Under the pieces are notes generated by a model. It searched no databases and had not been told where the DNA came from. It was given only the letters and a program-made list of their open reading frames with translations. Source: Escherichia coli (lineage in GTDB: Bacteria > Pseudomonadota > Gammaproteobacteria > Enterobacterales > Enterobacteriaceae). From it: a DNA stretch of 64,000 nucleotides. Numbering within the stretch: the first letter of the stretch is position 1; each line of letters opens with the position of its first letter. The stretch lies in the NCBI RefSeq assembly GCF_003018255.1, contig NZ_CP027440.1; one strand, given 5' to 3'. A program made the translations under genes and the position numbers. Below, piece after piece: positions 1-64,000 of this stretch.

Positions 1-320
1 CGCAGTTAATCGCTGCCTGGCAGAGTGGAGAACCGTGGATCACCAGCTGGGTTGATCGCTCTGCCAATGCCATTGGTTTGAGTCTGTATAACTTCCTCAA
101 CATCCTCAATATTAATCAGATTTGGTTGTACGGTCGCAGTTGTGCCTTTGGTGAGCACTGGCTTAATACCATTATTCGCCAGACGGGATTTAACCCGTTC
201 GACCGCGACGAAGGACCGAGCGTGAAAGCGACGAAAATTGGCTTTGGGCAATTAAGCCGCGCACAACAGGTGCTGGGGATTGGCTATTTGTATGTTGAGG
301 CGCAGTTACGACAGATTTGA
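1..320 (+). CDS. yphH: ROK-family regulator/sugar-kinase-like protein, C-terminal part (5' end lies outside window)
   Basis: Open frame runs from window start to stop at 318-320; C-terminal sequence resembles NagC/Mlc (ROK) family; position immediately downstream of glyA matches K-12 synteny (symbol from memory). Confidence 0.5.
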   Translation, partial: QLIAAWQSGEPWITSWVDRSANAIGLSLYNFLNILNINQIWLYGRSCAFGEHWLNTIIRQTGFNPFDRDEGPSVKATKIGFGQLSRAQQVLGIGYLYVEAQLRQI

Positions 321-382
321 TGGCGCGATAACGTAGAAAGGCTTCCCGAAGGAAGCCTTTTTCAACAGATTAACCGTTTCGC

Positions 383-1636
383 TTATGCGTAAACCGGGTA
401 ACGTGCACAGATGTCGAGAACTTTACCTTTGATGCGCTCGATAACGGCTTCATCATTGATGCTGTCCAGCACGTCACACATCCAGCCAGCCAGTTCTTTC
501 GCTTCTGCTTCTTTGAAGCCGCGACGCGTAATCGCCGGAGTACCCACGCGAATACCGGAGGTCACAAACGGGCTCTTCGGATCGTTCGGTACGCTGTTTT
601 TGTTGACGGTGATGTTAGCACGGCCCAGAGCGGCGTCAGCTTCTTTACCGGTCAGGTTTTTATCAACCAGATCAACCAGGAACAGATGGTTATCAGTGCC
701 GCCGGAAACCACTTTGTAGCCGCGTTCCAGGAACACTTCTACCATCGCTTTAGCGTTTTTAGCGACCTGCTGCTGGTAAGTTTTGAACTCAGGCTCCATC
801 GCTTCTTTCAGAGCAACCGCTTTACCGGCGATTACGTGCATCAACGGACCACCCTGACCACCAGGGAAAACCGCAGAGTTCAGTTTTTTGTACAGCTCTT
901 CGCTACCACCTTTCGCCAGGATCAGGCCGCCGCGCGGACCCGCCAGGGTTTTGTGAGTGGTGGTAGTAACAACGTGAGCATGAGGAACCGGGTTCGGGTA
1001 GACGCCAGCTGCAACCAGGCCCGCAACGTGCGCCATATCAACGAACAGGTAAGCACCGATGCTGTCAGCGATTTCACGCATTTTCGCCCAGTCCACCACG
1101 CCGGAATATGCAGAGAAGCCACCGATAATCATTTTCGGTTTGTGTTCTTTGGCTTGTTTTTCCAGATCGGCGTAGTCGATATGACCGCTAGCATCGATAC
1201 CGTAAGGAACGATGTTGTACAGTTTACCGGAGAAGTTAACCGGAGAACCGTGAGTCAGGTGACCGCCATGCGCCAGGTTCATACCCAGAACGGTATCACC
1301 TGGTTCCAGCAGCGCGGTGTACACCGCAAAGTTAGCCTGGGAGCCGGAGTGCGGCTGGACGTTAGCGTAGTCAGCACCGAACAGTTCTTTCGCACGATCG
1401 ATCGCCAGTTGTTCAACGATATCAACATACTCGCAACCGCCGTAGTAGCGTTTGCCCGGATAACCTTCAGCATATTTGTTGGTCAGCTGAGAACCCTGCG
1501 CCTGCATTACGCGCGGGCTGGTGTAGTTTTCGGAGGCGATCAGTTCGATGTGCTCTTCCTGACGTACTTTTTCCTGCTCCATAGCCTGCCACAGTTCGGC
1601 ATCATAATCGGCAATGTTCATTTCACGCTTTAACAT
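383..1636 (-). CDS. glyA: Serine hydroxymethyltransferase
   Basis: 417-aa product starting [12 protein letters not shown]; ORF track 383..1642 trimmed to the internal ATG that gives the canonical length. Confidence 0.95.
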
Positions 1637-1754
1637 CCGCATCTCCTGACTCAGCTAACAATAAAATTTTTGGCCTTTATAGGCGGTCCTGTTGGACAAC
1701 GGCGAACAGTATAACCGAATCATTGTGTGATAACAGGTCTTGACAAAGGAATTT

Positions 1755-1770
1755 ACGCAAACGATTACCT
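1755..1770. promoter_or_regulatory. PurR-box-like motif (ACGCAAACGATTACCT) in glyA upstream region
   Basis: Matches the left half of the PurR operator consensus ACGCAAACGTTTTCNT; glyA is a known PurR target. Confidence 0.4.
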
Positions 1771-1914
1771 TCAGGCTACGCAAGGCTTTGGAGAATAAAG
1801 AGCTTGCAACCGGAAACGGATTTCTTTTCAGGTTTGTGATGCAAATTTTTCACTTCATCACATTCTTTCTGAAAAACACCAAAGAACCATTTACATTGCA
1901 GGGCTATTTTTTAT

Positions 1915-1937
1915 AAGATGCATTTGAGATACATCAA
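1915..1937 (+). promoter_or_regulatory. NsrR operator overlapping the hmp promoter (AAGATGCATTTGAGATACATCAA)
   Basis: Sequence matches the described hmp NsrR site; lies 28-50 bp upstream of the hmp ATG. Confidence 0.6.
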
Positions 1938-1964
1938 TTAAGATGCAAAAAAAAGGAAGACCAT

Positions 1965-3155
1965 ATGCTTGACGCTCAAACCATCGCTACAGTAAAAGCC
2001 ACCATCCCTTTACTGGTGGAAACGGGACCAAAGTTAACCGCCCATTTCTACGACCGTATGTTTACTCATAACCCAGAACTCAAAGAAATTTTTAACATGA
2101 GTAACCAGCGCAATGGCGATCAACGTGAAGCCCTGTTTAACGCTATTGCCGCCTACGCCAGTAATATTGAAAACCTGCCTGCGCTGCTGCCAGCGGTAGA
2201 AAAAATCGCGCAGAAGCACACCAGCTTCCAGATCAAACCGGAACAGTACAACATTGTCGGTGAACACCTGTTGGCGACGCTGGACGAAATGTTCAGCCCG
2301 GGCCAGGAAGTGCTGGACGCGTGGGGTAAAGCCTATGGCGTACTGGCTAATGTATTTATCAATCGCGAGGCGGAAATCTATAACGAAAACGCCAGCAAAG
2401 CCGGTGGCTGGGAAGGTACTCGCGATTTCCGCATTGTGGCTAAAACACCGCGCAGCGCGCTTATCACCAGCTTCGAACTGGAGCCGGTCGACGGTGGCGC
2501 AGTGGCAGAATACCGTCCGGGGCAATATCTCGGCGTCTGGCTGAAGCCGGAAGGTTTCCCGCATCAGGAAATTCGTCAGTACTCTTTGACTCGCAAACCG
2601 GATGGCAAAGGCTATCGTATTGCGGTGAAACGCGAAGAGGGTGGGCAGGTATCCAACTGGCTGCACAATCACGCCAATGTTGGCGATGTCGTGAAACTGG
2701 TCGCTCCAGCAGGTGATTTTTTTATGGCTGTCGCAGATGACACACCAGTGACGTTAATCTCTGCCGGTGTCGGTCAAACGCCAATGCTGGCAATGCTCGA
2801 CACACTGGCAAAAGCAGGCCACACAGCACAAGTGAACTGGTTCCATGCGGCAGAAAATGGCGATGTTCACGCCTTTGCTGATGAAGTTAAGGAACTGGGG
2901 CTGTCACTGCCGCGCTTTACCGCGCACACCTGGTATCGTCAGCCGAGCGAAGCCGATCGCGCTAAAGGTCAGTTTGATAGCGAAGGTCTGATGGATTTGA
3001 GCAAACTGGAAGGTGCGTTCAGCGATCCGACAATGCAGTTCTATCTCTGCGGCCCGGTTGGCTTCATGCAGTTTGCCGCGAAACAGTTAGTGGATCTGGG
3101 CGTGAAGCAGGAAAACATTCATTACGAATGCTTTGGCCCGCATAAGGTGCTGTGA
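1965..3155 (+). CDS. hmp: Flavohaemoglobin / nitric oxide dioxygenase
   Basis: 396-aa ORF with N-terminal globin domain and C-terminal FAD/NAD-binding reductase domain. Confidence 0.95.
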
Positions 3156-3199
3156 TTTGATGTTGCCGGATGGAAACATCCGGCAACCCTTGACGCGGT

Positions 3200-3574
<375 letters not shown>

Positions 3575-3598
3575 CTAAACGTAACACATAACGCCAAT

Positions 3599-4933
3599 TC
3601 ATTCCTTGAAATCGTTTGCATCCAGCTCGTGTCGGGAAAGCAGTTTATAAAATTCTGTCCGGTTGCGCCCCGCCATTCTCGCCGCGTGGGTGACGTTGCC
3701 TTTGGTGATTTGCAGCAGCTTACGCAAATAGTTGAGTTCAAAATGATTACGTGCCTCAACAAAGGTTGGCAGCGCCGTGTTTTCGCCCTCCAGCGCCTGC
3801 TCTACTAATGCATCGCTAATCACCGGAGATGAGGTCAGCGCCACGCACTGTTCAATCACGTTGACCAACTGGCGTACATTACCCGGCCAGCTAGCGGTCA
3901 TCAGGCGTTTCATCGCATCGGTGGAGAACGCGCGGACAAACGGTTTATGTCGCTCTGCCGCCTGGCGCAACAGGTGATTTGCCAGTAGCGGAATGTCTTC
4001 TGTGCGCTCTGCCAGAGCCGGAATTTTCAGGCTGACAACGTTGAGGCGGTAATAGAGATCTTCACGGAATTCCCCGCGCGCCATCGCTTTTGGCAGGTCG
4101 CGGTGAGTGGCGGAAATAATCCGCACGTCGATATCAATATCGCGGTTACTGCCCAGCGGGCGCACTTTACGCTCCTGCAACACACGCAGCAGTTTGACCT
4201 GCAACGGTGCAGGCATATCGCCAATCTCATCGAGAAATAGCGTACCGCCTTCCGCCGCCTGGAATAAACCTTCGCGATTGCTGACAGCGCCAGTAAACGC
4301 GCCACGCGCATGACCAAACAGCTCCGACTCCAGCAATTGCTCGGGCAATGCACCACAGTTAATAGCAATAAATGGTTTGCTATTGCGCGGGCTGGCGTTG
4401 TGGATAGCCTGGGCGAAAATCTCTTTCCCGGTGCCGCTCTGACCGTTAATCAAAACGCTAACGTCTGATTGCGCCACCAGCCGCGCCTGTTCCAGCAAAC
4501 GCAGCATCAGCGGGCTGCGGGTGACAATCGCCTCGCGCCAGCGTTCATCGGTGGCTGGCGCGGATTGTTCCAGCGCATCGTCAATTGCCTGATATAGCGC
4601 GTCTTTATCGACAGGCTTGGTGAGGAAACTGAACACTCCCTGCTGTGTTGCAGCAACGGCATCGGGAATAGAACCATGTGCGGTAAGAATAATTACCGGC
4701 ATTCCCGGCTGCACTTTCTGGATTTCAGCAAACAGCTGCATACCATCCATTTCATCCATCCGCAGGTCGCTGATAACTAAATCTACTTTTTCGCGATTCA
4801 GTACCCGTAATCCTTCAGCACCACTTTCCGCCGTGACCACGCTGTAGCCTTCGCTGGTCAGGCGCAGGCCAAGCAGTTTCAGCAATCCCGGATCGTCATC
4901 GACCAGTAATAAATGCGCAGGTTTATGGCTCAT
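3599..4933 (-). CDS. glrR: Sigma54-dependent response regulator (NtrC family)
   Basis: Receiver domain, AAA+ sigma54-activator motifs (GESGTGKE, GAFTGA) and C-terminal HTH; trimmed to the internal ATG giving 444 aa. Confidence 0.9.
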
Positions 4934-5636
4934 CAGGAGTGACCTCATCAGTGGATGGCGCGGGCTTTTCACTCTCGTGCGGCGTATCCGGCGAGAAATT
5001 TCCAGCCGGTTTGCGGGTCGAGAGCTGGCGTTCAATATCGGTCAGGTTTTCCAGCTTGCGGGTAGTGAGTTCCAGTTGCTGTTGTAGAACGTGATGTTGC
5101 TGGCGCAAAGTATCCAGCTCGCTGTCGCTGGACTGCTGGAGTTTACTGTAGCGTTGGCGCTCTTCCGCCAGTTGCAGTTGCAGCGCCTGACCGTCGCGCC
5201 AGAGTTGATACAGAGGGCGAACCTGTGCCGGGATCTCGGTACTTAGCGCATCAATGCGCGCGACCAGCTGGCGGCGCTCATACGGCGTAATTTTGGCGTC
5301 GGCGAGCAAAATCCCTTGTTTAAAGGTATTTTGCCAGTTGCCGTCGTCATATTGGCGGGCTTGCTGACGCGACTGCGCAGGCATTAAACGATCAGCACAA
5401 TCCATCGCCCGCAGCCAGTAAAGCGGATTGGTTTCGGTTGATTTACCTTGCAGCGCCCAGATGTCGCTACATTCAGTAGAAAGATAGTCAGCCAGTTGAT
5501 AAACCGGAATTTTTTCTTCTGCTGGCGTATCAATGGCTGGCTTATTGTGACTCTGCACGCAACCCAGCAATGCCAGACATGGCAGCCCTGCCAGCCACAG
5601 CCGTCGGGGCAATAATCGTTGAAAAATGTGTCGCAT
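4923..5636 (-). CDS. qseG: Outer-membrane lipoprotein QseG/YfhG
   Basis: 237-aa ORF with signal peptide and lipobox (LLGC), between glrK and glrR as in K-12. Confidence 0.85.
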   Translation of the reverse strand: MRHIFQRLLPRRLWLAGLPCLALLGCVQSHNKPAIDTPAEEKIPVYQLADYLSTECSDIWALQGKSTETNPLYWLRAMDCADRLMPAQSRQQARQYDDGNWQNTFKQGILLADAKITPYERRQLVARIDALSTEIPAQVRPLYQLWRDGQALQLQLAEERQRYSKLQQSSDSELDTLRQQHHVLQQQLELTTRKLENLTDIERQLSTRKPAGNFSPDTPHESEKPAPSTDEVTPDEP

Positions 5637-5800
5637 ATTCACCAGACTTAAAGCCTATCCCAGTGGGCGTAATTGTTGCAGGCAGTTTGGACATGGACAG
5701 CGCGGAGAAACCAGAGCGTACATGTCGTACGTGAAGATTTCGAGCACTGCCCGGGGCCGAACTGACAAATAAAATAGCCTGATGGGATGGGCTGTTAGCA

Positions 5801-7228
5801 TTATTTCGTGTTTTTCGACGACGGTAAATCAATGCGGAAACAAACGTCTTGCCCGCTCTCGTCGACCAGATACAGTTCCCCTTGCATACGGCGAATACAA
5901 TCCCTGGCAATGCTTAATCCCAGACCGCTGCCCTTCACCGCCCCTTTTCGCTGGTGGCTTCCCTGAAAAAAGGGTTCGAAGATCATGGCGCGTTCCTCTT
6001 GCGGAATGGGCGTGCCTGTATTGATGACATCAATATAAACCCGCGCACCATGTGAACTGCTGCGAAGGCAAATGTTACCGGATTCAGCCCCGTAGTGCAC
6101 CGCATTGGAGTAAAGATTATCCAGTACGCTCATCAGCAGCATTGGCTCCGCCAGGCAAGCTGTTGCTTTGAGATCGACGTCGGTATGCATCATTTTAGCC
6201 CGTGCGGGCAGGCTATGAGCAGAAACCACTGTCTCCACCAGCGGTGCTAATTCAACATTCTCCAGTTCCACCGCACTGTCCGCCTGTTTACGGTTGTAAT
6301 CAAGCAGTTGTTCGATCAGTTTTTGCAAATTGCGGCTGCTGCTATCAAGAATGCTCACCACCTCTTTTTGCTCTGGCGTAAGCGGCCCGACAACCTGGTC
6401 AGCCAGTAATTCAGTGCCCTCGCGCATACTCGCCAGTGGCGTTTTTAATTCATGAGATAAATGTCTTAAAAATTGATGGCGTTGGGATTCCAGCCATGAC
6501 AGGCGCTCACTTAACCAAAGAATACGTTGCCCAACCGAGCGTAACTCGCTCGGTCCACTGAACGAAACGCTATTGCCCAGAGAACGCCCTTCCCCCAGAC
6601 GGTTGATCATGCGCTCGATATTTTTCACCGGCCCGATAATCATCCGCGTGAAAAGTAGCACCATCACCAGACTCACCAGAAATAGCACCAGCGATTGCCA
6701 ACCAAAATATTGCCCACGTTCGGCGATTTCACGCTGAAGTTGCTGCCCACGAGAGAACACCACTGTGCGCGTGGCCTGCACCATTTCGGTATTGGCACTG
6801 GCAAAGGCTTCAAGACGCGCGGCGGCGGCAGCATCGGGACCACTGTTGTTACACTGAAGTTGGGCCAGATTGTTCAAATCCTGACGCAATGCCTGGTAAA
6901 GTTTATCGTCTGGCAGTACGCCTGCGTGGGCATCGAGCATTTCGCTGTAACGCTTGCGCTGGCTTTGATAAACCTTCGCAAGCGTAGGGTCGTCCAGCAC
7001 GCAATACTGACGGTAGCTACGCTCCATCTCCAGCGCCGCGTTGGTCATCGCTTCACTACGCCGGGCATCAATAAGCGTAGTGCGGTTAACCAGCGCCGCC
7101 TGATCGCTAAGCGCATTCAGGCTTTGCCAGGCTTGCCATGCCAGCACCAACAGGGGCAGCAGAATCAGCAAAAATGCCAGCATTACCAGTTGTCGTAATG
7201 AGCGGGGAAAAACGGGCCAGCGTTTCAA
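5801..7228 (-). CDS. glrK: Sensor histidine kinase
   Basis: Two TM segments, HAMP, H-box (HELKTPL) and ATPase domain; start set to in-frame TTG at 7226-7228 (475 aa) because the longer ORF would overlap the glmY terminator. Confidence 0.85.
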   Translation of the reverse strand: MKRWPVFPRSLRQLVMLAFLLILLPLLVLAWQAWQSLNALSDQAALVNRTTLIDARRSEAMTNAALEMERSYRQYCVLDDPTLAKVYQSQRKRYSEMLDAHAGVLPDDKLYQALRQDLNNLAQLQCNNSGPDAAAAARLEAFASANTEMVQATRTVVFSRGQQLQREIAERGQYFGWQSLVLFLVSLVMVLLFTRMIIGPVKNIERMINRLGEGRSLGNSVSFSGPSELRSVGQRILWLSERLSWLESQRHQFLRHLSHELKTPLASMREGTELLADQVVGPLTPEQKEVVSILDSSSRNLQKLIEQLLDYNRKQADSAVELENVELAPLVETVVSAHSLPARAKMMHTDVDLKATACLAEPMLLMSVLDNLYSNAVHYGAESGNICLRSSSHGARVYIDVINTGTPIPQEERAMIFEPFFQGSHQRKGAVKGSGLGLSIARDCIRRMQGELYLVDESGQDVCFRIDLPSSKNTK

Positions 7229-7282
7229 GGTGTTACTCTCGTCAGACGCGAATAGCCTGATGCTAACCGAGGGGAAGTTCAG

Positions 7283-7470
7283 ATACAACAAAGCCGGGAA
7301 TTACCCGGCTTTGTTATGGAATAAGGCGGTGCCTAACTCGACGTTTCGCCCGATGGTTGATATAGCTACGCTGATATCAGAAGTTGGACGGCAGGCACCT
7401 TGTTGTGCGTCATTCGTATTTTATGTAGCACGTCCCGAAGGGGCTGACATAAGTCGGTGAATGAGCCACT
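7283..7470 (-). ncRNA. glmY: GlmY small RNA
   Basis: Sigma54 -24/-12 promoter immediately upstream, 5' region AGUGGCUCAUUCACC, 3' terminator hairpin CAAAGCCGGG-N5-CCCGGCUUUG at 7289-7313; located between purL and glrK. Ends approximate. Confidence 0.7.
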
Positions 7471-7481
7471 GGTTACTATTA

Positions 7482-7496
7482 TGCAGTAACTGTGCC
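7482..7496 (-). promoter_or_regulatory. Sigma54 promoter of glmY (TGGCAC-N5-CTGCA)
   Basis: -24 GG / -12 GC elements with correct spacing, about 12 nt upstream of the predicted glmY 5' end. Confidence 0.6.
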
Positions 7497-7586
7497 AATA
7501 AAGAAAATAGTTTGGTAACGTACTGATTGTACGCTGTTTTGAAGGGGTTATGGCTTCTTCGCTATTTGGCTGTAAATCAGCCACTG

Positions 7587-7700
7587 TGTCGCTAAAAAGA
7601 GACAACTTAAGATAAACTTATTAGATGCCATTAAAATCAATTAGTTAAGTGTCGCCAGAAAGCGACGCGGTAAACCACCCATTGTCGTGATTTACAGACA
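7587..7700 (-). promoter_or_regulatory. Three GlrR-type activator boxes (TGTC-N10-GACA) upstream of glmY
   Basis: TGTCGCTAAAAAGAGACA (7587-7604), TGTCGCCAGAAAGCGACG (7650-7667), TGTCGTGATTTACAGACA (7683-7700). Confidence 0.55.
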
Positions 7701-7701
7701 C

Positions 7702-7727
7702 AAAAAAGCTCCCGAAGTTGGGAGCTT
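7702..7727 (-). terminator. Rho-independent terminator downstream of purL
   Basis: Hairpin AGCTCCC-GAAGTT-GGGAGCT followed by a U-run on the minus-strand transcript. Confidence 0.6.
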
Positions 7728-7784
7728 ATAATAGTAGTTGGTGCTTAATGCCTCATCCGGCTGCAAAACCAATGGGTTGACGGC

Positions 7785-10700
7785 TTACCCCAACTGCTTA
7801 CGTGCATTGCGGAAAATACGCATCCACGGCCCATCCTCGCCCCAGTTTTCCGGATGCCAGGAGTTGCTGACAGTACGGAAAACACGTTCCGGGTGCGGCA
7901 TCATAATGGTGACTCGACCACTTTCAGTCGTGACTGCCGTAATACCATTCGGAGAACCGTTCGGGTTAGCCGGGTAGGTTTCAGTGACTTTGCCGAAGTT
8001 ATCGACATAGCGCAGTGCCACCAGCCCTTTGCTTTCCAGTGCCGCCAGATGCGCCGCATCACGCACTTCCACGCGCCCTTCGCCATGAGAGACAGCAATC
8101 GGCATTTGCGAGCCCACCATCCCCTGCAACAGCAGAGACGGGCTTTGGGTTACTTCAACCAGGCTGAAACGCGCTTCAAAGCGATCGGAGGTATTGCGCA
8201 CAAAACGTGGCCACAACTCACTACCTGGGATCAGTTCGCGTAGGTTAGACATCATCTGGCAACCGTTACATACCCCCAGCGCCAGCGTTTGCGGACGGTG
8301 GAAGAAGGTTGCAAACTCATCGCGTACACGGTCATTGAACAGGATAGACTTCGCCCAGCCTTCACCAGCACCCAGCACGTCACCGTAGGAGAATCCACCG
8401 CACGCTACCAGAGCGTGGAAATCCTCCAGGCCCGTGCGTCCAGCCAGCAGGTCGCTCATATGCACATCGATTGCATCGAAGCCTGCACGGTGGAAAGCTG
8501 CCGCCATTTCAACATGCGAGTTCACCCCCTGCTCACGCAGCACGGCAACTTTCGGACGCGCACCAGTGGCAATATACGGTGCTGCCACATCTTCGTTGAT
8601 ATCGAACGACAGTTTCACATTCAGGCCCGGATCGGCGTCGTTTGATTTCGCCTGGTGCTCCTGATCGGCACACTCCGGGTTGTCACGCAGGCGCTGCATC
8701 TGCCAGGTAGTTTCTGCCCACCAGACACGCAACGTAGTGCGGCTTTCGCTGAATACAGTCTGCCCGTTGGCGGTAATCACAAAACGGTCACCGGAAACCG
8801 CCTGCCCTACATAATGGACGCAATCCGCAAGCCCATGCTGTGCCAGTACCGCTTCAACGGCTTCACGGTCAGCGGCACGAACCTGAATCACCGCACCCAG
8901 TTCTTCGTTAAACAACGCCGCCAGGCGATCGTCACCCAGAGAGGCGATATCCGCGTCAATGCCGCAATGACCAGCAAAGGCCATTTCCGCCAGCGTTACC
9001 AGCAGGCCGCCATCAGAGCGGTCGTGATACGCCAGCAGCTTACGCTGTGCAACCAGCGCCTGAATCGCGTCATAGAAGCCTTTCAGTTGCGCGACATCGC
9101 GTACATCTGCCGGTTTGTCGCCAAGCTGACGATAAACCTGCGCCAGCGCCGTTGCGCCCAGCGCGTTATTGCCTTTGCCCAAATCAATCAGCAGCAGTGC
9201 GTTATCTTCGGTAGAAAGCTGTGGCGTGATGGTGTGACGTACATCTTCCACGCGGGCAAATGCAGAAATCACCAGCGACAGCGGCGACGTCATTTCGCGC
9301 TCTTCGTTACCTTCCTGCCAACGGGTTTTCATCGACATAGAGTCTTTACCCACCGGGATCGTCAGGCCCAGCGCCGGACAAAGTTCTTCACCCACGGCTT
9401 TAACGGCTTCATACAGGCCTGCATCTTCACCAGGGTGGCCTGCCGCCGCCATCCAGTTGGCGGAAAGTTTAATGCGTTTGATATCGCCAATTTGTGTTGC
9501 GGCGATGTTGGTTAACGCTTCACCGACCGCCAGACGGGCAGAAGCGGCGAAATCCAGCAGCGCAACCGGCGCACGCTCGCCAATCGCCATCGCTTCACCG
9601 TAGTAGCTATCGAGGCTGGCGGTAGTGACCGCGCAGTTAGCGACCGGCACCTGCCACGGACCCACCATCTGATCGCGCGCCACCATGCCGGTTACGCTGC
9701 GGTCACCAATGGTCACCAGGAAAGTTTTCTCCGCCACGGTCGGCAGGTGCAGCACGCGTTTCACCGCGTCAGCAATGGTAATCCCTTCACGAACCAGCGC
9801 ATCACCCTTCGCTTTCAGCGTTTGTACTTCGCGGGTCATCTTCGGCGTTTTACCAAGCAGTACGTCCAGCGGCAGATCGATCGGCTGATTATCAAAATGA
9901 CGATCGTGCAAAGAAAGATGCAGTTCTTCGGTCGCTTCACCAATCACCGCGTATGGCGCGCGCTCACGCTTACACAGTTCGTCAAACAGCGGTAACTGAT
10001 CGGCAGCAACTGCCAGCACGTAGCGTTCCTGGGATTCGTTACACCAGATTTCCAGCGGGCTCATGCCCGGTTCGTCGCTCAGGATATCGCGCAGTTCGAA
10101 TTTACCGCCGCGCCCGCCGTCGCTCACCAGTTCCGGCATGGCGTTAGAAAGACCGCCTGCGCCAACGTCGTGGATAAACAGGATTGGGTTGGCATCACCA
10201 AGCTGCCAGCAACGGTCGATCACTTCCTGGCAGCGACGCTCCATCTCCGGGTTGTCGCGCTGTACGGAAGCGAAGTCGAGGTCGGCATCAGACTGACCAG
10301 ACGCCATGGAAGACGCCGCGCCGCCGCCAAGACCGATGTTCATTGCCGGGCCGCCGAGAACGACCAGCTTCGCACCAACGTTGATCTCGCCTTTTTGTAC
10401 GTGATCGGCACGAATGTTGCCGATCCCGCCCGCCAGCATGATCGGTTTGTGATAACCGCGCAGCTCTTCGCCATTGTGGCTGTTCACTTTTTCTTCATAA
10501 GTACGGAAGTAGCCATTCAGTGCCGGACGACCAAATTCGTTGTTAAACGCCGCACCGCCCAGCGGGCCTTCGGTCATGATGTCCAGCGCGGTAACAATGC
10601 GCTCAGGTTTACCGAAATCTTCTTCCCACGGCTGTTCGAAGCCAGGAATTCGCAGGTTGGACACGGAGAAACCGACCAGACCAGCTTTCGGCTTCGCGCC

Positions 10701-11672
10701 GCGCCCGGTGGCACCTTCATCGCGGATTTCACCGCCGGAACCGGTCGCCGCGCCCGGCCACGGAGAAATCGCCGTCGGGTGGTTGTGAGTTTCAACTTTC
10801 ATCAGGATATGCGCAGGTTCCTGATGGAAATCGTAGCGGCCCGTTTCGTGGTCAGCAAAGTAGCGGCCCACTTCAGAACCTTCCATTACGGCGGCGTTAT
10901 CTTTATAAGCAGAGAGAACGTGATCCGGCGTGGTTTCGAAGGTGTTTTTGATCATCTTAAACAGTGATTTCGGCTGCTGTTCACCATCGATAACCCAGTC
11001 GGCGTTAAAAATTTTGTGGCGGCAGTGCTCGGAGTTCGCCTGGGCAAACATATACAGTTCGATGTCGTTCGGGTTACGACCCAGCTTTGTGAAAGCATCC
11101 TGCAAATAGTCAATTTCATCTTCCGCCAGTGCCAGGCCAAGACGCAGGTTAGCGTCGATTAGCGCCTGACGGCCCTGCCCCAGCAAATCAACGCTGGTGA
11201 CCGGAGTCGGTTGATGGTGTGCAAACAGCTGCTCTGCATCATCTAAAGCAAAAAAGACCGTTTCCATCATGCGGTCGTGCAGTTCAGCGGTAACCTGCTG
11301 CCATTGTTCATTGGTCAGCGTACCGGCTTCTACATAGTAAGCAACGCCGCGCTCAAGGCGGTTTACCTGTTGTAGACCGCAATTATGGGCGATATCGGTC
11401 GCTTTCGAAGACCAGGGAGAGATGGTGCCAGGACGCGGGGTCACCAGCAGGAGTTTGCCTTGCGGGGCGTGGCTGGCGAGTGCCGGGCCATATTTCAGCA
11501 GGCGTTCAAGTTGTGCGTGCTCATCATCGTTTAACGGCGCATTGAGGTCAGCAAAATGGACATACTCGGCGTAAATAGTGTGAACCGGGAGCCTGGCAGC
11601 CTGAAAACGTGCCAGCAGTTTGTTGATTCGGAATGCCGACAATGCAGGCGAACCACGCAGAATTTCCATCAT
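7785..11672 (-). CDS. purL: Phosphoribosylformylglycinamidine synthase
   Basis: 1295-aa single-chain FGAM synthetase with C-terminal glutamine amidotransferase domain. Confidence 0.95.
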
Positions 11673-11748
11673 AAGTCTCTCGTCTTCTAAGCTTTCGGTG
11701 TACCCAAGGGGGGGAAACGGGCGTCATTATAAAGAATCTGATGCGCTG

Positions 11749-11764
11749 ACGAAACCGTTTGCGT
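11749..11764. promoter_or_regulatory. PurR operator of purL (minus-strand ACGCAAACGGTTTCGT)
   Basis: Near-palindromic match to the PurR box consensus, 77-92 bp upstream of the purL start codon. Confidence 0.55.
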
Positions 11765-11929
11765 GGAAATAAAATCACCATCGTGAATTAGCAACGCGTG
11801 CCGCCAATGGCTGTAATAAGTTGCCAACTGGCGCAGGTTTACGCAAAATGCCGCTCATTTATGAGTAAACCTTTCACTATTATTACGTTTTTTCAAGCTG
11901 GGACGCGCACGACACAGAGAATTAACTAA

Positions 11930-14031
<2,102 letters not shown>

Positions 14032-14043
14032 CTATGCTTTACT

Positions 14044-14679
14044 CTATTCCAGTTGCTGGAGTTCACCGCGCGGGGTTACTCGCCAACGATGCTGACAGAA
14101 ATAAAGCAGCGGATTGTCCTGATTACTGTCGCTATAGCCACTGTACAGCCGCAGCGGCGTGCCGATTTTGCGCTCCAGTTGTGCGACCTTTTCATGTCCC
14201 AGACAACGCATCGTCAATACCCAACCACCATAGCCACGCTGAATTTGGCTGGCGATAAGATTAACCCGCGGCAGCCAGGGCGTATCGAAATAAACCGCTT
14301 CAACCAGCGGCTGCGGAGAGCCGGTAATCAACCAGATATCAGCATCGGAACTTAACAGGTAGGTGGTTAATCGCTCCTGAACCAGCGGAAAGGCGGTAAC
14401 ATTGTCACGAAACCAGCGTACGAAATCGGCCTGCAACGCCTGCAAACGCGCTTCATTGTGACCAAAAGTGCATCCCCACAGAAGCAGACTCATCGGCCAG
14501 CGTGCCGCACGACCTTTTATCAATAACGCAATGGCTATGATCGGCAACAACGGCAGGACAAGTAACGCATTCAGCGGTTGGCGACGCAGTAAATAACGCA
14601 GAAAACTGCCGAACATATCCTGCTGATGCAATGTTCCATCTAAGTCAAAAAACACCACACGACGCTCGTGAGTTGCCAA
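14044..14679 (-). CDS. pgpC: HAD-family phosphatidylglycerophosphatase C
   Basis: 211-aa ORF with HAD motif FFDLDGTL; synteny with K-12 yfhB. Confidence 0.85.
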   Translation of the reverse strand: MATHERRVVFFDLDGTLHQQDMFGSFLRYLLRRQPLNALLVLPLLPIIAIALLIKGRAARWPMSLLLWGCTFGHNEARLQALQADFVRWFRDNVTAFPLVQERLTTYLLSSDADIWLITGSPQPLVEAVYFDTPWLPRVNLIASQIQRGYGGWVLTMRCLGHEKVAQLERKIGTPLRLYSGYSDSNQDNPLLYFCQHRWRVTPRGELQQLE

Positions 14680-14887
14680 ACCATACTCCTCTGGACTGAA
14701 ACATCCTGATTAATTTTCGCTACTACATAGCCTAACAGATAGATCATCACTTTTCCGGCAACAATCGAGCGCATCATGGCTAACTGGAATTTTTAATTCA
14801 TGGCAATTAGCGGCAATGGAATATAAAATTCACTCGCGTGTGTCTCATATTGCCTGTTGTCGCCACTATTTCATCGCGAGGAAAGAT

Positions 14888-15736
14888 ATGAACGGCTTAC
14901 TTCGTATCCGTCAGCGTTACCAGGGGCTTGCCCAAAGTGATAAAAAACTGGCGGATTATCTGCTGCTACAACCTGATACGGCGCGCCATTTAAGCTCTCA
15001 GCAACTGGCCAACGAAGCCGGAGTCAGTCAGTCCAGCGTCGTGAAGTTCGCGCAAAAACTCGGCTATAAAGGTTTTCCGGCACTTAAGTTGGCGTTGAGT
15101 GAAGCGCTGGCAAGCCAGCCGGAATCTCCCTCCGTGCCCATTCATAACCAAATCCGCGGTGATGATCCGTTACGGCTGGTCGGCGAAAAACTGATTAAAG
15201 AAAATACTGCCGCTATGTACGCAACGTTAAACGTTAATAGTGAAGAGAAACTGCATGAATGCGTGGCAATGTTGCGCTCTGCGCGGCGGATAATTCTGAC
15301 CGGTATTGGCGCTTCGGGTCTGGTGGCGCAAAACTTTGCCTGGAAGCTGATGAAGATTGGCTTCAATGCTGCCGCAGTGCGCGATATGCATGCGCTACTC
15401 GCTACAGTACAGGCGTCGTCCCCTGACGATCTGTTATTAGCCATTTCCTACACCGGTGTACGACGCGAGTTAAACCTGGCGGCAGATGAGATGCTGCGAG
15501 TGGGCGGAAAAGTGCTGGCGATTACCGGCTTTACTCCCAATGCCCTGCAACAGCGTGCTTCTCATTGCCTGTATACCATTGCCGAAGAACAAGCGACAAA
15601 CAGTGCTTCAATCTCTGCTTGTCACGCGCAGGGAATGTTAACGGATTTGCTGTTCATTGCGCTGATTCAGCAGGATCTGGAACTGGCTCCAGAACGTATT
15701 CGTCACAGTGAAGCGCTGGTGAAAAAACTGGTCTGA
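14888..15736 (+). CDS. murR: RpiR-family transcriptional regulator (HTH + SIS domain)
   Basis: N-terminal HTH and C-terminal SIS domain; start at ATG 14888 preceded by GAGGAAAG. Confidence 0.8.
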   Translation: MNGLLRIRQRYQGLAQSDKKLADYLLLQPDTARHLSSQQLANEAGVSQSSVVKFAQKLGYKGFPALKLALSEALASQPESPSVPIHNQIRGDDPLRLVGEKLIKENTAAMYATLNVNSEEKLHECVAMLRSARRIILTGIGASGLVAQNFAWKLMKIGFNAAAVRDMHALLATVQASSPDDLLLAISYTGVRRELNLAADEMLRVGGKVLAITGFTPNALQQRASHCLYTIAEEQATNSASISACHAQGMLTDLLFIALIQQDLELAPERIRHSEALVKKLV

Positions 15737-15755
15737 GTAAAGAATGCGCGTATAA

Positions 15756-16052
<297 letters not shown>

Positions 16053-16199
16053 TATTCTACCCTGGATGTAGAGTGTTAATTATTTTATAGAGAAACCTTA
16101 ACGCTATTATATTTATTTGATTGATGACATTAGCATAATTATTCACTAAGTTAATTTATATAGTATCTGCCCAGACACTTATTTATAGTTATTAAAGGC

Positions 16200-16223
16200 G
16201 CGTCCGACTGGTTCACCGGACGC
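16200..16223 (-). terminator. Hairpin (GCGTCCG-N10-CGGACGC) just downstream of shoB
   Basis: Perfect 7-bp stem 23 bp beyond the shoB stop on the minus strand. Confidence 0.4.
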
Positions 16224-16245
16224 ACCTTAAGTACGTTTCCTTGTG

Positions 16246-16326
16246 TTATAAGAACAGAAGGATCAGCTGTAAAACAGCAATGATGATTTTGATAATCCGT
16301 TTAATCAGGTATCGGCAATCAGTCAT
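16246..16326 (-). CDS. shoB: Type I toxin ShoB (26-aa hydrophobic peptide)
   Basis: Translates to MTDCRYLIKRIIKIIIAVLQLILLFL; below the ORF-track size cut-off; yfhL-acpS intergenic position matches the shoB-ohsC locus. Confidence 0.8.
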   Translation of the reverse strand: MTDCRYLIKRIIKIIIAVLQLILLFL

Positions 16327-16401
16327 TCGTTTTTCCTTAAACAAGGAATGCAGCCGTTCAGATTAGCCCTTACATCACCCCAAAACTGAACGTGCGAGTT
16401 A

Positions 16402-16420
16402 TTGGAATCGAGTGCTGCAC
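16402..16420 (+). repeat. 19-bp direct repeat, copy 1 (TTGGAATCGAGTGCTGCAC)
   Basis: Matches copy 2 at 18 of 19 positions. Confidence 0.6.
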
Positions 16421-16650
16421 TCCACACCAGAGCTTTGACGACACCACTCGTTTCAATGGGGGAATTCAGTGGCATGGTGTAAAGCACAGCAAAATTGCCA
16501 ATAACGAAACCGATTTTAATGTACTTATCAAAAAGCGGTCACGTTAATCTTTTTATCAATGTCGATTTCTTCGTAAAGGCTCGCGTTTTTTATGTCAGAG
16601 ATTGCAAGTTGCTTGTACAGGATAACGAAATTGATCCATAATCATTTCTG

Positions 16651-16669
16651 TTGGAATCGTGTGCTGCAC
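16651..16669 (+). repeat. 19-bp direct repeat, copy 2 (TTGGAATCGTGTGCTGCAC)
   Basis: Matches copy 1 at 18 of 19 positions; 249 bp downstream of copy 1. Confidence 0.6.
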
Positions 16670-16689
16670 AAAATTAAAGTTGTAAAGTG

Positions 16690-16722
16690 AAAACCCCCGT
16701 TCCTTACCAGTTCGGGGGTTTT
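16690..16722 (-). terminator. Rho-independent terminator downstream of acpS
   Basis: AAAACCCCCG-N13-CGGGGGTTTT hairpin flanked by A/T runs (could act bidirectionally). Confidence 0.6.
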
Positions 16723-16747
16723 ACTTTATAAAGAGAACGGTATTTTT

Positions 16748-17128
16748 TTAACTTTCAATAATTACCGTGGCACAAGCATAGTGGCGTTCATCTGCCAGCG
16801 TTACATGCATATTTACAACGCCGAGCTTTTCCGCCAGTTTTAATGCCTCACCCCATAGCCGTAGCCGTGGTTTGCCGAGCTCATCATTGAATACTTCAAA
16901 TTGATTAAACGCCAGACCATTGCGGATCCCGGTGCCAAACGCTTTTGCCGCCGCTTCTTTCACAGCAAAACGCTTCGCCAGAAAACGCACCGGCTGGTGG
17001 TGCGTTTTCCAGATTGCCCATTCGTTATCGCTTAATACGCGGCGTGCCAGGCGCTCACCGGATCGGGCGATCACCGCTTCTATGCGAGCGATCTCCACAA
17101 TATCCGTACCTAAACCTAATATTGCCAT
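16748..17128 (-). CDS. acpS: Holo-[acyl-carrier-protein] synthase
   Basis: 126-aa ORF starting [16 protein letters not shown]. Confidence 0.95.
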
Positions 17129-17859
17129 TAGCCACGCGCTTCCAGCATCAGACGCTTCATTTCTGCCACCGCATCTTTCAGTCCGGTCATCACTGCACGA
17201 CCAATAATGGCATGACCGATATTCAGTTCATGCATCTCAGGGATGGCGGCAATAGCTTTCACGTTGTGATAGGTCAGACCGTGACCAGCGTTAACTTTCA
17301 GACCGAGACTAGCGGCAAAGGTCGCGGCTTTGGCGATACGCGCCAGCTCTTGCGCCTGTTCGGCGTCAGTTTTGGCATCAGCATAGCAACCGGTGTGGAT
17401 CTCGATAAACGGTGCGCCAACCTCTGCCGCAGCTTTGATCTGCTCTTCATCGGCGTCGATAAACAGAGAAACCGGGATCCCGGCCTCCGCCAGACGTTTA
17501 CAGGCATCGCGCATTTTGTCACGCTGCCCTGCGACGTCCAGGCCGCCTTCGGTTGTTACTTCCTGACGCTTTTCCGGTACCAGACAGCAAAAATGTGGCT
17601 TCGTCTCAACGGCGATCGCCAGCATCTCTTCGGTCACCGCCATCTCCAGATTCATGCGGGTATCCAGCGTCTGACGCAGGATGCGCACATCGCGGTCAGT
17701 AATGTGGCGGCGATCTTCACGTAAATGCACGGTAATGCCGTCCGCTCCCGCCTGCTCAGCAATAAACGCCGCCTGCACCGGATCCGGGTAAGCAGTACCG
17801 CGTGCGTTACGCAGCGTTGCAATATGGTCAATGTTGACGCCTAACAGTAATTCAGCCAT
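17128..17859 (-). CDS. pdxJ: Pyridoxine 5'-phosphate synthase
   Basis: 243-aa product starting [21 protein letters not shown]. Confidence 0.95.
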
Positions 17860-17870
17860 GACAATCCTCA

Positions 17871-18599
17871 TCATTCATAATGTGTTTTCACCGTTCGCTT
17901 AGGCATAAACTGCCGGAACAGTTCCCTGCTCTTTAATGGTTTACCGCCAAGATACGGCTTAAGCGCCATGCGGGTAAAGCGTTTCGCGGCGCGCAGTGTG
18001 TCTGCGTCAGGAAATTCCCGCGCGTTTAACGCTTTTAACTGCCTTCCGGTGAACGTTTTATTGTCGATAACGACGCTTGCGATAAACCCTTTTTCTTCGC
18101 GATAACGATACGTCATGGTGTCATCTACCGGCTCGCCGCTACCCGCACAATGGGTAAAATTGACGCCATAGCCCAGATGCCCGAGCAGTGCCAGTTCAAA
18201 GCGACGCAGCGCGGGTTCTGGCGTACCAGTGGCACCTGCAAGTGACTGAATGCAGTGCAAGTAATCGAAAAAGAGTTCAGAGAAGCGCGTCTCGTATTCC
18301 AGTACGCGGGAGAGAAGTTCGTTGATGTACAGACCGCTGTAAAGCGTGATACCGCTTAATGGCAGCGCCAGCGAGACAGCTTCAGCACTGCGCAGTGTTT
18401 TGACTTCACCACGCCCACCGAAGCGAAGCAAGAGAGGGGTGAAAGGTTGTAATGCACCTTTCAGAGTAGAGCGTTTAGAGCGTGCGCCTTTGGCAACCAG
18501 ACGCACGCGACCCGATTCCTCCGTGAAGACGTCCAGCATCAGGCTGGTTTCGCTCCACGGGCGACTATGCAGGACAAATGCGCGCTGCCAGCCTTCCAT
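17871..18599 (-). CDS. recO: DNA repair protein RecO
   Basis: 242-aa ORF starting [19 protein letters not shown]. Confidence 0.95.
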
Positions 18600-18610
18600 C
18601 GGAGTTACTC

Positions 18611-20223
<1,613 letters not shown>

Positions 20224-20228
20224 TCAGC

Positions 20229-20319
20229 ACACGAAACAGACCTGATATACATGGCTCGGCTAACTGCTTCACTGCAGTTTCAGTTTACCGGTATATGGGG
20301 ACCAACGCTGTTTCGTGTG
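20229..20319 (-). promoter_or_regulatory. rnc leader stem-loop (RNase III autoregulatory site)
   Basis: Long inverted repeat CACACGAAACAG...CTGTTTCGTGTG in the rnc 5' UTR. Confidence 0.5.
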
Positions 20320-20464
20320 CCGTGGCAACCTAGAGGTGCCAACCTTAAACTTCGGGGGAATATTCTATACACAACGACGGGGGATGTCGTTAGCCACGGG
20401 AGATTTATCTCATAAATAATTCACGTTGTCGCCATAACGGCGACAACGTGAACGAAGATGGCTA

Positions 20465-21439
20465 TTAATGGATACCGCCAATGCGACTTAAGCGCACACC
20501 AGTCGGCCATTCGCCTTCTTGCTTATCGAAGCTCATCCAGATAGCCGTTGCCCGACCGACCAGATTCGCTTCAGGCACAAAGCCCCAGTAACGGCTGTCC
20601 GCGCTGTTGTCGCGGTTGTCGCCCATCATGAAGTATTGTCCCGGCGGAACAATCCAGGTTGCCAGTTGTTGCCCTGGCTGCTGGTAATACATCCCCACCT
20701 GGTCCTGCGCAATCGGCACTGTCAGAATGCGGTGCGTCACATCACCCAATGTCTCTTTACGCTCGGAAAGACGAATTCCATTTTCTTTGGTTTCGTTTTT
20801 CGGCACTTCAAAGAATCCGCTGGTCGCTTCCCCACCATTACGGCGTGAGAAGGTCTGAACGAAATCGCTCGGTTCCACGTTGGAGTAAGTGACCGGTAGC
20901 GCGTTTTCGCACGCCTGGCCGGAACTGCATCCCGGTTGAATCGTCAGCTCTTTTGAGACCGGATCATAAGTGACTTTATCGCCCGGCAAACCCACCGCGC
21001 GCTTGATGTAATCAAGCTTTGGATCTTCCGGATATTTAAAGACCACGATATCGCCGCGTTTCGGATGACCGGTTTCGATCAGCGTTTTCTGGTAGATAGG
21101 ATCTTTAATGCCATAAGCAAACTTCTCTACCAGAATAAAATCACCGATTAACAGAGTCGGCATCATCGAACCTGACGGGATCTGGAACGGTTCATAAATA
21201 AACGAACGCACAATCAATACGATAGCCAGCACCGGAAAAACAGAAGCACCGGTTTCCAGCCAGCCAGGCTTCGGCGCAACTTTCTTCAGCGTTGCTTTAT
21301 CCAGTGAGTCACCGGCAGCCGCCTGCGCCGCTGCCTGACGTTCCCGCCGTTTAGGTGCGAAAAAGAATTTATCCACGCACCATAAAATGCCCGTCACCAG
21401 TGTGGCAATCACCAGAATCAGGGCAAACATATTCGCCAT
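20465..21439 (-). CDS. lepB: Signal peptidase I
   Basis: 324-aa ORF with catalytic Ser box (IPSGSMMPTL). Confidence 0.95.
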   Translation of the reverse strand: MANMFALILVIATLVTGILWCVDKFFFAPKRRERQAAAQAAAGDSLDKATLKKVAPKPGWLETGASVFPVLAIVLIVRSFIYEPFQIPSGSMMPTLLIGDFILVEKFAYGIKDPIYQKTLIETGHPKRGDIVVFKYPEDPKLDYIKRAVGLPGDKVTYDPVSKELTIQPGCSSGQACENALPVTYSNVEPSDFVQTFSRRNGGEATSGFFEVPKNETKENGIRLSERKETLGDVTHRILTVPIAQDQVGMYYQQPGQQLATWIVPPGQYFMMGDNRDNSADSRYWGFVPEANLVGRATAIWMSFDKQEGEWPTGVRLSRIGGIH

Positions 21440-21454
21440 GCCAACTCCTAAGGG

Positions 21455-23254
<1,800 letters not shown>

Positions 23255-23451
23255 AAAGTATGATTATTGTGCCTTAATGCCCGGTTAACCAGGCTTTTAG
23301 AAGTCGCTGTTCTGAGCTTAACGTCTGTATTAATAGAAACGCCGCATTCTACACTACAACATTGAGGCGAGGAAATGTTCATACCGTATGGATTGTGGTA
23401 TCTGGAAACGTCCTCGCATTTGTTATGCAAAATGCAACAAAGCCAGTGAAA

Positions 23452-23931
23452 TCACTGGCTCGCGTCTTCCGAAGATGTTTCAAATCGCACAAGGCCAGGC
23501 GGCAAGGCCACGCTTAAGATGATCGGTTGCCATTCAGACCGGGCAGCAAACTTTCGAGAGCAGCCACGTGCAATCAGGAATCCACCAACGCCACCGAGAA
23601 TCGCACCGCATAATGCTGCAATATCTGAAGCAAAGAGTAGCTGAAATAGTGAAGCGATGAGGAATAGTCCCACCAACGGCGACATATAAACCAGTAATGC
23701 GGAGCTAAGCAGGCTGCCTTCGGCGATTCCTAATTCTACTTTTTGCCCCGGCACTAACGGCTCATCACAGGGTACGACAATGGTATGCGTGGTTTGCGGG
23801 CCAAGTTTATTCAACACGCGGCTACCGCAACCGGCACGTGAAGCGCAGCTGCTGCATGAGGCTTTAACATCACAACTAACCAGCGCCTGCCCGTTTTCCC
23901 AGGAGACGACGGTAGCCCACTCTTTGATCAT
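23452..23931 (-). CDS. rseC: SoxR-reducing system protein RseC
   Basis: 159-aa membrane protein, last gene of the rpoE operon. Confidence 0.9.
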   Translation of the reverse strand: MIKEWATVVSWENGQALVSCDVKASCSSCASRAGCGSRVLNKLGPQTTHTIVVPCDEPLVPGQKVELGIAEGSLLSSALLVYMSPLVGLFLIASLFQLLFASDIAALCGAILGGVGGFLIARGCSRKFAARSEWQPIILSVALPPGLVRFETSSEDASQ

Positions 23932-24884
23932 TGCGCTGCCCCGAACTTAATATTCTCGGCAATGCGTTTCGCCGTTTGCGGCGGCAGTTCACCGACAATG
24001 GTGATTTCGGCGTTATCACGTACGCTTGTACTGACGGTTCTGCGCCCGGTGCGCAACATCTGATCGGTGCTCGATGGCGTAGCGCGGTTAACGTTTACCG
24101 AGAAGCTGAATAATCCGTCGGAATAGAGACGTGATTCGATAGGCATGTTGTCCATCGTCGGTAGCGGACGTCGACTACTGGAAACTTCGCTAAAACCCTG
24201 TGGCAACCAGGTTGGCGTCCAGCTGAATTTAGCTTTTTCACCTACAGGAACAGAAAGCAACGGCGGCAAATTTGCCTTCGCCAGCGTCTGCATACTGCTG
24301 CTGATATCCTGATTGACATTAAAAGCAATCACGCGAAATTGTTCCAGCGTTTCACCATCGCGATCAAGGAGATCAACCCGCATCGGTAATTTCGATTCGG
24401 TGTCCATCCACACGATGTAGCTGTAGCGTGTACCATCTCGGGCAACCACACGAATGACTTCGCAAAGACGATCAGCAATACGCGTGCGCCCGACGGAGAT
24501 AAAGTCGTAGTAAGGAGAAAGGCGTTTGAAATCGGTATAGATGAGCGATGGTAGAGAATCAACAATGTAATCGCCATTAAGCGTGAACGGTTCAAGTCCC
24601 GGTTCAAAATAGCTGATTTCATTGCCGCGCTGTACCACTTCCCGGCGCGGGCCATCCATTTGCAACAATTGTGCAAGAGGACGGTTATCGAGGCGTGCAT
24701 GTCGATAACGCAGAGACTCAACACCCTGTTTATTGATGCTGATGAATGACAGCTCGTAATTCAGTGACTGACTGGCCAGGTTCATCTGCTGTAATAACGC
24801 CCCGGACGCGGGAGTGGCCGAGGCGTTAGCAGAGAATAACAGGCTACCTGTCACTAATGACATGGCAAACCAAAGTTGCTTCAT
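23928..24884 (-). CDS. rseB: Sigma-E regulatory protein RseB
   Basis: 318-aa periplasmic protein with signal peptide; overlaps rseC by 4 bp. Confidence 0.9.
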   Translation of the reverse strand: MKQLWFAMSLVTGSLLFSANASATPASGALLQQMNLASQSLNYELSFISINKQGVESLRYRHARLDNRPLAQLLQMDGPRREVVQRGNEISYFEPGLEPFTLNGDYIVDSLPSLIYTDFKRLSPYYDFISVGRTRIADRLCEVIRVVARDGTRYSYIVWMDTESKLPMRVDLLDRDGETLEQFRVIAFNVNQDISSSMQTLAKANLPPLLSVPVGEKAKFSWTPTWLPQGFSEVSSSRRPLPTMDNMPIESRLYSDGLFSFSVNVNRATPSSTDQMLRTGRRTVSTSVRDNAEITIVGELPPQTAKRIAENIKFGAAQ

Positions 24885-25534
24885 TACTGCGATTGCGTTC
24901 CTAAAGTTTGAATTCCTGGCACCTGTACAGCGGCTTGCTGAGTTTGCGCCTGCTCAAACTGAAGCTGTTCAGAGTGGAGTCGGCGTTGCAGTTCGTAATC
25001 CTGCAACATTGCATTAATGCGACGACGCTGCTCCTGTACCTGCTGCTGTTGACCATTGTTTGCGGTCGCTTCAGAAGGTACTCCCAGGCTTACCGGGCTG
25101 GCTTTACCCATCATCGGCAGTGTATTAAATACCGGCGTTTCGGGCTGCTGGGACGTTTCAGATTGTCCATTATAGTGCTGGACGCCAACGATAACTGCAA
25201 GCGATACGCATGCGGCTACGCCCATTTGGGTAAGCTGTGCCGCCCACGGACGTACTTTCTGCCAGAATGGCATTTTCTGCCATTGATGCGGCGCAGGCTG
25301 GGCTTCCGGGATCAATGTCGCCGGTTGACGTACTGGCTCTTCTTCAATGGCGGCCATCACGCGTGAAGAGATATCGAAATGGAGCACCTCGGGAGTATCA
25401 CCCCGCATTGAGTCACGGATTAAGTGATAGCTTTCCCAGGTTTTCTGCATTTCTGGGTTATGAGCCAGTTCGTTAAGCAGCTCACTATCCAGCGTTTCGC
25501 CATCCATTAAAGCGGAAAGTTGTTCTTTCTGCAT
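24884..25534 (-). CDS. rseA: Anti-sigma-E factor RseA
   Basis: 216-aa product starting MQKEQLSALMDGE, with a single TM segment. Confidence 0.9.
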   Translation of the reverse strand: MQKEQLSALMDGETLDSELLNELAHNPEMQKTWESYHLIRDSMRGDTPEVLHFDISSRVMAAIEEEPVRQPATLIPEAQPAPHQWQKMPFWQKVRPWAAQLTQMGVAACVSLAVIVGVQHYNGQSETSQQPETPVFNTLPMMGKASPVSLGVPSEATANNGQQQQVQEQRRRINAMLQDYELQRRLHSEQLQFEQAQTQQAAVQVPGIQTLGTQSQ

Positions 25535-25566
25535 GCCTAATACCCTTATCCAGTATCCCGCTATCG

Positions 25567-26142
25567 TCAACGCCTGATAAGCGGTTGAACTTTGTTATCA
25601 ATAGCTTCCCTCGCTCGGAAGATACGTGAACGCACCGTACCTACCGGACAATCCATGATAGCGGCTATCTCTTCATAGCTCAGGCCATCCAGCTCCCGCA
25701 AGGTTATTGCCATGCGTAAATCTTCCGGGAGGGACTCAATAGTTCGGAAAACTATCTGTCTCAGTTCTTCTGACAACATTAAGTTCTCAGGGTTCGAAAT
25801 TTCTTTCAACGCGCCGCCACTTTCGAAGTTTTCAGCTTCAATGGCATCCACATCACTGGAAGGTGGACGACGCCCCTGAGCAACCAGGTAATTTTTCGCT
25901 GTATTTACAGCAATCCGATACAGCCATGTATAAAAAGCGCTATCTCCCCGGAACGAATCCAGCGCACGATAGGCTTTAATAAAAGCTTCTTGTACCACAT
26001 CGGGAACATCACCCGACGGCACATAGCGGGAAACCAGACTCGCCACTTTATGCTGATAGCGCACTACCAGTAAGTTAAAGGCTTTCTGATCTCCCTTCTG
26101 GACCCGTTCAACCAGGACCTGGTCCGTTAACTGCTCGCTCAT
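25567..26142 (-). CDS. rpoE: RNA polymerase sigma-E (sigma-24)
   Basis: 191-aa ECF sigma factor starting MSEQLTDQVLVERVQKGDQKAF. Confidence 0.95.
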   Translation of the reverse strand: MSEQLTDQVLVERVQKGDQKAFNLLVVRYQHKVASLVSRYVPSGDVPDVVQEAFIKAYRALDSFRGDSAFYTWLYRIAVNTAKNYLVAQGRRPPSSDVDAIEAENFESGGALKEISNPENLMLSEELRQIVFRTIESLPEDLRMAITLRELDGLSYEEIAAIMDCPVGTVRSRIFRAREAIDNKVQPLIRR

Positions 26143-26224
26143 CCGAGGTAAAGTCTCCCCAAACCAAATTTCCACGCGCTATCGAAACGCCACTCCATTA
26201 GCTGCAATTTGAGCAAGCAAAGGG

Positions 26225-26252
26225 TTAGAGTGTCTCGTTTTTGTAAAGTTCC
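26225..26252 (-). promoter_or_regulatory. Sigma-E-dependent rpoE promoter (GGAACTT-N16-TCTAA)
   Basis: Close match to the sigma-E consensus about 80 bp upstream of the rpoE start. Confidence 0.65.
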
Positions 26253-26540
26253 GTAACGCATCTGTTTTTGTTTGTCATGCTGTAGACGGATCATTATCTA
26301 TCATTATAAGTCTACAGAATCTGAACATCGCATTATCTGTGTAGAAATGCCCATTTAACTGCCTGAAGAGTAACCCAACGGCCTTTTTATTTCACCACCT
26401 AATCCTCCACCAGCCAGTAACTTCTCTTTTTCTCGCCGCCCTGAGTCAGCGTGTTTAGTCACTGTAACAAATATTAAAATAGCAGGTGTTTAATCGCACA
26501 ACATGATGCTATGCTGACCAAACCATGTTTAGTAAATTAA

Positions 26541-28894
<2,354 letters not shown>

Positions 28895-29025
28895 GAAAAT
28901 AAAACCTTGCAGGAAAAACGGCGATAGCACCGGGTGAGAACAATACCCGAGAAGCGATATCCATACAAACAGATGAAGATTGCAGCCGTAACGTCTATAA
29001 TCAGCGCCCCACACAGAGGTAGAAC

Positions 29026-30360
29026 ATGACTGTAACGACTTTTTCCGAACTTGAACTCGACGAAAGCCTGCTGGAAGCCCTCCAGGATAAAGGTTTCACT
29101 CGCCCGACCGCCATTCAGGCTGCCGCCATTCCGCCTGCGCTCGATGGCCGTGATGTACTCGGTTCTGCGCCGACAGGCACCGGTAAAACGGCGGCGTATC
29201 TGCTGCCAGCGTTGCAGCACCTGCTCGATTTCCCACGTAAGAAATCCGGTCCGCCGCGTATTTTGATCCTCACCCCAACTCGCGAGCTGGCGATGCAGGT
29301 GGCCGATCATGCCCGCGAACTGGCGAAACATACGCATCTGGATATTGCCACCATCACCGGCGGCGTAGCCTATATGAACCACGCGGAAGTGTTCAGCGAA
29401 AATCAGGACATCGTGGTCGCCACGACCGGACGTCTGCTGCAATACATAAAAGAAGAGAACTTCGATTGCCGCGCGGTTGAAACGCTGATCCTCGACGAAG
29501 CAGACCGTATGCTGGATATGGGCTTCGCCCAGGATATCGAACATATTGCTGGCGAAACGCGCTGGCGTAAACAGACCCTGCTCTTTTCGGCAACTCTGGA
29601 AGGCGATGCGATTCAGGACTTTGCCGAGCGTCTGCTGGAAGATCCGGTGGAGGTTTCTGCCAATCCGTCCACCCGTGAGCGCAAAAAAATTCATCAGTGG
29701 TATTACCGCGCCGATGATCTTGAGCATAAAACCGCGTTGCTGGTGCATCTGTTAAAACAGCCGGAAGCGACCCGCTCAATTGTGTTTGTGCGTAAGCGTG
29801 AGCGTGTGCATGAGCTGGCAAACTGGCTGCGCGAAGCAGGCATCAACAACTGCTATCTCGAAGGTGAGATGGTACAAGGCAAGCGTAACGAAGCGATTAA
29901 ACGCTTGACCGAAGGCCGCGTAAACGTACTGGTTGCTACCGATGTTGCCGCGCGCGGTATCGACATTCCTGACGTCAGCCACGTCTTTAACTTCGATATG
30001 CCGCGCAGTGGCGATACTTATTTGCACCGTATCGGACGTACCGCGCGCGCCGGTCGTAAAGGCACCGCGATTTCGCTGGTGGAAGCCCATGACCATCTGC
30101 TGCTGGGCAAAGTTGGCCGTTATATTGAAGAGCCAATTAAAGCTCGCGTAATTGATGAGTTACGTCCGAAAACGCGTGCGCCAAGCGAGAAGCAGACCGG
30201 CAAGCCATCGAAGAAAGTGTTGGCTAAACGTGCCGAGAAGAAAAAAGCTAAAGAGAAAGAGAAGCCGCGGGTGAAAAAACGCCATCGCGACACTAAAAAT
30301 ATTGGTAAGCGCCGTAAACCAAGCGGAACGGGCGTGCCACCGCAAACGACAGAAGAGTAA
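29026..30360 (+). CDS. srmB: ATP-dependent RNA helicase SrmB
   Basis: 444-aa DEAD-box protein ([17 protein letters not shown] motifs) with basic C-terminal tail. Confidence 0.95.
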
Positions 30361-30392
30361 TCTCAATGCCGGGTTTAAGCCCGGCATTGTTT

Positions 30393-31274
30393 TTATCCCG
30401 GCAAAAAACACTCTTCAACACACTGAATAAAAGTGTGCATCGCCGGGCTAACCGCTTTTCCAGCATGGTGTGCGCACATGGCCGTAATGGTCTGCGACTG
30501 TTCGCCAAAAGGCAATTCGATTAATTCGCCACTCGCAAGTTCATTTGCCACTGTAAAGCGCGGCAGGTAACTGACCCCGATATTTGCCGCGACACAACGC
30601 TTGATGCTTTCGATACTTATAAGCTCAATGGTGTTTTCCACCGTGATCCGTCGCTGGCGCAGCGTGCTCTCAAATATCTGCCGGAAGACACATTGTGGTT
30701 CGTTGATAATAAAGCTACAGGCGTTATGTCTTCCCGGCTCAGTAAAATCGACATCTGCAATTTGCGGTGAAGCCACCAGCACCAGCGGTTGTTCACCCAA
30801 CTCTCGTCGGTTCAAAGCATCATCATTCCCTACGCGATAAAAAACCCCGACATCGGCCTCATCATTCAGTAGCGCATCACGGATCACGTAACAGTTCAGC
30901 GACTGCAACGATAAACGCACTTTTGGAGCGCGTTGCCGAAAACGCTGCAACACCTGCGGCATTCGATAAGAGAGCAACGTTTCGCCTGAAATAACGCGTA
31001 GTTCCCCGTCCGGATCCGACTCTTTTTTGGCAGCCTCACGAAGGGTATCCATCACTCTGGTGAGTTCATAAATGTGCGGCAGCAGCTTTTTTCCTTCGCG
31101 GGTAAGGCACATTCGTCGACCAATTTTCTCAAATAACTGGACTGAGAACTCCTGCTCAAGCTGCTGAATATGAAAAGTCACCGTCGATTGTGTGCAGCAC
31201 AATTTTTGCGAAGCTCGCAAAAAGGAACCCTCTTCCACCACGGTTTTAAGTGTAATAAAACGGCGCAGATCCAT
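30393..31274 (-). CDS. yfiE: LysR-family transcriptional regulator
   Basis: N-terminal LysR HTH; trimmed to the internal ATG giving 293 aa. Confidence 0.8.
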   Translation of the reverse strand: MDLRRFITLKTVVEEGSFLRASQKLCCTQSTVTFHIQQLEQEFSVQLFEKIGRRMCLTREGKKLLPHIYELTRVMDTLREAAKKESDPDGELRVISGETLLSYRMPQVLQRFRQRAPKVRLSLQSLNCYVIRDALLNDEADVGVFYRVGNDDALNRRELGEQPLVLVASPQIADVDFTEPGRHNACSFIINEPQCVFRQIFESTLRQRRITVENTIELISIESIKRCVAANIGVSYLPRFTVANELASGELIELPFGEQSQTITAMCAHHAGKAVSPAMHTFIQCVEECFLPG

Positions 31275-31376
31275 AACCCCAAACCTATCGAAAATATCGA
31301 ATTTAGAATGTAAAAACATTCATTTTTTTAAATGTTCCGTGTCGGGTACTGTCTACCAAAACAGAGGAGATAACAA

Positions 31377-31964
31377 GTGACACCGACCCTTTTAAGTGCT
31401 TTTTGGACTTACACCCTGATTACCGCCATGACGCCAGGACCGAACAATATTCTCGCCCTTAGCTCAGCCACAACGCACGGATTTCGTCAGAGTACTCGCG
31501 TGCTGGCAGGGATGAGTCTGGGATTTTTAATCGTCATGTTGCTATGCGCGGGAATTTCGTTTTCACTGGCTGTTATCGACCCGGCAGCAGTGCATCTGTT
31601 GAGTTGGGCGGGGGCGGCATATATTGTCTGGCTGGCGTGGAAAATCGCTACCAGTCCAACAAAGGAAGATGGGCTTCAGACAAAACCAATCAGTTTTTGG
31701 GCCAGCTTTGCTTTGCAGTTTGTGAACGTCAAAATCATTTTGTATGGCATTACAGCACTGTCGACGTTTGTCCTGCCGCAAACGCAGGCGCTAAGCTGGA
31801 TAATTGGCGTCAGCGTTTTGCTGGCGATGATTGGGACGTTTGGCAATGTGTGCTGGGCGCTGGCGGGGCACCTGTTTCAGCGATTGTTTCGCCAGTATGG
31901 TCGCCAGTTAAATATCGTGCTCGCGCTGCTGCTGGTCTATTGCGCGGTACGCATTTTCTATTAA
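31377..31964 (+). CDS. eamB: LysE/RhtB-family cysteine/O-acetylserine exporter
   Basis: 195-aa polytopic membrane protein; divergent from yfiE. Confidence 0.85.
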   Translation: MTPTLLSAFWTYTLITAMTPGPNNILALSSATTHGFRQSTRVLAGMSLGFLIVMLLCAGISFSLAVIDPAAVHLLSWAGAAYIVWLAWKIATSPTKEDGLQTKPISFWASFALQFVNVKIILYGITALSTFVLPQTQALSWIIGVSVLLAMIGTFGNVCWALAGHLFQRLFRQYGRQLNIVLALLLVYCAVRIFY

Positions 31965-32019
31965 CGAAAAAAAGCGGAAGAAGTCGCCCTCTTCCGCTTA
32001 GTAACTTGCTACTTAAGCC

Positions 32020-32403
32020 TTACAGGCTTTCAGTAAAGGTACGAGCAATAACGTCGCGCTGCTGTTCCGGAGTCAGAGAGTTAAAGCGAACTGCATAACC
32101 GGATACACGGATGGTCAGCTGCGGATATTTTTCCGGATGCTTAACTGCATCTTCCAGAGTTTCACGACGCAGAACGTTTACGTTCAGATGTTGACCACCT
32201 TCAACGCGAACTTCTGGTTTCACTTCTACTGGAACTTCACGGTACTCAATGTCACCCAGTTTGCTTACTGCAACCACTTCGTCTTCTGCAAAACCTGCTT
32301 TCGCAACGATGCAACGCGCTTCGCCTTTTTCGCTGTCCAGCAGCCAGAAAGAGTTCAGCAGATCGTCGTTAGCGGCTTTAGTAATCTGGATACCTGTAAT
32401 CAT
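32020..32403 (-). CDS. grcA: Autonomous glycyl radical cofactor
   Basis: 127-aa product ending in the PFL-like glycyl-radical motif RVSGYAV. Confidence 0.95.
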
Positions 32404-32510
32404 GTGATGCCTCCCCGGCAAAATTATTTGATTTGTTCAGCCTGTCGCGGCCAATTGGTAAAACCATTGTTGCTTGAGTGTATATATACTCCTCAAACAC
32501 CCTTGAATCT

Positions 32511-32524
32511 TTGATTTAAATCAA
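32511..32524 (-). promoter_or_regulatory. FNR/CRP-type box TTGAT-N4-ATCAA upstream of grcA
   Basis: Perfect FNR consensus half-sites with a TATATA -10-like element between box and gene. Confidence 0.55.
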
Positions 32525-32707
32525 TAAAAACCACACATCAAGTATGGTTGCAAATGGATTTTATTGTTTTACATCAACTTATGCAGGTGTGAAATTTTAC
32601 CAATTTACATTTTTTTGCACTCGTTTAAGTCTAAAAAATGAGCATGATTTTGTTCTGTAGAAAGAAGCAGTTAAGCTAGGCGGATTGAAGATTCGCGGGA
32701 GAGCGAG

Positions 32708-33397
32708 ATGGCAAACGAATTAACCTGGCATGATGTGCTGGCTGAAGAGAAGCAGCAACCCTATTTTCTTAATACCCTACAGACCGTCGCCAGCGAGCGG
32801 CAGTCCGGCGTCACTATCTATCCGCCACAAAAAGATGTCTTTAACGCGTTCCGCTTTACAGAGTTGGGTGACGTTAAAGTGGTGATTCTCGGCCAGGATC
32901 CTTATCACGGACCGGGACAGGCGCATGGTCTGGCATTTTCCGTTCGCCCCGGCATTGCGACACCGCCGTCACTGCTGAATATGTATAAAGAGCTGGAAAA
33001 TACTATTCCCGGTTTCACCCGCCCTAATCATGGTTATCTTGAAAGCTGGGCGCGTCAGGGCGTTCTGCTACTCAATACTGTGTTGACGGTTCGCGCAGGT
33101 CAGGCACATTCCCACGCCAGCCTCGGCTGGGAGACCTTCACCGATAAAGTAATCAGCCTGATTAACCAGCACCGCGAAGGCGTGGTGTTTTTGTTGTGGG
33201 GCTCACATGCGCAAAAGAAAGGGGCGATTATTGATAAGCAACGCCATCACATACTGAAAGCGCCGCATCCATCACCGCTTTCTGCGCATCGTGGGTTCTT
33301 TGGCTGCAACCATTTTGTGCTGGCAAATCAGTGGCTGGAACAACGTGGCGAGAAACCGATTGACTGGATGCCAGTATTACCGGCAGAAAGTGAGTAA
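32708..33397 (+). CDS. ung: Uracil-DNA glycosylase
   Basis: 229-aa ORF with motifs GQDPYH and HPSPLS. Confidence 0.95.
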
Positions 33398-33444
33398 ATT
33401 TGCAGGAAAACGCCGGATGGCAGCGTTGCCACCCGGCTGATTTA

Positions 33445-34482
33445 TCAGGCTTTATTCTGACGCCACCATTCACCAAGCAAAACGCCGGTTGCAACAGAGA
33501 TATTTAGCCCGGCAACGTTGCCAGTACCATCAATCTTCACGCGCAAATCGTTCGGATCGCGTGCGGCATCCGGTAACCCTTCATATTCCTGACCCAGCAC
33601 CAGTACCATTTTCGCTGGCAGACTGGTTTTGAACAGCGGTTTCCCCTGCTCGCTGGAAGTGGTCACTACGGTGTAACCTGCCTGACGGAAATCATCCAGC
33701 ACGTTAACAATGTTGTCGCCAGTAATCGGCTGAACGTGCTCTGCGCCGCCTTCTGCGGTACGGATAGCCGCCCCCGACTCCAGCAGTGCCGCATCCTGCA
33801 CCACAACGCCTTTCACGCCGAAGTGCGCGCAGCTGCGCATCATGCCACCCAGGTTATGCGGGTTAGATTCGTTTTCCAGCGCCAGTACACAATCCTGCGC
33901 GCCTGCCTGGCTTACCCACTGCAGCACGGTTGTACCGTTACGCTTTTTGATCAGGAAGCAAACGCCGCCGTGATGTTCCGTGCCTGACGCTTTTGTCAGT
34001 TCCGCTTCATCTACCACATGGTACGCTTTGCGGTTTGCTGCCATCCAGCGCAAGGCTTCTTTAAAACGCGGCGTTACACTCTGGATAAACCAGGCGCGAA
34101 CAATCGCTTCCGGACGGCTCTGGAACAGTGCCTGACAGGCATTTTCGCCGTAGACGCGGGTTTCTTCCGCACGCTGACGACGCAACACTTCCGGATCAAT
34201 AAAACTTTTACCACTGATGCCACCGTGATCGGCCTTTTCCGGCGTCTCATCACCCGGCGCGCGGGAAACTGTGCGCCACGGCGACTCTTCCCACTTGCGG
34301 TCACGGGGCTGACTCTGTTTGTCATCGCGGGCGGGGCGACGGCCACCGTCAGCACGAGATTTTCCTGGACGCCCGCCCCCTTTCCCGGTACGCGGGTTGT
34401 GGGTACGTTTATCAGAATCATCATCACTGCGGACATACATCACTTTGACCTTGCCGCTTTTACCTTTCATTTCATCGTTCAT
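33445..34482 (-). CDS. yfiF: SpoU-family RNA 2'-O-methyltransferase with basic N-terminal extension
   Basis: Trimmed to the ATG giving 345 aa; Arg/Lys-rich N-terminus then TrmH/SpoU fold. Confidence 0.8.
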
Positions 34483-34688
34483 GCTTTTCTCCACCAGCGC
34501 TGCGCGAAGCGCGCAGATTACCCGAAGTCCGCGCGGTTCGCCATGATTTCGTACCAAAGCCTGCGACTATCATACCTATTGAATAAAACAGATTGTTGTC
34601 TGGAACAATGTCCCCGATAATATGTAACATATTAGAAACATACCGGCGTCGTTGCCGATAAGTCTCCTTACTCATCCCGAGGTTAGTT

Positions 34689-35108
34689 ATGAATACCGTT
34701 TGTACCCATTGTCAGGCCATCAATCGCATTCCCGACGATCGGATCGAAGATGCGGCAAAATGCGGACGCTGCGGTCACGACTTGTTTGACGGAGAGGTGA
34801 TTAATGCGACCGGTGAAACGCTCGACAAATTGCTGAAAGATGATCTACCTGTGGTGATCGACTTCTGGGCACCGTGGTGCGGCCCCTGCCGTAATTTCGC
34901 ACCAATTTTTGAAGATGTCGCGCAAGAGCGTAGCGGTAAAGTGCGCTTTGTGAAAGTGAATACCGAAGCTGAACGTGAATTGAGCAGTCGCTTTGGAATT
35001 CGTAGTATACCGACGATCATGATTTTCAAAAACGGTCAGGTTGTCGACATGCTTAATGGCGCAGTACCGAAAGCGCCGTTTGATAGCTGGCTGAACGAAT
35101 CTCTTTAA
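34689..35108 (+). CDS. trxC: Thioredoxin 2
   Basis: 139-aa ORF with N-terminal zinc-finger CxxC pairs and WCGPC active site. Confidence 0.95.
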
Positions 35109-35176
35109 TCTTACCGGGGCGCATCTTGTGCCCCGTTTTCTCCTCTGCGACAATGGCGTTTTTTCGACGCTCTCTT

Positions 35177-35875
35177 ATGACCGAAAACGCTGTTCTCCAG
35201 TTACGCGCCGAGCGTATTGCGCGCGCAACACGTCCTTTTCTTGCCCGCGGTAATCGCGTTCGTCGCTGCCAACGCTGTCTTTTGCCAGAGACATTATGTC
35301 TCTGTTCGACAATTACCCCAGCACAAGCAAAAAGTCGCTTCTGTTTGCTGATGTTCGACACCGAGCCAATGAAGCCCAGTAATACCGGGCGTCTGATTGC
35401 TGATATTTTGCCTGATACCGTTGCGTTTCAATGGTCGCGTACCGAACCCTCGCTAGATTTGCTGGATCTGGTACAAAACCCGGACTATCAGCCAATGGTG
35501 GTCTTTCCCGCCTCGTATGCTGATGAGCAACGGGAAGTGATCTTCACACCACCTGCCGGTAAGCCTCCGCTATTTATCATGCTCGATGGTACCTGGCCTG
35601 AAGCTCGCAAGATGTTTCGTAAAAGTCCGTATCTGGATAATCTTCCCGTCATTTCCGTCGATCTTTCCCGGCTTTCTGCCTATCGCCTGCGTGAAGCCCA
35701 GGCTGAAGGCCAATATTGTACTGCCGAGGTAGCCATCGCACTGTTAGATATGGCCGGCGATACCGAAGCCGCAACGGGCTTAGGCGAGCATTTCACTCGT
35801 TTTAAAACGCGCTATCTGGCAGGAAAAACGCAACATCTGGGTAGCATCACAGCAGAACAGTTAGAAAGCGTTTAA
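35177..35875 (+). CDS. tapT: DTW-domain tRNA-uridine aminocarboxypropyltransferase
   Basis: 232-aa product with DTW motif (MLDGTWPEA); synteny with K-12 yfiP. Confidence 0.8.
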   Translation: MTENAVLQLRAERIARATRPFLARGNRVRRCQRCLLPETLCLCSTITPAQAKSRFCLLMFDTEPMKPSNTGRLIADILPDTVAFQWSRTEPSLDLLDLVQNPDYQPMVVFPASYADEQREVIFTPPAGKPPLFIMLDGTWPEARKMFRKSPYLDNLPVISVDLSRLSAYRLREAQAEGQYCTAEVAIALLDMAGDTEAATGLGEHFTRFKTRYLAGKTQHLGSITAEQLESV

Positions 35876-35906
35876 AATCATTCGGTCACTTCTGCGGGAG
35901 ACCGGT

Positions 35907-38567
35907 ATGAGTCAGCGAGGACTGGAAGCACTACTGCGACCAAAATCGATTGCGGTAATTGGCGCATCGATGAAATCCAATCGAGCAGGTTACCTGATGA
36001 TGCGTAACCTGCTGGCGGGAGGCTTTAACGGACCGGTACTCCCGGTGACGCCAGCCTGGAAAGCGGTGTTGGGTGTGTTGGCCTGGCCGGATATTGCCAG
36101 CTTGCCCTTTACACCCGACCTTGCGGTTTTATGTACCAATGCCAGCCGTAATCTTGCTCTTCTGGAAGAGCTCGGCGAGAAAGGCTGTAAAACCTGCATT
36201 ATTCTTTCCGCCCCGGCATCGCAACATGAAGATCTCCGCGCCTGCGCCCTGCGCCATAACATGCGCCTGCTAGGACCAAACAGTCTGGGGTTACTGGCTC
36301 CCTGGCAAGGTCTGAATGCCAGCTTTTCGCCTGTGCCGATTAAACGCGGCAAGCTGGCGTTTATTTCGCAATCGGCTGCCGTCTCCAATACCATCCTCGA
36401 CTGGGCGCAACAGCGTGAGATGGGCTTTTCCTACTTTATTGCGCTCGGCGACAGCCTGGATATCGACGTTGATGAATTGCTCGACTATCTGGCCCGCGAC
36501 AGTAAAACCAGCGCCATCCTGCTCTATCTCGAACAGTTAAGCGACGCACGACGCTTTGTTTCGGCGGCCCGTAGTGCCTCTCGCAACAAACCGATTCTGG
36601 TGATTAAAAGCGGACGTAGCCCGGCGGCTCAACGTCTGTTGAACACCACGGCAGGAATGGATCCGGCGTGGGATGCGGCTATTCAGCGTGCCGGTTTGTT
36701 GCGGGTACAGGATACTCACGAGCTGTTTTCGGCGGTGGAAACCCTCAGCCATATGCGCCCGCTGCGTGGCGACCGGCTGATGATTATCAGCAACGGTGCT
36801 GCGCCTGCCGCGCTGGCGCTGGATGCCTTATGGTCACGCAATGGCAAGCTGGCAACGCTAAGCGAAGAAACCTGCCAGAAACTGCGCGATGCACTGCCAG
36901 AACATGTGGCAATCTCTAACCCGCTCGATCTACGCGATGACGCCAGCAGTGAGCACTATATTAAAACGCTGGATATTCTGCTCCACAGCCAGGATTTTGA
37001 CGCGCTGATGGTTATTCATTCGCCCAGCGCCGCTGCTCCCGCAACAGAAAGTGCGCAAGCATTAATTGAAGCGGTAAAGCATCATCCCCGCAGCAAGTAT
37101 GTTTCTCTGCTGACGAACTGGTGCGGCGAGCACTCCTCGCAAGAGGCACGACGATTATTCAGTGAAGCCGGGCTGCCGACCTATCGCACGCCGGAAGGAA
37201 CCATCACTGCTTTTATGCATATGGTGGAGTACCGACGTAATCAGAAGCAACTACGCGAAACGCCGGCGTTGCCCAGCAATCTGACCTCTAATACCGCAGA
37301 AGCGCATCTTCTGTTGCAACAGGCGATTGCCGAAGGGGCTACGTCGCTCGATACCCATGAAGTTCAGCCCATCCTGCAAGCGTATGGCATGAACACGCTC
37401 CCCACCTGGATTGCCAGCGATAGCACCGAAGCGGTGCATATTGCCGAACAGATTAGTTATCCGGTGGCGCTGAAATTGCGTTCGCCGGATATTCCACATA
37501 AATCGGAAGTTCAGGGCGTAATGCTCTACCTGCGTACAGCTAATGAAGTCCAGCAAGCGGCAAACGCTATTTTCGATCGCGTAAAAATGGCCTGGCCGCA
37601 GGCGCGGATCCACGGCCTGTTGGTGCAAAGTATGGCTAACCGTGCTGGCGCTCAGGAGTTGCGGGTTGTGGTTGAGCACGATCCGGTTTTCGGGCCGTTG
37701 ATCATGCTGGGCGAAGGCGGTGTGGAGTGGCGTCCTGAAGATCAAGCCGTCGTCGCACTACCGCCGCTGAACATGAACCTGGCCCGCTATCTGGTTATTC
37801 AGGGGATCAAAAGTAAAAAGATTCGTGCGCGCAGTGCGCTACGCCCATTAGATGTTGCAGGCTTGAGCCAGCTTCTGGTGCAGGTTTCTAACTTGATTGT
37901 CGATTGCCCGGAAATTCAGCGTCTGGATATTCATCCTTTGCTGGCTTCTGGCAGTGAATTTACCGCGCTGGATGTCACGCTGGATATCGCGCCGTTTGAA
38001 GGCGATAACGAGAGTCGGCTGGCAGTGCGCCCTTATCCGCATCAGCTGGAAGAATGGGTAGAATTGAAAAACGGTGAACGCTGCTTGTTCCGCCCGATTT
38101 TGCCAGAAGATGAGCCACAGCTTCAGCAATTCATTTCGCGAGTCACCAAAGAAGATCTTTATTACCGCTACTTTAGCGAGATCAACGAATTTACCCATGA
38201 AGATTTAGCCAACATGACGCAGATCGACTACGATCGGGAAATGGCTTTTGTGGCGGTACGACGTATTGATCAAACAGAAGAGATCCTCGGCGTCACGCGT
38301 GCGATCTCCGACCCTGATAACATCGATGCCGAATTTGCCGTGCTGGTTCGCTCGGATCTCAAAGGGTTAGGCTTAGGTCGACGCTTAATGGAAAAGTTGA
38401 TTACCTATACGCGAGATCACGGACTACAACGTCTGAATGGTATTACGATGCCAAACAATCGTGGCATGGTGGCGCTGGCCCGCAAGCTCGGGTTTAACGT
38501 TGATATCCAGCTCGAAGAGGGGATCGTTGGGCTTACGCTAAATCTTGCCCAGCGCGAGGAATCATGA
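35907..38567 (+). CDS. patZ: Protein lysine acetyltransferase (ACS-like + GNAT domains)
   Basis: 886-aa ORF with CoA-binding/ATP-grasp N-terminal region and C-terminal GNAT. Confidence 0.9.
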   Translation: MSQRGLEALLRPKSIAVIGASMKSNRAGYLMMRNLLAGGFNGPVLPVTPAWKAVLGVLAWPDIASLPFTPDLAVLCTNASRNLALLEELGEKGCKTCIILSAPASQHEDLRACALRHNMRLLGPNSLGLLAPWQGLNASFSPVPIKRGKLAFISQSAAVSNTILDWAQQREMGFSYFIALGDSLDIDVDELLDYLARDSKTSAILLYLEQLSDARRFVSAARSASRNKPILVIKSGRSPAAQRLLNTTAGMDPAWDAAIQRAGLLRVQDTHELFSAVETLSHMRPLRGDRLMIISNGAAPAALALDALWSRNGKLATLSEETCQKLRDALPEHVAISNPLDLRDDASSEHYIKTLDILLHSQDFDALMVIHSPSAAAPATESAQALIEAVKHHPRSKYVSLLTNWCGEHSSQEARRLFSEAGLPTYRTPEGTITAFMHMVEYRRNQKQLRETPALPSNLTSNTAEAHLLLQQAIAEGATSLDTHEVQPILQAYGMNTLPTWIASDSTEAVHIAEQISYPVALKLRSPDIPHKSEVQGVMLYLRTANEVQQAANAIFDRVKMAWPQARIHGLLVQSMANRAGAQELRVVVEHDPVFGPLIMLGEGGVEWRPEDQAVVALPPLNMNLARYLVIQGIKSKKIRARSALRPLDVAGLSQLLVQVSNLIVDCPEIQRLDIHPLLASGSEFTALDVTLDIAPFEGDNESRLAVRPYPHQLEEWVELKNGERCLFRPILPEDEPQLQQFISRVTKEDLYYRYFSEINEFTHEDLANMTQIDYDREMAFVAVRRIDQTEEILGVTRAISDPDNIDAEFAVLVRSDLKGLGLGRRLMEKLITYTRDHGLQRLNGITMPNNRGMVALARKLGFNVDIQLEEGIVGLTLNLAQREES

Positions 38568-38680
38568 GTAAGGTACTGGAAATGTTGACCACTTAATCGG
38601 GACTGGTGTTATTATTGCCCGCTTATGTCGTCTGCATTGCACAGAGGACCCTTCAATGAACAGAGAAGAAATGCACTGTG

Positions 38681-40036
38681 ATGTTGTCAAAATTTAAGCG
38701 TAATAAACATCAACAACACCTTGCCCAACTACCCAAGATTTCTCAATCAGTTGATGATGTCGATTTCTTTTACGCTCCCGCCGACTTCCGGGAGACGTTG
38801 CTGGAAAAAATAGCCAGCGCGAAGCAGCGCATTTGCATTGTTGCCCTGTATCTCGAACAGGATGACGGTGGCAAAGGCATTCTGAACGCGTTGTATGAGG
38901 CTAAAAGGCAGCGTCCGGAACTGGATGTGCGGGTGCTGGTCGACTGGCATCGTGCACAACGTGGACGCATTGGCGCTGCGGCATCTAACACTAACGCTGA
39001 CTGGTACTGCCGCATGGCGCAGGAAAATCCGGGCGTAGATGTTCCGGTTTATGGCGTTCCAATCAATACCCGTGAAGCCCTTGGTGTTCTGCACTTTAAA
39101 GGCTTTATCATTGACGATAGCGTACTTTATAGCGGTGCCAGCCTGAACGATGTTTACCTGCATCAGCACGATAAATATCGCTACGACCGTTATCATCTGA
39201 TCCGTAACCGTAAGATGTCAGACATTATGTTTGAATGGGTTACACAGAATATTATGAATGGCCGCGGCGTTAATCGTCTGGATGATGTTAATCGGCCAAA
39301 AAGCCCGGAAATCAAGAACGACATTCGCCTGTTCCGCCAGGAGCTGCGTGATGCCGCTTATCATTTCCAGGGCGATGCCGACAACGATCAGCTTTCCGTA
39401 ACGCCGCTAGTGGGGCTGGGGAAATCGAGTCTGTTGAACAAGACCATTTTCCATCTTATGCCTTGTGCCGAGCAGAAACTAACCATCTGTACGCCATACT
39501 TCAACCTGCCAGCAATCCTTGTGCGCAATATTATCCAGTTGCTGCGCGAAGGGAAAAAGGTCGAAATTATTGTTGGTGATAAAACCGCGAACGACTTCTA
39601 CATTCCGGAAGATGAACCTTTCAAGATAATTGGCGCATTGCCTTATCTCTATGAGATCAATCTGCGTCGTTTCCTGAGCCGTTTGCAGTATTACGTCAAT
39701 ACTGACCAGCTAGTGGTTCGGTTATGGAAAGATGACGACAACACCTATCACCTAAAAGGGATGTGGGTTGATGATAAGTGGATGTTGATCACCGGTAATA
39801 ACCTGAACCCGCGCGCCTGGCGTCTGGATCTGGAAAACGCCATTTTGATCCACGATCCGCAACTGGAGCTTGCGCCACAGCGAGAGAAAGAACTGGAGCT
39901 GATCCGCGAGCATACCACCATCGTTAAGCACTATCGCGATCTGCAAAGTATTGCCGATTATCCGGTGAAGGTTCGTAAACTCATCCGTCGTTTGCGCCGT
40001 ATCCGCATCGACCGATTAATTAGCCGCATCCTGTAA
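38681..40036 (+). CDS. pssA: CDP-diacylglycerol--serine O-phosphatidyltransferase
   Basis: 451-aa ORF with two PLD-type HKD motifs. Confidence 0.9.
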
Positions 40037-40079
40037 TCACAACCCCGTCCTGTACGGGGTTTGTTTTGGAGGCCACGTT

Positions 40080-40403
40080 TTGCGTATTCTTTTTGTCTGT
40101 TCGCTATTGTTACTTTCTGGATGCAGCCATATGGCTAACGATAGCTGGAGCGGGCAGGATAAAGCTCAACACTTTATCGCCTCGGCGATGCTTTCCGCCG
40201 CCGGAAATGAATATGCACAGCATCAGGGGATGAGCCGGGATCGCAGTGCCATGTTTGGATTGATGTTCTCTGTCAGTCTGGGGGCGTCAAAAGAGCTTTG
40301 GGATAGCCGCCCTGAGGGGAGCGGCTGGAGCTGGAAGGATTTTGCCTGGGATATCGCCGGTGCAAGCACCGGCTATACCGTCTGGCAACTGACCCGTCAC
40401 TAA
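40080..40403 (+). CDS. yfiM: Putative lipoprotein YfiM
   Basis: 107-aa ORF with lipobox LLSGCS. Confidence 0.8.
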
Positions 40404-41698
40404 AGCCGCATCCCTTTTCCTTTACGGTGCAATGTTAGTGAAACCAGAAATGCCACCACGGCCATCAAGGTCACATACCAGAAGAAGGCTGTTTCCATTC
40501 CTATTGATTTCAGCGACAACGCTACGTACTCCGCCGACCCACCAAATATAGCATTGGCGACCGCATATGACAGACCAACGCCTAATGCGCGAACCTGTGC
40601 CGGGAACATCTCAGCCTTCAGTATTCCACTGATTGAAGTATAAAAACTCACTATCAGCAGGGCGCACATCACCAGACCAAAAGCGGCATAAGGCGAGGAA
40701 ACGTTCTGCAATGCTGAGAGAATAGGAACGGTAAAAATGGCTGCCAGAGAACCGAAACATAACATTGAGGTACGACGACCAATCTTATCCGACAGCGCGC
40801 CAATAAGTGGTTGAATAAGCATGAATACAAACAATGCGGCAGTCATAATGCCACTCGCCACGTTGGCATGCATTCCCGCAGTATTTACCAGATACTTCTG
40901 CATATAAGTGGTGAAGGTATAGAAACAAAGGGAGCCCGCAGCGGTAAAACCGAGAACCATGATGAATGCACGGCGATTGCGCCATAATCCTTTCAGAGAT
41001 CCAGCTTCTTTTAAAGCGCGTGTTTCTTGTTGTGAAGTTTCATCTAACTGACGACGTAACCACAACGCCACAACAGCTAACACAGCTCCTAACGCGAAAG
41101 GAATACGCCATCCCCACTCTCTAAGTGCAGCGTCTTCCATGGTGTGTTGTAAAACCACGACAACCAGTAGAGCTAGCAGTTGCCCGCCGATCAACGTCAC
41201 ATACTGAAATGATGCGTAAAAACCTTTGCGCCCTTCAACGGCAACTTCACTCATATAGGTGGCGCTGGTGCCATATTCTCCGCCAACGGATAATCCCTGA
41301 AATAAACGAGCGAGAAGCAATAATGCCGGAGCCCACGTACCTATAGTTTCATAACCTGGGAGGCAGGCGATAACCAGCGATCCGAAACACATCATACACA
41401 CCGATAACAGCATCGATTTTTTGCGACCATGTTTATCGGCTATGCGGCCAAATAGCCAACCGCCTATTGGGCGCATCAGGAATCCCGCAGCAAAAACACC
41501 TGCTGTTTGCAGTAGTTGAGTCGTCGTGTTCCCGGAAGGGAAGAAGATGTGGGCGAAGTAGAGTGAACAGAACGAGTAGACATAGAAATCGAACCACTCG
41601 ACCAGATTACCTGAAGAGGCCCCCACAATTGCCCAAATGCGGCGACGAGTATCACTACTTGTCAGTTTGCTGTCTGCCGTTACAGTACTTTCAGCCAT
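40400..41698 (-). CDS. kgtP: Alpha-ketoglutarate:H+ symporter (MFS)
   Basis: Trimmed to the ATG giving 432 aa ([13 protein letters not shown]...); 12-TM MFS pattern. Confidence 0.9.
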
Positions 41699-41937
41699 GC
41701 CATTATGTCTCCTGCCGTAATCCGATGCTTTTGTCGGTCGCTTTTGTTTATTTCTATTGGTAAAGAAAATGTTATACATTTGTTGCATATCATTATGCAA
41801 CCTTAACCACGAATTTAGTTAGCAGGAAAATGGTTATTGAGGAGCTTAAGGATAAATTTCTGGTAAGGAGGACACGTATGGAGGTGGGCACGTTGGGGAA
41901 GCCGTATTCGCTGCTGAATCTAGCTTATGTGGGAGTA

Positions 41938-41970
41938 TAAGACGCGCCAGCGTCGCATCCGGCATTTATT
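41938..41970 (-). repeat. REP-like (repetitive extragenic palindrome) remnant
   Basis: Minus-strand TGCCGGATGCGACGCTGGCGCGTCTTA resembles the REP consensus; lies between the kgtP promoter region and the rrn terminator. Confidence 0.4.
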
Positions 41971-42021
41971 CTGCTCCAGCGCAAAAAGGCCATCCTGACG
42001 GATAGCCTTCTGCTTAATTTG

Positions 42022-42141
42022 ATGCCTGGCAGTTCCCTACTCTCGCATGGGGAGACCCCACACTACCATCGGCGCTACGGCGTTTCACTTCTGAGTTCGG
42101 CATGGGGTCAGGTGGGACCACCGCGCTAAGGCCGCCAGGCA
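42022..42141 (-). rRNA. rrfG: 5S ribosomal RNA
   Basis: 120-nt match to E. coli 5S rRNA (one base differs from the sequence I recall). Confidence 0.9.
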
Positions 42142-42238
42142 AATTCTGTTTTATCAACACGTCTCGTTATGACATGTCGATTTAATCTGTATCAGGCTGA
42201 AAATCTTCTCTCATCCGCCAAAACATCTTCGGCGTTGT

Positions 42239-45143
<2,905 letters not shown>

Positions 45144-45336
45144 TCACAACCCGAAGATGTTTCTTTCGATTCATCATCGTGTTGCGAAAATTTGAGAGAC
45201 TCACGAACAACTTTCGTTGTTCAGTGTTTCAATTTTCAGCTTGATCCAGATTTTTAAAGAGCAAATATCTCAAACATCACCCGAAGATGAGTTTTGAGAT
45301 ATTAAGGCAGGTGACTTTCACTCACAAACCAGCAAG

Positions 45337-45412
45337 TGGCGTCCCCTAGGGGATTCGAACCCCTGTTACCGCCGTGAAAGGGCGGTGTCCTGGGCCTCTA
45401 GACGAAGGGGAC
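45337..45412 (-). tRNA. gltW: tRNA-Glu (UUC) in the 16S-23S spacer
   Basis: 76-nt exact match to GTCCCCTTCGTCTAGAGGCCCAGGACACCGCCCTTTCACGGCGGTAACAGGGGTTCGAATCCCCTAGGGGACGCCA. Confidence 0.9.
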
Positions 45413-45497
45413 GTATCAGTCTGCTTCGCAAGACGCCTTGCTTTTCACTTTCTATCAGACAATCTGTGTGAGCACTGCAAAGTACGCTTCTTTAAGG

Positions 45498-47039
<1,542 letters not shown>

Positions 47040-47214
47040 AAAAGTTTGATGCTCAAAGAATTAAACTTCGTAATGAATTACGTGTTCACTCTTGAGACTT
47101 GGTATTCATTTTTCGTCTTGCGACGTTAAGAATCCGTATCTTCGAGTGCCCACACAGATTGTCTGATAAATTGTTAAAGAGCAGTGCCGCTTCGCTTTTT
47201 TCTCAGCGGCGCGG

Positions 47215-47249
47215 GGTGTGCATAATACGCTTTCCCGCTACAGAGTCAA
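47215..47249 (-). promoter_or_regulatory. rrn P2 promoter (TTGACT-N17-TATTAT)
   Basis: Classic rrn P2 sequence TTGACTCTGTAGCGGGAAAGCGTATTATGCACACC, followed by a boxA antiterminator motif TGCTCTTTAACAA. Confidence 0.6.
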
Positions 47250-47332
47250 GCATTTGTTTTTGCTTTCTCTGCCGGAATTCTCAGGAGAACCCCGCTAACC
47301 CGGCGGCGTGTTTGCCGTTGTTCCGTGTCAGT

Positions 47333-47368
47333 GGTGGCGCATTATAGGGAGTTATTCCGGCCTGACAA
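47333..47368 (-). promoter_or_regulatory. rrn P1 promoter (TTGTCA-N16-TATAAT) with A/T-rich UP region upstream
   Basis: TTGTCAGGCCGGAATAACTCCCTATAATGCGCCACC; GC-rich discriminator. Confidence 0.6.
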
Positions 47369-47452
47369 GCAAAAAATATAAAAACTTTATCGTTCGCTCA
47401 TTTTTCAGGCAAAACATCTTAAACATAGTCTTTTCCGTCTAATTTATAGACA

Positions 47453-47478
47453 AAAACGAGCCCCGAAGGGCTCGTTTT
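47453..47478 (-). terminator. Rho-independent terminator of clpB
   Basis: AAAACGAGCCC-TTCG-GGGCTCGTTTT perfect hairpin 5 bp after the clpB stop. Confidence 0.65.
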
Positions 47479-47482
47479 ATCA

Positions 47483-50056
47483 TTACTGGACGGCGACAAT
47501 CCGGTCTTCATTAACTTCCAGGCGAATAACTTTACCCGGAACCAATTCACCAGACAGTATTTGCTGTGCCAGCGGGTTTTCGATCTGCTGCTGGATAGCA
47601 CGTTTCAGCGGACGTGCACCATAGACCGGATCGTAACCGTTCTCGCTCAGCAGTTTCAGCGCCTCGTCAGAAATGTGGATTTCATAACCACGTTCTTCCA
47701 GACGTTTGTACAGACGTTTCAACTGAATCTGCGCAATCGACGCAATGTGCTGTTCACCCAGCGGATGGAAGACCACCACTTCATCGATACGGTTAATGAA
47801 TTCCGGACGGAAGTTATGGCTTACCACACCGAGCACCAGCTCTTTCATGTGCGCATAATCCAGTTCACCGAAGCGTTCCTGAATCAAATCGGAACCGAGG
47901 TTAGAGGTCATAATGACAACCGTATTACGGAAGTCGACCGTTCTCCCCTGCCCGTCAGTCAGACGCCCATCATCCAGTACCTGCAACAGAATGTTGAAGA
48001 CATCCGGATGCGCTTTTTCCACTTCATCCAGCAGGATGACGGAATACGGACGACGACGCACAGCTTCGGTCAGGTAGCCACCTTCTTCATAACCGACATA
48101 TCCCGGAGGCGCACCAACCAGACGAGACACCGAGTGTTTCTCCATAAACTCGGACATATCGATACGGACCATCGCCTCGTCGCTATCAAACATAAAGTTC
48201 GCTAGCGCCTTACAAAGCTCAGTTTTCCCCACACCGGTTGGGCCGAGGAACAGGAATGAACCAATCGGGCGATTTGGATCCGCCAGCCCCGCACGGCTAC
48301 GACGAATAGCGTTAGATACCGCATCAACCGCTTCGTTCTGACCAATAACGCGATGGTGCAGTTCTTGCTCCATACGCAGCAGTTTTTCGCGCTCGCTTTC
48401 CATCATGCGAGAAACCGGAATCCCCGTCCAACGCGCCAGCACTTCAGCAATTTCGGCATCGGTCACTTTATTACGCAACAGACGCATAGTTTTGCCTTCG
48501 AGCTGCGTTGCGGCTTCCAGTTGCTTTTCCAGTTCCGGGATTTTGCCGTATTGCAGTTCAGACATCCGCGCCAGGTCCCCCACACGGCGAGCCTGTTCAA
48601 TAGCGATTTTCGCCTGTTCCAGTTCCGCTTTAATGGTCTGTGTACCAGAAAGCGATGCTTTCTCTGCTTTCCACTCTTCTTCTAACTCGGAGTACTGACG
48701 TTCTTTGTCGCTCAGTTCTTCGTTGAGCATATCCAGGCGTTTTTTACTGGCTTCATCAGACTCTTTCATTAACGCCTGTTGTTCCAGTTTGAGCTGAATG
48801 ATACGGCGATCGAGTCGGTCGAGTTCTTCTGGTTTTGAGTCAATCTGCATACGAATGCTGGATGCTGCCTCATCGATCAGGTCGATGGCTTTATCTGGCA
48901 GCTGACGGTCAGCAATGTAGCGATGAGACAACGTCGCCGCTGCAACAATTGCCGGGTCAGTAATTTGCACATGGTGGTGCAGTTCGTAACGTTCTTTTAA
49001 GCCACGCAGAATAGCAATGGTGTCTTCAACAGAAGGCTCGGCAACAAACACTTTCTGGAAACGACGCTCCAGCGCAGCATCTTTTTCGATGTACTGGCGA
49101 TATTCGTCAAGCGTCGTGGCACCTACGCAGTGCAATTCACCACGCGCCAGCGCCGGTTTCAGCATGTTTCCGGCGTCCATTGCGCCATCGGCTTTACCCG
49201 CACCGACCATGGTATGTAATTCGTCGATAAACAGGATGACGTTGCCTTCCTGTTTGGCAAGATCGTTAAGCACGCCTTTTAAACGTTCTTCAAACTCACC
49301 GCGATATTTCGCCCCAGCCACCAGCGCGCCCATATCCAGCGCCAGTACGCGGCGGCCTTTCAACCCTTCCGGCACTTCGCCGTTGATAATACGCTGCGCC
49401 AGACCTTCAACGATGGCAGTTTTACCGACACCGGGTTCACCAATCAGTACCGGGTTATTTTTAGTACGACGTTGCAGCACCTGAATGGTACGGCGAATTT
49501 CTTCATCACGACCAATCACCGGATCGAGTTTGCCCTGTTCGGCTCGTTCGGTAAGGTCGATGGTATATTTTTTCAAAGCCTGACGTTGGTCTTCAGCACC
49601 TTGATCGTTCACGCTTTCACCTCCACGCATTTGTTCAATCGCTTGAGTAATGTTGGCGGTGGTCGCCCCTGCTGCTTTCAGGATGTCGGCCAGCGTGCCG
49701 CGAGACTCAAGTGCCGCCAGAACGAACAGTTCTGACGAGATAAAGTTATCACCACGTTTTTGCGCCAGCTTGTCGCAAAGATTAAGAACGCGCACCAGAT
49801 CCTGTGATGGCTGGACATCACCACCAGTACCTTCAACCTGTGGTAAACGATTTAATGCCTGATTGATATCTGTGCGCAACTGGCCAGCATTAATGCCAGC
49901 GGATGTTAATAAAGGACTAACCGAACCCCCTTCCTGATTCAGCAGGGCGCTCATTAAATGAAGTGGTTCGATGAATTGGTTGTCGTGCCCGAGTGCAAGT
50001 GATTGGGCATCGGCAAGAGCAAGCTGGAATTTATTAGTAAGACGATCCAGACGCAT
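47483..50056 (-). CDS. clpB: Disaggregase chaperone ClpB
   Basis: 857-aa product starting [18 protein letters not shown]; two AAA+ modules and coiled-coil M domain. Confidence 0.95.
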
Positions 50057-50094
50057 AACTCCTCCCATAACGGATCAAAGTTGCTACTGGAGAT

Positions 50095-50123
50095 TAAATG
50101 AGGTCATCCCTCAATTATTCAAG
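50095..50123 (-). promoter_or_regulatory. Sigma32 heat-shock promoter of clpB (CTTGAA-N14-CCTCATTTA)
   Basis: Match to the sigma32 consensus CTTGAAA/CCCCATNT with correct spacing. Confidence 0.55.
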
Positions 50124-50185
50124 GTTATTGACCAGATTAATGTGAAAAGAAAATCACGCGTACCGGATCGTCTTGATTCTTTAGG

Positions 50186-50917
50186 TTATATCAGCCAAAT
50201 GAAACTTGCCATACGACCGGTGGTCTTGTCGCGACGATAAGAGAAGAAAGTCTCATTTTCCGTATATGTACAACGGTCACCGCCGAAAATTTGTTCGACA
50301 CCGACGTTCGCCAGACGCTGCCGGGCAAGGAGATAAATATCCGCCAGATACTTATCACCATGCTGAATGAAAGCTGTACTCGCTTTGGCGTCTACTGCCA
50401 TAAACGCCTCGCGAACCTCCGCCCCCACTTCAAACGCGCGTGGACCAATTGCCGGCCCTAACCAGGCGAGAATATTTTCCGGATTATCAGCAAAACAGGA
50501 AACCGTCTCTTCCAGCACGCCTGAGCACAGTCCACGCCAGCCAGCATGAGCGGCGGCGACTTCCGTTCCCGCTCGATTGCAAAACAGCACGGGGAGGCAG
50601 TCGGCAGTCATCACTGCGCAAACCGTGCCCGGCGTGTTGCTATAAGAGGCATCTGCTCGTTTTGAGGCATAAGGTTCGCCAGTAAGCTTAAGCACATCTT
50701 TGCCGTGTACCTGCTCAAGCCAGACCGGTTTTGAAGGCAAATTGCCCGCAGCAAAAAGTCGCTTACGATTCTCTTCAACGTGATCCGGGTTATCGCCACA
50801 ATGAGCACCGAGGTTGAGCGAATCATACGGGGGCAAGCTCACGCCGCCGATACGAGTGGAGCTACAGGCCGCAACACCTTTTGGCAGCGGCCACTGCGGG
50901 ACAATCAGCTTACTCAT
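50186..50917 (-). CDS. pgeF: Purine nucleoside phosphorylase / polyphenol oxidase-like protein (DUF152)
   Basis: 243-aa ORF; synteny with K-12 yfiH between rluD and clpB. Confidence 0.85.
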   Translation of the reverse strand: MSKLIVPQWPLPKGVAACSSTRIGGVSLPPYDSLNLGAHCGDNPDHVEENRKRLFAAGNLPSKPVWLEQVHGKDVLKLTGEPYASKRADASYSNTPGTVCAVMTADCLPVLFCNRAGTEVAAAHAGWRGLCSGVLEETVSCFADNPENILAWLGPAIGPRAFEVGAEVREAFMAVDAKASTAFIQHGDKYLADIYLLARQRLANVGVEQIFGGDRCTYTENETFFSYRRDKTTGRMASFIWLI

Positions 50918-51894
50918 AACCAGTCCACTTCATCCTTATGCTCTTCGAAATCGGCGCGCATCACCTCAATCAGCTCCACCATATCTTCTGGAATAGGCGC
51001 ATGCCATTCCATTTCGATACCGGAGATCGGGTGATAAAGACGCAGCATGGTTGCATGAAGCGCCTGGCGGTCAAACTTACGCAGCGTGGAGATAAACGCT
51101 TCCGAAGCACCTTTTGGCGGACGCGGACGGCCACCATAAACCGGATCGCCCACCAGCGGATGAGTGATATGGGCCATATGCACGCGGATCTGGTGCGTAC
51201 GTCCGGTTTCCAGACGCAACCGCAGACGCGTGTGCACACGGAAGTGTTCCATGATGCGATAGTGAGTGACCGCCGGTTTACCCATCGGATGCACCGCCAT
51301 GTGAGTACGTTTGGTCGGGTGGCGGCTGATTGGTTCATCTACTGTACCGCCAGCGGTCATATGACCAATTGCCACCGCTTCATACTCACGAGTAATTTCA
51401 CGCCGTTGCAAAGATTCGACTAAACGCGTCTGAGCCGGAACGGTTTTTGCCACAACCATCAGGCCGGTGGTGTCTTTATCCAGACGATGGACGATGCCCG
51501 CACGCGGTACATCGGCAATGGGCGGATAATAATGAAGCAACGCATTCAGTACCGTACCATCCGGGTTACCCGCGCCAGGATGTACCACCAGGTCGCGTGG
51601 TTTATTAATGACGATGATATCTTCATCTTCATAGACGATATCCAGCGGGATATCCTGCGGTTCAAAACGCGCTTCTTCTTCAATCTCAGCGTTGATGGCC
51701 ACCTGCTCGCCACCCAATACTTTTTCTTTCGGCTTATCACAAACTTTGCCGTTAACCAGCACGCGCTGGTCGAGGATCCATTCTTTTATTCGCGAACGTG
51801 AATAATCCGGGAACATTTCGGCCAAAGCCTGATCTAAGCGTTGACCGAGTTGGTTTTCGGACACCGTTGCAGTGAGCTGTACTCGTTGTGCCAT
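50914..51894 (-). CDS. rluD: 23S rRNA pseudouridine(1911/1915/1917) synthase
   Basis: 326-aa ORF with S4 domain and RluA-family catalytic motif HRLDKDTTGL. Confidence 0.95.
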   Translation of the reverse strand: MAQRVQLTATVSENQLGQRLDQALAEMFPDYSRSRIKEWILDQRVLVNGKVCDKPKEKVLGGEQVAINAEIEEEARFEPQDIPLDIVYEDEDIIVINKPRDLVVHPGAGNPDGTVLNALLHYYPPIADVPRAGIVHRLDKDTTGLMVVAKTVPAQTRLVESLQRREITREYEAVAIGHMTAGGTVDEPISRHPTKRTHMAVHPMGKPAVTHYRIMEHFRVHTRLRLRLETGRTHQIRVHMAHITHPLVGDPVYGGRPRPPKGASEAFISTLRKFDRQALHATMLRLYHPISGIEMEWHAPIPEDMVELIEVMRADFEEHKDEVDWL

Positions 51895-52028
51895 ATATAC
51901 TGCTTCTTCGTTTATCGTTGGGGTTTTACGGCTTTGCCGTTTAATATAGTGTGCTATTGTAGCTGGTCTTAACCGGGAGCAGGAACAGAGAATCTCCCGT
52001 ATTACATTTTGAGGAAAGTCAAAACGTC

Positions 52029-52766
52029 ATGACGCGCATGAAATATCTGGTGGCAGCCGCCACACTAAGCCTGTTTTTGGCGGGTTGCTCGGGGTCAAAG
52101 GAAGAAGTACCTGATAATCCGCCAAATGAAATTTACGCGACTGCACAACAAAAGCTGCAGGACGGTAACTGGAGACAGGCAATAACGCAACTGGAAGCGT
52201 TAGATAATCGCTATCCGTTTGGTCCGTATTCGCAGCAGGTGCAGCTGGATCTCATCTACGCCTACTATAAAAACGCCGATTTGCCGTTAGCACAGGCTGC
52301 CATCGATCGTTTTATTCGCCTTAACCCGACCCATCCGAATATCGATTATGTCATGTACATGCGTGGCCTGACCAATATGGCGCTGGATGACAGTGCGCTG
52401 CAAGGGTTCTTTGGCGTTGACCGTAGCGATCGCGATCCTCAACATGCACGAGCTGCGTTTAGTGACTTTTCCAAACTGGTGCGCGGCTATCCGAACAGTC
52501 AGTACACCACCGATGCCACCAAACGTCTGGTATTCCTGAAAGATCGTCTGGCGAAATATGAATACTCCGTTGCCGAGTACTATACAGAACGTGGTGCATG
52601 GGTTGCCGTCGTTAACCGCGTAGAAGGCATGTTGCGCGACTACCCGGATACCCAGGCTACGCGTGATGCGCTGCCGCTGATGGAAAATGCATACCGTCAG
52701 ATGCAGTTGAATGCGCAAGCTGAAAAAGTAGCGAAAATCATCGCCGCAAACAGCAGCAATACATAA
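52029..52766 (+). CDS. bamD: Outer membrane protein assembly factor BamD
   Basis: 245-aa TPR lipoprotein with lipobox LAGCSG. Confidence 0.95.
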
Positions 52767-52789
52767 CAGAAACCTGAAACACAAAACGG

Positions 52790-52803
52790 CAGCCCTTGAG
52801 CTG
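52790..52803 (+). repeat. Left copy of target-site direct repeat CAGCCCTTGAGCTG flanking IS4
   Basis: Identical 14-mer at 54231-54244 directly abutting the other IS terminus. Confidence 0.7.
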
Positions 52804-54230
52804 TAATGCCGATCAGTTAAGGATCAGTTGACCGATCCAGTGGCTGTGTAAGAATCCGGAAACGCTCACTTGTTTCCGGATTTTTTTATGCACATTGGAC
52901 AGGCTCTTGATCTGGTATCCCGTTACGATTCTCTGCGTAACCCACTGACTTCTCTGGGGGATTACCTCGACCCCGAACTCATCTCTCGTTGCCTTGCCGA
53001 ATCAGGTACTGTAACGCTACGCAAGCGCCGTCTTCCCCTCGAAATGATGGTCTGGTGTATTGTTGGCATGGCGCTTGAGCGTAAAGAACCTCTTCACCAG
53101 ATTGTGAATCGCCTGGACATCATGCTGCCGGGCAATCGCCCCTTCGTTGCCCCCCAGTGCCGTTATTCAGGCCCGCCAGCGCCTGGGAAGTGAGGCTGTC
53201 CGCCGCGTGTTCACGAAAACAGCGCAGCTCTGGCATAACGCCACGCCGCATCCGCACTGGTGCGGCCTGACCCTGCTGGCCATCGATGGTGTGTTCTGGC
53301 GCACACCGGATACACCAGAGAACGATGCAGCCTTCCCCCGCCAGACACATGCCGGGAACCCGGCGCTCTACCCGCAGGTCAAAATGGTCTGCCAGATGGA
53401 ACTGACCAGCCATCTGCTGACGGCTGCAGCCTTCGGCACGATGAAGAACAGCGAAAATGAGCTTGCTGAGCAACTTATAGAACAAACCGGCGATAACACT
53501 CTGACGTTAATGGATAAAGGTTATTACTCACTGGGACTGTTAAATGCCTGGAGCCTGGCGGGAGAACACCGCCACTGGATGATACCTCTCAGAAAGGGAG
53601 CGCAATATGAAGAGATCAGAAAACTGGGTAAAGGCGATCATCTGGTGAAGCTGAAAACCAGCCCGCAGGCACGAAAAAAGTGGCCGGGACTGGGAAATGA
53701 AGTGACAGCCCGCCTGCTGACCGTGACGCGCAAAGGAAAAGTCTGCCATCTGCTGACGTCGATGACGGACGCCATGCGCTTCCCCGGAGGAGAAATGGCG
53801 GATCTGTACAGTCATCGCTGGGAAATCGAACTGGGATACAGGGAGATAAAACAGACGATGCAACTGAGCAGGCTGACGCTGAGAAGTAAAAAGCCGGAGC
53901 TTGTGGAGCAAGAGCTGTGGGGTGTCTTACTGGCTTATAATCTGGTGAGATATCAGATGATTAAAATGGCGGAACATCTGAAAGGTTACTGGCCGAATCA
54001 ACTGAGTTTCTCAGAATCATGCGGAATGGTGATGAGAATGCTGATGACATTGCAGGGCGCTTCACCGGGACGTATACCGGAGCTGATGCGCGATCTTGCA
54101 AGTATGGGACAACTTGTGAAATTACCGACAAGAAGGGAAAGGGCCTTCCCGAGAGTGGTAAAGGAGAGGCCCTGGAAATACCCCACAGCCCCGAAAAAGA
54201 GCCAGTCAGTTGCTTAACTGATCGGCATTA
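52804..54230 (+). mobile_element. IS4-family insertion sequence (IS4-like, 1427 bp) with 18-bp perfect terminal inverted repeats
   Basis: IRL TAATGCCGATCAGTTAAG at 52804-52821 equals the reverse complement of IRR at 54213-54230; single internal DDE transposase gene of about 442 codons; flanking 14-bp direct repeat; size fits IS4 (about 1426 bp). Confidence 0.85.
52888..54217 (+). pseudogene. insG: IS4 transposase, reading frame split by +1 frameshift in a C6 run (53150-53155)
   Basis: ORF 52888..53193 (MHIGQALDLVSRYDSL...) and ORF 53147..54217 overlap in different frames; joined they give about 442 aa with the IS4-family YREIK motif ([13 protein letters not shown]). Confidence 0.75.
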
Positions 54231-54244
54231 CAGCCCTTGAGCTG
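54231..54244 (+). repeat. Right copy of target-site direct repeat CAGCCCTTGAGCTG flanking IS4
   Basis: Identical to 52790-52803. Confidence 0.7.
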
Positions 54245-54423
54245 CCGTTTTTTTATTCTGTTAGTTGTGAAACTGAAGCGATTTAGTCACTATCGATCTC
54301 ATCAAATATGGCTCGCTTTGAGATATTCCTCAAGTAAAAAAACACCTCTTCCTGCGATTTCTCACAAAAAAGATTCGTTGACAAAAAGTGACAAAATTAT
54401 GAGATTTCCATCACACATTTTGA

Positions 54424-54819
<396 letters not shown>

Positions 54820-54842
54820 TCCTTTATATTGAGTGTATCGCC

Positions 54843-54866
54843 AACGCGCCTTCGGGCGCGTTTTTT
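54843..54866 (+). terminator. Rho-independent terminator of raiA
   Basis: CGCGCC-TTCG-GGCGCG hairpin followed by TTTTTT. Confidence 0.6.
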
Positions 54867-54922
54867 GTTGACAGCGTGAAAACAGTACGGGTACTGTACT
54901 AAAGTCACTTAAGGAAACAAAC

Positions 54923-54970
54923 ATGAAACACACACCGTTTTTCTTCGCATTCTTTTTTACCTTCCCCTGA
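54923..54970 (+). CDS. pheL: pheA leader peptide (15 aa, 7 Phe codons)
   Basis: Translates to [15 protein letters not shown]; immediately followed by the attenuator. Confidence 0.8.
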   Translation: [15 protein letters not shown]

Positions 54971-55016
54971 ATGGGAGGCGTTTCGTCGTGTGAAACAGAA
55001 TGCGAAGACGAACAAT

Positions 55017-55046
55017 AAGGCCTCCCAAATCGGGGGGCCTTTTTTA
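55017..55046 (+). terminator. pheA attenuator terminator
   Basis: AAGGCCTCCC-AAAT-CGGGGGGCCTT hairpin followed by a T-run, 20 bp upstream of the pheA ATG. Confidence 0.7.
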
Positions 55047-55068
55047 TTGATAACAAAAAGGCAACACT

Positions 55069-56229
55069 ATGACATCGGAAAACCCGTTACTGGCGCTGCG
55101 AGAGAAAATCAGCGCGCTGGATGAAAAATTATTAGCATTACTGGCAGAGCGACGCGAACTGGCCGTCGAGGTGGGAAAAGCCAAACTGCTCTCGCATCGC
55201 CCGGTACGTGATATTGATCGTGAACGCGATTTGCTGGAAAGATTAATTACGCTCGGTAAAGCGCACCATCTGGACGCCCATTACATTACTCGCCTGTTCC
55301 AGCTCATCATTGAAGATTCCGTATTAACTCAGCAGGCTTTGCTCCAGCAACATCTCAATAAAATTAATCCGCACTCAGCACGCATCGCTTTTCTCGGCCC
55401 CAAAGGTTCTTATTCCCATCTTGCGGCGCGCCAGTATGCTGCCCGTCACTTTGAGCAATTCATTGAAAGTGGCTGCGCCAAATTTGCCGATATTTTTAAT
55501 CAGGTGGAAACCGGCCAGGCCGACTATGCCGTCGTACCGATTGAAAATACCAGCTCCGGTGCCATAAATGACGTTTACGATCTGCTGCAACATACCAGTT
55601 TGTCGATTGTTGGCGAGATGACGTTAACTATCGACCATTGTTTGTTGGTCTCCGGCACTACTGATTTATCCACCATCAATACGGTCTACAGCCATCCGCA
55701 GCCATTCCAGCAATGCAGCAAATTCCTTAATCGTTATCCGCAATGGAAGATTGAATATACCGAAAGTACGTCTGCGGCAATGGAAAAGGTTGCACAGGCA
55801 AAATCACCGCATGTTGCTGCGTTGGGAAGCGAAGCTGGCGGCACTTTGTACGGTTTGCAGGTACTGGAGCGTATTGAAGCGAATCAGCGACAAAACTTCA
55901 CCCGATTTGTGGTGTTGGCACGTAAAGCCATTAACGTGTCTGACCAGGTTCCAGCGAAAACGACGTTGTTAATGGCGACCGGGCAACAAGCTGGTGCGCT
56001 GGTTGAAGCGTTGCTGGTACTGCGCAACCACAATCTGATTATGACCCGTCTGGAGTCACGCCCGATTCACGGTAATCCATGGGAAGAGATGTTTTATCTG
56101 GATATTCAGGCCAATCTTGAATCAGCGGAAATGCAAAAAGCATTGAAAGAGTTAGGGGACATCACCCGTTCGATGAAGGTATTGGGCTGTTACCCAAGTG
56201 AGAACGTAGTGCCTGTTGATCCAACCTGA
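55069..56229 (+). CDS. pheA: Bifunctional chorismate mutase / prephenate dehydratase
   Basis: 386-aa ORF with CM, PDT and ACT domains. Confidence 0.95.
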
Positions 56230-56271
56230 TGAAAAGGTGCCGGATGATGTGAATCACCCGGCACTGGATTA

Positions 56272-57393
56272 TTAGTGACGGTTGTCATTCGCCTGACGCA
56301 ATAACACGCGGCTTTCACTCTGAAAACGCTGTGCGTAATCGCCGAACCAGTGCTCCACCTTGCGGAAACTGTCAATAAACGCCTGCTTATCGCCCTGCTC
56401 CAGCAACTCAATCGCCTCGCCGAAACGCTTATAGTAACGTTTGATTAACGCCAGATTACGCTCTGACGACATAATAATGTCGGCATACAGTTGCGGATCC
56501 TGGGCAAACAGTCGCCCAACCATCGCCAGCTCAAGGCGGTAAATCGGCGAAGAAAGCGCCAGAAGTTGCTCAAGCTGAACATTTTCTTCTGCCAGGTGCA
56601 GCCCATAAGCAAAAGTAGCAAAGTGGCGCAGTGCCTGAATAAACGCCATATTCTGATCGTGCTCGACAGCGCTAATACGATGCAGCCGAGCGCCCCAGAC
56701 CTGAATTTGCTCCAGAAACCATTGGTATGCTTCCGGCTTACGTCCATCACACCAGACCACAACTTGTTTTGCCAGGCTACCGCTGTCCGGGCCGAACATC
56801 GGGTGTAACCCCAGCACCGGACCATCATGCGCCGCCAGCATGGCCTGTAATGGTCCATTTTTCACCGATGCCAGATCGACCAGAATACAATCTTTCGGTA
56901 AAGGCGGTAATTTGCCAATAACTTGTTCAGTAACGTGGATGGGCACACTAACAATCACCATTCCGGCATCGGCAACTATCTCAGCCGCTCGATCCCAGTC
57001 ATGTTGCTCCAGAATCCGCACCTGATAACCCGATAGTGTCAGCATCTTCTCGAACAGGCGTCCCATCTGACCGCCACCGCCGACGATAACCACCGGGCGC
57101 AGTGACGGACAAAGCGTTTTAAATCCTTTGTCGTTTTCACTGGAGTAAGATTCACGCATCACCCGACGCAAAACATCCTCAATCAGATCTGGCGGTACAC
57201 CCAGAGCTTCCGCCTCTGCACGACGCGAGGCCAACATAGATGCCTCGCGCTCCGGAACATAAATAGGCAGTCCAAAGCGGCTTTTCACCTCGCCCACTTC
57301 AGCAACCAGTTCCAGACGCTTCGCTAATAAATTCAGCAGCGCTTTATCGACTTCATCAATTTGATCGCGTAATGCGGTCAATTCAGCAACCAT
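56272..57393 (-). CDS. tyrA: Bifunctional chorismate mutase / prephenate dehydrogenase
   Basis: 373-aa ORF; convergent with pheA. Confidence 0.95.
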
Positions 57394-57403
57394 AATAAAC
57401 CTC

Positions 57404-58474
57404 TTAAGCCACGCGAGCCGTCAGCTGCCCGTTCAGATCCTGATGAATTTCACGCAGCAAGGCATCGGTCATTTCCCAGCTAATGCAGGCATCGGTTACG
57501 GATACACCGTATTTCATTTCACTGCGCGGTTGCTCGGAAGACTGATTGCCCTCGTGGATATTACTTTCGATCATCAGACCAATAATTGAGCGATTGCCAT
57601 CTTTGATTTGAGCAACCACGGATTCTGCCACCGCAGGCTGACGGCGATAATCTTTATTGGAATTACCGTGGCTGCAATCTACCATCAGAGACGGGCGCAG
57701 TCCCGCCTGTTCCATCTCTTTTTCACATTGCGCAACATCCGCAGGGCTATAGTTCGGCGCTTTACCACCGCGCAGGATCACATGCCCGTCCGGATTCCCC
57801 TGAGTTTGTAGCAACGCCACCTGCCCTGCCTGGTTAATGCCAACAAAACGGTGCGGCTGGGCGGCGGCACGCATAGCGTTAATAGCCGTTGCAAGGCTGC
57901 CGTCGGTGCCGTTTTTAAAACCAACCGGCATGGAAAGCCCGGAGGCCATTTCACGGTGTGTTTGCGATTCCGTTGTACGAGCACCAATTGCTGACCAGCT
58001 AAACAGATCGCCCAGGTATTGCGGGCTATTCGGATCTAACGCTTCCGTCGCCAGTGGCAGTCCCATATTCACCAGCTCAAGCAGCAATTTACGCGCGATC
58101 TGCAGCCCGGCTTCTACATCAAAAGAGCCATCCATATGGGGATCGTTAATCAACCCTTTCCAACCGACAGTGGTACGGGGTTTTTCAAAATAGACGCGCA
58201 TTACCAGATAGAGGCTATCGCTGACCTCTGCGGCAAGGGCTTTAAATCGACGAGCATATTCCAGAGCAGTTTCCGGATCATGAATGGAACAAGGACCACA
58301 TACTACCAACAGACGAGGATCGCGCCCGGCGATAATATCTGAAATGGTTTTACGCGAGTCAGCAATCTGGGCTTCCTGTTGCAGGCTTAATGGAAAAGCG
58401 GCCTTCAGTTGTTCCGGAGTCATTAAAACTTGTTCGTCGGTAATATGTACGTTATTCAGCGCGTCTTTTTGCAT
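57404..58474 (-). CDS. aroF: Tyr-sensitive DAHP synthase
   Basis: 356-aa product starting [15 protein letters not shown] (ORF track start trimmed). Confidence 0.95.
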
Positions 58475-58568
58475 GATGGCGATCCTGTTTATGCTCGTTT
58501 GCGATAGTTGATCCTCAGCGAGGATGACGTAACGATAACACATAAAGTAAAGTTTTCAATCCATATTT

Positions 58569-58638
58569 CGTACATTTTTCTTTACACAAGCAATTTATTC
58601 GCGCTTTTAACCCTTGTTTATGTATAAATAAATTTACA
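58569..58638. promoter_or_regulatory. TyrR boxes in the aroF promoter region
   Basis: Minus-strand TGTAAA-N6-TGTACG (58569-58586) and TGTAAA-N6-TATACA (58621-58638) match the TGTAAA-N6-TTTACA consensus. Confidence 0.5.
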
Positions 58639-58683
58639 CCACCTTTGAAAACAATCCGCTATGCTTTGAAAAAGGAGAAAGAA

Positions 58684-59049
58684 ATGATGAAAAAGTTTAT
58701 CGCCCCCTTGTTGGCTTTACTGGTTAGCGGATGTCAGATTGATCCTTATACTCACGCGCCAACCTTGACCAGCACCGACTGGTATGATGTTGGTATGGAA
58801 GATGCGATATCGGGCAACGCCATAAAAGATGACGATGCATTTAGCGATTCACAGGCGGATCGCGGTCTATACCTTAAAGGATATGCCGAAGGACAAAAGA
58901 AAACTTGCCAGACCGATTTTACTTATGCCCGAGGACTTTCCGGTAAAAGCTTTCCTGCCAGCTGCAACAATGTTGAAAATGCCAGCCAACTGCATGAAGT
59001 ATGGCAAAAAGGGGCTGATGAAAATGCCAGCACAATACGATTAAATTAA
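58684..59049 (+). CDS. yfiL: Putative lipoprotein YfiL
   Basis: 121-aa product starting MMKKFIAPLLALLVSGCQ (lipobox). Confidence 0.8.
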   Translation: MMKKFIAPLLALLVSGCQIDPYTHAPTLTSTDWYDVGMEDAISGNAIKDDDAFSDSQADRGLYLKGYAEGQKKTCQTDFTYARGLSGKSFPASCNNVENASQLHEVWQKGADENASTIRLN

Positions 59050-59198
59050 TTAAACCCCCACAAATAAATTAAACATGAGATTCTACTCATTGTGTTTTAT
59101 TTCTCACATTGATGACGACCGCATGAAAGAATGATATTTTAATGAGCATTCTGAAAAAATATCGATGCATTTCGAGCGAAGATGGTGAGGATCCCTGA

Positions 59199-59717
59199 AT
59201 GCGTTTTTCTCACCGACTGTTCTTACTGCTGATTCTCCTGCTGACGGGAGCACCAATACTCGCTCAGGAACCTTCTGACGTTGCGAAAAACGTGCGTATG
59301 ATGGTTTCCGGTATTGTCAGTTACACCCGCTGGCCTGCGCTATCAGGGCCACCAAAGTTATGTATCTTTTCATCTTCACATTTTAGTAACGCCCTACAAG
59401 AGAATGGCACGACATCTTTGCCTTATCTACCTGTCATCATTCACACTCAACAAGAGGCGATGATTTCAGGCTGCAATGGTTTTTATTTTGGCAACGAGTC
59501 ACCGACATTCCAGATGGAATTAACCGAACAATATCCGTCAAAGGCGTTATTATTAATTGCCGAACAAAATACCGAGTGCATTATTGGTAGCGCCTTTTGT
59601 CTAATCATCCACAATAATGACGTCAGATTTGCCGTAAACCTGGATGCCTTATCGCGTAGCGGTGTAAAGGTCAACCCGGATGTCTTAATGCTCGCACGGA
59701 AGAAAAATGATGGATAA
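59199..59717 (+). CDS. yfiR: Periplasmic repressor of YfiN/DgcN
   Basis: 172-aa secreted protein; first gene of yfiRNB; overlaps yfiN by 11 bp. Confidence 0.85.
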
Positions 59718-60933
59718 CGATAATTCTCTTAATAAGCGCCCCACGTTTAAAAGAGCATTACGCAACATCAGTATGACCAGCATATTTATCACTATGATGC
59801 TGATCTGGTTGCTGCTTTCCGTGACCTCGGTGCTGACCCTGAAACAGTACGCGCAAAAAAACCTGGCACTGACAGCAGCAACAATGACTTACAGTCTGGA
59901 AGCAGCTGTCGTTTTTGCCGATGGCCCTGCAGCAACTGAAACACTGGCAGCGCTGGGCCAGCAAGGCCAATTTTCAACTGCAGAAGTGCGTGATAAGCAG
60001 CAAAATATTCTGGCATCCTGGCATTACACCCATAAGGAACCAGGCGATACTTTCAGCAATTTCATAAGCCACTGGCTCTTCCCTGCCCCCATCATTCAGC
60101 CGATTCGTCACAATGGTGAAACCATTGGCGAAGTACGCTTAACTGCTCGCGACAGTTCAATCAGCCATTTTATCTGGTTTTCGCTCGCTGTCCTGACCGG
60201 TTGTATTCTGCTGGCATCAGGCATCGCAATTACCCTCACCCGCCATTTGCACAATGGCCTGGTGGAAGCGCTGAAAAATATCACCGATGTCGTACATGAT
60301 GTGCGTTCTAACCGCAATTTTTCCCGACGAGTTTCGGAAGAACGTATCGCTGAGTTTCACCGCTTCGCTCTCGACTTCAACAGTCTGCTGGATGAAATGG
60401 AAGAGTGGCAGCTTCGTTTACAGGCCAAAAATGCGCAGCTTTTACGTACCGCGCTACATGACCCATTAACCGGGCTGGCTAACCGCGCAGCGTTTCGTAG
60501 CGGCATCAACACGTTGATGAACAATTCCGATGCCCGAAAAACGTCGGCGTTACTATTTCTTGATGGCGATAATTTCAAATATATCAATGATATCTGGGGT
60601 CATGCGACGGGCGATAGAGTCTTGATTGAAATCGCAAAACGGTTAGCTGAATTTGGCGGGCTGCGACATAAAGCATACCGCCTGGGCGGCGATGAATTCG
60701 CGATGGTGCTCTATGATGTACAGTCGGAATCTGAAGTGCAGCAGATATGCTCAGCACTGACACAAATCTTTAATCGCCCGTTTGATCTTCATAATGGTCA
60801 TCAGACCACCATGACATTAAGCATTGGTTACGCGATGACCATTGAGCATGCCTCTGCGGAAAAATTACAAGAGCTGGCCGATCACAATATGTATCAGGCC
60901 AAACACCAGCGTGCCGAAAAGCTGGTGAGATAA
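59707..60933 (+). CDS. dgcN: Membrane diguanylate cyclase (GGDEF)
   Basis: 408-aa ORF with two TM segments, periplasmic region, HAMP and GGDEF domain (RLGGDEF). Confidence 0.9.
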
Positions 60934-60948
60934 CAAGGATATATCGAT

Positions 60949-61431
60949 ATGATAAAGCACCTGGTAGCACCCCTGATTTTCACCTCACTAATACTGACTG
61001 GCTGCCAGTCCCCTCAGGGAAAGTTTACTCCTGAGCAAGTCGCCGCTATGCAATCTTATGGATTTACTGAATCCGCCGGCGACTGGTCGCTGGGCTTATC
61101 AGATGCCATTCTGTTCGCAAAAAATGACTACAAATTGCTCCCGGAAAGCCAGCAACAGATCCAAACCATGGCAGCCAAATTGGCCTCGACAGGGCTAACG
61201 CATGCCCGTATGGATGGACACACCGACAACTATGGTGAAGACAGTTACAACGAAGCCTTATCATTGAAACGGGCGAATGTCGTGGCCGATGCATGGGCTA
61301 TGGGTGGACAAATTCCGCGCAGCAATCTCACCACACAGGGTTTAGGAAAAAAATATCCCATAGCCAGTAACAAGACCGCCCAGGGCCGCGCCGAGAACCG
61401 CCGCGTCGCAGTGGTGATTACTACCCCTTAA
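60949..61431 (+). CDS. yfiB: OmpA-family outer-membrane lipoprotein YfiB
   Basis: 160-aa ORF with lipobox LTGCQS and OmpA-C-like peptidoglycan-binding motif (NRRVAVVI). Confidence 0.9.
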   Translation: MIKHLVAPLIFTSLILTGCQSPQGKFTPEQVAAMQSYGFTESAGDWSLGLSDAILFAKNDYKLLPESQQQIQTMAAKLASTGLTHARMDGHTDNYGEDSYNEALSLKRANVVADAWAMGGQIPRSNLTTQGLGKKYPIASNKTAQGRAENRRVAVVITTP

Positions 61432-61507
61432 AACACGAGCAAACAGATAAAAAAAGGGCCAGCCAATTGGCCAGCCCTTCTTAACAGGATGTCGCTTAAG
61501 CGAAATC

Positions 61508-61858
<351 letters not shown>

Positions 61859-61896
61859 TTAATCTCTTATCCTGGGTAAACTGATATCTCGGGGGC

Positions 61897-62664
61897 TTAC
61901 GCCATCCCATCATGTTTATGTTGCTGTTGTGCGTGTTCCGTTTTGAACTCCGCCAGCAACCTTGCTTGCTCTTCAGTCAGAGCCAGGTTTTCCAGAAGTT
62001 CAGGTCTTCTAAGCCAGGTACGGCCCAGCGACTGTTTCAAACGCCAGCGACGTATCTCGGCATGGTTGCCCGACAGTAACACTGGCGGAACTTCCATCCC
62101 TTCTAACACCTCAGGCCGCGTATAGTGCGGGCAATCCAGCAATCCTTCAGCAAAGGAATCTTCCGTTGCCGAGGCTTCATGTCCCAGTACTCCCGGAATA
62201 AACCGGGAAACGGAGTCAATCAGCGTCATTGCTGGTAACTCACCACCACTGAGAACGTAATCGCCGATTGACCATTCTTCGTCAATTTCGGTTTGGATCA
62301 CGCGCTCATCTATACCTTCGTAGCGACCGCACACCAGAATCAATTTTTGATTCGTTGCCAGTTCGCTGACGCCCGCTTGATCAAGCTTGCGTCCCTGTGG
62401 TGACAGATAAATCACCTTTGCGCCTTCACCCGCCGCGGCTTTTGCTGCATGAATGGCGTCCCGCAAGGGTTGCACCATCATTAACATCCCCGGTCCGCCG
62501 CCGTAAGGACGATCGTCCACGGTACGGTGCCGGTCATGCGTGAAGTCGCGAGGACTCCAGCTCTGGATGCTCAGCAGGCCATTTTTAACTGCCCGGCCAG
62601 TTACCCCGTAATCGGTAATTGCGCGGAACATTTCAGGAAACAGGCTAATTATGCCAATCCACAT
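61897..62664 (-). CDS. trmD: tRNA (guanine37-N1)-methyltransferase
   Basis: 255-aa ORF starting [13 protein letters not shown]. Confidence 0.95.
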
Positions 62665-62694
62665 AGCGCCGTCTTTTACCGTTTATCCGGTGGT

Positions 62695-63243
62695 TTAAAA
62701 ACCAGGATCCCAATCTACTTCGATTGAACGAGTAGTGAGATCGACTTTCTTGATAACCTGCCCATCGAGGAACGGTACGAGACGTTCCTTGATACCAAAC
62801 GCATCTTTCAGGTTTGCCTTAATGACGAGAACGTCATTAGATCCGGTTTCCATCATATCGACGACTTTACCGAGATCGTAGCCTTCAGTGGTTACTACCT
62901 GGCAGCCCATCAAGTCTTTCCAGTAGTAGTCACCCTCTTCAAGCTGAGGCAACTGCGATGAATCCACGACAATTTCACAATTCGTCAGCAGGTTCGCCGC
63001 ATCACGATCGTCAACGCCTTTCAGCTTGATGATCATGTCCTGATTGTGGTGCTTCCAGCTTTCCAGCTGGACTTGCTGCCACTGACCCGCCTTCTGGATA
63101 AACCAGGGCTGATAGTCAAAAATGCTTTCGGCGTCTTCGGTGGAAGAAAACACTCTGAGCCACCCACGAATACCGTAAGACGAACCCATTTTTCCCAAAA
63201 CGATGGGATCAACAGGTGCTTGCGCGGTGAGTTGTTTGCTCAT
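62695..63243 (-). CDS. rimM: Ribosome maturation factor RimM
   Basis: 182-aa product starting [18 protein letters not shown]. Confidence 0.9.
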
Positions 63244-63261
63244 CATGACCACCGTGACAGA

Positions 63262-63588
<327 letters not shown>

Positions 63589-63646
63589 TTACTGATTTCT
63601 GGAGAAAATGCAATCAGCAGTTAATAACTCTGTCGCATAAGGTCAT

Positions 63647-64000
63647 TTAGCGACCAGGAAATCCCGGCGGCATCATACCCTTCATGCTTCTCATCATCTT
63701 CGCCATTCCGCCCTTCTTCATTTTCTTCATCATGCGCTGCATGTCGTCGAACTGTTTCAGAAGACGGTTAACGTCCTGCACCTGCATACCGCAACCGGCA
63801 GCGATACGGCGTTTACGCGAACCTTTGATGATTTCTGGCTTAGCGCGCTCTTTCATCGTCATCGAGTTGATGATGGCTTCCATACGCACCAGCACTTTAT
63901 CGTCCATCTGCGACTTGACGTTATCCGGGATCTGCCCCATGCCCGGCAGTTTGCCCATCAGGCTGGCCATGCCGCCCATATTTTTCATCTGGCGCAGTTG
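63647..64000 (-). CDS. ffh: Signal recognition particle protein Ffh, 3' part (5' end outside window)
   Basis: Met-rich M-domain C-terminus (…MMKKMKKGGMAKMMRSMKGMMPPGFPGR); frame stays open to the window edge. Confidence 0.9.
   Translation of the reverse strand, partial: QLRQMKNMGGMASLMGKLPGMGQIPDNVKSQMDDKVLVRMEAIINSMTMKERAKPEIIKGSRKRRIAAGCGMQVQDVNRLLKQFDDMQRMMKKMKKGGMAKMMRSMKGMMPPGFPGR

Follow-up and report, generated by a model that had tools for sequence, protein, structure and literature searches.

A conserved hairpin and T-run at the transposase start of IS4-subgroup elements: a probable intrinsic terminator with a promoter-like site in its 5' arm

That the left ends of insertion sequences can guard against outside transcription is a general principle already known from IS200, IS10 and IS50. 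In IS10 and IS50 the native transcript starts between the two arms and only external transcripts fold; translation is blocked by a structure that has no U-tract and covers the start codon. This 'fold-back' protection against read-through transcripts was reportedly described by Davis, Simons and Kleckner in 1985 and by Krebs and Reznikoff in 1986. The promoters of both elements are under Dam control (PMC4265352). In IS200, a bidirectional Rho-independent terminator of the left end guards a transposase gene of low expression against transcription arriving from outside; it covers nucleotides 12–34, with the tnpA start at about nucleotide 40 (Beuzon, Marques and Casadesus, 1999, as reported in PMC4513863).

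The window considered here, a stretch of 64,000 nucleotides of Escherichia coli DNA, contains a copy of IS4 with a hairpin and a U-tract in its left end. Judging from its sequence and from that of its relatives, this structure is probably a conserved RNA-level intrinsic terminator, an insulator belonging to the left end of IS4-subgroup elements. Its nearest precedent, presumably in function and not by homology, is IS200. In both cases a stem-loop terminator, predicted in the case of IS4, lies in the left end, 5' of the transposase coding region, and the element's own start site would fall at or beyond that terminator, as predicted for IS4 from the geometry of its −35 and −10 hexamers. By contrast, IS200 is an unrelated Y1/HUH element, with a second hairpin that sequesters the Shine-Dalgarno (SD) sequence and with an antisense sRNA, while the single hairpin of IS4 abuts the start codon, holds a GGA triplet and carries a putative −10 in its 5' arm; furthermore, the function of the IS200 structure has been shown by experiment whereas that of IS4 is one that we infer. 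IS10 and IS50, which belong to the IS4 family, share with IS4 an inverted repeat in the left end, weak promoters overlapping Dam sites and, if the start predicted for IS4 is right, a transcription start between the arms. IS4 differs from them by its full terminator anatomy and by an AUG that is inconsistently covered. Ordinary intrinsic terminators, such as that of bamD, resemble the IS4 hairpin in their GC-rich stem and short loop, in a U-tract on the 3' side and a partial A-tract on the 5' side, and in their stability, with folding energies of −18.8 (IS4) and −18.9 kcal/mol (bamD); unlike these, the IS4 hairpin stands 5' of a start codon with zero spacer, overlaps a promoter-like site and is mobile. 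The IS4 module appears to join the ideas embodied in IS200 and in IS10/IS50, and to add to them a −10 nested in a terminator arm.

The IS4 copy downstream of bamD

The element is 1427 bp long and occupies positions 52804–54230 on the + strand, as delimited by alignment to the IS4 of NC_000913. It differs from this K-12 copy (1426 bp) by six changes in 1427 positions, namely one additional C, three base substitutions and, within the right inverted repeat, two changes, and its first 345 bp, hairpin included, are identical to those of K-12 IS4. K-12 carries only this one IS4, on the minus strand at 4502090–4503515. A size of about 1.4 kb, 18-bp inverted repeats beginning with TAATGCC and a single DDE transposase ORF, frameshifted in the present case, place it in IS4. 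The left terminal repeat, TAATGCCGATCAGTTAAG (52804–52821, + strand), identified by a repeat search and by the K-12 alignment, is matched at 18 of 18 positions by the right one (54213–54230, − strand), against 16 of 18 in K-12. On either side stands a copy of a 14-bp target-site duplication, CAGCCCTTGAGCTG, at 52790–52803 and 54231–54244, the two direct repeats being spaced 1441 apart; this length is one above the 10–13 bp range published for IS4 (PMC2266710, Table 1).

The insertion split the terminator of the upstream, co-directional gene, bamD (52029–52766, + strand). At the empty site, as found in another E. coli, the sequence is AAAACGGCAGCCCTTGAGCTGCCGTTTTTTT, an intact bamD intrinsic terminator with a ΔG of −18.9 kcal/mol. 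In the window, what precedes the element is AAAACGG (52783–52789) and the left duplication, which corresponds to the loop of the old terminator together with the upper part of its stem; the 3' half, CCGTTTTTTT (54245–54254), now follows the right duplication, on the far side of the element. At the left junction the bamD terminator is down to a 5-bp stem devoid of a U-tract, and transcripts of bamD must therefore now enter the left end of the insertion sequence.

The transposase gene, insG (52888–54217, + strand), starts at the ATG at 52888, that is, at nucleotide 85 of the element, which is the annotated insG start in K-12 IS4. It is a pseudogene here: six C at 53150–53155, where K-12 has five, create a +1 frameshift that splits the ORF, and RefSeq labels this insG copy as 'frameshifted'. 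Of 5426 complete E. coli genomes, 337 (6%) share the bamD::IS4 junction, and at least 25 of these 337 are 100% identical across a region of 1631 nt, frameshift included; 2014C-3338 and APEC O2-211 are examples of strains that carry it. This is an inherited, dead copy and, because its transposase gene is frameshifted, the only likely present effect of the hairpin is to end bamD transcripts. The split terminator and the frameshift had both been overlooked in the original prediction, as had the conserved promoter-like site with its −10 in the 5' arm.

The hairpin and its conservation among IS4 relatives

Across the left end of the element the window reads ...TGTGTAAGAATCCGGAAACGCTCACTTGTTTCCGGATTTTTTTATGCAC.... 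The core of the 5' arm, ATCCGGAAAC (52854–52863), makes ten perfect pairs, five of them G:C, with the core of the 3' arm, GTTTCCGGAT (52872–52881), around an 8-nt loop, GCTCACTT (52864–52871), in which RNAfold closes two extra pairs to leave a loop of 6 nt. The minimum free energy (MFE) structure adds a C:G pair, so that six of 11 Watson-Crick pairs are G:C (52853–52863/52872–52882), and further A:U and G:U pairs lengthen the stem outward to 15 pairs (52850–52885). Thus extended, the 5' arm covers 52850–52863, including A-rich positions 52850–52853, and the 3' arm covers 52872–52885, with an SD-like GGA at 52878–52880. Seven T (52881–52887), a U-tract in RNA, lead exactly to the start codon. 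The hairpin occupies nucleotides 47–82 of the 1427 of the element, on the sense strand, between the left terminus and the transposase ATG. All of these features, the 10-bp stem, the T-run and the ATG at 52888, had been correctly located by the original prediction, which also stated that seven T follow the stem; the seven are indeed there, but the last base of the 3' arm was counted among them and six lie beyond the stem.

The 46-nt segment carrying the hairpin folds with a ΔG of −18.8 kcal/mol, against −5.8 ± 2.5 kcal/mol for its dinucleotide shuffles (z −5.25, 0 of 200 reaching the observed value). When the leading 120 nt of IS4 are folded, a stable structure is likewise predicted, with −46 kcal/mol and a z of −5.41, in line with what had been anticipated. 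The expectation from Markov resamples is 0.4 perfect 10-bp stems with a loop of 3–10 nt per 64 kb, and the window has 11 distinct ones, among which the IS4 hairpin has the best T-run; chance is excluded as its origin. The other perfect 10-bp stems of the window are mostly intergenic and resemble host terminators. The IS4 hairpin displays the two elements of an intrinsic terminator, a GC-rich stem-loop and an adjoining 3' U-tract. A scan for consensus terminators failed to call the left-end site, likely owing to a greedy stem extension that swallowed the T-run, and a scan of Rfam 15 over 52600–53100, on both strands and with E values up to 10, returned no match. A covariance model (CM) of the motif finds it at one place only, in the window and in each locus of the relatives; a second match in one of these loci was discarded as a scaffolding artefact, made of a duplicated block joined by an N.

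Relatives of IS4 were gathered both by tblastn of InsG against plasmids and by a profile-guided scan in which each species was represented by one genome (49–92% identity). This yielded 80 loci with a transposase identity of 35–96%, from which 69 distinct upstream sequences were retained, those of loci with at least 70 nt 5' of the start codon. A hairpin and T-run directly precede the start codon in 68 of these 69 sequences, the structure always ending at that codon, in agreement with the original prediction. The taxa covered are Enterobacterales, Vibrio, Pseudomonas, Alteromonadales, Aeromonas, Acinetobacter and several MAGs. The exception is a Ralstonia element without the motif at this place, the IRL of which forms another hairpin, with T5. 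The hairpins of the relatives have a median of 14 ungapped pairs, a loop of 5 nt and an MFE of −18.5 kcal/mol; their loops range from 3 to 12 nt, and 1–8 nt separate the end of the stem from the start codon. In its majority form the motif consists of AAAATCCG, five variable pairs, the loop, the complement of these, CGGATTTTTTT and ATG. The lower stem, AAAATCCG/CGGATTTT (ATCCG/CGGAT), is nearly invariant, which implies a sequence-specific role beyond pairing, for example as a −10, an SD or a protein site. A minority form reads ATAAAGGCyt...arGCCTTTT(CTT)-ATG/TTG, and unrelated stems are found at the same place in A. indicus, in V. tapetis and in an E. coli plasmid element.

Pairing is maintained in these relatives through compensatory changes. 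In a MAFFT alignment of 67 sequences, 87.3% of the cells are paired, against 72.2% after shuffling, a fraction lowered by the minority 'AAAGGC...GCCTTT' class, which is shifted by one column; covariation scores 0.441, compared with 0.188 when shuffled, with 0 of 500 shuffles reaching the observed value and controls with slid partners at 0.147 or less. The corresponding values in a CM alignment of 58 distinct rows, biased to the structure by construction and restricted to the majority class, are 93.1% against 78.5% of cells paired, and a score of 0.431 against 0.144, with slid-partner controls at 0.082 or less. In this CM alignment four of the upper five pairs have each undergone 24–32 double changes, and the fifth 10. 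Across the relatives G:U pairs number 47–49, against a single A:C mismatch. On the sense side, 6–7 T are present within 8 nt past the G/C core in 64 of 66 relatives, while the antisense side mostly has 4–5 in 8. The G:U bias, the sense-side T-run and the covarying upper pairs together point to a structure of the sense-strand RNA, not to a site in duplex DNA.

A promoter-like site in the 5' arm and the proposed mechanism

Upstream of the hairpin lies a promoter-like −35 hexamer, TTGACC (52828–52833, + strand), a consensus match that is found as TTGAnn, equally spaced, in most relatives. It is followed by an extended −10, TGtAAGAAT (52847–52855, + strand, with the hexamer at 52850–52855), the last bases of which form the foot of the hairpin's 5' arm. 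GATC sites flank the −35 at 52822–52825 and 52834–52837, and a third GATC is at 52811–52814. The combination TTGACC-16-TGtAAGAAT is the sole promoter-like site of the + strand within 52000–54600. On this single sequence the promoter scan gave two sites where 2.5 were expected; a consensus match of this kind is by itself at chance level, and it is the conserved position that lends support to the promoter. Indeed, TTGAnn-16-nAnAAT, with its 16-nt spacer, is the best promoter match in 57 of 65 relatives, the −10 adjoins the G/C core of the stem in at least 41, and the minority class has TATAAA at the −10 position. Since the −10 is part of the foot of the 5' arm, initiation by the element itself should take place within the hairpin, and the resulting transcript should escape folding. 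When the start is modelled 7 nt past the −10, 1–5 nt of the 5' arm remain in 52 of 65 relatives. For IS4 this would place the transcription start at about 52862 ± 2, in the upper 5' arm, and the native leader so modelled (52862–52923) has a ΔG of −7.3 kcal/mol and is less structured than its shuffles (z +1.35). The published TSS dataset examined has no entry for an insG start site.

A mechanism can be proposed on this basis. Transcripts coming from outside, here from bamD, would carry both arms and fold the 15-pair hairpin, terminating in the U-tract ahead of AUG synthesis; in the read-through that escapes termination, positions −12 to −1 and the weak GGA would be held in the stem. Polymerases arriving from outside would, before they terminate, also pass over the promoter and occlude it. 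Transcripts from the weak native promoter, by contrast, would start at about 52862, within the 5' arm, keep 1–5 nt of that arm and form no hairpin, yielding an mRNA with an unstructured, U-rich leader of about 26 nt and a weakly translated start. The block to bamD read-through suggested by the original prediction is supported by the conservation of the hairpin, its compensatory changes, its G:U bias and its T-run, and stands as a prediction. Were the mechanism to hold, a single 45-nt module would end the host transcript, insulate the transposase and let through only promoter-initiated transcripts; this would be a promoter-gated terminator, of a kind so far undescribed as an RNA family.

Masking of the translation start, which had been suggested alongside termination, receives a mixed answer from the modelled probabilities of being unpaired. 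Over positions −12 to −1, GGA included, the mean is 0.21 in read-through transcripts against 0.57 in the modelled native ones, so that this segment is paired as expected; for the AUG itself the values are 0.45 and 0.53, and masking is inconsistent. In IS4 an extended fold pairs the AUG with 52835–52849, a feature limited to close relatives. It had been said that the hairpin leaves no room for an SD sequence: there is in fact a weak SD-like GGA 7 nt 5' of the ATG, but it is buried in the 3' arm. Likewise, the alternative TTG start, thought to lie inside the stem, has its first two bases in the loop and its last one as the first base of the 3' arm (52870–52872). This TTG, the start retained by PGAP/RefSeq, was rejected: in 26 of 66 relatives an in-frame stop lies at most 36 nt upstream, 40 of the 66 have no upstream in-frame start, and a T-run 4–9 long breaks the frame. 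The ATG at 52888 is favoured as the insG start over the TTG of RefSeq. Also set aside was a complementarity between 52835–52849 and 53566–53580 (15 nt, 93%), restricted to IS4 and to relatives with 87–96% identity and at shuffle level elsewhere; it is treated as lineage-specific or due to chance.

The partial masking just described could be read as the main function. The hairpin would then be a translational operator of the native mRNA, which would start upstream of it; the stem would bury the GGA and the U-rich landing site, and termination would be incidental. The sole SD-like triplet does lie in the 3' arm, positions −12 to −1 are mostly paired when both arms are present, the extended fold of IS4 engages the AUG with 52835–52849, and SD-sequestering structures occur in IS10 and IS50. 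They have also been described in IS200 (PMC4513863). We nevertheless consider such an operator unlikely: a GC stem followed by U6–U7 is the anatomy of a terminator, at which the native transcript would mostly end before the AUG; the conserved −10 in the 5' arm makes an upstream start unlikely from that promoter, and the left end has no second promoter-like site on the + strand; masking of the AUG is not conserved, the extended pairing being confined to close relatives.

An action of the palindrome as DNA, either as a subterminal site for the transposase or a host protein, or as a cruciform marking the left end, would fit the near-invariant ATCCG/CGGAT of the lower stem, which resembles a protein half-site, the presence of the feature at one end only, and the existence of a second, GATC-containing palindrome around the −35. 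It is made quite improbable by the freedom with which the upper five pairs vary while staying complementary, by loops that range from 3 to 12 nt, and by the asymmetry between 47–49 G:U pairs and one A:C, which is meaningful only in sense-strand RNA; it also leaves unexplained the asymmetric T-run and a hairpin set exactly against the start codon. DDE transposases of the IS4 family, for their part, bind the terminal inverted repeats as duplex DNA. One may lastly imagine a functionless relic, left by a terminator-inserting ancestor whose left end took in a host terminator or one half of it, and the hairpin does share with the insertion targets of these elements the succession of an A-run, a GC stem and a T-run. 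Such a capture could account for the origin of the structure, but not for its maintenance; neutral pairing would not survive 24–32 double substitutions at each of four pairs, and 10 at the fifth, down to 35% identity, and the position is fixed relative to both the start codon and the promoter-like site. That the hairpin is only a relic is very hard to believe.

Terminator-like target sites and the meaning of the module

A consensus AAA-N20-TTT is said to have been proposed for IS4 targets by Mayaux et al. in 1984. The survey 'IS4 family goes genomic' reports a strong target-arm specificity for the IS4 subgroup, and mentions neither hairpin, nor terminator, nor Dam. A search of the literature brought up no earlier account of a hairpin in IS4 or of insertion targeted to terminators, although a mention is possible in early IS4 papers, such as the 1981 sequence paper.

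From the duplications flanking IS4-subgroup elements, 32 distinct empty target sites were rebuilt. About 28 of the 32 are palindromes made of an A-run, a GC stem, a loop, the returning stem and a T-run, with a ΔG of −11 to −24 kcal/mol, and the 10–14 bp that are duplicated correspond to the top of the stem and the loop of the target palindrome. At 26 of 29 sites at least one flank has the end of a gene no more than 130 nt away: 12 sites are between convergent genes, six have a gene that reads into the left end alone and eight a gene that reads into the right end alone, a distribution that therefore reveals no bias of orientation. Splitting terminators is habitual for IS4-subgroup elements, and most insertions face read-through. 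Insertion into terminator-like palindromes explains why a terminator of their own would be needed. We put forward, as a tentative idea, that the IS4 subgroup might be composed of 'terminator-swapping' elements, which would destroy the tip of a host terminator and carry a replacement in their left end, with the 5' arm doubling as a −10.

IS4, a classic but little-studied element, would gain in this way a concrete and testable control mechanism. The module is compact, bringing together terminator, promoter and start codon in about 60 nt; it is present in many Gammaproteobacteria and beyond, and absent from Rfam. It points to a natural design for expression cassettes that would be insulated and self-starting. 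For the elements themselves, it would explain how those that land in terminators avoid being activated by the gene that they interrupt, and it may explain why such insertions are tolerated, as exemplified by the bamD–raiA copy found in 6% of complete E. coli genomes.

Target sites of the subgroup

The insertion point of IS4-subgroup elements is the tip of a terminator-like palindrome. About 28 of the 32 empty sites reconstructed from the window and from the loci carrying relatives (L004-L091) are of this kind, with an A-run, a GC stem, a loop, the stem again and a T-run. A gene ends at most 130 nt away at 26 of 29 target sites, on the left only in 6 cases, on the right only in 8 and on both sides in 12, and these counts reveal no orientation bias in the insertions of the subgroup. 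The target of the window's IS4 copy (52804-54230, plus strand, between bamD and raiA) was the bamD terminator, now split between 52783-52803 and 54231-54254. Its duplicated target (52790-52803 and 54231-54244) is 14 bp long, whereas published duplications of the subgroup measure 10-13 bp (PMC2266710, Table 1), so that it exceeds their upper limit by 1 bp.

The two ends of the element

The right terminal inverted repeat (54213-54230, CTGATCGGCATTA) equals the left one at 18 of 18 positions, whereas that of K-12 IS4 (CTGACTGGCATTA) matches the left repeat at 16 of 18. Across the right junction (54222-54254), fold prediction pairs the terminal CGGCA of the element with a host UGCCG located 5' of the U7 inherited from the old bamD terminator. 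The predicted outcome, shortly 3' of the transposase stop codon, is a weak hybrid hairpin followed by a U-tract, which could act as a terminator of transposase transcripts.

At the other extremity, the first 34 nt of IS4 hold three GATC (Dam) sites (52811-52837), two of them forming a palindrome, GGATCAGTTGACCGATCC, around the candidate -35 hexamer of the transposase gene insG (TTGACC, 52828-52833). The same region carries at least one GATC in 62 of 66 relatives, and two to four in most; elements of Pseudomonas, Acinetobacter, Halomonas and one Desulfobulbaceae MAG have none or one. IS10 and IS50 are known to be under Dam control (PMC4265352), and the presence of these sites at the left end suggests similar control of the IS4 promoter by Dam or SeqA.

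The promoter spacer (52835-52849) and a segment in the middle of insG (53566-53580) form a 15-nt inverted repeat with 93% complementarity. It is limited to IS4 and to relatives at 87-96% identity; in other relatives, complementarity between these two segments stays at the level of shuffled sequences. The start-codon hairpin (52850-52885) is absent from a single relative, on a Ralstonia solanacearum megaplasmid (L010, 257-300), where the left inverted repeat pairs with an adjacent inverted copy of itself (AATGCCGTTCAG and CTGAACGGCATT) ahead of a T5, making a terminator-like structure at the extreme terminus of the element. At a Vibrio locus (L031), the left-end motif occurs twice (558-603 and 807-852) together with the gene's initial 150 nt, with an N between the copies; this is a scaffolding artefact of a draft assembly, and we rejected it as biology.

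Reading frame and inheritance of the bamD::IS4 insertion

RefSeq/PGAP starts the insG pseudogene at TTG 52870, within the hairpin; ATG 52888 is the start favoured both by the annotation of K-12 and by conservation among relatives. The frame is broken further on: a C6 run (53150-53155), where K-12 IS4 has C5, creates a +1 frameshift that divides insG into ORFs 52888-53193 and 53147-54217. Of 5426 complete E. coli genomes, 337 carry this same insertion (junction, 52745-52865), and at least 25 of these match at 100% across a 1631-nt region that takes in the frameshift. The IS4 copy between bamD and raiA is dead, fixed and inherited.

Follow-up and report, generated by a model that had tools for sequence, protein, structure and literature searches.

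The pheL leader of an Escherichia coli genome carries the majority Thr4 allele within a standard pheL-pheA attenuator

Results

Organization of the raiA-pheL-pheA region

The stretch of DNA analysed here, hereafter the window, comprises 64,000 nucleotides of the Escherichia coli contig NZ_CP027440.1 (assembly GCF_003018255.1), and coordinates are positions within it unless stated otherwise. The region of interest begins with raiA, an open reading frame (ORF) at 54478-54819 that is annotated under this name in identical loci. Downstream of it, a terminator scan located the raiA intrinsic terminator on the plus strand at 54843-54867, directly 5' of the pheA promoter. Its hairpin (54843-54862) has eight pairs, six of them G-C, and a 4-nt loop, and is followed by TTTTGTTGAC. 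The pheA promoter has its -35 hexamer, TTGACA, at 54868-54873 on the same strand. A consensus promoter scan of positions 54400-55200 gave no full sigma-70 match including a -10 element, and therefore only the -35 hexamer was assigned, with support from the promoter fragment of PMC3082878, which begins at primer TTGACAGCGTGAAAACAGTAC and in which lacZ was driven from the phenylalanine promoter.

The leader peptide gene pheL occupies positions 54923-54970 on the plus strand and is preceded, 7 nt 5' of its ATG, by AAGGA (54911-54915, plus strand), which from its sequence and position is a probable Shine-Dalgarno element. The gene consists of 15 codons and a TGA stop, and it reads ATG AAA CAC ACA CCG TTT TTC TTC GCA TTC TTT TTT ACC TTC CCC TGA. 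Seven of the 15 codons specify Phe in the arrangement FFF-A-FFF-T-F, as expected of a leader ORF. This control region (codons 6-8, 10-12 and 14) spans 54938-54964 on the plus strand, with TTT TTC TTC at 54938-54946, TTC TTT TTT at 54950-54958 and the last TTC at 54962-54964. The gene ends in the conserved TTC CCC TGA (54962-54970), which places it in the CCC_UGA group of pheL sequences; the UUC_CCC_UGA ending was described in PMC3082878. In genomes that are identical over the leader region, pheL is annotated as WP_001386991.1. The regulated gene pheA, encoding the 386-aa chorismate mutase/prephenate dehydratase, is found at 55069-56229 on the plus strand (WP_000200129.1 in identical loci). Its ORF starts 23 nt past the T run of the attenuator, so that the leader lies directly upstream of pheA. 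A minus-strand ORF at 54397-55056 (219 aa, TTG start), antisense to raiA and pheL, was taken as a mechanical ORF because no gene is listed there in the annotated genomes inspected.

Between bamD and raiA the window has an IS4 copy whose transposase is frameshifted into two ORFs, at 52870-53193 and at 53147-54217. This insertion is shared by 326 of the 5,426 complete E. coli genomes searched, and in two identical loci that were inspected the transposase is annotated as a "frameshifted" pseudogene. K-12 has no IS element at the bamD-raiA site. Given its recurrence and the frameshifted annotation in identical loci, the insertion marks a lineage and did not arise in assembly.

Attenuator identity and predicted RNA structures

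The leader region matched the Rfam family RF01859 (Phe_leader) at 54922-55047 over the full length of the model (positions 1-125 of 125), with 132.2 bits against a gathering score of 55 and an E-value of 4.7e-25. Together with the translation, this bears out the initial annotation of the locus as pheL with seven Phe codons. The minimum free energy (MFE) fold of the leader has -51.7 kcal/mol and a z-score of -5.16 against dinucleotide shuffles. In this fold, and in the Rfam consensus structure, the segment 1:2 protector or pause hairpin extends over 54937-55013 on the plus strand, with the Phe-codon region paired to 54990-55013. The pheL hairpin and a NusA-enhanced pause have been described (PMC9291695).

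Constrained folds in which a ribosome footprint was masked gave a predicted 2:3 antiterminator at 54963-55036 on the plus strand. With the A site on codons 6-8, its predicted energy was -36.8 kcal/mol, and for A-site positions over Phe codons 6-10 the same helix was predicted throughout, at -36.8 to -33.3 kcal/mol. This helix would use up the 5' arm of the terminator, and the two structures are thus predicted to be mutually exclusive; once the ribosome has reached codon 12, re-formation of the terminator is predicted. The attenuator itself (55017-55045, plus strand), recognised by folding, terminator scan and Rfam alike, consists of a hairpin at 55017-55041 with ten pairs, seven of them G-C, and a 5-nt loop, followed by a T run at 55040-55045. 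It is identical to that of K-12, in line with the earlier statement that the attenuator is intact. The region is a standard E. coli pheL-pheA transcription attenuator of the classical ribosome-mediated type.

A single difference from K-12

The raiA-pheA spacer, the 251 bp separating the stop of raiA from the start of pheA, was aligned with that of K-12 MG1655, and the two differ only at position 54933 of the plus strand. The window has C there, giving ACA (Thr) at codon 4 (54932-54934), and K-12 has T, giving ATA (Ile), in agreement with the initial annotation. The K-12 gene reads ATGAAACACATACCG... and its product is annotated as WP_010723158.1, "phe operon leader peptide". The remaining 250 of 251 bases are identical, and the two leaders are alike in length, Phe codons, TTC_CCC_TGA ending, hairpins, terminator and promoter region. 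In the longer raiA-tyrA block, 45 of 2,916 positions distinguish the window from K-12. No leader difference was found relative to loci carrying the Thr4 form WP_001386991.1 ("pheA operon leader peptide PheL"), for example SK1144, in which the peptide and the 251-bp spacer DNA are identical to those of the window. These loci also share the gene order raiA-pheL-pheA-tyrA-aroF with the window, whose lineage has in addition the frameshifted IS4 between bamD and raiA. The leader likewise agrees with the CCC_UGA pheL group of Gurvich et al. (2011; PMC3082878) in its UUC_CCC_UGA end, the shared core and the Pro at -10, and residues 3-5 are free to vary inside that group.

Allele counts in complete E. 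coli genomes

The two alleles were counted with 57-mer probes centred on 54933, with 28 bases on each side, and a match of at least 99% identity was taken as an allele match. The Thr4 form of the window was present in 3,988 of the 5,418 matched complete E. coli genomes (74%), and the Ile4 form of K-12 in 1,383 (26%). Complete genomes are a non-random sample, enriched in laboratory derivatives of K-12 and in outbreak lineages, and 74/26 is accordingly a count and not a population frequency. By these counts, Thr4 is the majority allele and Ile4 the minority allele. Genomes in which the Thr form bears the annotation WP_001386991.1 include SK1144, S88, O157:H7, BL21, JNE23-011 and 2014C-3338, and the 57-mer of E2348/69 is the same as that of the window. 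The other 47 genomes have further differences, such as MKHTPFSFAFFFIFP in strain MSI001.

The difference from K-12 had been put forward as diagnostic, a description that does not hold: reference genomes other than K-12 have ACA at codon 4, and two other Escherichia species have Thr there as well (see below). Since Thr is the majority state and is annotated as WP_001386991.1, the C at 54933 is not distinctive. The Thr4 allele is already known, annotated and ordinary.

Several other leader variants were seen in these comparisons. The pheL of MSI001, the variant just mentioned, has six Phe codons only (WP_216684335.1) and lies beside a phage integrase gene. This gene ends about 165 bp 5' of pheL in MSI001 (locus L129, 1462-2666) and likewise in 1604D011 (locus L132, 420-1622). 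The integrase junction is located in the raiA terminator, and the match to the raiA-pheL spacer is split or duplicated; in a search with this spacer, matching places exceeded matching records by 155. The raiA terminator/pheA promoter region looks like a prophage attachment site. In O157:H7 PV15-279, the leader has a C to A change in hairpin segment 2 (GAAGACGAAC to GAAGAAGAAC). The BL21 leader has a T to A change just past the stop codon (TGAATGGG to TGAAAGGG), and the 3' arm of its terminator has one G fewer. These O157 and BL21 changes, which align to window positions 54971-55037, fall in paired regions, unlike the Thr4/Ile4 site.

Ancestral state and haplotype background

Species-representative genomes were scanned with a degenerate pattern in which the Phe control region was held fixed, and at least 120 pheL loci of Enterobacterales were extracted and translated; E. 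fergusonii, Salmonella and the E. coli representative are absent from the loci listed. Escherichia albertii has MKHTP... with ACT (Thr) at codon 4, and Escherichia sp. E1V33 has MKQTP... with ACG (Thr), both with C at the second base of the codon. In the set of 122 sequences compared, which includes the loci listed, only K-12 had ATA at codon 4.

The 2,916-bp raiA-tyrA block was compared within each allele class. Four sampled Ile genomes (K-12, EcN_Sk, 164 and B20159) showed 0 differences across the block, and five Thr genomes (the window, SK1144, S88, O157 and BL21) differed from each other at 16-55 positions. When 5,425 genomes were ranked by similarity to the K-12 block and 60 evenly spaced rows were read, the 14 full-length rows at 99.9-100% carried the K-12 product name for PheL, and the other name appeared in the full-length rows with no more than 99.7% identity. 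The product name is a proxy for the allele only, with an exception in H72, which has the K-12 57-mer under the other product name. From these four sequenced loci and the product-name proxy, the Ile allele is best read as belonging to one nearly invariant K-12-like raiA-tyrA haplotype. In view of the states in E. albertii and Escherichia sp. E1V33 and of this haplotype pattern, C (Thr) is apparently ancestral and T (Ile, ATA) derived.

The raiA-tyrA block of EcN_Sk (locus L123, 2159-5074) is 100% identical to that of K-12 (locus L001, 2659-5574) over 2,916 bp, and EcN_Sk has the K-12 protein accessions for YfiH, RluD, PheA, TyrA and AroF. The S88 block differs from the K-12 block at 47 positions. 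From its name, EcN_Sk is presumably a derivative of Nissle 1917 (phylogroup B2). If it does derive from that strain, the identity points to a recombinational import of a K-12-like segment.

Predicted consequences of the codon-4 change

Pairing in the 1:2 hairpin begins 4 nt 3' of position 54933, which falls among columns at the 5' end of the Rfam consensus that are unpaired. Folded free, both alleles gave the same MFE structure at the same -51.7 kcal/mol; with the ribosome masked at six footprint positions, structures and energies were again the same for both. An RNA-structure consequence of the substitution was therefore rejected, as the folds are identical both free and at the six masked positions. 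The residue at position 4 varied widely across the at least 120 species (L 35, T 24, V 20, D 10, I 9, F 8, Q 7 and others), with at least 13 different residues among the Enterobacterales loci listed. Judged by this variation, the peptide is unconstrained at position 4. Gurvich et al. (PMC3082878) noted that pheL positions vary except for the start codon, the regulatory Phe codons and the terminal UUC_CCC_UGA. The mutations made in that study were limited to the -10 Pro, the -2 Thr and the penultimate Phe, and the paper contains no statement on E. coli pheL alleles and no test of codon 4.

Because the predicted structures and energies are equal and position 4 is hypervariable, the Thr4/Ile4 substitution is likely to be neutral. 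This agrees with the initial annotation, which had considered the change probably neutral and outside the Phe control codons; codon 4 (54932-54934) indeed precedes the control region (54938-54964).

Discussion

The evidence gathered here makes it very probable that the locus is a standard pheL-pheA attenuator in which C at 54933 is a natural polymorphism, namely the majority and apparently ancestral state, with the ATA of K-12 derived and carried on one haplotype, and that no effect of the substitution is to be expected. The mechanism of attenuation and its dependence on charged tRNA-Phe are taken from the pheA literature, in which Phe-dependent read-through in vivo is known for the K-12 sequence (PMC3082878, PMC9291695). 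In such a scheme, RNA polymerase would start at the pheA promoter, transcribe the 15-codon leader and pause at the 1:2 hairpin. When charged tRNA-Phe is scarce, the ribosome translating pheL would stall on the seven Phe codons, and the 2:3 antiterminator would form and allow read-through into pheA. A ribosome reaching the stop codon would instead leave the 3:4 terminator (55017-55045) to form, and transcription would end. Thr4 in place of Ile4 would not be expected to affect this switch.

AUA is a rare codon in E. coli and is read by a minor tRNA-Ile, and given this rarity the alleles could differ slightly in the early elongation speed of the leader. It may be proposed that the Thr4/Ile4 difference is functional, in that either the rare AUA (read by the minor tRNA-Ile2) or the changed nascent residue beside Pro5 shifts basal pheA expression. 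Such an effect could act by three routes: the arrival of the ribosome at the Phe run, the release of the paused polymerase, or the frequency of frameshifting at CCC_UGA. The last route finds some support in the adjoining Pro5, the replacement of which changes +1 frameshifting at CCC_UGA 2-fold, halving its level of about 15%, although the same study found frameshifting to be irrelevant to pheA expression (PMC3082878). The Ile allele is also not rare, being found on one haplotype in about one quarter of the complete genomes. Against this stand the at least 13 residues at position 4 among the at least 120 species listed and the predicted RNA structures, which do not change between the alleles. 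Moreover, linkage across the whole 2.9-kb block, together with the excess of K-12 derivatives among the sampled genomes, accounts for how often the Ile haplotype occurs. We therefore regard a functional difference between the alleles as improbable.

A more specific proposal is that Thr4 (ACA) and Ile4 (AUA) constitute a natural tuning knob of attenuation, in which the derived rare AUA of K-12, read by the minor, lysidine-dependent tRNA-Ile2, delays the leader ribosome and thereby shifts basal pheA read-through. If this were true, measurements of pheA attenuation based on K-12 would not represent most E. coli. We consider this slightly less probable still. The remaining alternative, in which the window would in truth be K-12-like here and the C at 54933 would stem from faulty sequencing or assembly, is effectively refuted, since the identical 57-mer, with this base between the same flanks, occurs in 3,988 independent complete genomes, the surrounding 6 kb including the frameshifted IS4 are 100% identical to several independent assemblies, both of the identical assemblies that were inspected have the Thr allele, and the 45 differences from K-12 over 2,916 positions indicate a background that is not K-12.

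A natural, probably neutral polymorphism thus remains the preferred reading of position 54933, and the site informs on the K-12 haplotype, not on the genome from which the window was taken. T at this position could mark the K-12-like raiA-tyrA haplotype, which is also found in some non-K-12 strains such as EcN_Sk. It is K-12 that is atypical at codon 4, as Thr is encoded in about three quarters of the complete E. coli genomes and in both further Escherichia species that were recovered, and a difference from K-12 at such a site should accordingly be checked against the alleles of the whole species before it is taken as a peculiarity of the query genome.

What the first reader, a model, noticed from the sequence alone, without database searches (positions are those of the whole stretch)
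58569..58638. Two TyrR boxes shared by divergent aroF and yfiL
Two matches to TGTAAA-N6-TTTACA lie upstream of aroF in the 209-bp spacer that also has to contain the yfiL promoter. TyrR repression of aroF could therefore also influence the divergent lipoprotein gene.
Basis: inference. Interest (0 to 1): 0.2.

Follow-up and report, generated by a model that had tools for sequence, protein, structure and literature searches.

The report
Known TyrR operator of aroF
The two motifs are real and are part of the long-known three-site binding region through which the tyrosine-sensing repressor TyrR shuts off the E. coli aroF-tyrA operon; whether the same sites also affect the neighbouring lipoprotein gene yfiL is plausible from the geometry but has never been tested.

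Summary
The window is E. coli chromosome. Both matches are at the stated coordinates: 58569-58586 has 2 mismatches and 58621-58638 has 1. The aroF-yfiL spacer is 209 bp. Chance does not explain the pair: 1 of 20,000 composition-matched shuffles gives two such sites.

By sequence they are TyrR boxes 1 and 3 of the classical aroF-tyrA operator. It contains the aroF -35, lies 23 bp centre to centre from box 1, and is the most conserved element in the spacer.

Box 1 and box 3 keep a 52-53 bp spacing (five helical turns) in six genera. These include Klebsiella, Cedecea and Cronobacter, where no yfiL lies next to aroF. The sites therefore belong to aroF.

On the yfiL side the only conserved element is a sigma-S-like -10, CTATGCT (58659-58665). 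In Escherichia, Citrobacter and one Enterobacter-labelled genome, box 3 sits 29.5-31.5 bp upstream of it, at about -42.5 of the predicted start. TyrR could therefore touch the yfiL promoter. In the two most divergent yfiL lineages box 3 is much further upstream. I found no data linking yfiL to TyrR.

Verdict: a known element plus a minor untested hypothesis. Low interest.

The parts
58621..58638 (.). TyrR box 3, the upstream strong box (aroF-sense TGTAAATTTATTTATACA). Its centre is 58629.5.
   Evidence: It has 1 mismatch to the consensus. Its half-sites are identical to K-12; the only difference falls in the central N6. It is present 52-53 bp from box 1 in Escherichia, Citrobacter, Klebsiella, Cronobacter, Cedecea and L014.
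58569..58586 (.). TyrR box 1, the promoter-proximal strong box (aroF-sense TGTAAAGAAAAATGTACG). Its centre is 58577.5.
   Evidence: It has 2 mismatches. The half-sites TGTAAA and TACG are nearly invariant in 15 taxa, while the N6 and the flanks vary.
58546..58563 (.). Its centre is 58554.5, 23 bp from box 1, and it contains the aroF -35.
   Evidence: It has 4 mismatches but keeps G2 and C17. Ten of its 18 columns are invariant across 15 taxa, making it the most conserved block of the spacer. The alternative register 58541-58558 (3 mismatches) lacks C17 and its outer half-site is not conserved.
58532..58559 (-). aroF sigma-70 promoter: -35 TTGAAA (58559-58554), 16-bp spacer, -10 TATCGT (58537-58532). 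The predicted start is near 58525.
   Evidence: It is the only promoter-like site found in 58350-58800. The same hexamers are listed for aroF in the RpoD genomic SELEX table of PMC3946193. It is conserved across genera.
57404..58474 (-). aroF, the tyrosine-sensitive DAHP synthase (356 aa). The true start is at 58474.
   Evidence: ORF list; RefSeq annotation of matching genomes; homologues.
56272..57393 (-). tyrA, chorismate mutase/prephenate dehydrogenase, the second gene of the regulated operon.
   Evidence: ORF list; K-12 annotation.
58659..58665 (+). CTATGCT, the predicted -10 of the yfiL promoter. It is sigma-S-like, with C at -13. The predicted start is about 58672.
   Evidence: It is the only plus-strand element conserved in all 12 yfiL-bearing taxa, Buttiauxella included. 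There is no canonical -35 at 16-18 bp (direct reading). This is a prediction; no mapped start was found.
58684..59049 (+). yfiL, a DUF2799 lipoprotein. The signal peptide ends in the lipobox LVSGC.
   Evidence: ORF list; annotation; PF10973 assigned to homologues.

Best explanation
The two motifs, together with a third weak one, form the classical TyrR operator of the aroF-tyrA operon.

Mechanism, taken from established TyrR biology and not tested here. TyrR dimers occupy the strong boxes 1 and 3. When tyrosine and ATP are bound, TyrR forms a hexamer. The hexamer also fills weak box 2, which contains the aroF -35, and bridges to box 3 five helical turns upstream. This blocks RNA polymerase and shuts off synthesis of the tyrosine-sensitive DAHP synthase and of TyrA.

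Shown here: the presence, number, spacing and evolutionary conservation of the three boxes, and their overlap with the aroF promoter.

Inferred: occupancy by TyrR in this strain.

Any effect on yfiL would be a by-product of box 3 lying about 42.5 bp upstream of the predicted yfiL start. If there is an effect, the most likely one is modest interference with polymerase binding, that is, mild repression. TyrR binds strong boxes without a cofactor (recalled from the TyrR literature, not checked here), so such repression would be largely independent of tyrosine and somewhat stronger with it.
For: - The region is E. coli aroF/yfiL in 5425 of 5426 complete genomes.
- The half-sites are identical to K-12. 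All 11 window-versus-K-12 differences in the spacer fall outside the half-sites.
- Two or three such sites essentially never arise by chance: 1 and 0 of 20,000 shuffles.
- Box 2 contains the -35 of the only sigma-70-like promoter in the region.
- The box 1 to box 2 spacing is 23 bp in 15 of 17 taxa. The box 1 to box 3 spacing is 52-53 bp in 15 of 17 (62 bp in Buttiauxella, 87 bp in Shimwellia).
- The half-sites are conserved while the N6 centres and the 34-bp inter-box DNA are not. Majority fraction is 0.79-0.97 for the half-sites against 0.57-0.72 for the rest.
- Box 3 is retained where yfiL is absent from the locus.
- Literature: tyrosine-mediated repression of aroF-tyrA by hexameric TyrR (PMC10170061); aroF-tyrA is among the most conserved members of the TyrR regulon (PMC5343134); Andrews et al. 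1991 on the position of TyrR boxes in aroF (reference seen, not read).
Against: - Nothing contradicts it.
- No binding or expression data exist for this strain.
- The numbering of the boxes and the register of box 2 rest on my memory of the TyrR literature plus conservation.
- tyrR itself is not in the window.
Confidence: 0.95

Rival explanations
1. Dual use. This does not exclude the best explanation. TyrR bound at box 3 also directly controls the divergent yfiL promoter. It could repress by occluding the -35 region, or activate as a class-II-like activator from about -42.5.
For: - Box 3 ends 20 bp upstream of the conserved CTATGCT, which puts its centre near -42.5 of the predicted start.
- The distance from the box 3 centre to the -10 is 29.5-31.5 bp in Escherichia, Citrobacter and L014, although the intervening sequence is almost fully diverged. 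The yfiL 5' UTR length varies more, with TATGCT at -22 to -30 from the start codon.
- Precedent: TyrR regulates the divergent akr and ipdC genes of Enterobacter cloacae (PMC4374768, title and abstract; also cited).
Against: - No mapped yfiL start was found.
- The overlap is missing in Buttiauxella, where box 3 is about 84 bp from the -10. It is also missing in L024, where box 3 is at -105.5 from the start codon and there is no CTATGCT.
- Box 3 is equally conserved where yfiL is absent.
- One E. coli genome carries 7 extra C in exactly this interval.
- yfiL behaves as a stationary-phase/sigma-S gene and was 2.3-fold up with sigma-E. It appears in no TyrR regulon list I could search, nor in the held text or supplement of a tyrR CRISPRi single-cell study. 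All of this negative evidence is weak.
Confidence: 0.3
2. The matches are chance occurrences of an AT-rich palindrome in an AT-rich spacer and have no function.
For: Loose matches (3 mismatches or fewer) are not enriched in the window as a whole: 19 against 24 expected.
Against: - 1 of 20,000 composition-matched shuffles gives two such sites.
- The half-sites and their spacing are conserved across at least eight genera, while the flanking DNA is not.
Confidence: 0.01
3. The boxes are primarily yfiL regulatory sites, and aroF control is secondary.
For: Box 3 is physically closer to the yfiL start codon (54.5 bp) than to the aroF start codon (155.5 bp).
Against: - The position of box 3 tracks aroF and not yfiL. 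It is at a constant distance from box 1 and the aroF ATG in taxa lacking yfiL. Its distance from yfiL is variable in Buttiauxella and L024.
- Boxes 1 and 2 sit on the aroF promoter.
Confidence: 0.02

Closest known systems
aroF-tyrA TyrR operator of E. coli K-12 (boxes 1, 2, 3)
   Same: It is the same locus. All three boxes have half-sites identical to K-12, and the promoter hexamers and spacings (23 bp and 52 bp) are the same.
   Different: Only strain-level substitutions in the non-contacted N6 centres: box 1 has G where K-12 has T, and box 3 has T where K-12 has C, in aroF sense. There are also differences in the inter-box DNA.
akr-ipdC divergent pair of Enterobacter cloacae UW5, regulated by TyrR (Coulson & Patten 2015, PMC4374768)
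   Same: TyrR sites lie in a spacer between two divergently transcribed genes, and one regulator acts on both.
   Different: There, regulation of both genes was measured. Here nothing has been measured for yfiL, and the sites are placed for aroF.
TyrR action at the aroP regulatory region, where TyrR stimulates a divergent promoter (P3) that interferes with aroP transcription (recalled from the Pittard laboratory's work; not checked here)
   Same: It shows that TyrR bound near back-to-back promoters in E. coli can influence transcription in the opposite direction.
   Different: At aroP the divergent promoter has no known gene product and serves repression. At aroF/yfiL the two predicted starts are about 147 bp apart and do not overlap.
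Sigma-S-dependent promoters with a CTATACT-type -10 and a degenerate -35
   Same: The yfiL upstream region has a conserved CTATGCT with C at -13 and no canonical -35. yfiL rises at entry to stationary phase and has been linked to sigma-S.
   Different: Sigma-S dependence of this promoter and its start site were not verified here.

Membership tests
TyrR box (TyrR operator site) | An 18-bp palindrome resembling TGTAAA-N6-TTTACA. | tested here: met
   Box 3 has 1 mismatch, box 1 has 2 and box 2 has 4, the last being typical of a weak box.
TyrR box (TyrR operator site) | Symmetrical G and C at positions 2 and 17 (G-N14-C). I recall these from the TyrR literature as essential. | tested here: met
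   All three boxes keep G2/C17 in the window. Boxes 1 and 3 keep them in all 17 taxa and box 2 in at least 15 of 17. The alternative box 2 register 58541-58558 fails this test.
TyrR box (TyrR operator site) | More than chance, and conserved at orthologous promoters. | tested here: met
   1 of 20,000 shuffles for two sites. A phylogenetic footprint across Escherichia, Citrobacter, Klebsiella, Cronobacter, Cedecea, Buttiauxella, Shimwellia and L014.
Tyrosine-mediated TyrR repression module (strong box plus adjacent weak box on the promoter, plus a distal strong box in helical phase) | A weak box directly adjacent to a strong box and overlapping the promoter, with a distal box an integral number of turns away. 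| tested here: met
   The box 2 centre is 23 bp from box 1 and the box contains the -35 TTGAAA. Box 3 is 52-53 bp (about 5 turns) from box 1 in 15 of 17 taxa and 62 bp (about 6 turns) in Buttiauxella. The 87 bp in Shimwellia is not integral.
Tyrosine-mediated TyrR repression module | TyrR binds the sites, and aroF expression falls with tyrosine in a tyrR-dependent way. | not testable with these tools
   This is established for K-12 in the literature (reference). Sequence identity of the half-sites to K-12 makes the same behaviour very likely here.
Divergent gene pair co-regulated through shared TyrR sites (akr-ipdC type) | A TyrR site positioned on or next to the second gene's promoter. | tested here: inconclusive
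   The box 3 centre is about -42.5 from a predicted yfiL start in Escherichia, Citrobacter and L014, but not in Buttiauxella or L024. No mapped start was available.
Divergent gene pair co-regulated through shared TyrR sites (akr-ipdC type) | Expression of the second gene depends on TyrR or on aromatic amino acids. | not testable with these tools
   No report was found in full-text searches or in four supplement searches.

The most novel reading that the evidence does not exclude
In the Escherichia/Citrobacter lineage the aroF distal operator (box 3) has been co-opted as a regulatory site for the sigma-S-type yfiL promoter, centred at about -42.5. TyrR would then tie expression of an envelope lipoprotein to tyrosine availability. 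No terminator was detected between yfiL and yfiR, so read-through might extend this to the downstream yfiR-dgcN-yfiB c-di-GMP module.
Probability: 0.2. Interest if true: 0.35.

Novelty: already known. Interest (0 to 1): 0.12.

Why it matters
As it stands this is a textbook operator, so it mainly shows that the first-stage reader can recognise real regulatory sites. If the yfiL link were real, it would add one poorly characterised lipoprotein gene to the TyrR regulon. It would also give a second example, after akr-ipdC, of TyrR acting in both directions from one spacer. That would be a modest extension of a well-studied regulon, of interest mainly to people working on YfiL/YfiBNR envelope signalling.

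Tried and rejected
- Box 2 in the register of the 3-mismatch consensus hit (58541-58558). Rejected in favour of 58546-58563. The first register lacks C17 and its outer half-site is not conserved. The second keeps G2/C17, is invariant at 10 of 18 columns and is always 23 bp from box 1.
- The yfiL promoter TTTTCA-17-TTTTAT listed in the RpoD SELEX table (PMC3946193). It is only a best-match prediction. In this window its -10 reads TTTTCT, and it lies on boxes 2 and 1 without independent conservation.
- TTGAAA (58645-58650) as the yfiL -35. It is only 9 bp from TATGCT, so rejected. TTTACA of box 3 as the -35. The spacer is 20-22 bp, too long for sigma-70 (direct reading).
- Searches for a mapped yfiL start or for TyrR-dependent yfiL expression. 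Nothing was found in full-text searches. Nothing was found in the supplements of PMC3415461, PMC5343134, PMC4447067 or the mapSPLiT preprint. PMC4161252 has no supplement held.
- Rfam scan. No RNA family lies in the spacer.
- Terminator scan between yfiL and yfiR. None was found on the plus strand, so read-through cannot be excluded.
- The aroF leader hairpin as a significant structure. Its folding energy is no better than shuffles, z = 0.04, although the stem is conserved.
- L012, L022 and L023, fetched as 'divergent' YfiL homologues, turned out to be E. coli-like loci with frameshifted or variant yfiL and added nothing.

Full report
**Identity of the region.** The 361 bases around the finding match 5425 of 5426 complete E. 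coli genomes. One match is at 100% identity, and the annotation there is aroF and yfiL. The ORF list and the K-12 annotation give the following layout:
- tyrA, 56272-57393 (-)
- aroF, 57404-58474 (-), with the true start MQKDALN at 58474
- yfiL, 58684-59049 (+)
- yfiR, 59199-59717 (+)
- dgcN/yfiN, 59707-60933 (+)
- yfiB, 60949-61431 (+)

**The observation.** TGTAAA-N6-TTTACA matches at 58621-58638 with 1 mismatch and at 58569-58586 with 2 mismatches. These are the only sites with 2 or fewer mismatches in the 64 kb. Loose matches are not enriched window-wide (19 against 24 expected). The pair, however, is far beyond chance. Among 20,000 dinucleotide-preserving shuffles of the 65%-AT spacer, only 1 had one site with 1 mismatch or fewer plus another with 2 or fewer. 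None had a third site.

**A third box.** The consensus scan reports a 3-mismatch hit at 58541-58558. A scan requiring G at position 2 and C at position 17 picks a register 5 bp further upstream in the aroF sense: 58546-58563 (aroF-sense TGGATTGAAAACTTTACT). This site is present with its centre exactly 23 bp from box 1 in 15 of 17 taxa. It is also the most conserved block of the whole spacer, with 10 of 18 columns invariant across 15 taxa from eight genera. It contains the -35 hexamer of the only sigma-70-like promoter found in 58350-58800: TTGAAA (58559-58554), 16 bp, TATCGT (58537-58532) on the minus strand. The same hexamers are listed for aroF in the RpoD genomic SELEX table (PMC3946193). 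From my memory of the TyrR literature these are aroF boxes 1 (58569-58586), 2 (58546-58563) and 3 (58621-58638).

**Comparison with K-12 and other E. coli.** The window differs from K-12 at 11 positions in the spacer, and all of them lie between 58580 and 58641. None falls in a TyrR half-site. Two fall in the non-contacted N6 centres of boxes 1 and 3. With four more E. coli genomes the variable columns again cluster between and around the boxes. The promoter, box 2 and the DNA from 58648 to the yfiL ATG are invariant. One strain (JJ1886) has a weakened box 1 that still keeps G2/C17.

**Comparison across genera.** I collected aroF upstream regions from these sources:
- five further Escherichia lineages
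- three Citrobacter species
- Buttiauxella
- Klebsiella pneumoniae
- a genome labelled Enterobacter asburiae
- Cronobacter
- Cedecea
- Shimwellia

Boxes 1 and 3 are present in all of them. The centre-to-centre distance is 52-53 bp in 15 of 17 sequences, which is five helical turns. It is 62 bp in Buttiauxella and 87 bp in Shimwellia. The half-sites are conserved (majority fraction 0.79-0.97). The N6 centres (0.60-0.72) and the 34 bp between boxes 1 and 3 (0.57) are not.

Box 3 keeps its place in genomes that have no yfiL beside aroF. In Klebsiella, Cedecea and Shimwellia the divergent neighbour is yfiR. In Cronobacter the upstream gene is co-directional. The boxes are therefore positioned for aroF, not for yfiL.

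**Mechanism.** Established knowledge, summarised in the reviews I could read, is as follows. Tyrosine converts TyrR from dimer to hexamer. The hexamer represses aroF-tyrA and aroLM by blocking access of RNA polymerase (PMC10170061). aroF-tyrA is among the most conserved members of the TyrR regulon (PMC5343134). The anatomy found here fits that mechanism exactly: a weak box on the -35, a strong box directly adjacent, and a second strong box five turns away. Occupancy in this strain is inferred from sequence identity with K-12.

**The yfiL side.** The only plus-strand element conserved in all 12 yfiL-bearing sequences is CTATGCT (58659-58665). This includes Buttiauxella, whose YfiL is only 43% identical. 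It resembles a sigma-S-type -10, with C at -13, and has no canonical -35 at 16-18 bp (and direct reading). This agrees with three published observations:
- yfiL rises at entry into stationary phase in O157:H7 (PMC2241611).
- yfiL has been linked to the sigma-S response (PMC5311112).
- yfiL was 2.3-fold induced by sigma-E overproduction (PMC2731931).

If this is the -10, the start is near 58672 and box 3 is centred at about -42.5. The distance from the box 3 centre to TATGCT is 29.5-31.5 bp in Escherichia, Citrobacter and L014, although the intervening bases have diverged almost completely. This is mildly suggestive of a spacing constraint.

Against a designed link:
- In Buttiauxella the same -10 lies about 84 bp from box 3.
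- In the divergent locus L024 box 3 is at -105.5 from the start codon and no CTATGCT is present.
- One E. coli genome carries 7 extra C in the interval.
- I found no report of TyrR- or tyrosine-dependent yfiL expression.

There is a precedent for TyrR acting on both genes of a divergent pair: akr-ipdC in Enterobacter cloacae (PMC4374768). I therefore rate a measurable TyrR effect on yfiL at roughly 0.2-0.3. If there is an effect, it is most likely mild repression by occlusion of the -35 region.

**Novelty and score.** The feature is an already-known operator. The only new element is an untested and modest hypothesis about a neighbouring gene, now sharpened by a predicted promoter position. Interest is low.

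Noticed in passing
L018 (E. coli ESDR8, NZ_CM169472.1), aligned to window 58638-58642: This genome has a run of 12 C (7 extra bases) between TyrR box 3 and the yfiL -10-like element. If real, it would shift box 3 by two-thirds of a helical turn relative to yfiL. It may equally be a homopolymer assembly error.
   Followed up: no
window 58511-58525 (aroF-sense AUCCUCGCUGAGGAU): A 6-bp stem with a 3-nt loop sits exactly at the predicted 5' end of the aroF mRNA. The CCTC...GAGG stem is conserved across nearly all taxa while the loop varies. Its folding energy is not better than shuffles. It could be a 5'-terminal stabilising hairpin. The rest of the aroF leader (CTATCGCAAACGAGC, ACAGGATCGCCATCATG) is also strikingly conserved.
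   Followed up: partly
L013, L015, L016, L017, L011, L024 versus window 58684-61431: yfiL is patchily distributed. It is present beside aroF in Escherichia, Citrobacter, L014, Buttiauxella and L024. It is absent in Klebsiella, Cedecea, Shimwellia and Cronobacter. Buttiauxella has yfiL without yfiR-dgcN-yfiB, and Klebsiella has yfiR-dgcN without yfiL. So yfiL is not an obligatory part of the YfiBNR module.
   Followed up: partly
window 58543 (upstream in-frame ATG); protein P0108: The longest aroF ORF starts at 58543 (379 aa), and a 379-aa version exists in public databases (P0108, a cluster of 39 member sequences). That start lies 6 bp upstream of the -10 hexamer, within the -35/-10 spacer of the promoter, so it is an over-extended annotation. 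The conserved start is 58474 (356 aa).
   Followed up: partly
window 59050-59198: No intrinsic terminator was detected on the plus strand between yfiL and yfiR. Transcription from the yfiL promoter might therefore read into yfiR-dgcN-yfiB.
   Followed up: no
L008 (NZ_JADCSA010001282.1, 'Nocardioides malaquae', 233-bp contig): A tiny low-coverage contig in an actinobacterial assembly encodes the E. coli YfiL N-terminus at 100% identity. This is almost certainly E. coli contamination of that assembly.
   Followed up: no
L020 (E. coli JJ1886), aligned to window 58569-58587: Box 1 in this ST131 strain reads CGTAAAGAAATGTGTACG (3 mismatches against 2), keeping G2/C17. The operator half-sites are therefore not entirely invariant within E. 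coli.
   Followed up: no
window 7323-7470, 16650-16727, 20139-20353, 23136-23967, 42024-47039, 50037-50175, 54922-55047: Rfam hits elsewhere in the window are all ordinary for this part of the E. coli chromosome: GlmY, OhsC, rncO, AsrC, an rRNA operon with a tRNA, RyfD and the pheA leader.
   Followed up: no

Follow-up and report, generated by a model that had tools for sequence, protein, structure and literature searches.

The three genes described here form, with very little room for doubt, the chromosomal yfiR-dgcN(yfiN)-yfiB operon of Escherichia coli, which is orthologous to b2603-b2605 of strain K-12 and to the YfiBNR system of Pseudomonas aeruginosa. They are located in a 64,000-nt stretch of E. 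coli DNA (contig NZ_CP027440.1), referred to as the window. Every gene and motif required by the published mechanism is, as judged from sequence, intact. The operon links stress in the periplasm to production of the second messenger c-di-GMP, and a single rare substitution in the cyclase domain of DgcN, T296I, is all that is unusual about it. The operon is already known and its biology is well studied: yfiRNB is a textbook c-di-GMP module of essentially every E. coli, and its detection in the window matters little beyond correct annotation.

The ORF list and the raw sequence agree exactly on three complete and contiguous ORFs of the plus strand, as had been predicted. These are (i) yfiR at 59199-59717 (ATG at 59199, TAA at 59715-59717; 172 aa), encoding the predicted periplasmic repressor of DgcN, (ii) dgcN (yfiN) at 59707-60933 (ATG at 59707, TAA at 60931-60933; 408 aa), encoding an inner-membrane diguanylate cyclase, and (iii) yfiB at 60949-61431 (ATG at 60949, TAA at 61429-61431; 160 aa), encoding an outer-membrane lipoprotein of the OmpA/Pal-like type. 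Their lengths equal those of K-12 b2603, b2604 and b2605, with neither frameshifts nor internal stops, which bears out the earlier claim that all three are full length. The overlap of yfiR and dgcN, previously put at 11 bp, indeed covers 11 nt (59707-59717, plus strand; ATGATGGATAA, from the ORF list and the sequence), and would be reduced to 8 nt if dgcN began at the second ATG (59710). It is annotated likewise in K-12 and would fit a translational coupling of repressor and cyclase. The spacer between dgcN and yfiB is 15 nt long and contains AAGGA.

The gene names given in the original prediction were upheld by curated family models, since the NCBIfam equivalogs were passed and the Pfam domains DUF4154, CHASE8 plus GGDEF, and OmpA were found. 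The E-values of these models for the three proteins range from 8.7e-31 to 6e-151, and the locus DNA is present in 5425 of the 5426 complete E. coli genomes (95-100% identity); the identification is therefore not due to chance. The earlier view that the locus represents established biology and not a new system is likewise upheld. K-12 shares the gene order tyrA-aroF-yfiL-yfiR-dgcN-yfiB-rplS-trmD-rimM-rpsP-ffh. An E. coli draft assembly (GCA_031306295.3) matches the window without a difference over 7,227 nt, and the closest complete genome is that of strain JNE23-011, with a difference of 1 nt in 7,951.

Domain architecture and the published mechanism

YfiR (168 of 172 residues identical to the K-12 protein) matched the Pfam family DUF4154 ("YfiR/HmsC-like", 8.7e-31) and the NCBIfam equivalog sequest_YfiR (166.7 bits vs. 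a cutoff of 85), and could be aligned with crystal-structure chains of P. aeruginosa YfiR (5e-17). A putative signal peptide (59199-59264, plus strand; aa 1-22, followed by QE) coincides with a hydrophobic segment spanning aa 3-25, and cleavage would be expected after ILA by the usual AxA-type rule. All four cysteines (Cys55, Cys92, Cys127 and Cys134) align with the cysteines of P. aeruginosa YfiR; in published work the four cysteines of YfiR are described as forming two disulfides (PMC4887326). The first component of the tripartite system is thus represented by a predicted secreted protein of the DUF4154/YfiR family with four conserved cysteines.

DgcN (404 of 408 residues identical to K-12 DgcN) scored 502.8 bits with the NCBIfam equivalog DgcN/YfiN (cutoff 325). 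Kyte-Doolittle hydropathy (19-residue window mean ≥1.6) placed its first transmembrane segment at about aa 20-46 (59764-59844), and the second was placed by the same method at about aa 150-179 (60154-60243). The periplasmic sensor, which had been left unnamed in the original prediction, is a CHASE8 domain (aa 45-146, 59839-60144; PF17152, 1e-33); it is described as "PAS-like" in the literature and binds YfiR (PMC4992967). The GGDEF catalytic domain (aa 249-403, 60451-60915; PF00990, 7.9e-43) has its best solved relative in P. aeruginosa TpbB/YfiN (7a7e and 4iob) and carries the active-site motif G327-G-D-E-F331 (ggc ggc gat gaa ttc, 60685-60699). The RxxD inhibitory site is absent, and GLRH (aa 318-321) is found where it would be, in line with the published account of E. 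coli YfiN (PMC10127611). Two predicted transmembrane segments flank the CHASE8/PAS-like domain, and GG(D/E)EF is intact in the GGDEF domain at the C terminus; all of these features are encoded on the plus strand.

A HAMP domain had also been predicted for the cyclase. Of the Pfam domains named together with it, GGDEF and OmpA were found, but HAMP gave no match at E≤10, either with whole DgcN or with the isolated linker (aa 180-245, 60244-60441, plus strand). A phmmer search with the single linker sequence against sequences of solved structures produced nothing meaningful and no HAMP match. The linker stretch of DgcN matched BaeS weakly (E=5.7e-4), in a region which we take to be TM2 plus HAMP, and LapD provided similarly weak support. 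A profile of 23 linker sequences produced one marginal match, to Aer2 (E=0.09; motif FS-x-RV...D-x-N-S-L), in a stretch which, considering the layout of Aer2, presumably lies in a HAMP. An AlphaFold2 model of DgcN (96-sequence alignment, mean pLDDT 67.6), which was used for secondary structure only, contains helices at 149-201 and 211-272 separated by a break, with low confidence (pLDDT <50) at 188-211. These weak signals hint at a divergent HAMP-like helix-connector-helix, with a signalling helix after it. YfiN has been called HAMP-containing in the literature (PMC4992967).

YfiB (158 of 160 residues identical to K-12 YfiB) scored 349.2 bits with NCBIfam PRK09967 (cutoff 155) and 232.5 bits with OMP_LP_YfiB (cutoff 128), and matched P. 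aeruginosa YfiB structures at 8e-32. The lipobox L16-T-G-C19 (60994-61005, plus strand), with Gln at +2, contains the sole cysteine of the protein, Cys19, which aligns with the lipid-acceptor Cys26 of P. aeruginosa YfiB (PMC4887326). The OmpA-like peptidoglycan-binding domain was delimited by Pfam at aa 55-151 (61111-61401, plus strand; 7.7e-18). Within it, N59, D93, G96 and R108 align with N68, D102, G105 and R117 of P. aeruginosa, which are peptidoglycan-site residues, and, closer to the N terminus, F39 and W46 align with F48 and W55, by which P. aeruginosa YfiB anchors into YfiR (PMC4887326). YfiB thus possesses a lipobox cysteine, an OmpA/Pal-like domain and N-terminal residues aligned to the YfiR-contact positions.

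The mechanism proposed for the operon is drawn from the literature on both E. coli and P. aeruginosa (PMC4992967, PMC10127611, PMC2837407, PMC3375315, PMC4887326). DgcN would act as a two-pass inner-membrane diguanylate cyclase, in which a HAMP-like linker joins a periplasmic CHASE8 domain to a cytoplasmic GGDEF domain lacking RxxD. Periplasmic YfiR would bind the periplasmic domain of DgcN and hold the cyclase off. Release of DgcN could occur in two ways: YfiR may misfold under reducing conditions, or it may be sequestered by YfiB, a peptidoglycan-binding lipoprotein of the outer membrane (the latter from Pseudomonas evidence). The released enzyme would convert GTP to c-di-GMP, by which motility would be lowered, and cellulose and biofilm formation raised. 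In E. coli subjected to additional envelope stress DgcN is proposed to move to the site of division and block division, and it may deplete GTP on gluconeogenic carbon sources.

Synthesis of c-di-GMP by YfiN, its repression by YfiR and the relief of this repression by YfiB or reducing stress have been described for K-12, UPEC and P. aeruginosa alleles (PMC4992967, PMC10127611, PMC13031359, PMC3375315), and yfiR mutants of E. coli with raised c-di-GMP were recovered in a genome-wide screen (PMC13031359). The same biochemistry is assumed for the allele of the window. The envelope-stress step, which formed part of the original prediction, comes in its YfiB-dependent form mainly from Pseudomonas work; in an E. 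coli yfiB knockout YfiN still relocated under envelope stress (PMC4992967), so this arm is less well established in E. coli. The presence of the intact operon indicates no more than the usual periplasmic redox/envelope input to biofilm formation, motility, division arrest and antibiotic tolerance.

The T296I substitution in DgcN

The earlier statement that the module appears functional is upheld for the ORFs and the catalytic motifs, but must be qualified by a rare substitution in DgcN. Codon 296 (60592-60594, plus strand) is ATC (Ile) in the window and ACC (Thr) in K-12 and nearly all orthologues. The site belongs to the ND-T-x-GH motif of the GGDEF domain, within the conserved stretch FK-x-x-ND-T-x-GH-x-x-GD, and among 113 enterobacterial cluster representatives it is occupied by Thr in 111 and by Asn in two, while Ile is found in none. 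Because of this conservation, the catalytic competence of the I296 enzyme is an assumption on our part. T296I is the sole nucleotide difference from JNE23-011 over the 7,951 nt compared, and a 61-mer spanning it found no 100% full-length match in any complete E. coli genome (61-nt megablast). Genomes scored as 100% identical over the whole locus fail this 61-mer because they differ at exactly that nucleotide.

There is a small but appreciable chance that the operon is structurally intact, but that the activity of DgcN has been weakened or altered by T296I, perhaps with a contribution from L357R. In that case the module would be silent in this lineage, wholly or in part, whether as one c-di-GMP input that was lost or tuned naturally or as a neutral hitch-hiker. 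Besides the rarity of the allele and the conservation of the stretch, this is favoured by the Pfam GGDEF score, which falls by 3.0 bits (149.4 to 146.4) upon replacement of Thr by Ile. On the other side, 146 bits are retained by the domain, and site 296 is placed outside the known catalytic and substrate-binding residues by our mapping onto PleD; we take these residues to be D286, N294, D303 and GGDEF 327-331, and all of them are intact. In active cyclases the equivalent position is occupied by other residues as well: P. aeruginosa YfiN/TpbB has Arg there, and 5m3c has Ser. The I296 allele occurs in natural isolates and draft assemblies (68 blocks of the contig index, 58 contigs counted), and its persistence across many of them does not suggest a damaging lesion. 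As for L357R, the 61-mer around it is identical in 133 complete genomes (61-nt megablast).

It is similarly doubtful, if conceivable, that T296I is a functionally meaningful natural allele, lowering or changing cyclase output, by which this lineage has retuned its YfiRNB stress-to-c-di-GMP input. If this were true, the input affected would be one that also drives growth arrest via GTP depletion; runaway activity of DgcN is costly because GTP is depleted (PMC10127611). An activity-changing T296I would provide a small natural example of the tuning of a cyclase that lacks feedback control. We prefer to regard the locus as the intact yfiR-dgcN-yfiB operon.

Boundaries of the transcription unit and integrity of the locus

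The operon is preceded by yfiL, a DUF2799 lipoprotein gene (NCBIfam PRK11443) on the same strand, from which yfiR is separated by an AT-rich intergenic region of 149 nt (59050-59198, plus strand). At its end, 7 nt from the yfiR ATG, lies a Shine-Dalgarno-like GGTGAGGA, and the region presumably contains the yfiR promoter. Upstream of yfiR a sigma-70 consensus scan gave no site on the plus strand. It recovered six sites overall vs. 5.2 expected after shuffling, so no promoter is claimed, and it is so crude that a missed promoter means little. DgcN is reported to be under the control of the vegetative sigma-70 (PMC5635695).

At the other end, a palindrome with a 14-bp stem (61451-61482) separates yfiB from the convergent rplS and has a T-run on the minus strand. 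On that strand it constitutes a strong intrinsic terminator for rplS (-28.3 kcal/mol, z -5.1), whereas on the plus strand, at the end of the yfi operon, the hairpin is weaker (-17.2 kcal/mol, z -2.2) and is followed by CUUCUU. In an Rfam search of the whole window no RNA family was found inside 58500-61900.

It is improbable, in our opinion, that the transcription unit is larger and that yfiL and yfiR-dgcN-yfiB are transcribed together, forming an envelope module of four genes. Such an arrangement would accord with the orientation of yfiL, the lipoprotein that it encodes and its adjacency to yfiR, kept in both K-12 and JNE23-011, as well as with the scans, which detected neither a plus-strand terminator between the two genes nor a promoter-like site before yfiR. 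However, the gap holds an AT-rich small hairpin with a U-rich tail (about 59073-59100; -7 kcal/mol, z -2.2), which could stop yfiL transcripts and may be a weak yfiL terminator, and the operon is defined in the literature as yfiRNB (PMC4992967). We retain the three-gene unit.

Many GGDEF/EAL genes have decayed in Shigella and in some E. coli lineages, truncated YfiR and DgcN variants occur in Shigella, and less than 80% of the yfi locus is retained in 57 of 5425 complete genomes, but the idea that the locus of the window is a decaying remnant (pseudogene) deserves virtually no credence and is refuted by its three full-length ORFs, with motifs and ribosome-binding sites intact.

Comparison with known systems

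The locus of K-12 MG1655 (b2603-b2605) has the same genes in the same order, with the same lengths (172, 408 and 160 aa), 11-nt overlap, 15-nt spacer and neighbours. The proteins of the window differ from those of K-12 by R61H, T64N, A69G and A70T in YfiR, by R109H, D111E, the rare T296I and L357R in DgcN, and by V10I and G103A in YfiB; at positions 109 and 111 of DgcN K-12 itself is the exception, being unlike 11 of the 12 other E. coli sequences in the alignment. The A-run next to the terminator palindrome is one A longer in the window.

Salmonella enterica yfiRN encodes orthologous YfiR and DgcN (the DgcN representative, P0105, is 75% identical) but, unlike the window, lacks yfiB (PMC4992967). 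A homologous trio is HmsCDE of Yersinia pestis, composed of the HmsC/YfiR-like periplasmic protein, the HmsD cyclase and the OmpA-like lipoprotein HmsE (PMC5550408); the likeness is based on the Pfam family name "YfiR/HmsC-like" and on description, and the output there is the Hms biofilm in fleas.

P. aeruginosa YfiBNR/TpbB (PA1119-PA1121), whose mechanism is the best studied and which alone has solved structures, shares the three protein families and the domain plan. The YfiR cysteines, the YfiB anchor residues (F48/W55) and the peptidoglycan-site residues of YfiB are conserved in the window, although the proteins have diverged (phmmer 5e-17 for YfiR, 8e-32 for YfiB and 1e-28 for YfiN), and L43, the site of activating mutations in P. 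aeruginosa YfiB, corresponds to Met34 in E. coli. Studies of the output have dealt with Pel/Psl polysaccharides and small-colony variants in Pseudomonas but with cellulose, motility, arrest of division and depletion of GTP in E. coli.

Identity and conservation of the operon

The three open reading frames of the original prediction were found on the plus strand exactly where it had placed them, both in the six-frame ORF list and in the raw sequence: yfiR (59199-59717; 172 aa), dgcN, also called yfiN (59707-60933; 408 aa), and yfiB (60949-61431; 160 aa). The raw sequence contains GGTGAGGA directly ahead of the ATG of yfiR. The proposed 11-bp overlap of yfiR and yfiN was also observed (59707-59717). 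The yfiR stop codon, TAA (59715-59717), falls inside the opening dgcN codons ATG ATG GAT AAC (from 59707), and the overlap is reduced to 8 nt when the second ATG is taken as the start. The 11-nt arrangement suggests that translation of the repressor and the cyclase may be coupled. The dgcN-yfiB spacer (15 nt) includes AAGGA. The interval's remaining ORFs, all short and located within the three genes in another frame or on the other strand, were given no weight.

The encoded proteins are equal in length to those of K-12 MG1655, which corroborates the claim that all three ORFs are full length, and differ from them at only a few positions (168/172 residues identical for YfiR, 404/408 for DgcN and 158/160 for YfiB). 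All parts of the operon are present and intact. The gene order (pheA, tyrA-aroF, yfiL, yfiR-dgcN-yfiB, then the convergent rplS-trmD-rimM-rpsP-ffh) is the same in the window, in K-12 MG1655 and in strain JNE23-011, the closest complete genome. Together with the matches to family models, this order and the near-identity to K-12 identify the locus as the yfiRNB operon of E. coli (K-12 b2603-b2605).

The 2451-nt locus was matched in 5425 of the 5426 complete E. coli genomes, in every case on the chromosome, with at least 80% of it covered in 5368, and the matching genomes annotate it everywhere as yfiR, dgcN and yfiB, which bears out its description as established biology. As judged from sequence, the operon is already known biology, and all of its defining features accessible at this level are present, HAMP aside. 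Less than 80% of the locus was found in 57 of the 5425 matching genomes, and a single genome gave no match, indicating that yfiRNB is disrupted or deleted in a small minority of strains. Shortened YfiR and DgcN variants from Shigella were also noted among the protein-collection entries.

Elsewhere in the window, Rfam identified a complete rRNA operon on the minus strand (42024-47039; 5S 42024-42139, 23S 42239-45143, a spacer tRNA and 16S 45498-47039) with a StyR-44 element inside it (45151-45259), as well as GlmY (7323-7470), rncO (20139-20353), AsrC (23136-23967), RyfD (50037-50175), the Phe leader (54922-55047) and the small RNA ohsC (16650-16727; 95.4 bits). We take the last to be the antitoxin half of the type I toxin-antitoxin system shoB-ohsC, a standard K-12-like element. 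These elements are expected for an ordinary E. coli chromosomal region and have no bearing on yfiRNB.

Domain architecture of the three proteins

YfiR matches the Pfam family DUF4154 (YfiR/HmsC-like; 8.7e-31) and the NCBIfam equivalog sequest_YfiR (166.7 bits; curated cutoff 85). The latter match and a hydrophobic N-terminal signal (aa 3-25, with ILA at its end, followed by QE) agree with its designation as a secreted periplasmic protein. Its four cysteines (Cys55, 92, 127 and 134) all align with cysteines in the solved structures of Pseudomonas aeruginosa YfiR, in which the disulfides are Cys71-Cys110 and Cys145-Cys152 (PMC4887326).

YfiB, in turn, is recognizable as an OmpA-like lipoprotein by its OmpA domain (Pfam, 7.7e-18) and the lipobox LTGC, with the sole cysteine at position 19; it also exceeds the cutoffs of PRK09967 (349.2 bits; cutoff 155) and OMP_LP_YfiB (232.5 bits; cutoff 128) in NCBIfam. 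F48 and W55 of P. aeruginosa YfiB, which in the complex are inserted into YfiR, correspond to F39 and W46 of the E. coli protein, and the peptidoglycan-site residues N68, D102, G105 and R117 to N59, D93, G96 and R108 in the window (PMC4887326).

DgcN clearly belongs to the NCBIfam equivalog DgcN/YfiN (502.8 bits; cutoff 325). According to Pfam it contains CHASE8 (aa 45-146; 1e-33), with one hydrophobic segment on each side (aa 20-46 and 150-179), and GGDEF (aa 249-403; 7.9e-43) with an intact motif at 327-331. GLRH replaces the RxxD of feedback-inhibited cyclases, as described for E. coli YfiN by Hwang and Harshey (PMC10127611).

The predicted membrane GGDEF cyclase is supported by the two hydrophobic segments and the GGDEF domain, but its HAMP domain was not recovered by domain search. 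The Pfam search proposed as a check, which returned GGDEF and OmpA, gave no HAMP match with E<=10, whether run on the whole protein, K-12 DgcN or the isolated linker, and a precomputed match was present in none of the 120 homologues listed. The published layout of YfiN is PAS-like, HAMP, GGDEF (PMC4992967). Several weak signals point in the same direction. NCBIfam places aa 169-236 on positions 172-238 of its BaeS model (E=5.7e-4), a stretch that presumably comprises the HAMP domain of BaeS together with the second transmembrane helix; LapD is matched by aa 159-404, and a histidine-kinase N-terminal module adjoining YfiR-like genes by aa 17-232. A linker profile built from 23 orthologues reached P. 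aeruginosa Aer2 at E=0.09 (common motif FS-x-RV...D-x-N-S-L), in a segment which we assume lies within one of the Aer2 HAMP domains. By eye, a 25-residue stretch of the linker seems to resemble the HAMP connector/second-helix consensus …DEIG-x-LA-x-x-FN-x-M…. The AlphaFold2 model has helices at 149-201 and 211-272 separated by a break, with pLDDT <50 at 188-211. The linker is probably a divergent HAMP.

A rare substitution in the GGDEF domain

DgcN differs from its K-12 counterpart at four positions (109, 111, 296 and 357). Among the other E. coli DgcN sequences aligned, 11 of 12 share H109 and E111, which makes K-12 the odd one out. L357R (plus strand, 60775-60777; cgc vs ctc in K-12) is an ordinary lineage polymorphism, since 133 complete E. 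coli genomes contain the same 61-mer across it. T296I (plus strand, codon 60592-60594) results from T instead of C at 60593, the only base differing from JNE23-011 across 7,951 shared nucleotides. The 61-mer across I296 had no full-length 100% match among complete E. coli genomes, and the allele is rare. It is nevertheless real and carried by natural draft assemblies: GCA_031306295.3 is identical to 56707-63933 of the window (7,227 nt), I296 included, and the public protein collection includes the exact 408-aa protein, with a count of 58 contigs.

The replaced threonine belongs to the FK-x-x-ND-T-x-GH-x-x-GD stretch. Across 113 cluster representatives of enterobacterial DgcN, which share 65-98% identity with the query, this site is Thr in 111, Asn in two and Ile in none, and the change lowers the Pfam GGDEF score by 3.0 bits. 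We nonetheless consider it unlikely that T296I materially changes DgcN activity: the equivalent residue is Arg in P. aeruginosa YfiN and Ser in another solved cyclase, the allele persists in many isolates, and the known metal- and guanine-binding residues (which, mapped onto PleD, we take to be D286, N294, D303 and the GGDEF motif) are untouched.

Operon boundaries and related systems

The lipoprotein gene yfiL (DUF2799; plus strand, 58684-59049) ends 149 nt upstream of yfiR. A consensus scan, whose total count was not above the shuffled expectation, detected no sigma-70-like site in this gap; in published data, dgcN is controlled by the vegetative sigma factor RpoD (PMC5635695). Downstream of yfiL there is a small, AT-rich hairpin whose tail is U-rich, and no plus-strand terminator was called by the scan between yfiL and yfiR. 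At the other end, the palindrome between yfiB and rplS (61451-61482) is asymmetric. On the minus strand it forms a 14-bp stem followed by a T7 run (-28.3 kcal/mol, z -5.1), and is a strong terminator of the convergent rplS operon. The plus-strand hairpin (-17.2 kcal/mol, z -2.2; followed only by CUUCUU) is weaker because two minus-strand G-U pairs turn into C-A mismatches. The window has A7 (the minus-strand T7) vs A6 in K-12, which explains the 1 nt by which its length departs from that of most E. coli genomes.

According to the literature, YfiR would repress YfiN by binding its periplasmic domain, and reducing conditions or loss of DsbA would cause YfiR to misfold, releasing YfiN. In P. aeruginosa, activated YfiB spans the peptidoglycan and sequesters YfiR (PMC2837407, PMC3375315, PMC4655355, PMC4887326). 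In E. coli, strains without YfiR have more c-di-GMP, make more cellulose and are less motile, and yfiR mutants are among the high-c-di-GMP strains of a genome-wide biosensor screen (PMC13031359). When envelope stress is added, derepressed YfiN relocates to the division site and division is blocked, for which yfiB is not needed (PMC4992967). YfiN activity can also deplete GTP, as it lacks the inhibitory site, leading to a halt in growth when the carbon source is gluconeogenic (PMC10127611).

The closest known systems are, in order, the K-12 operon itself, YfiBNR of P. aeruginosa, yfiRN of Salmonella, which is without yfiB, and HmsCDE of Yersinia.
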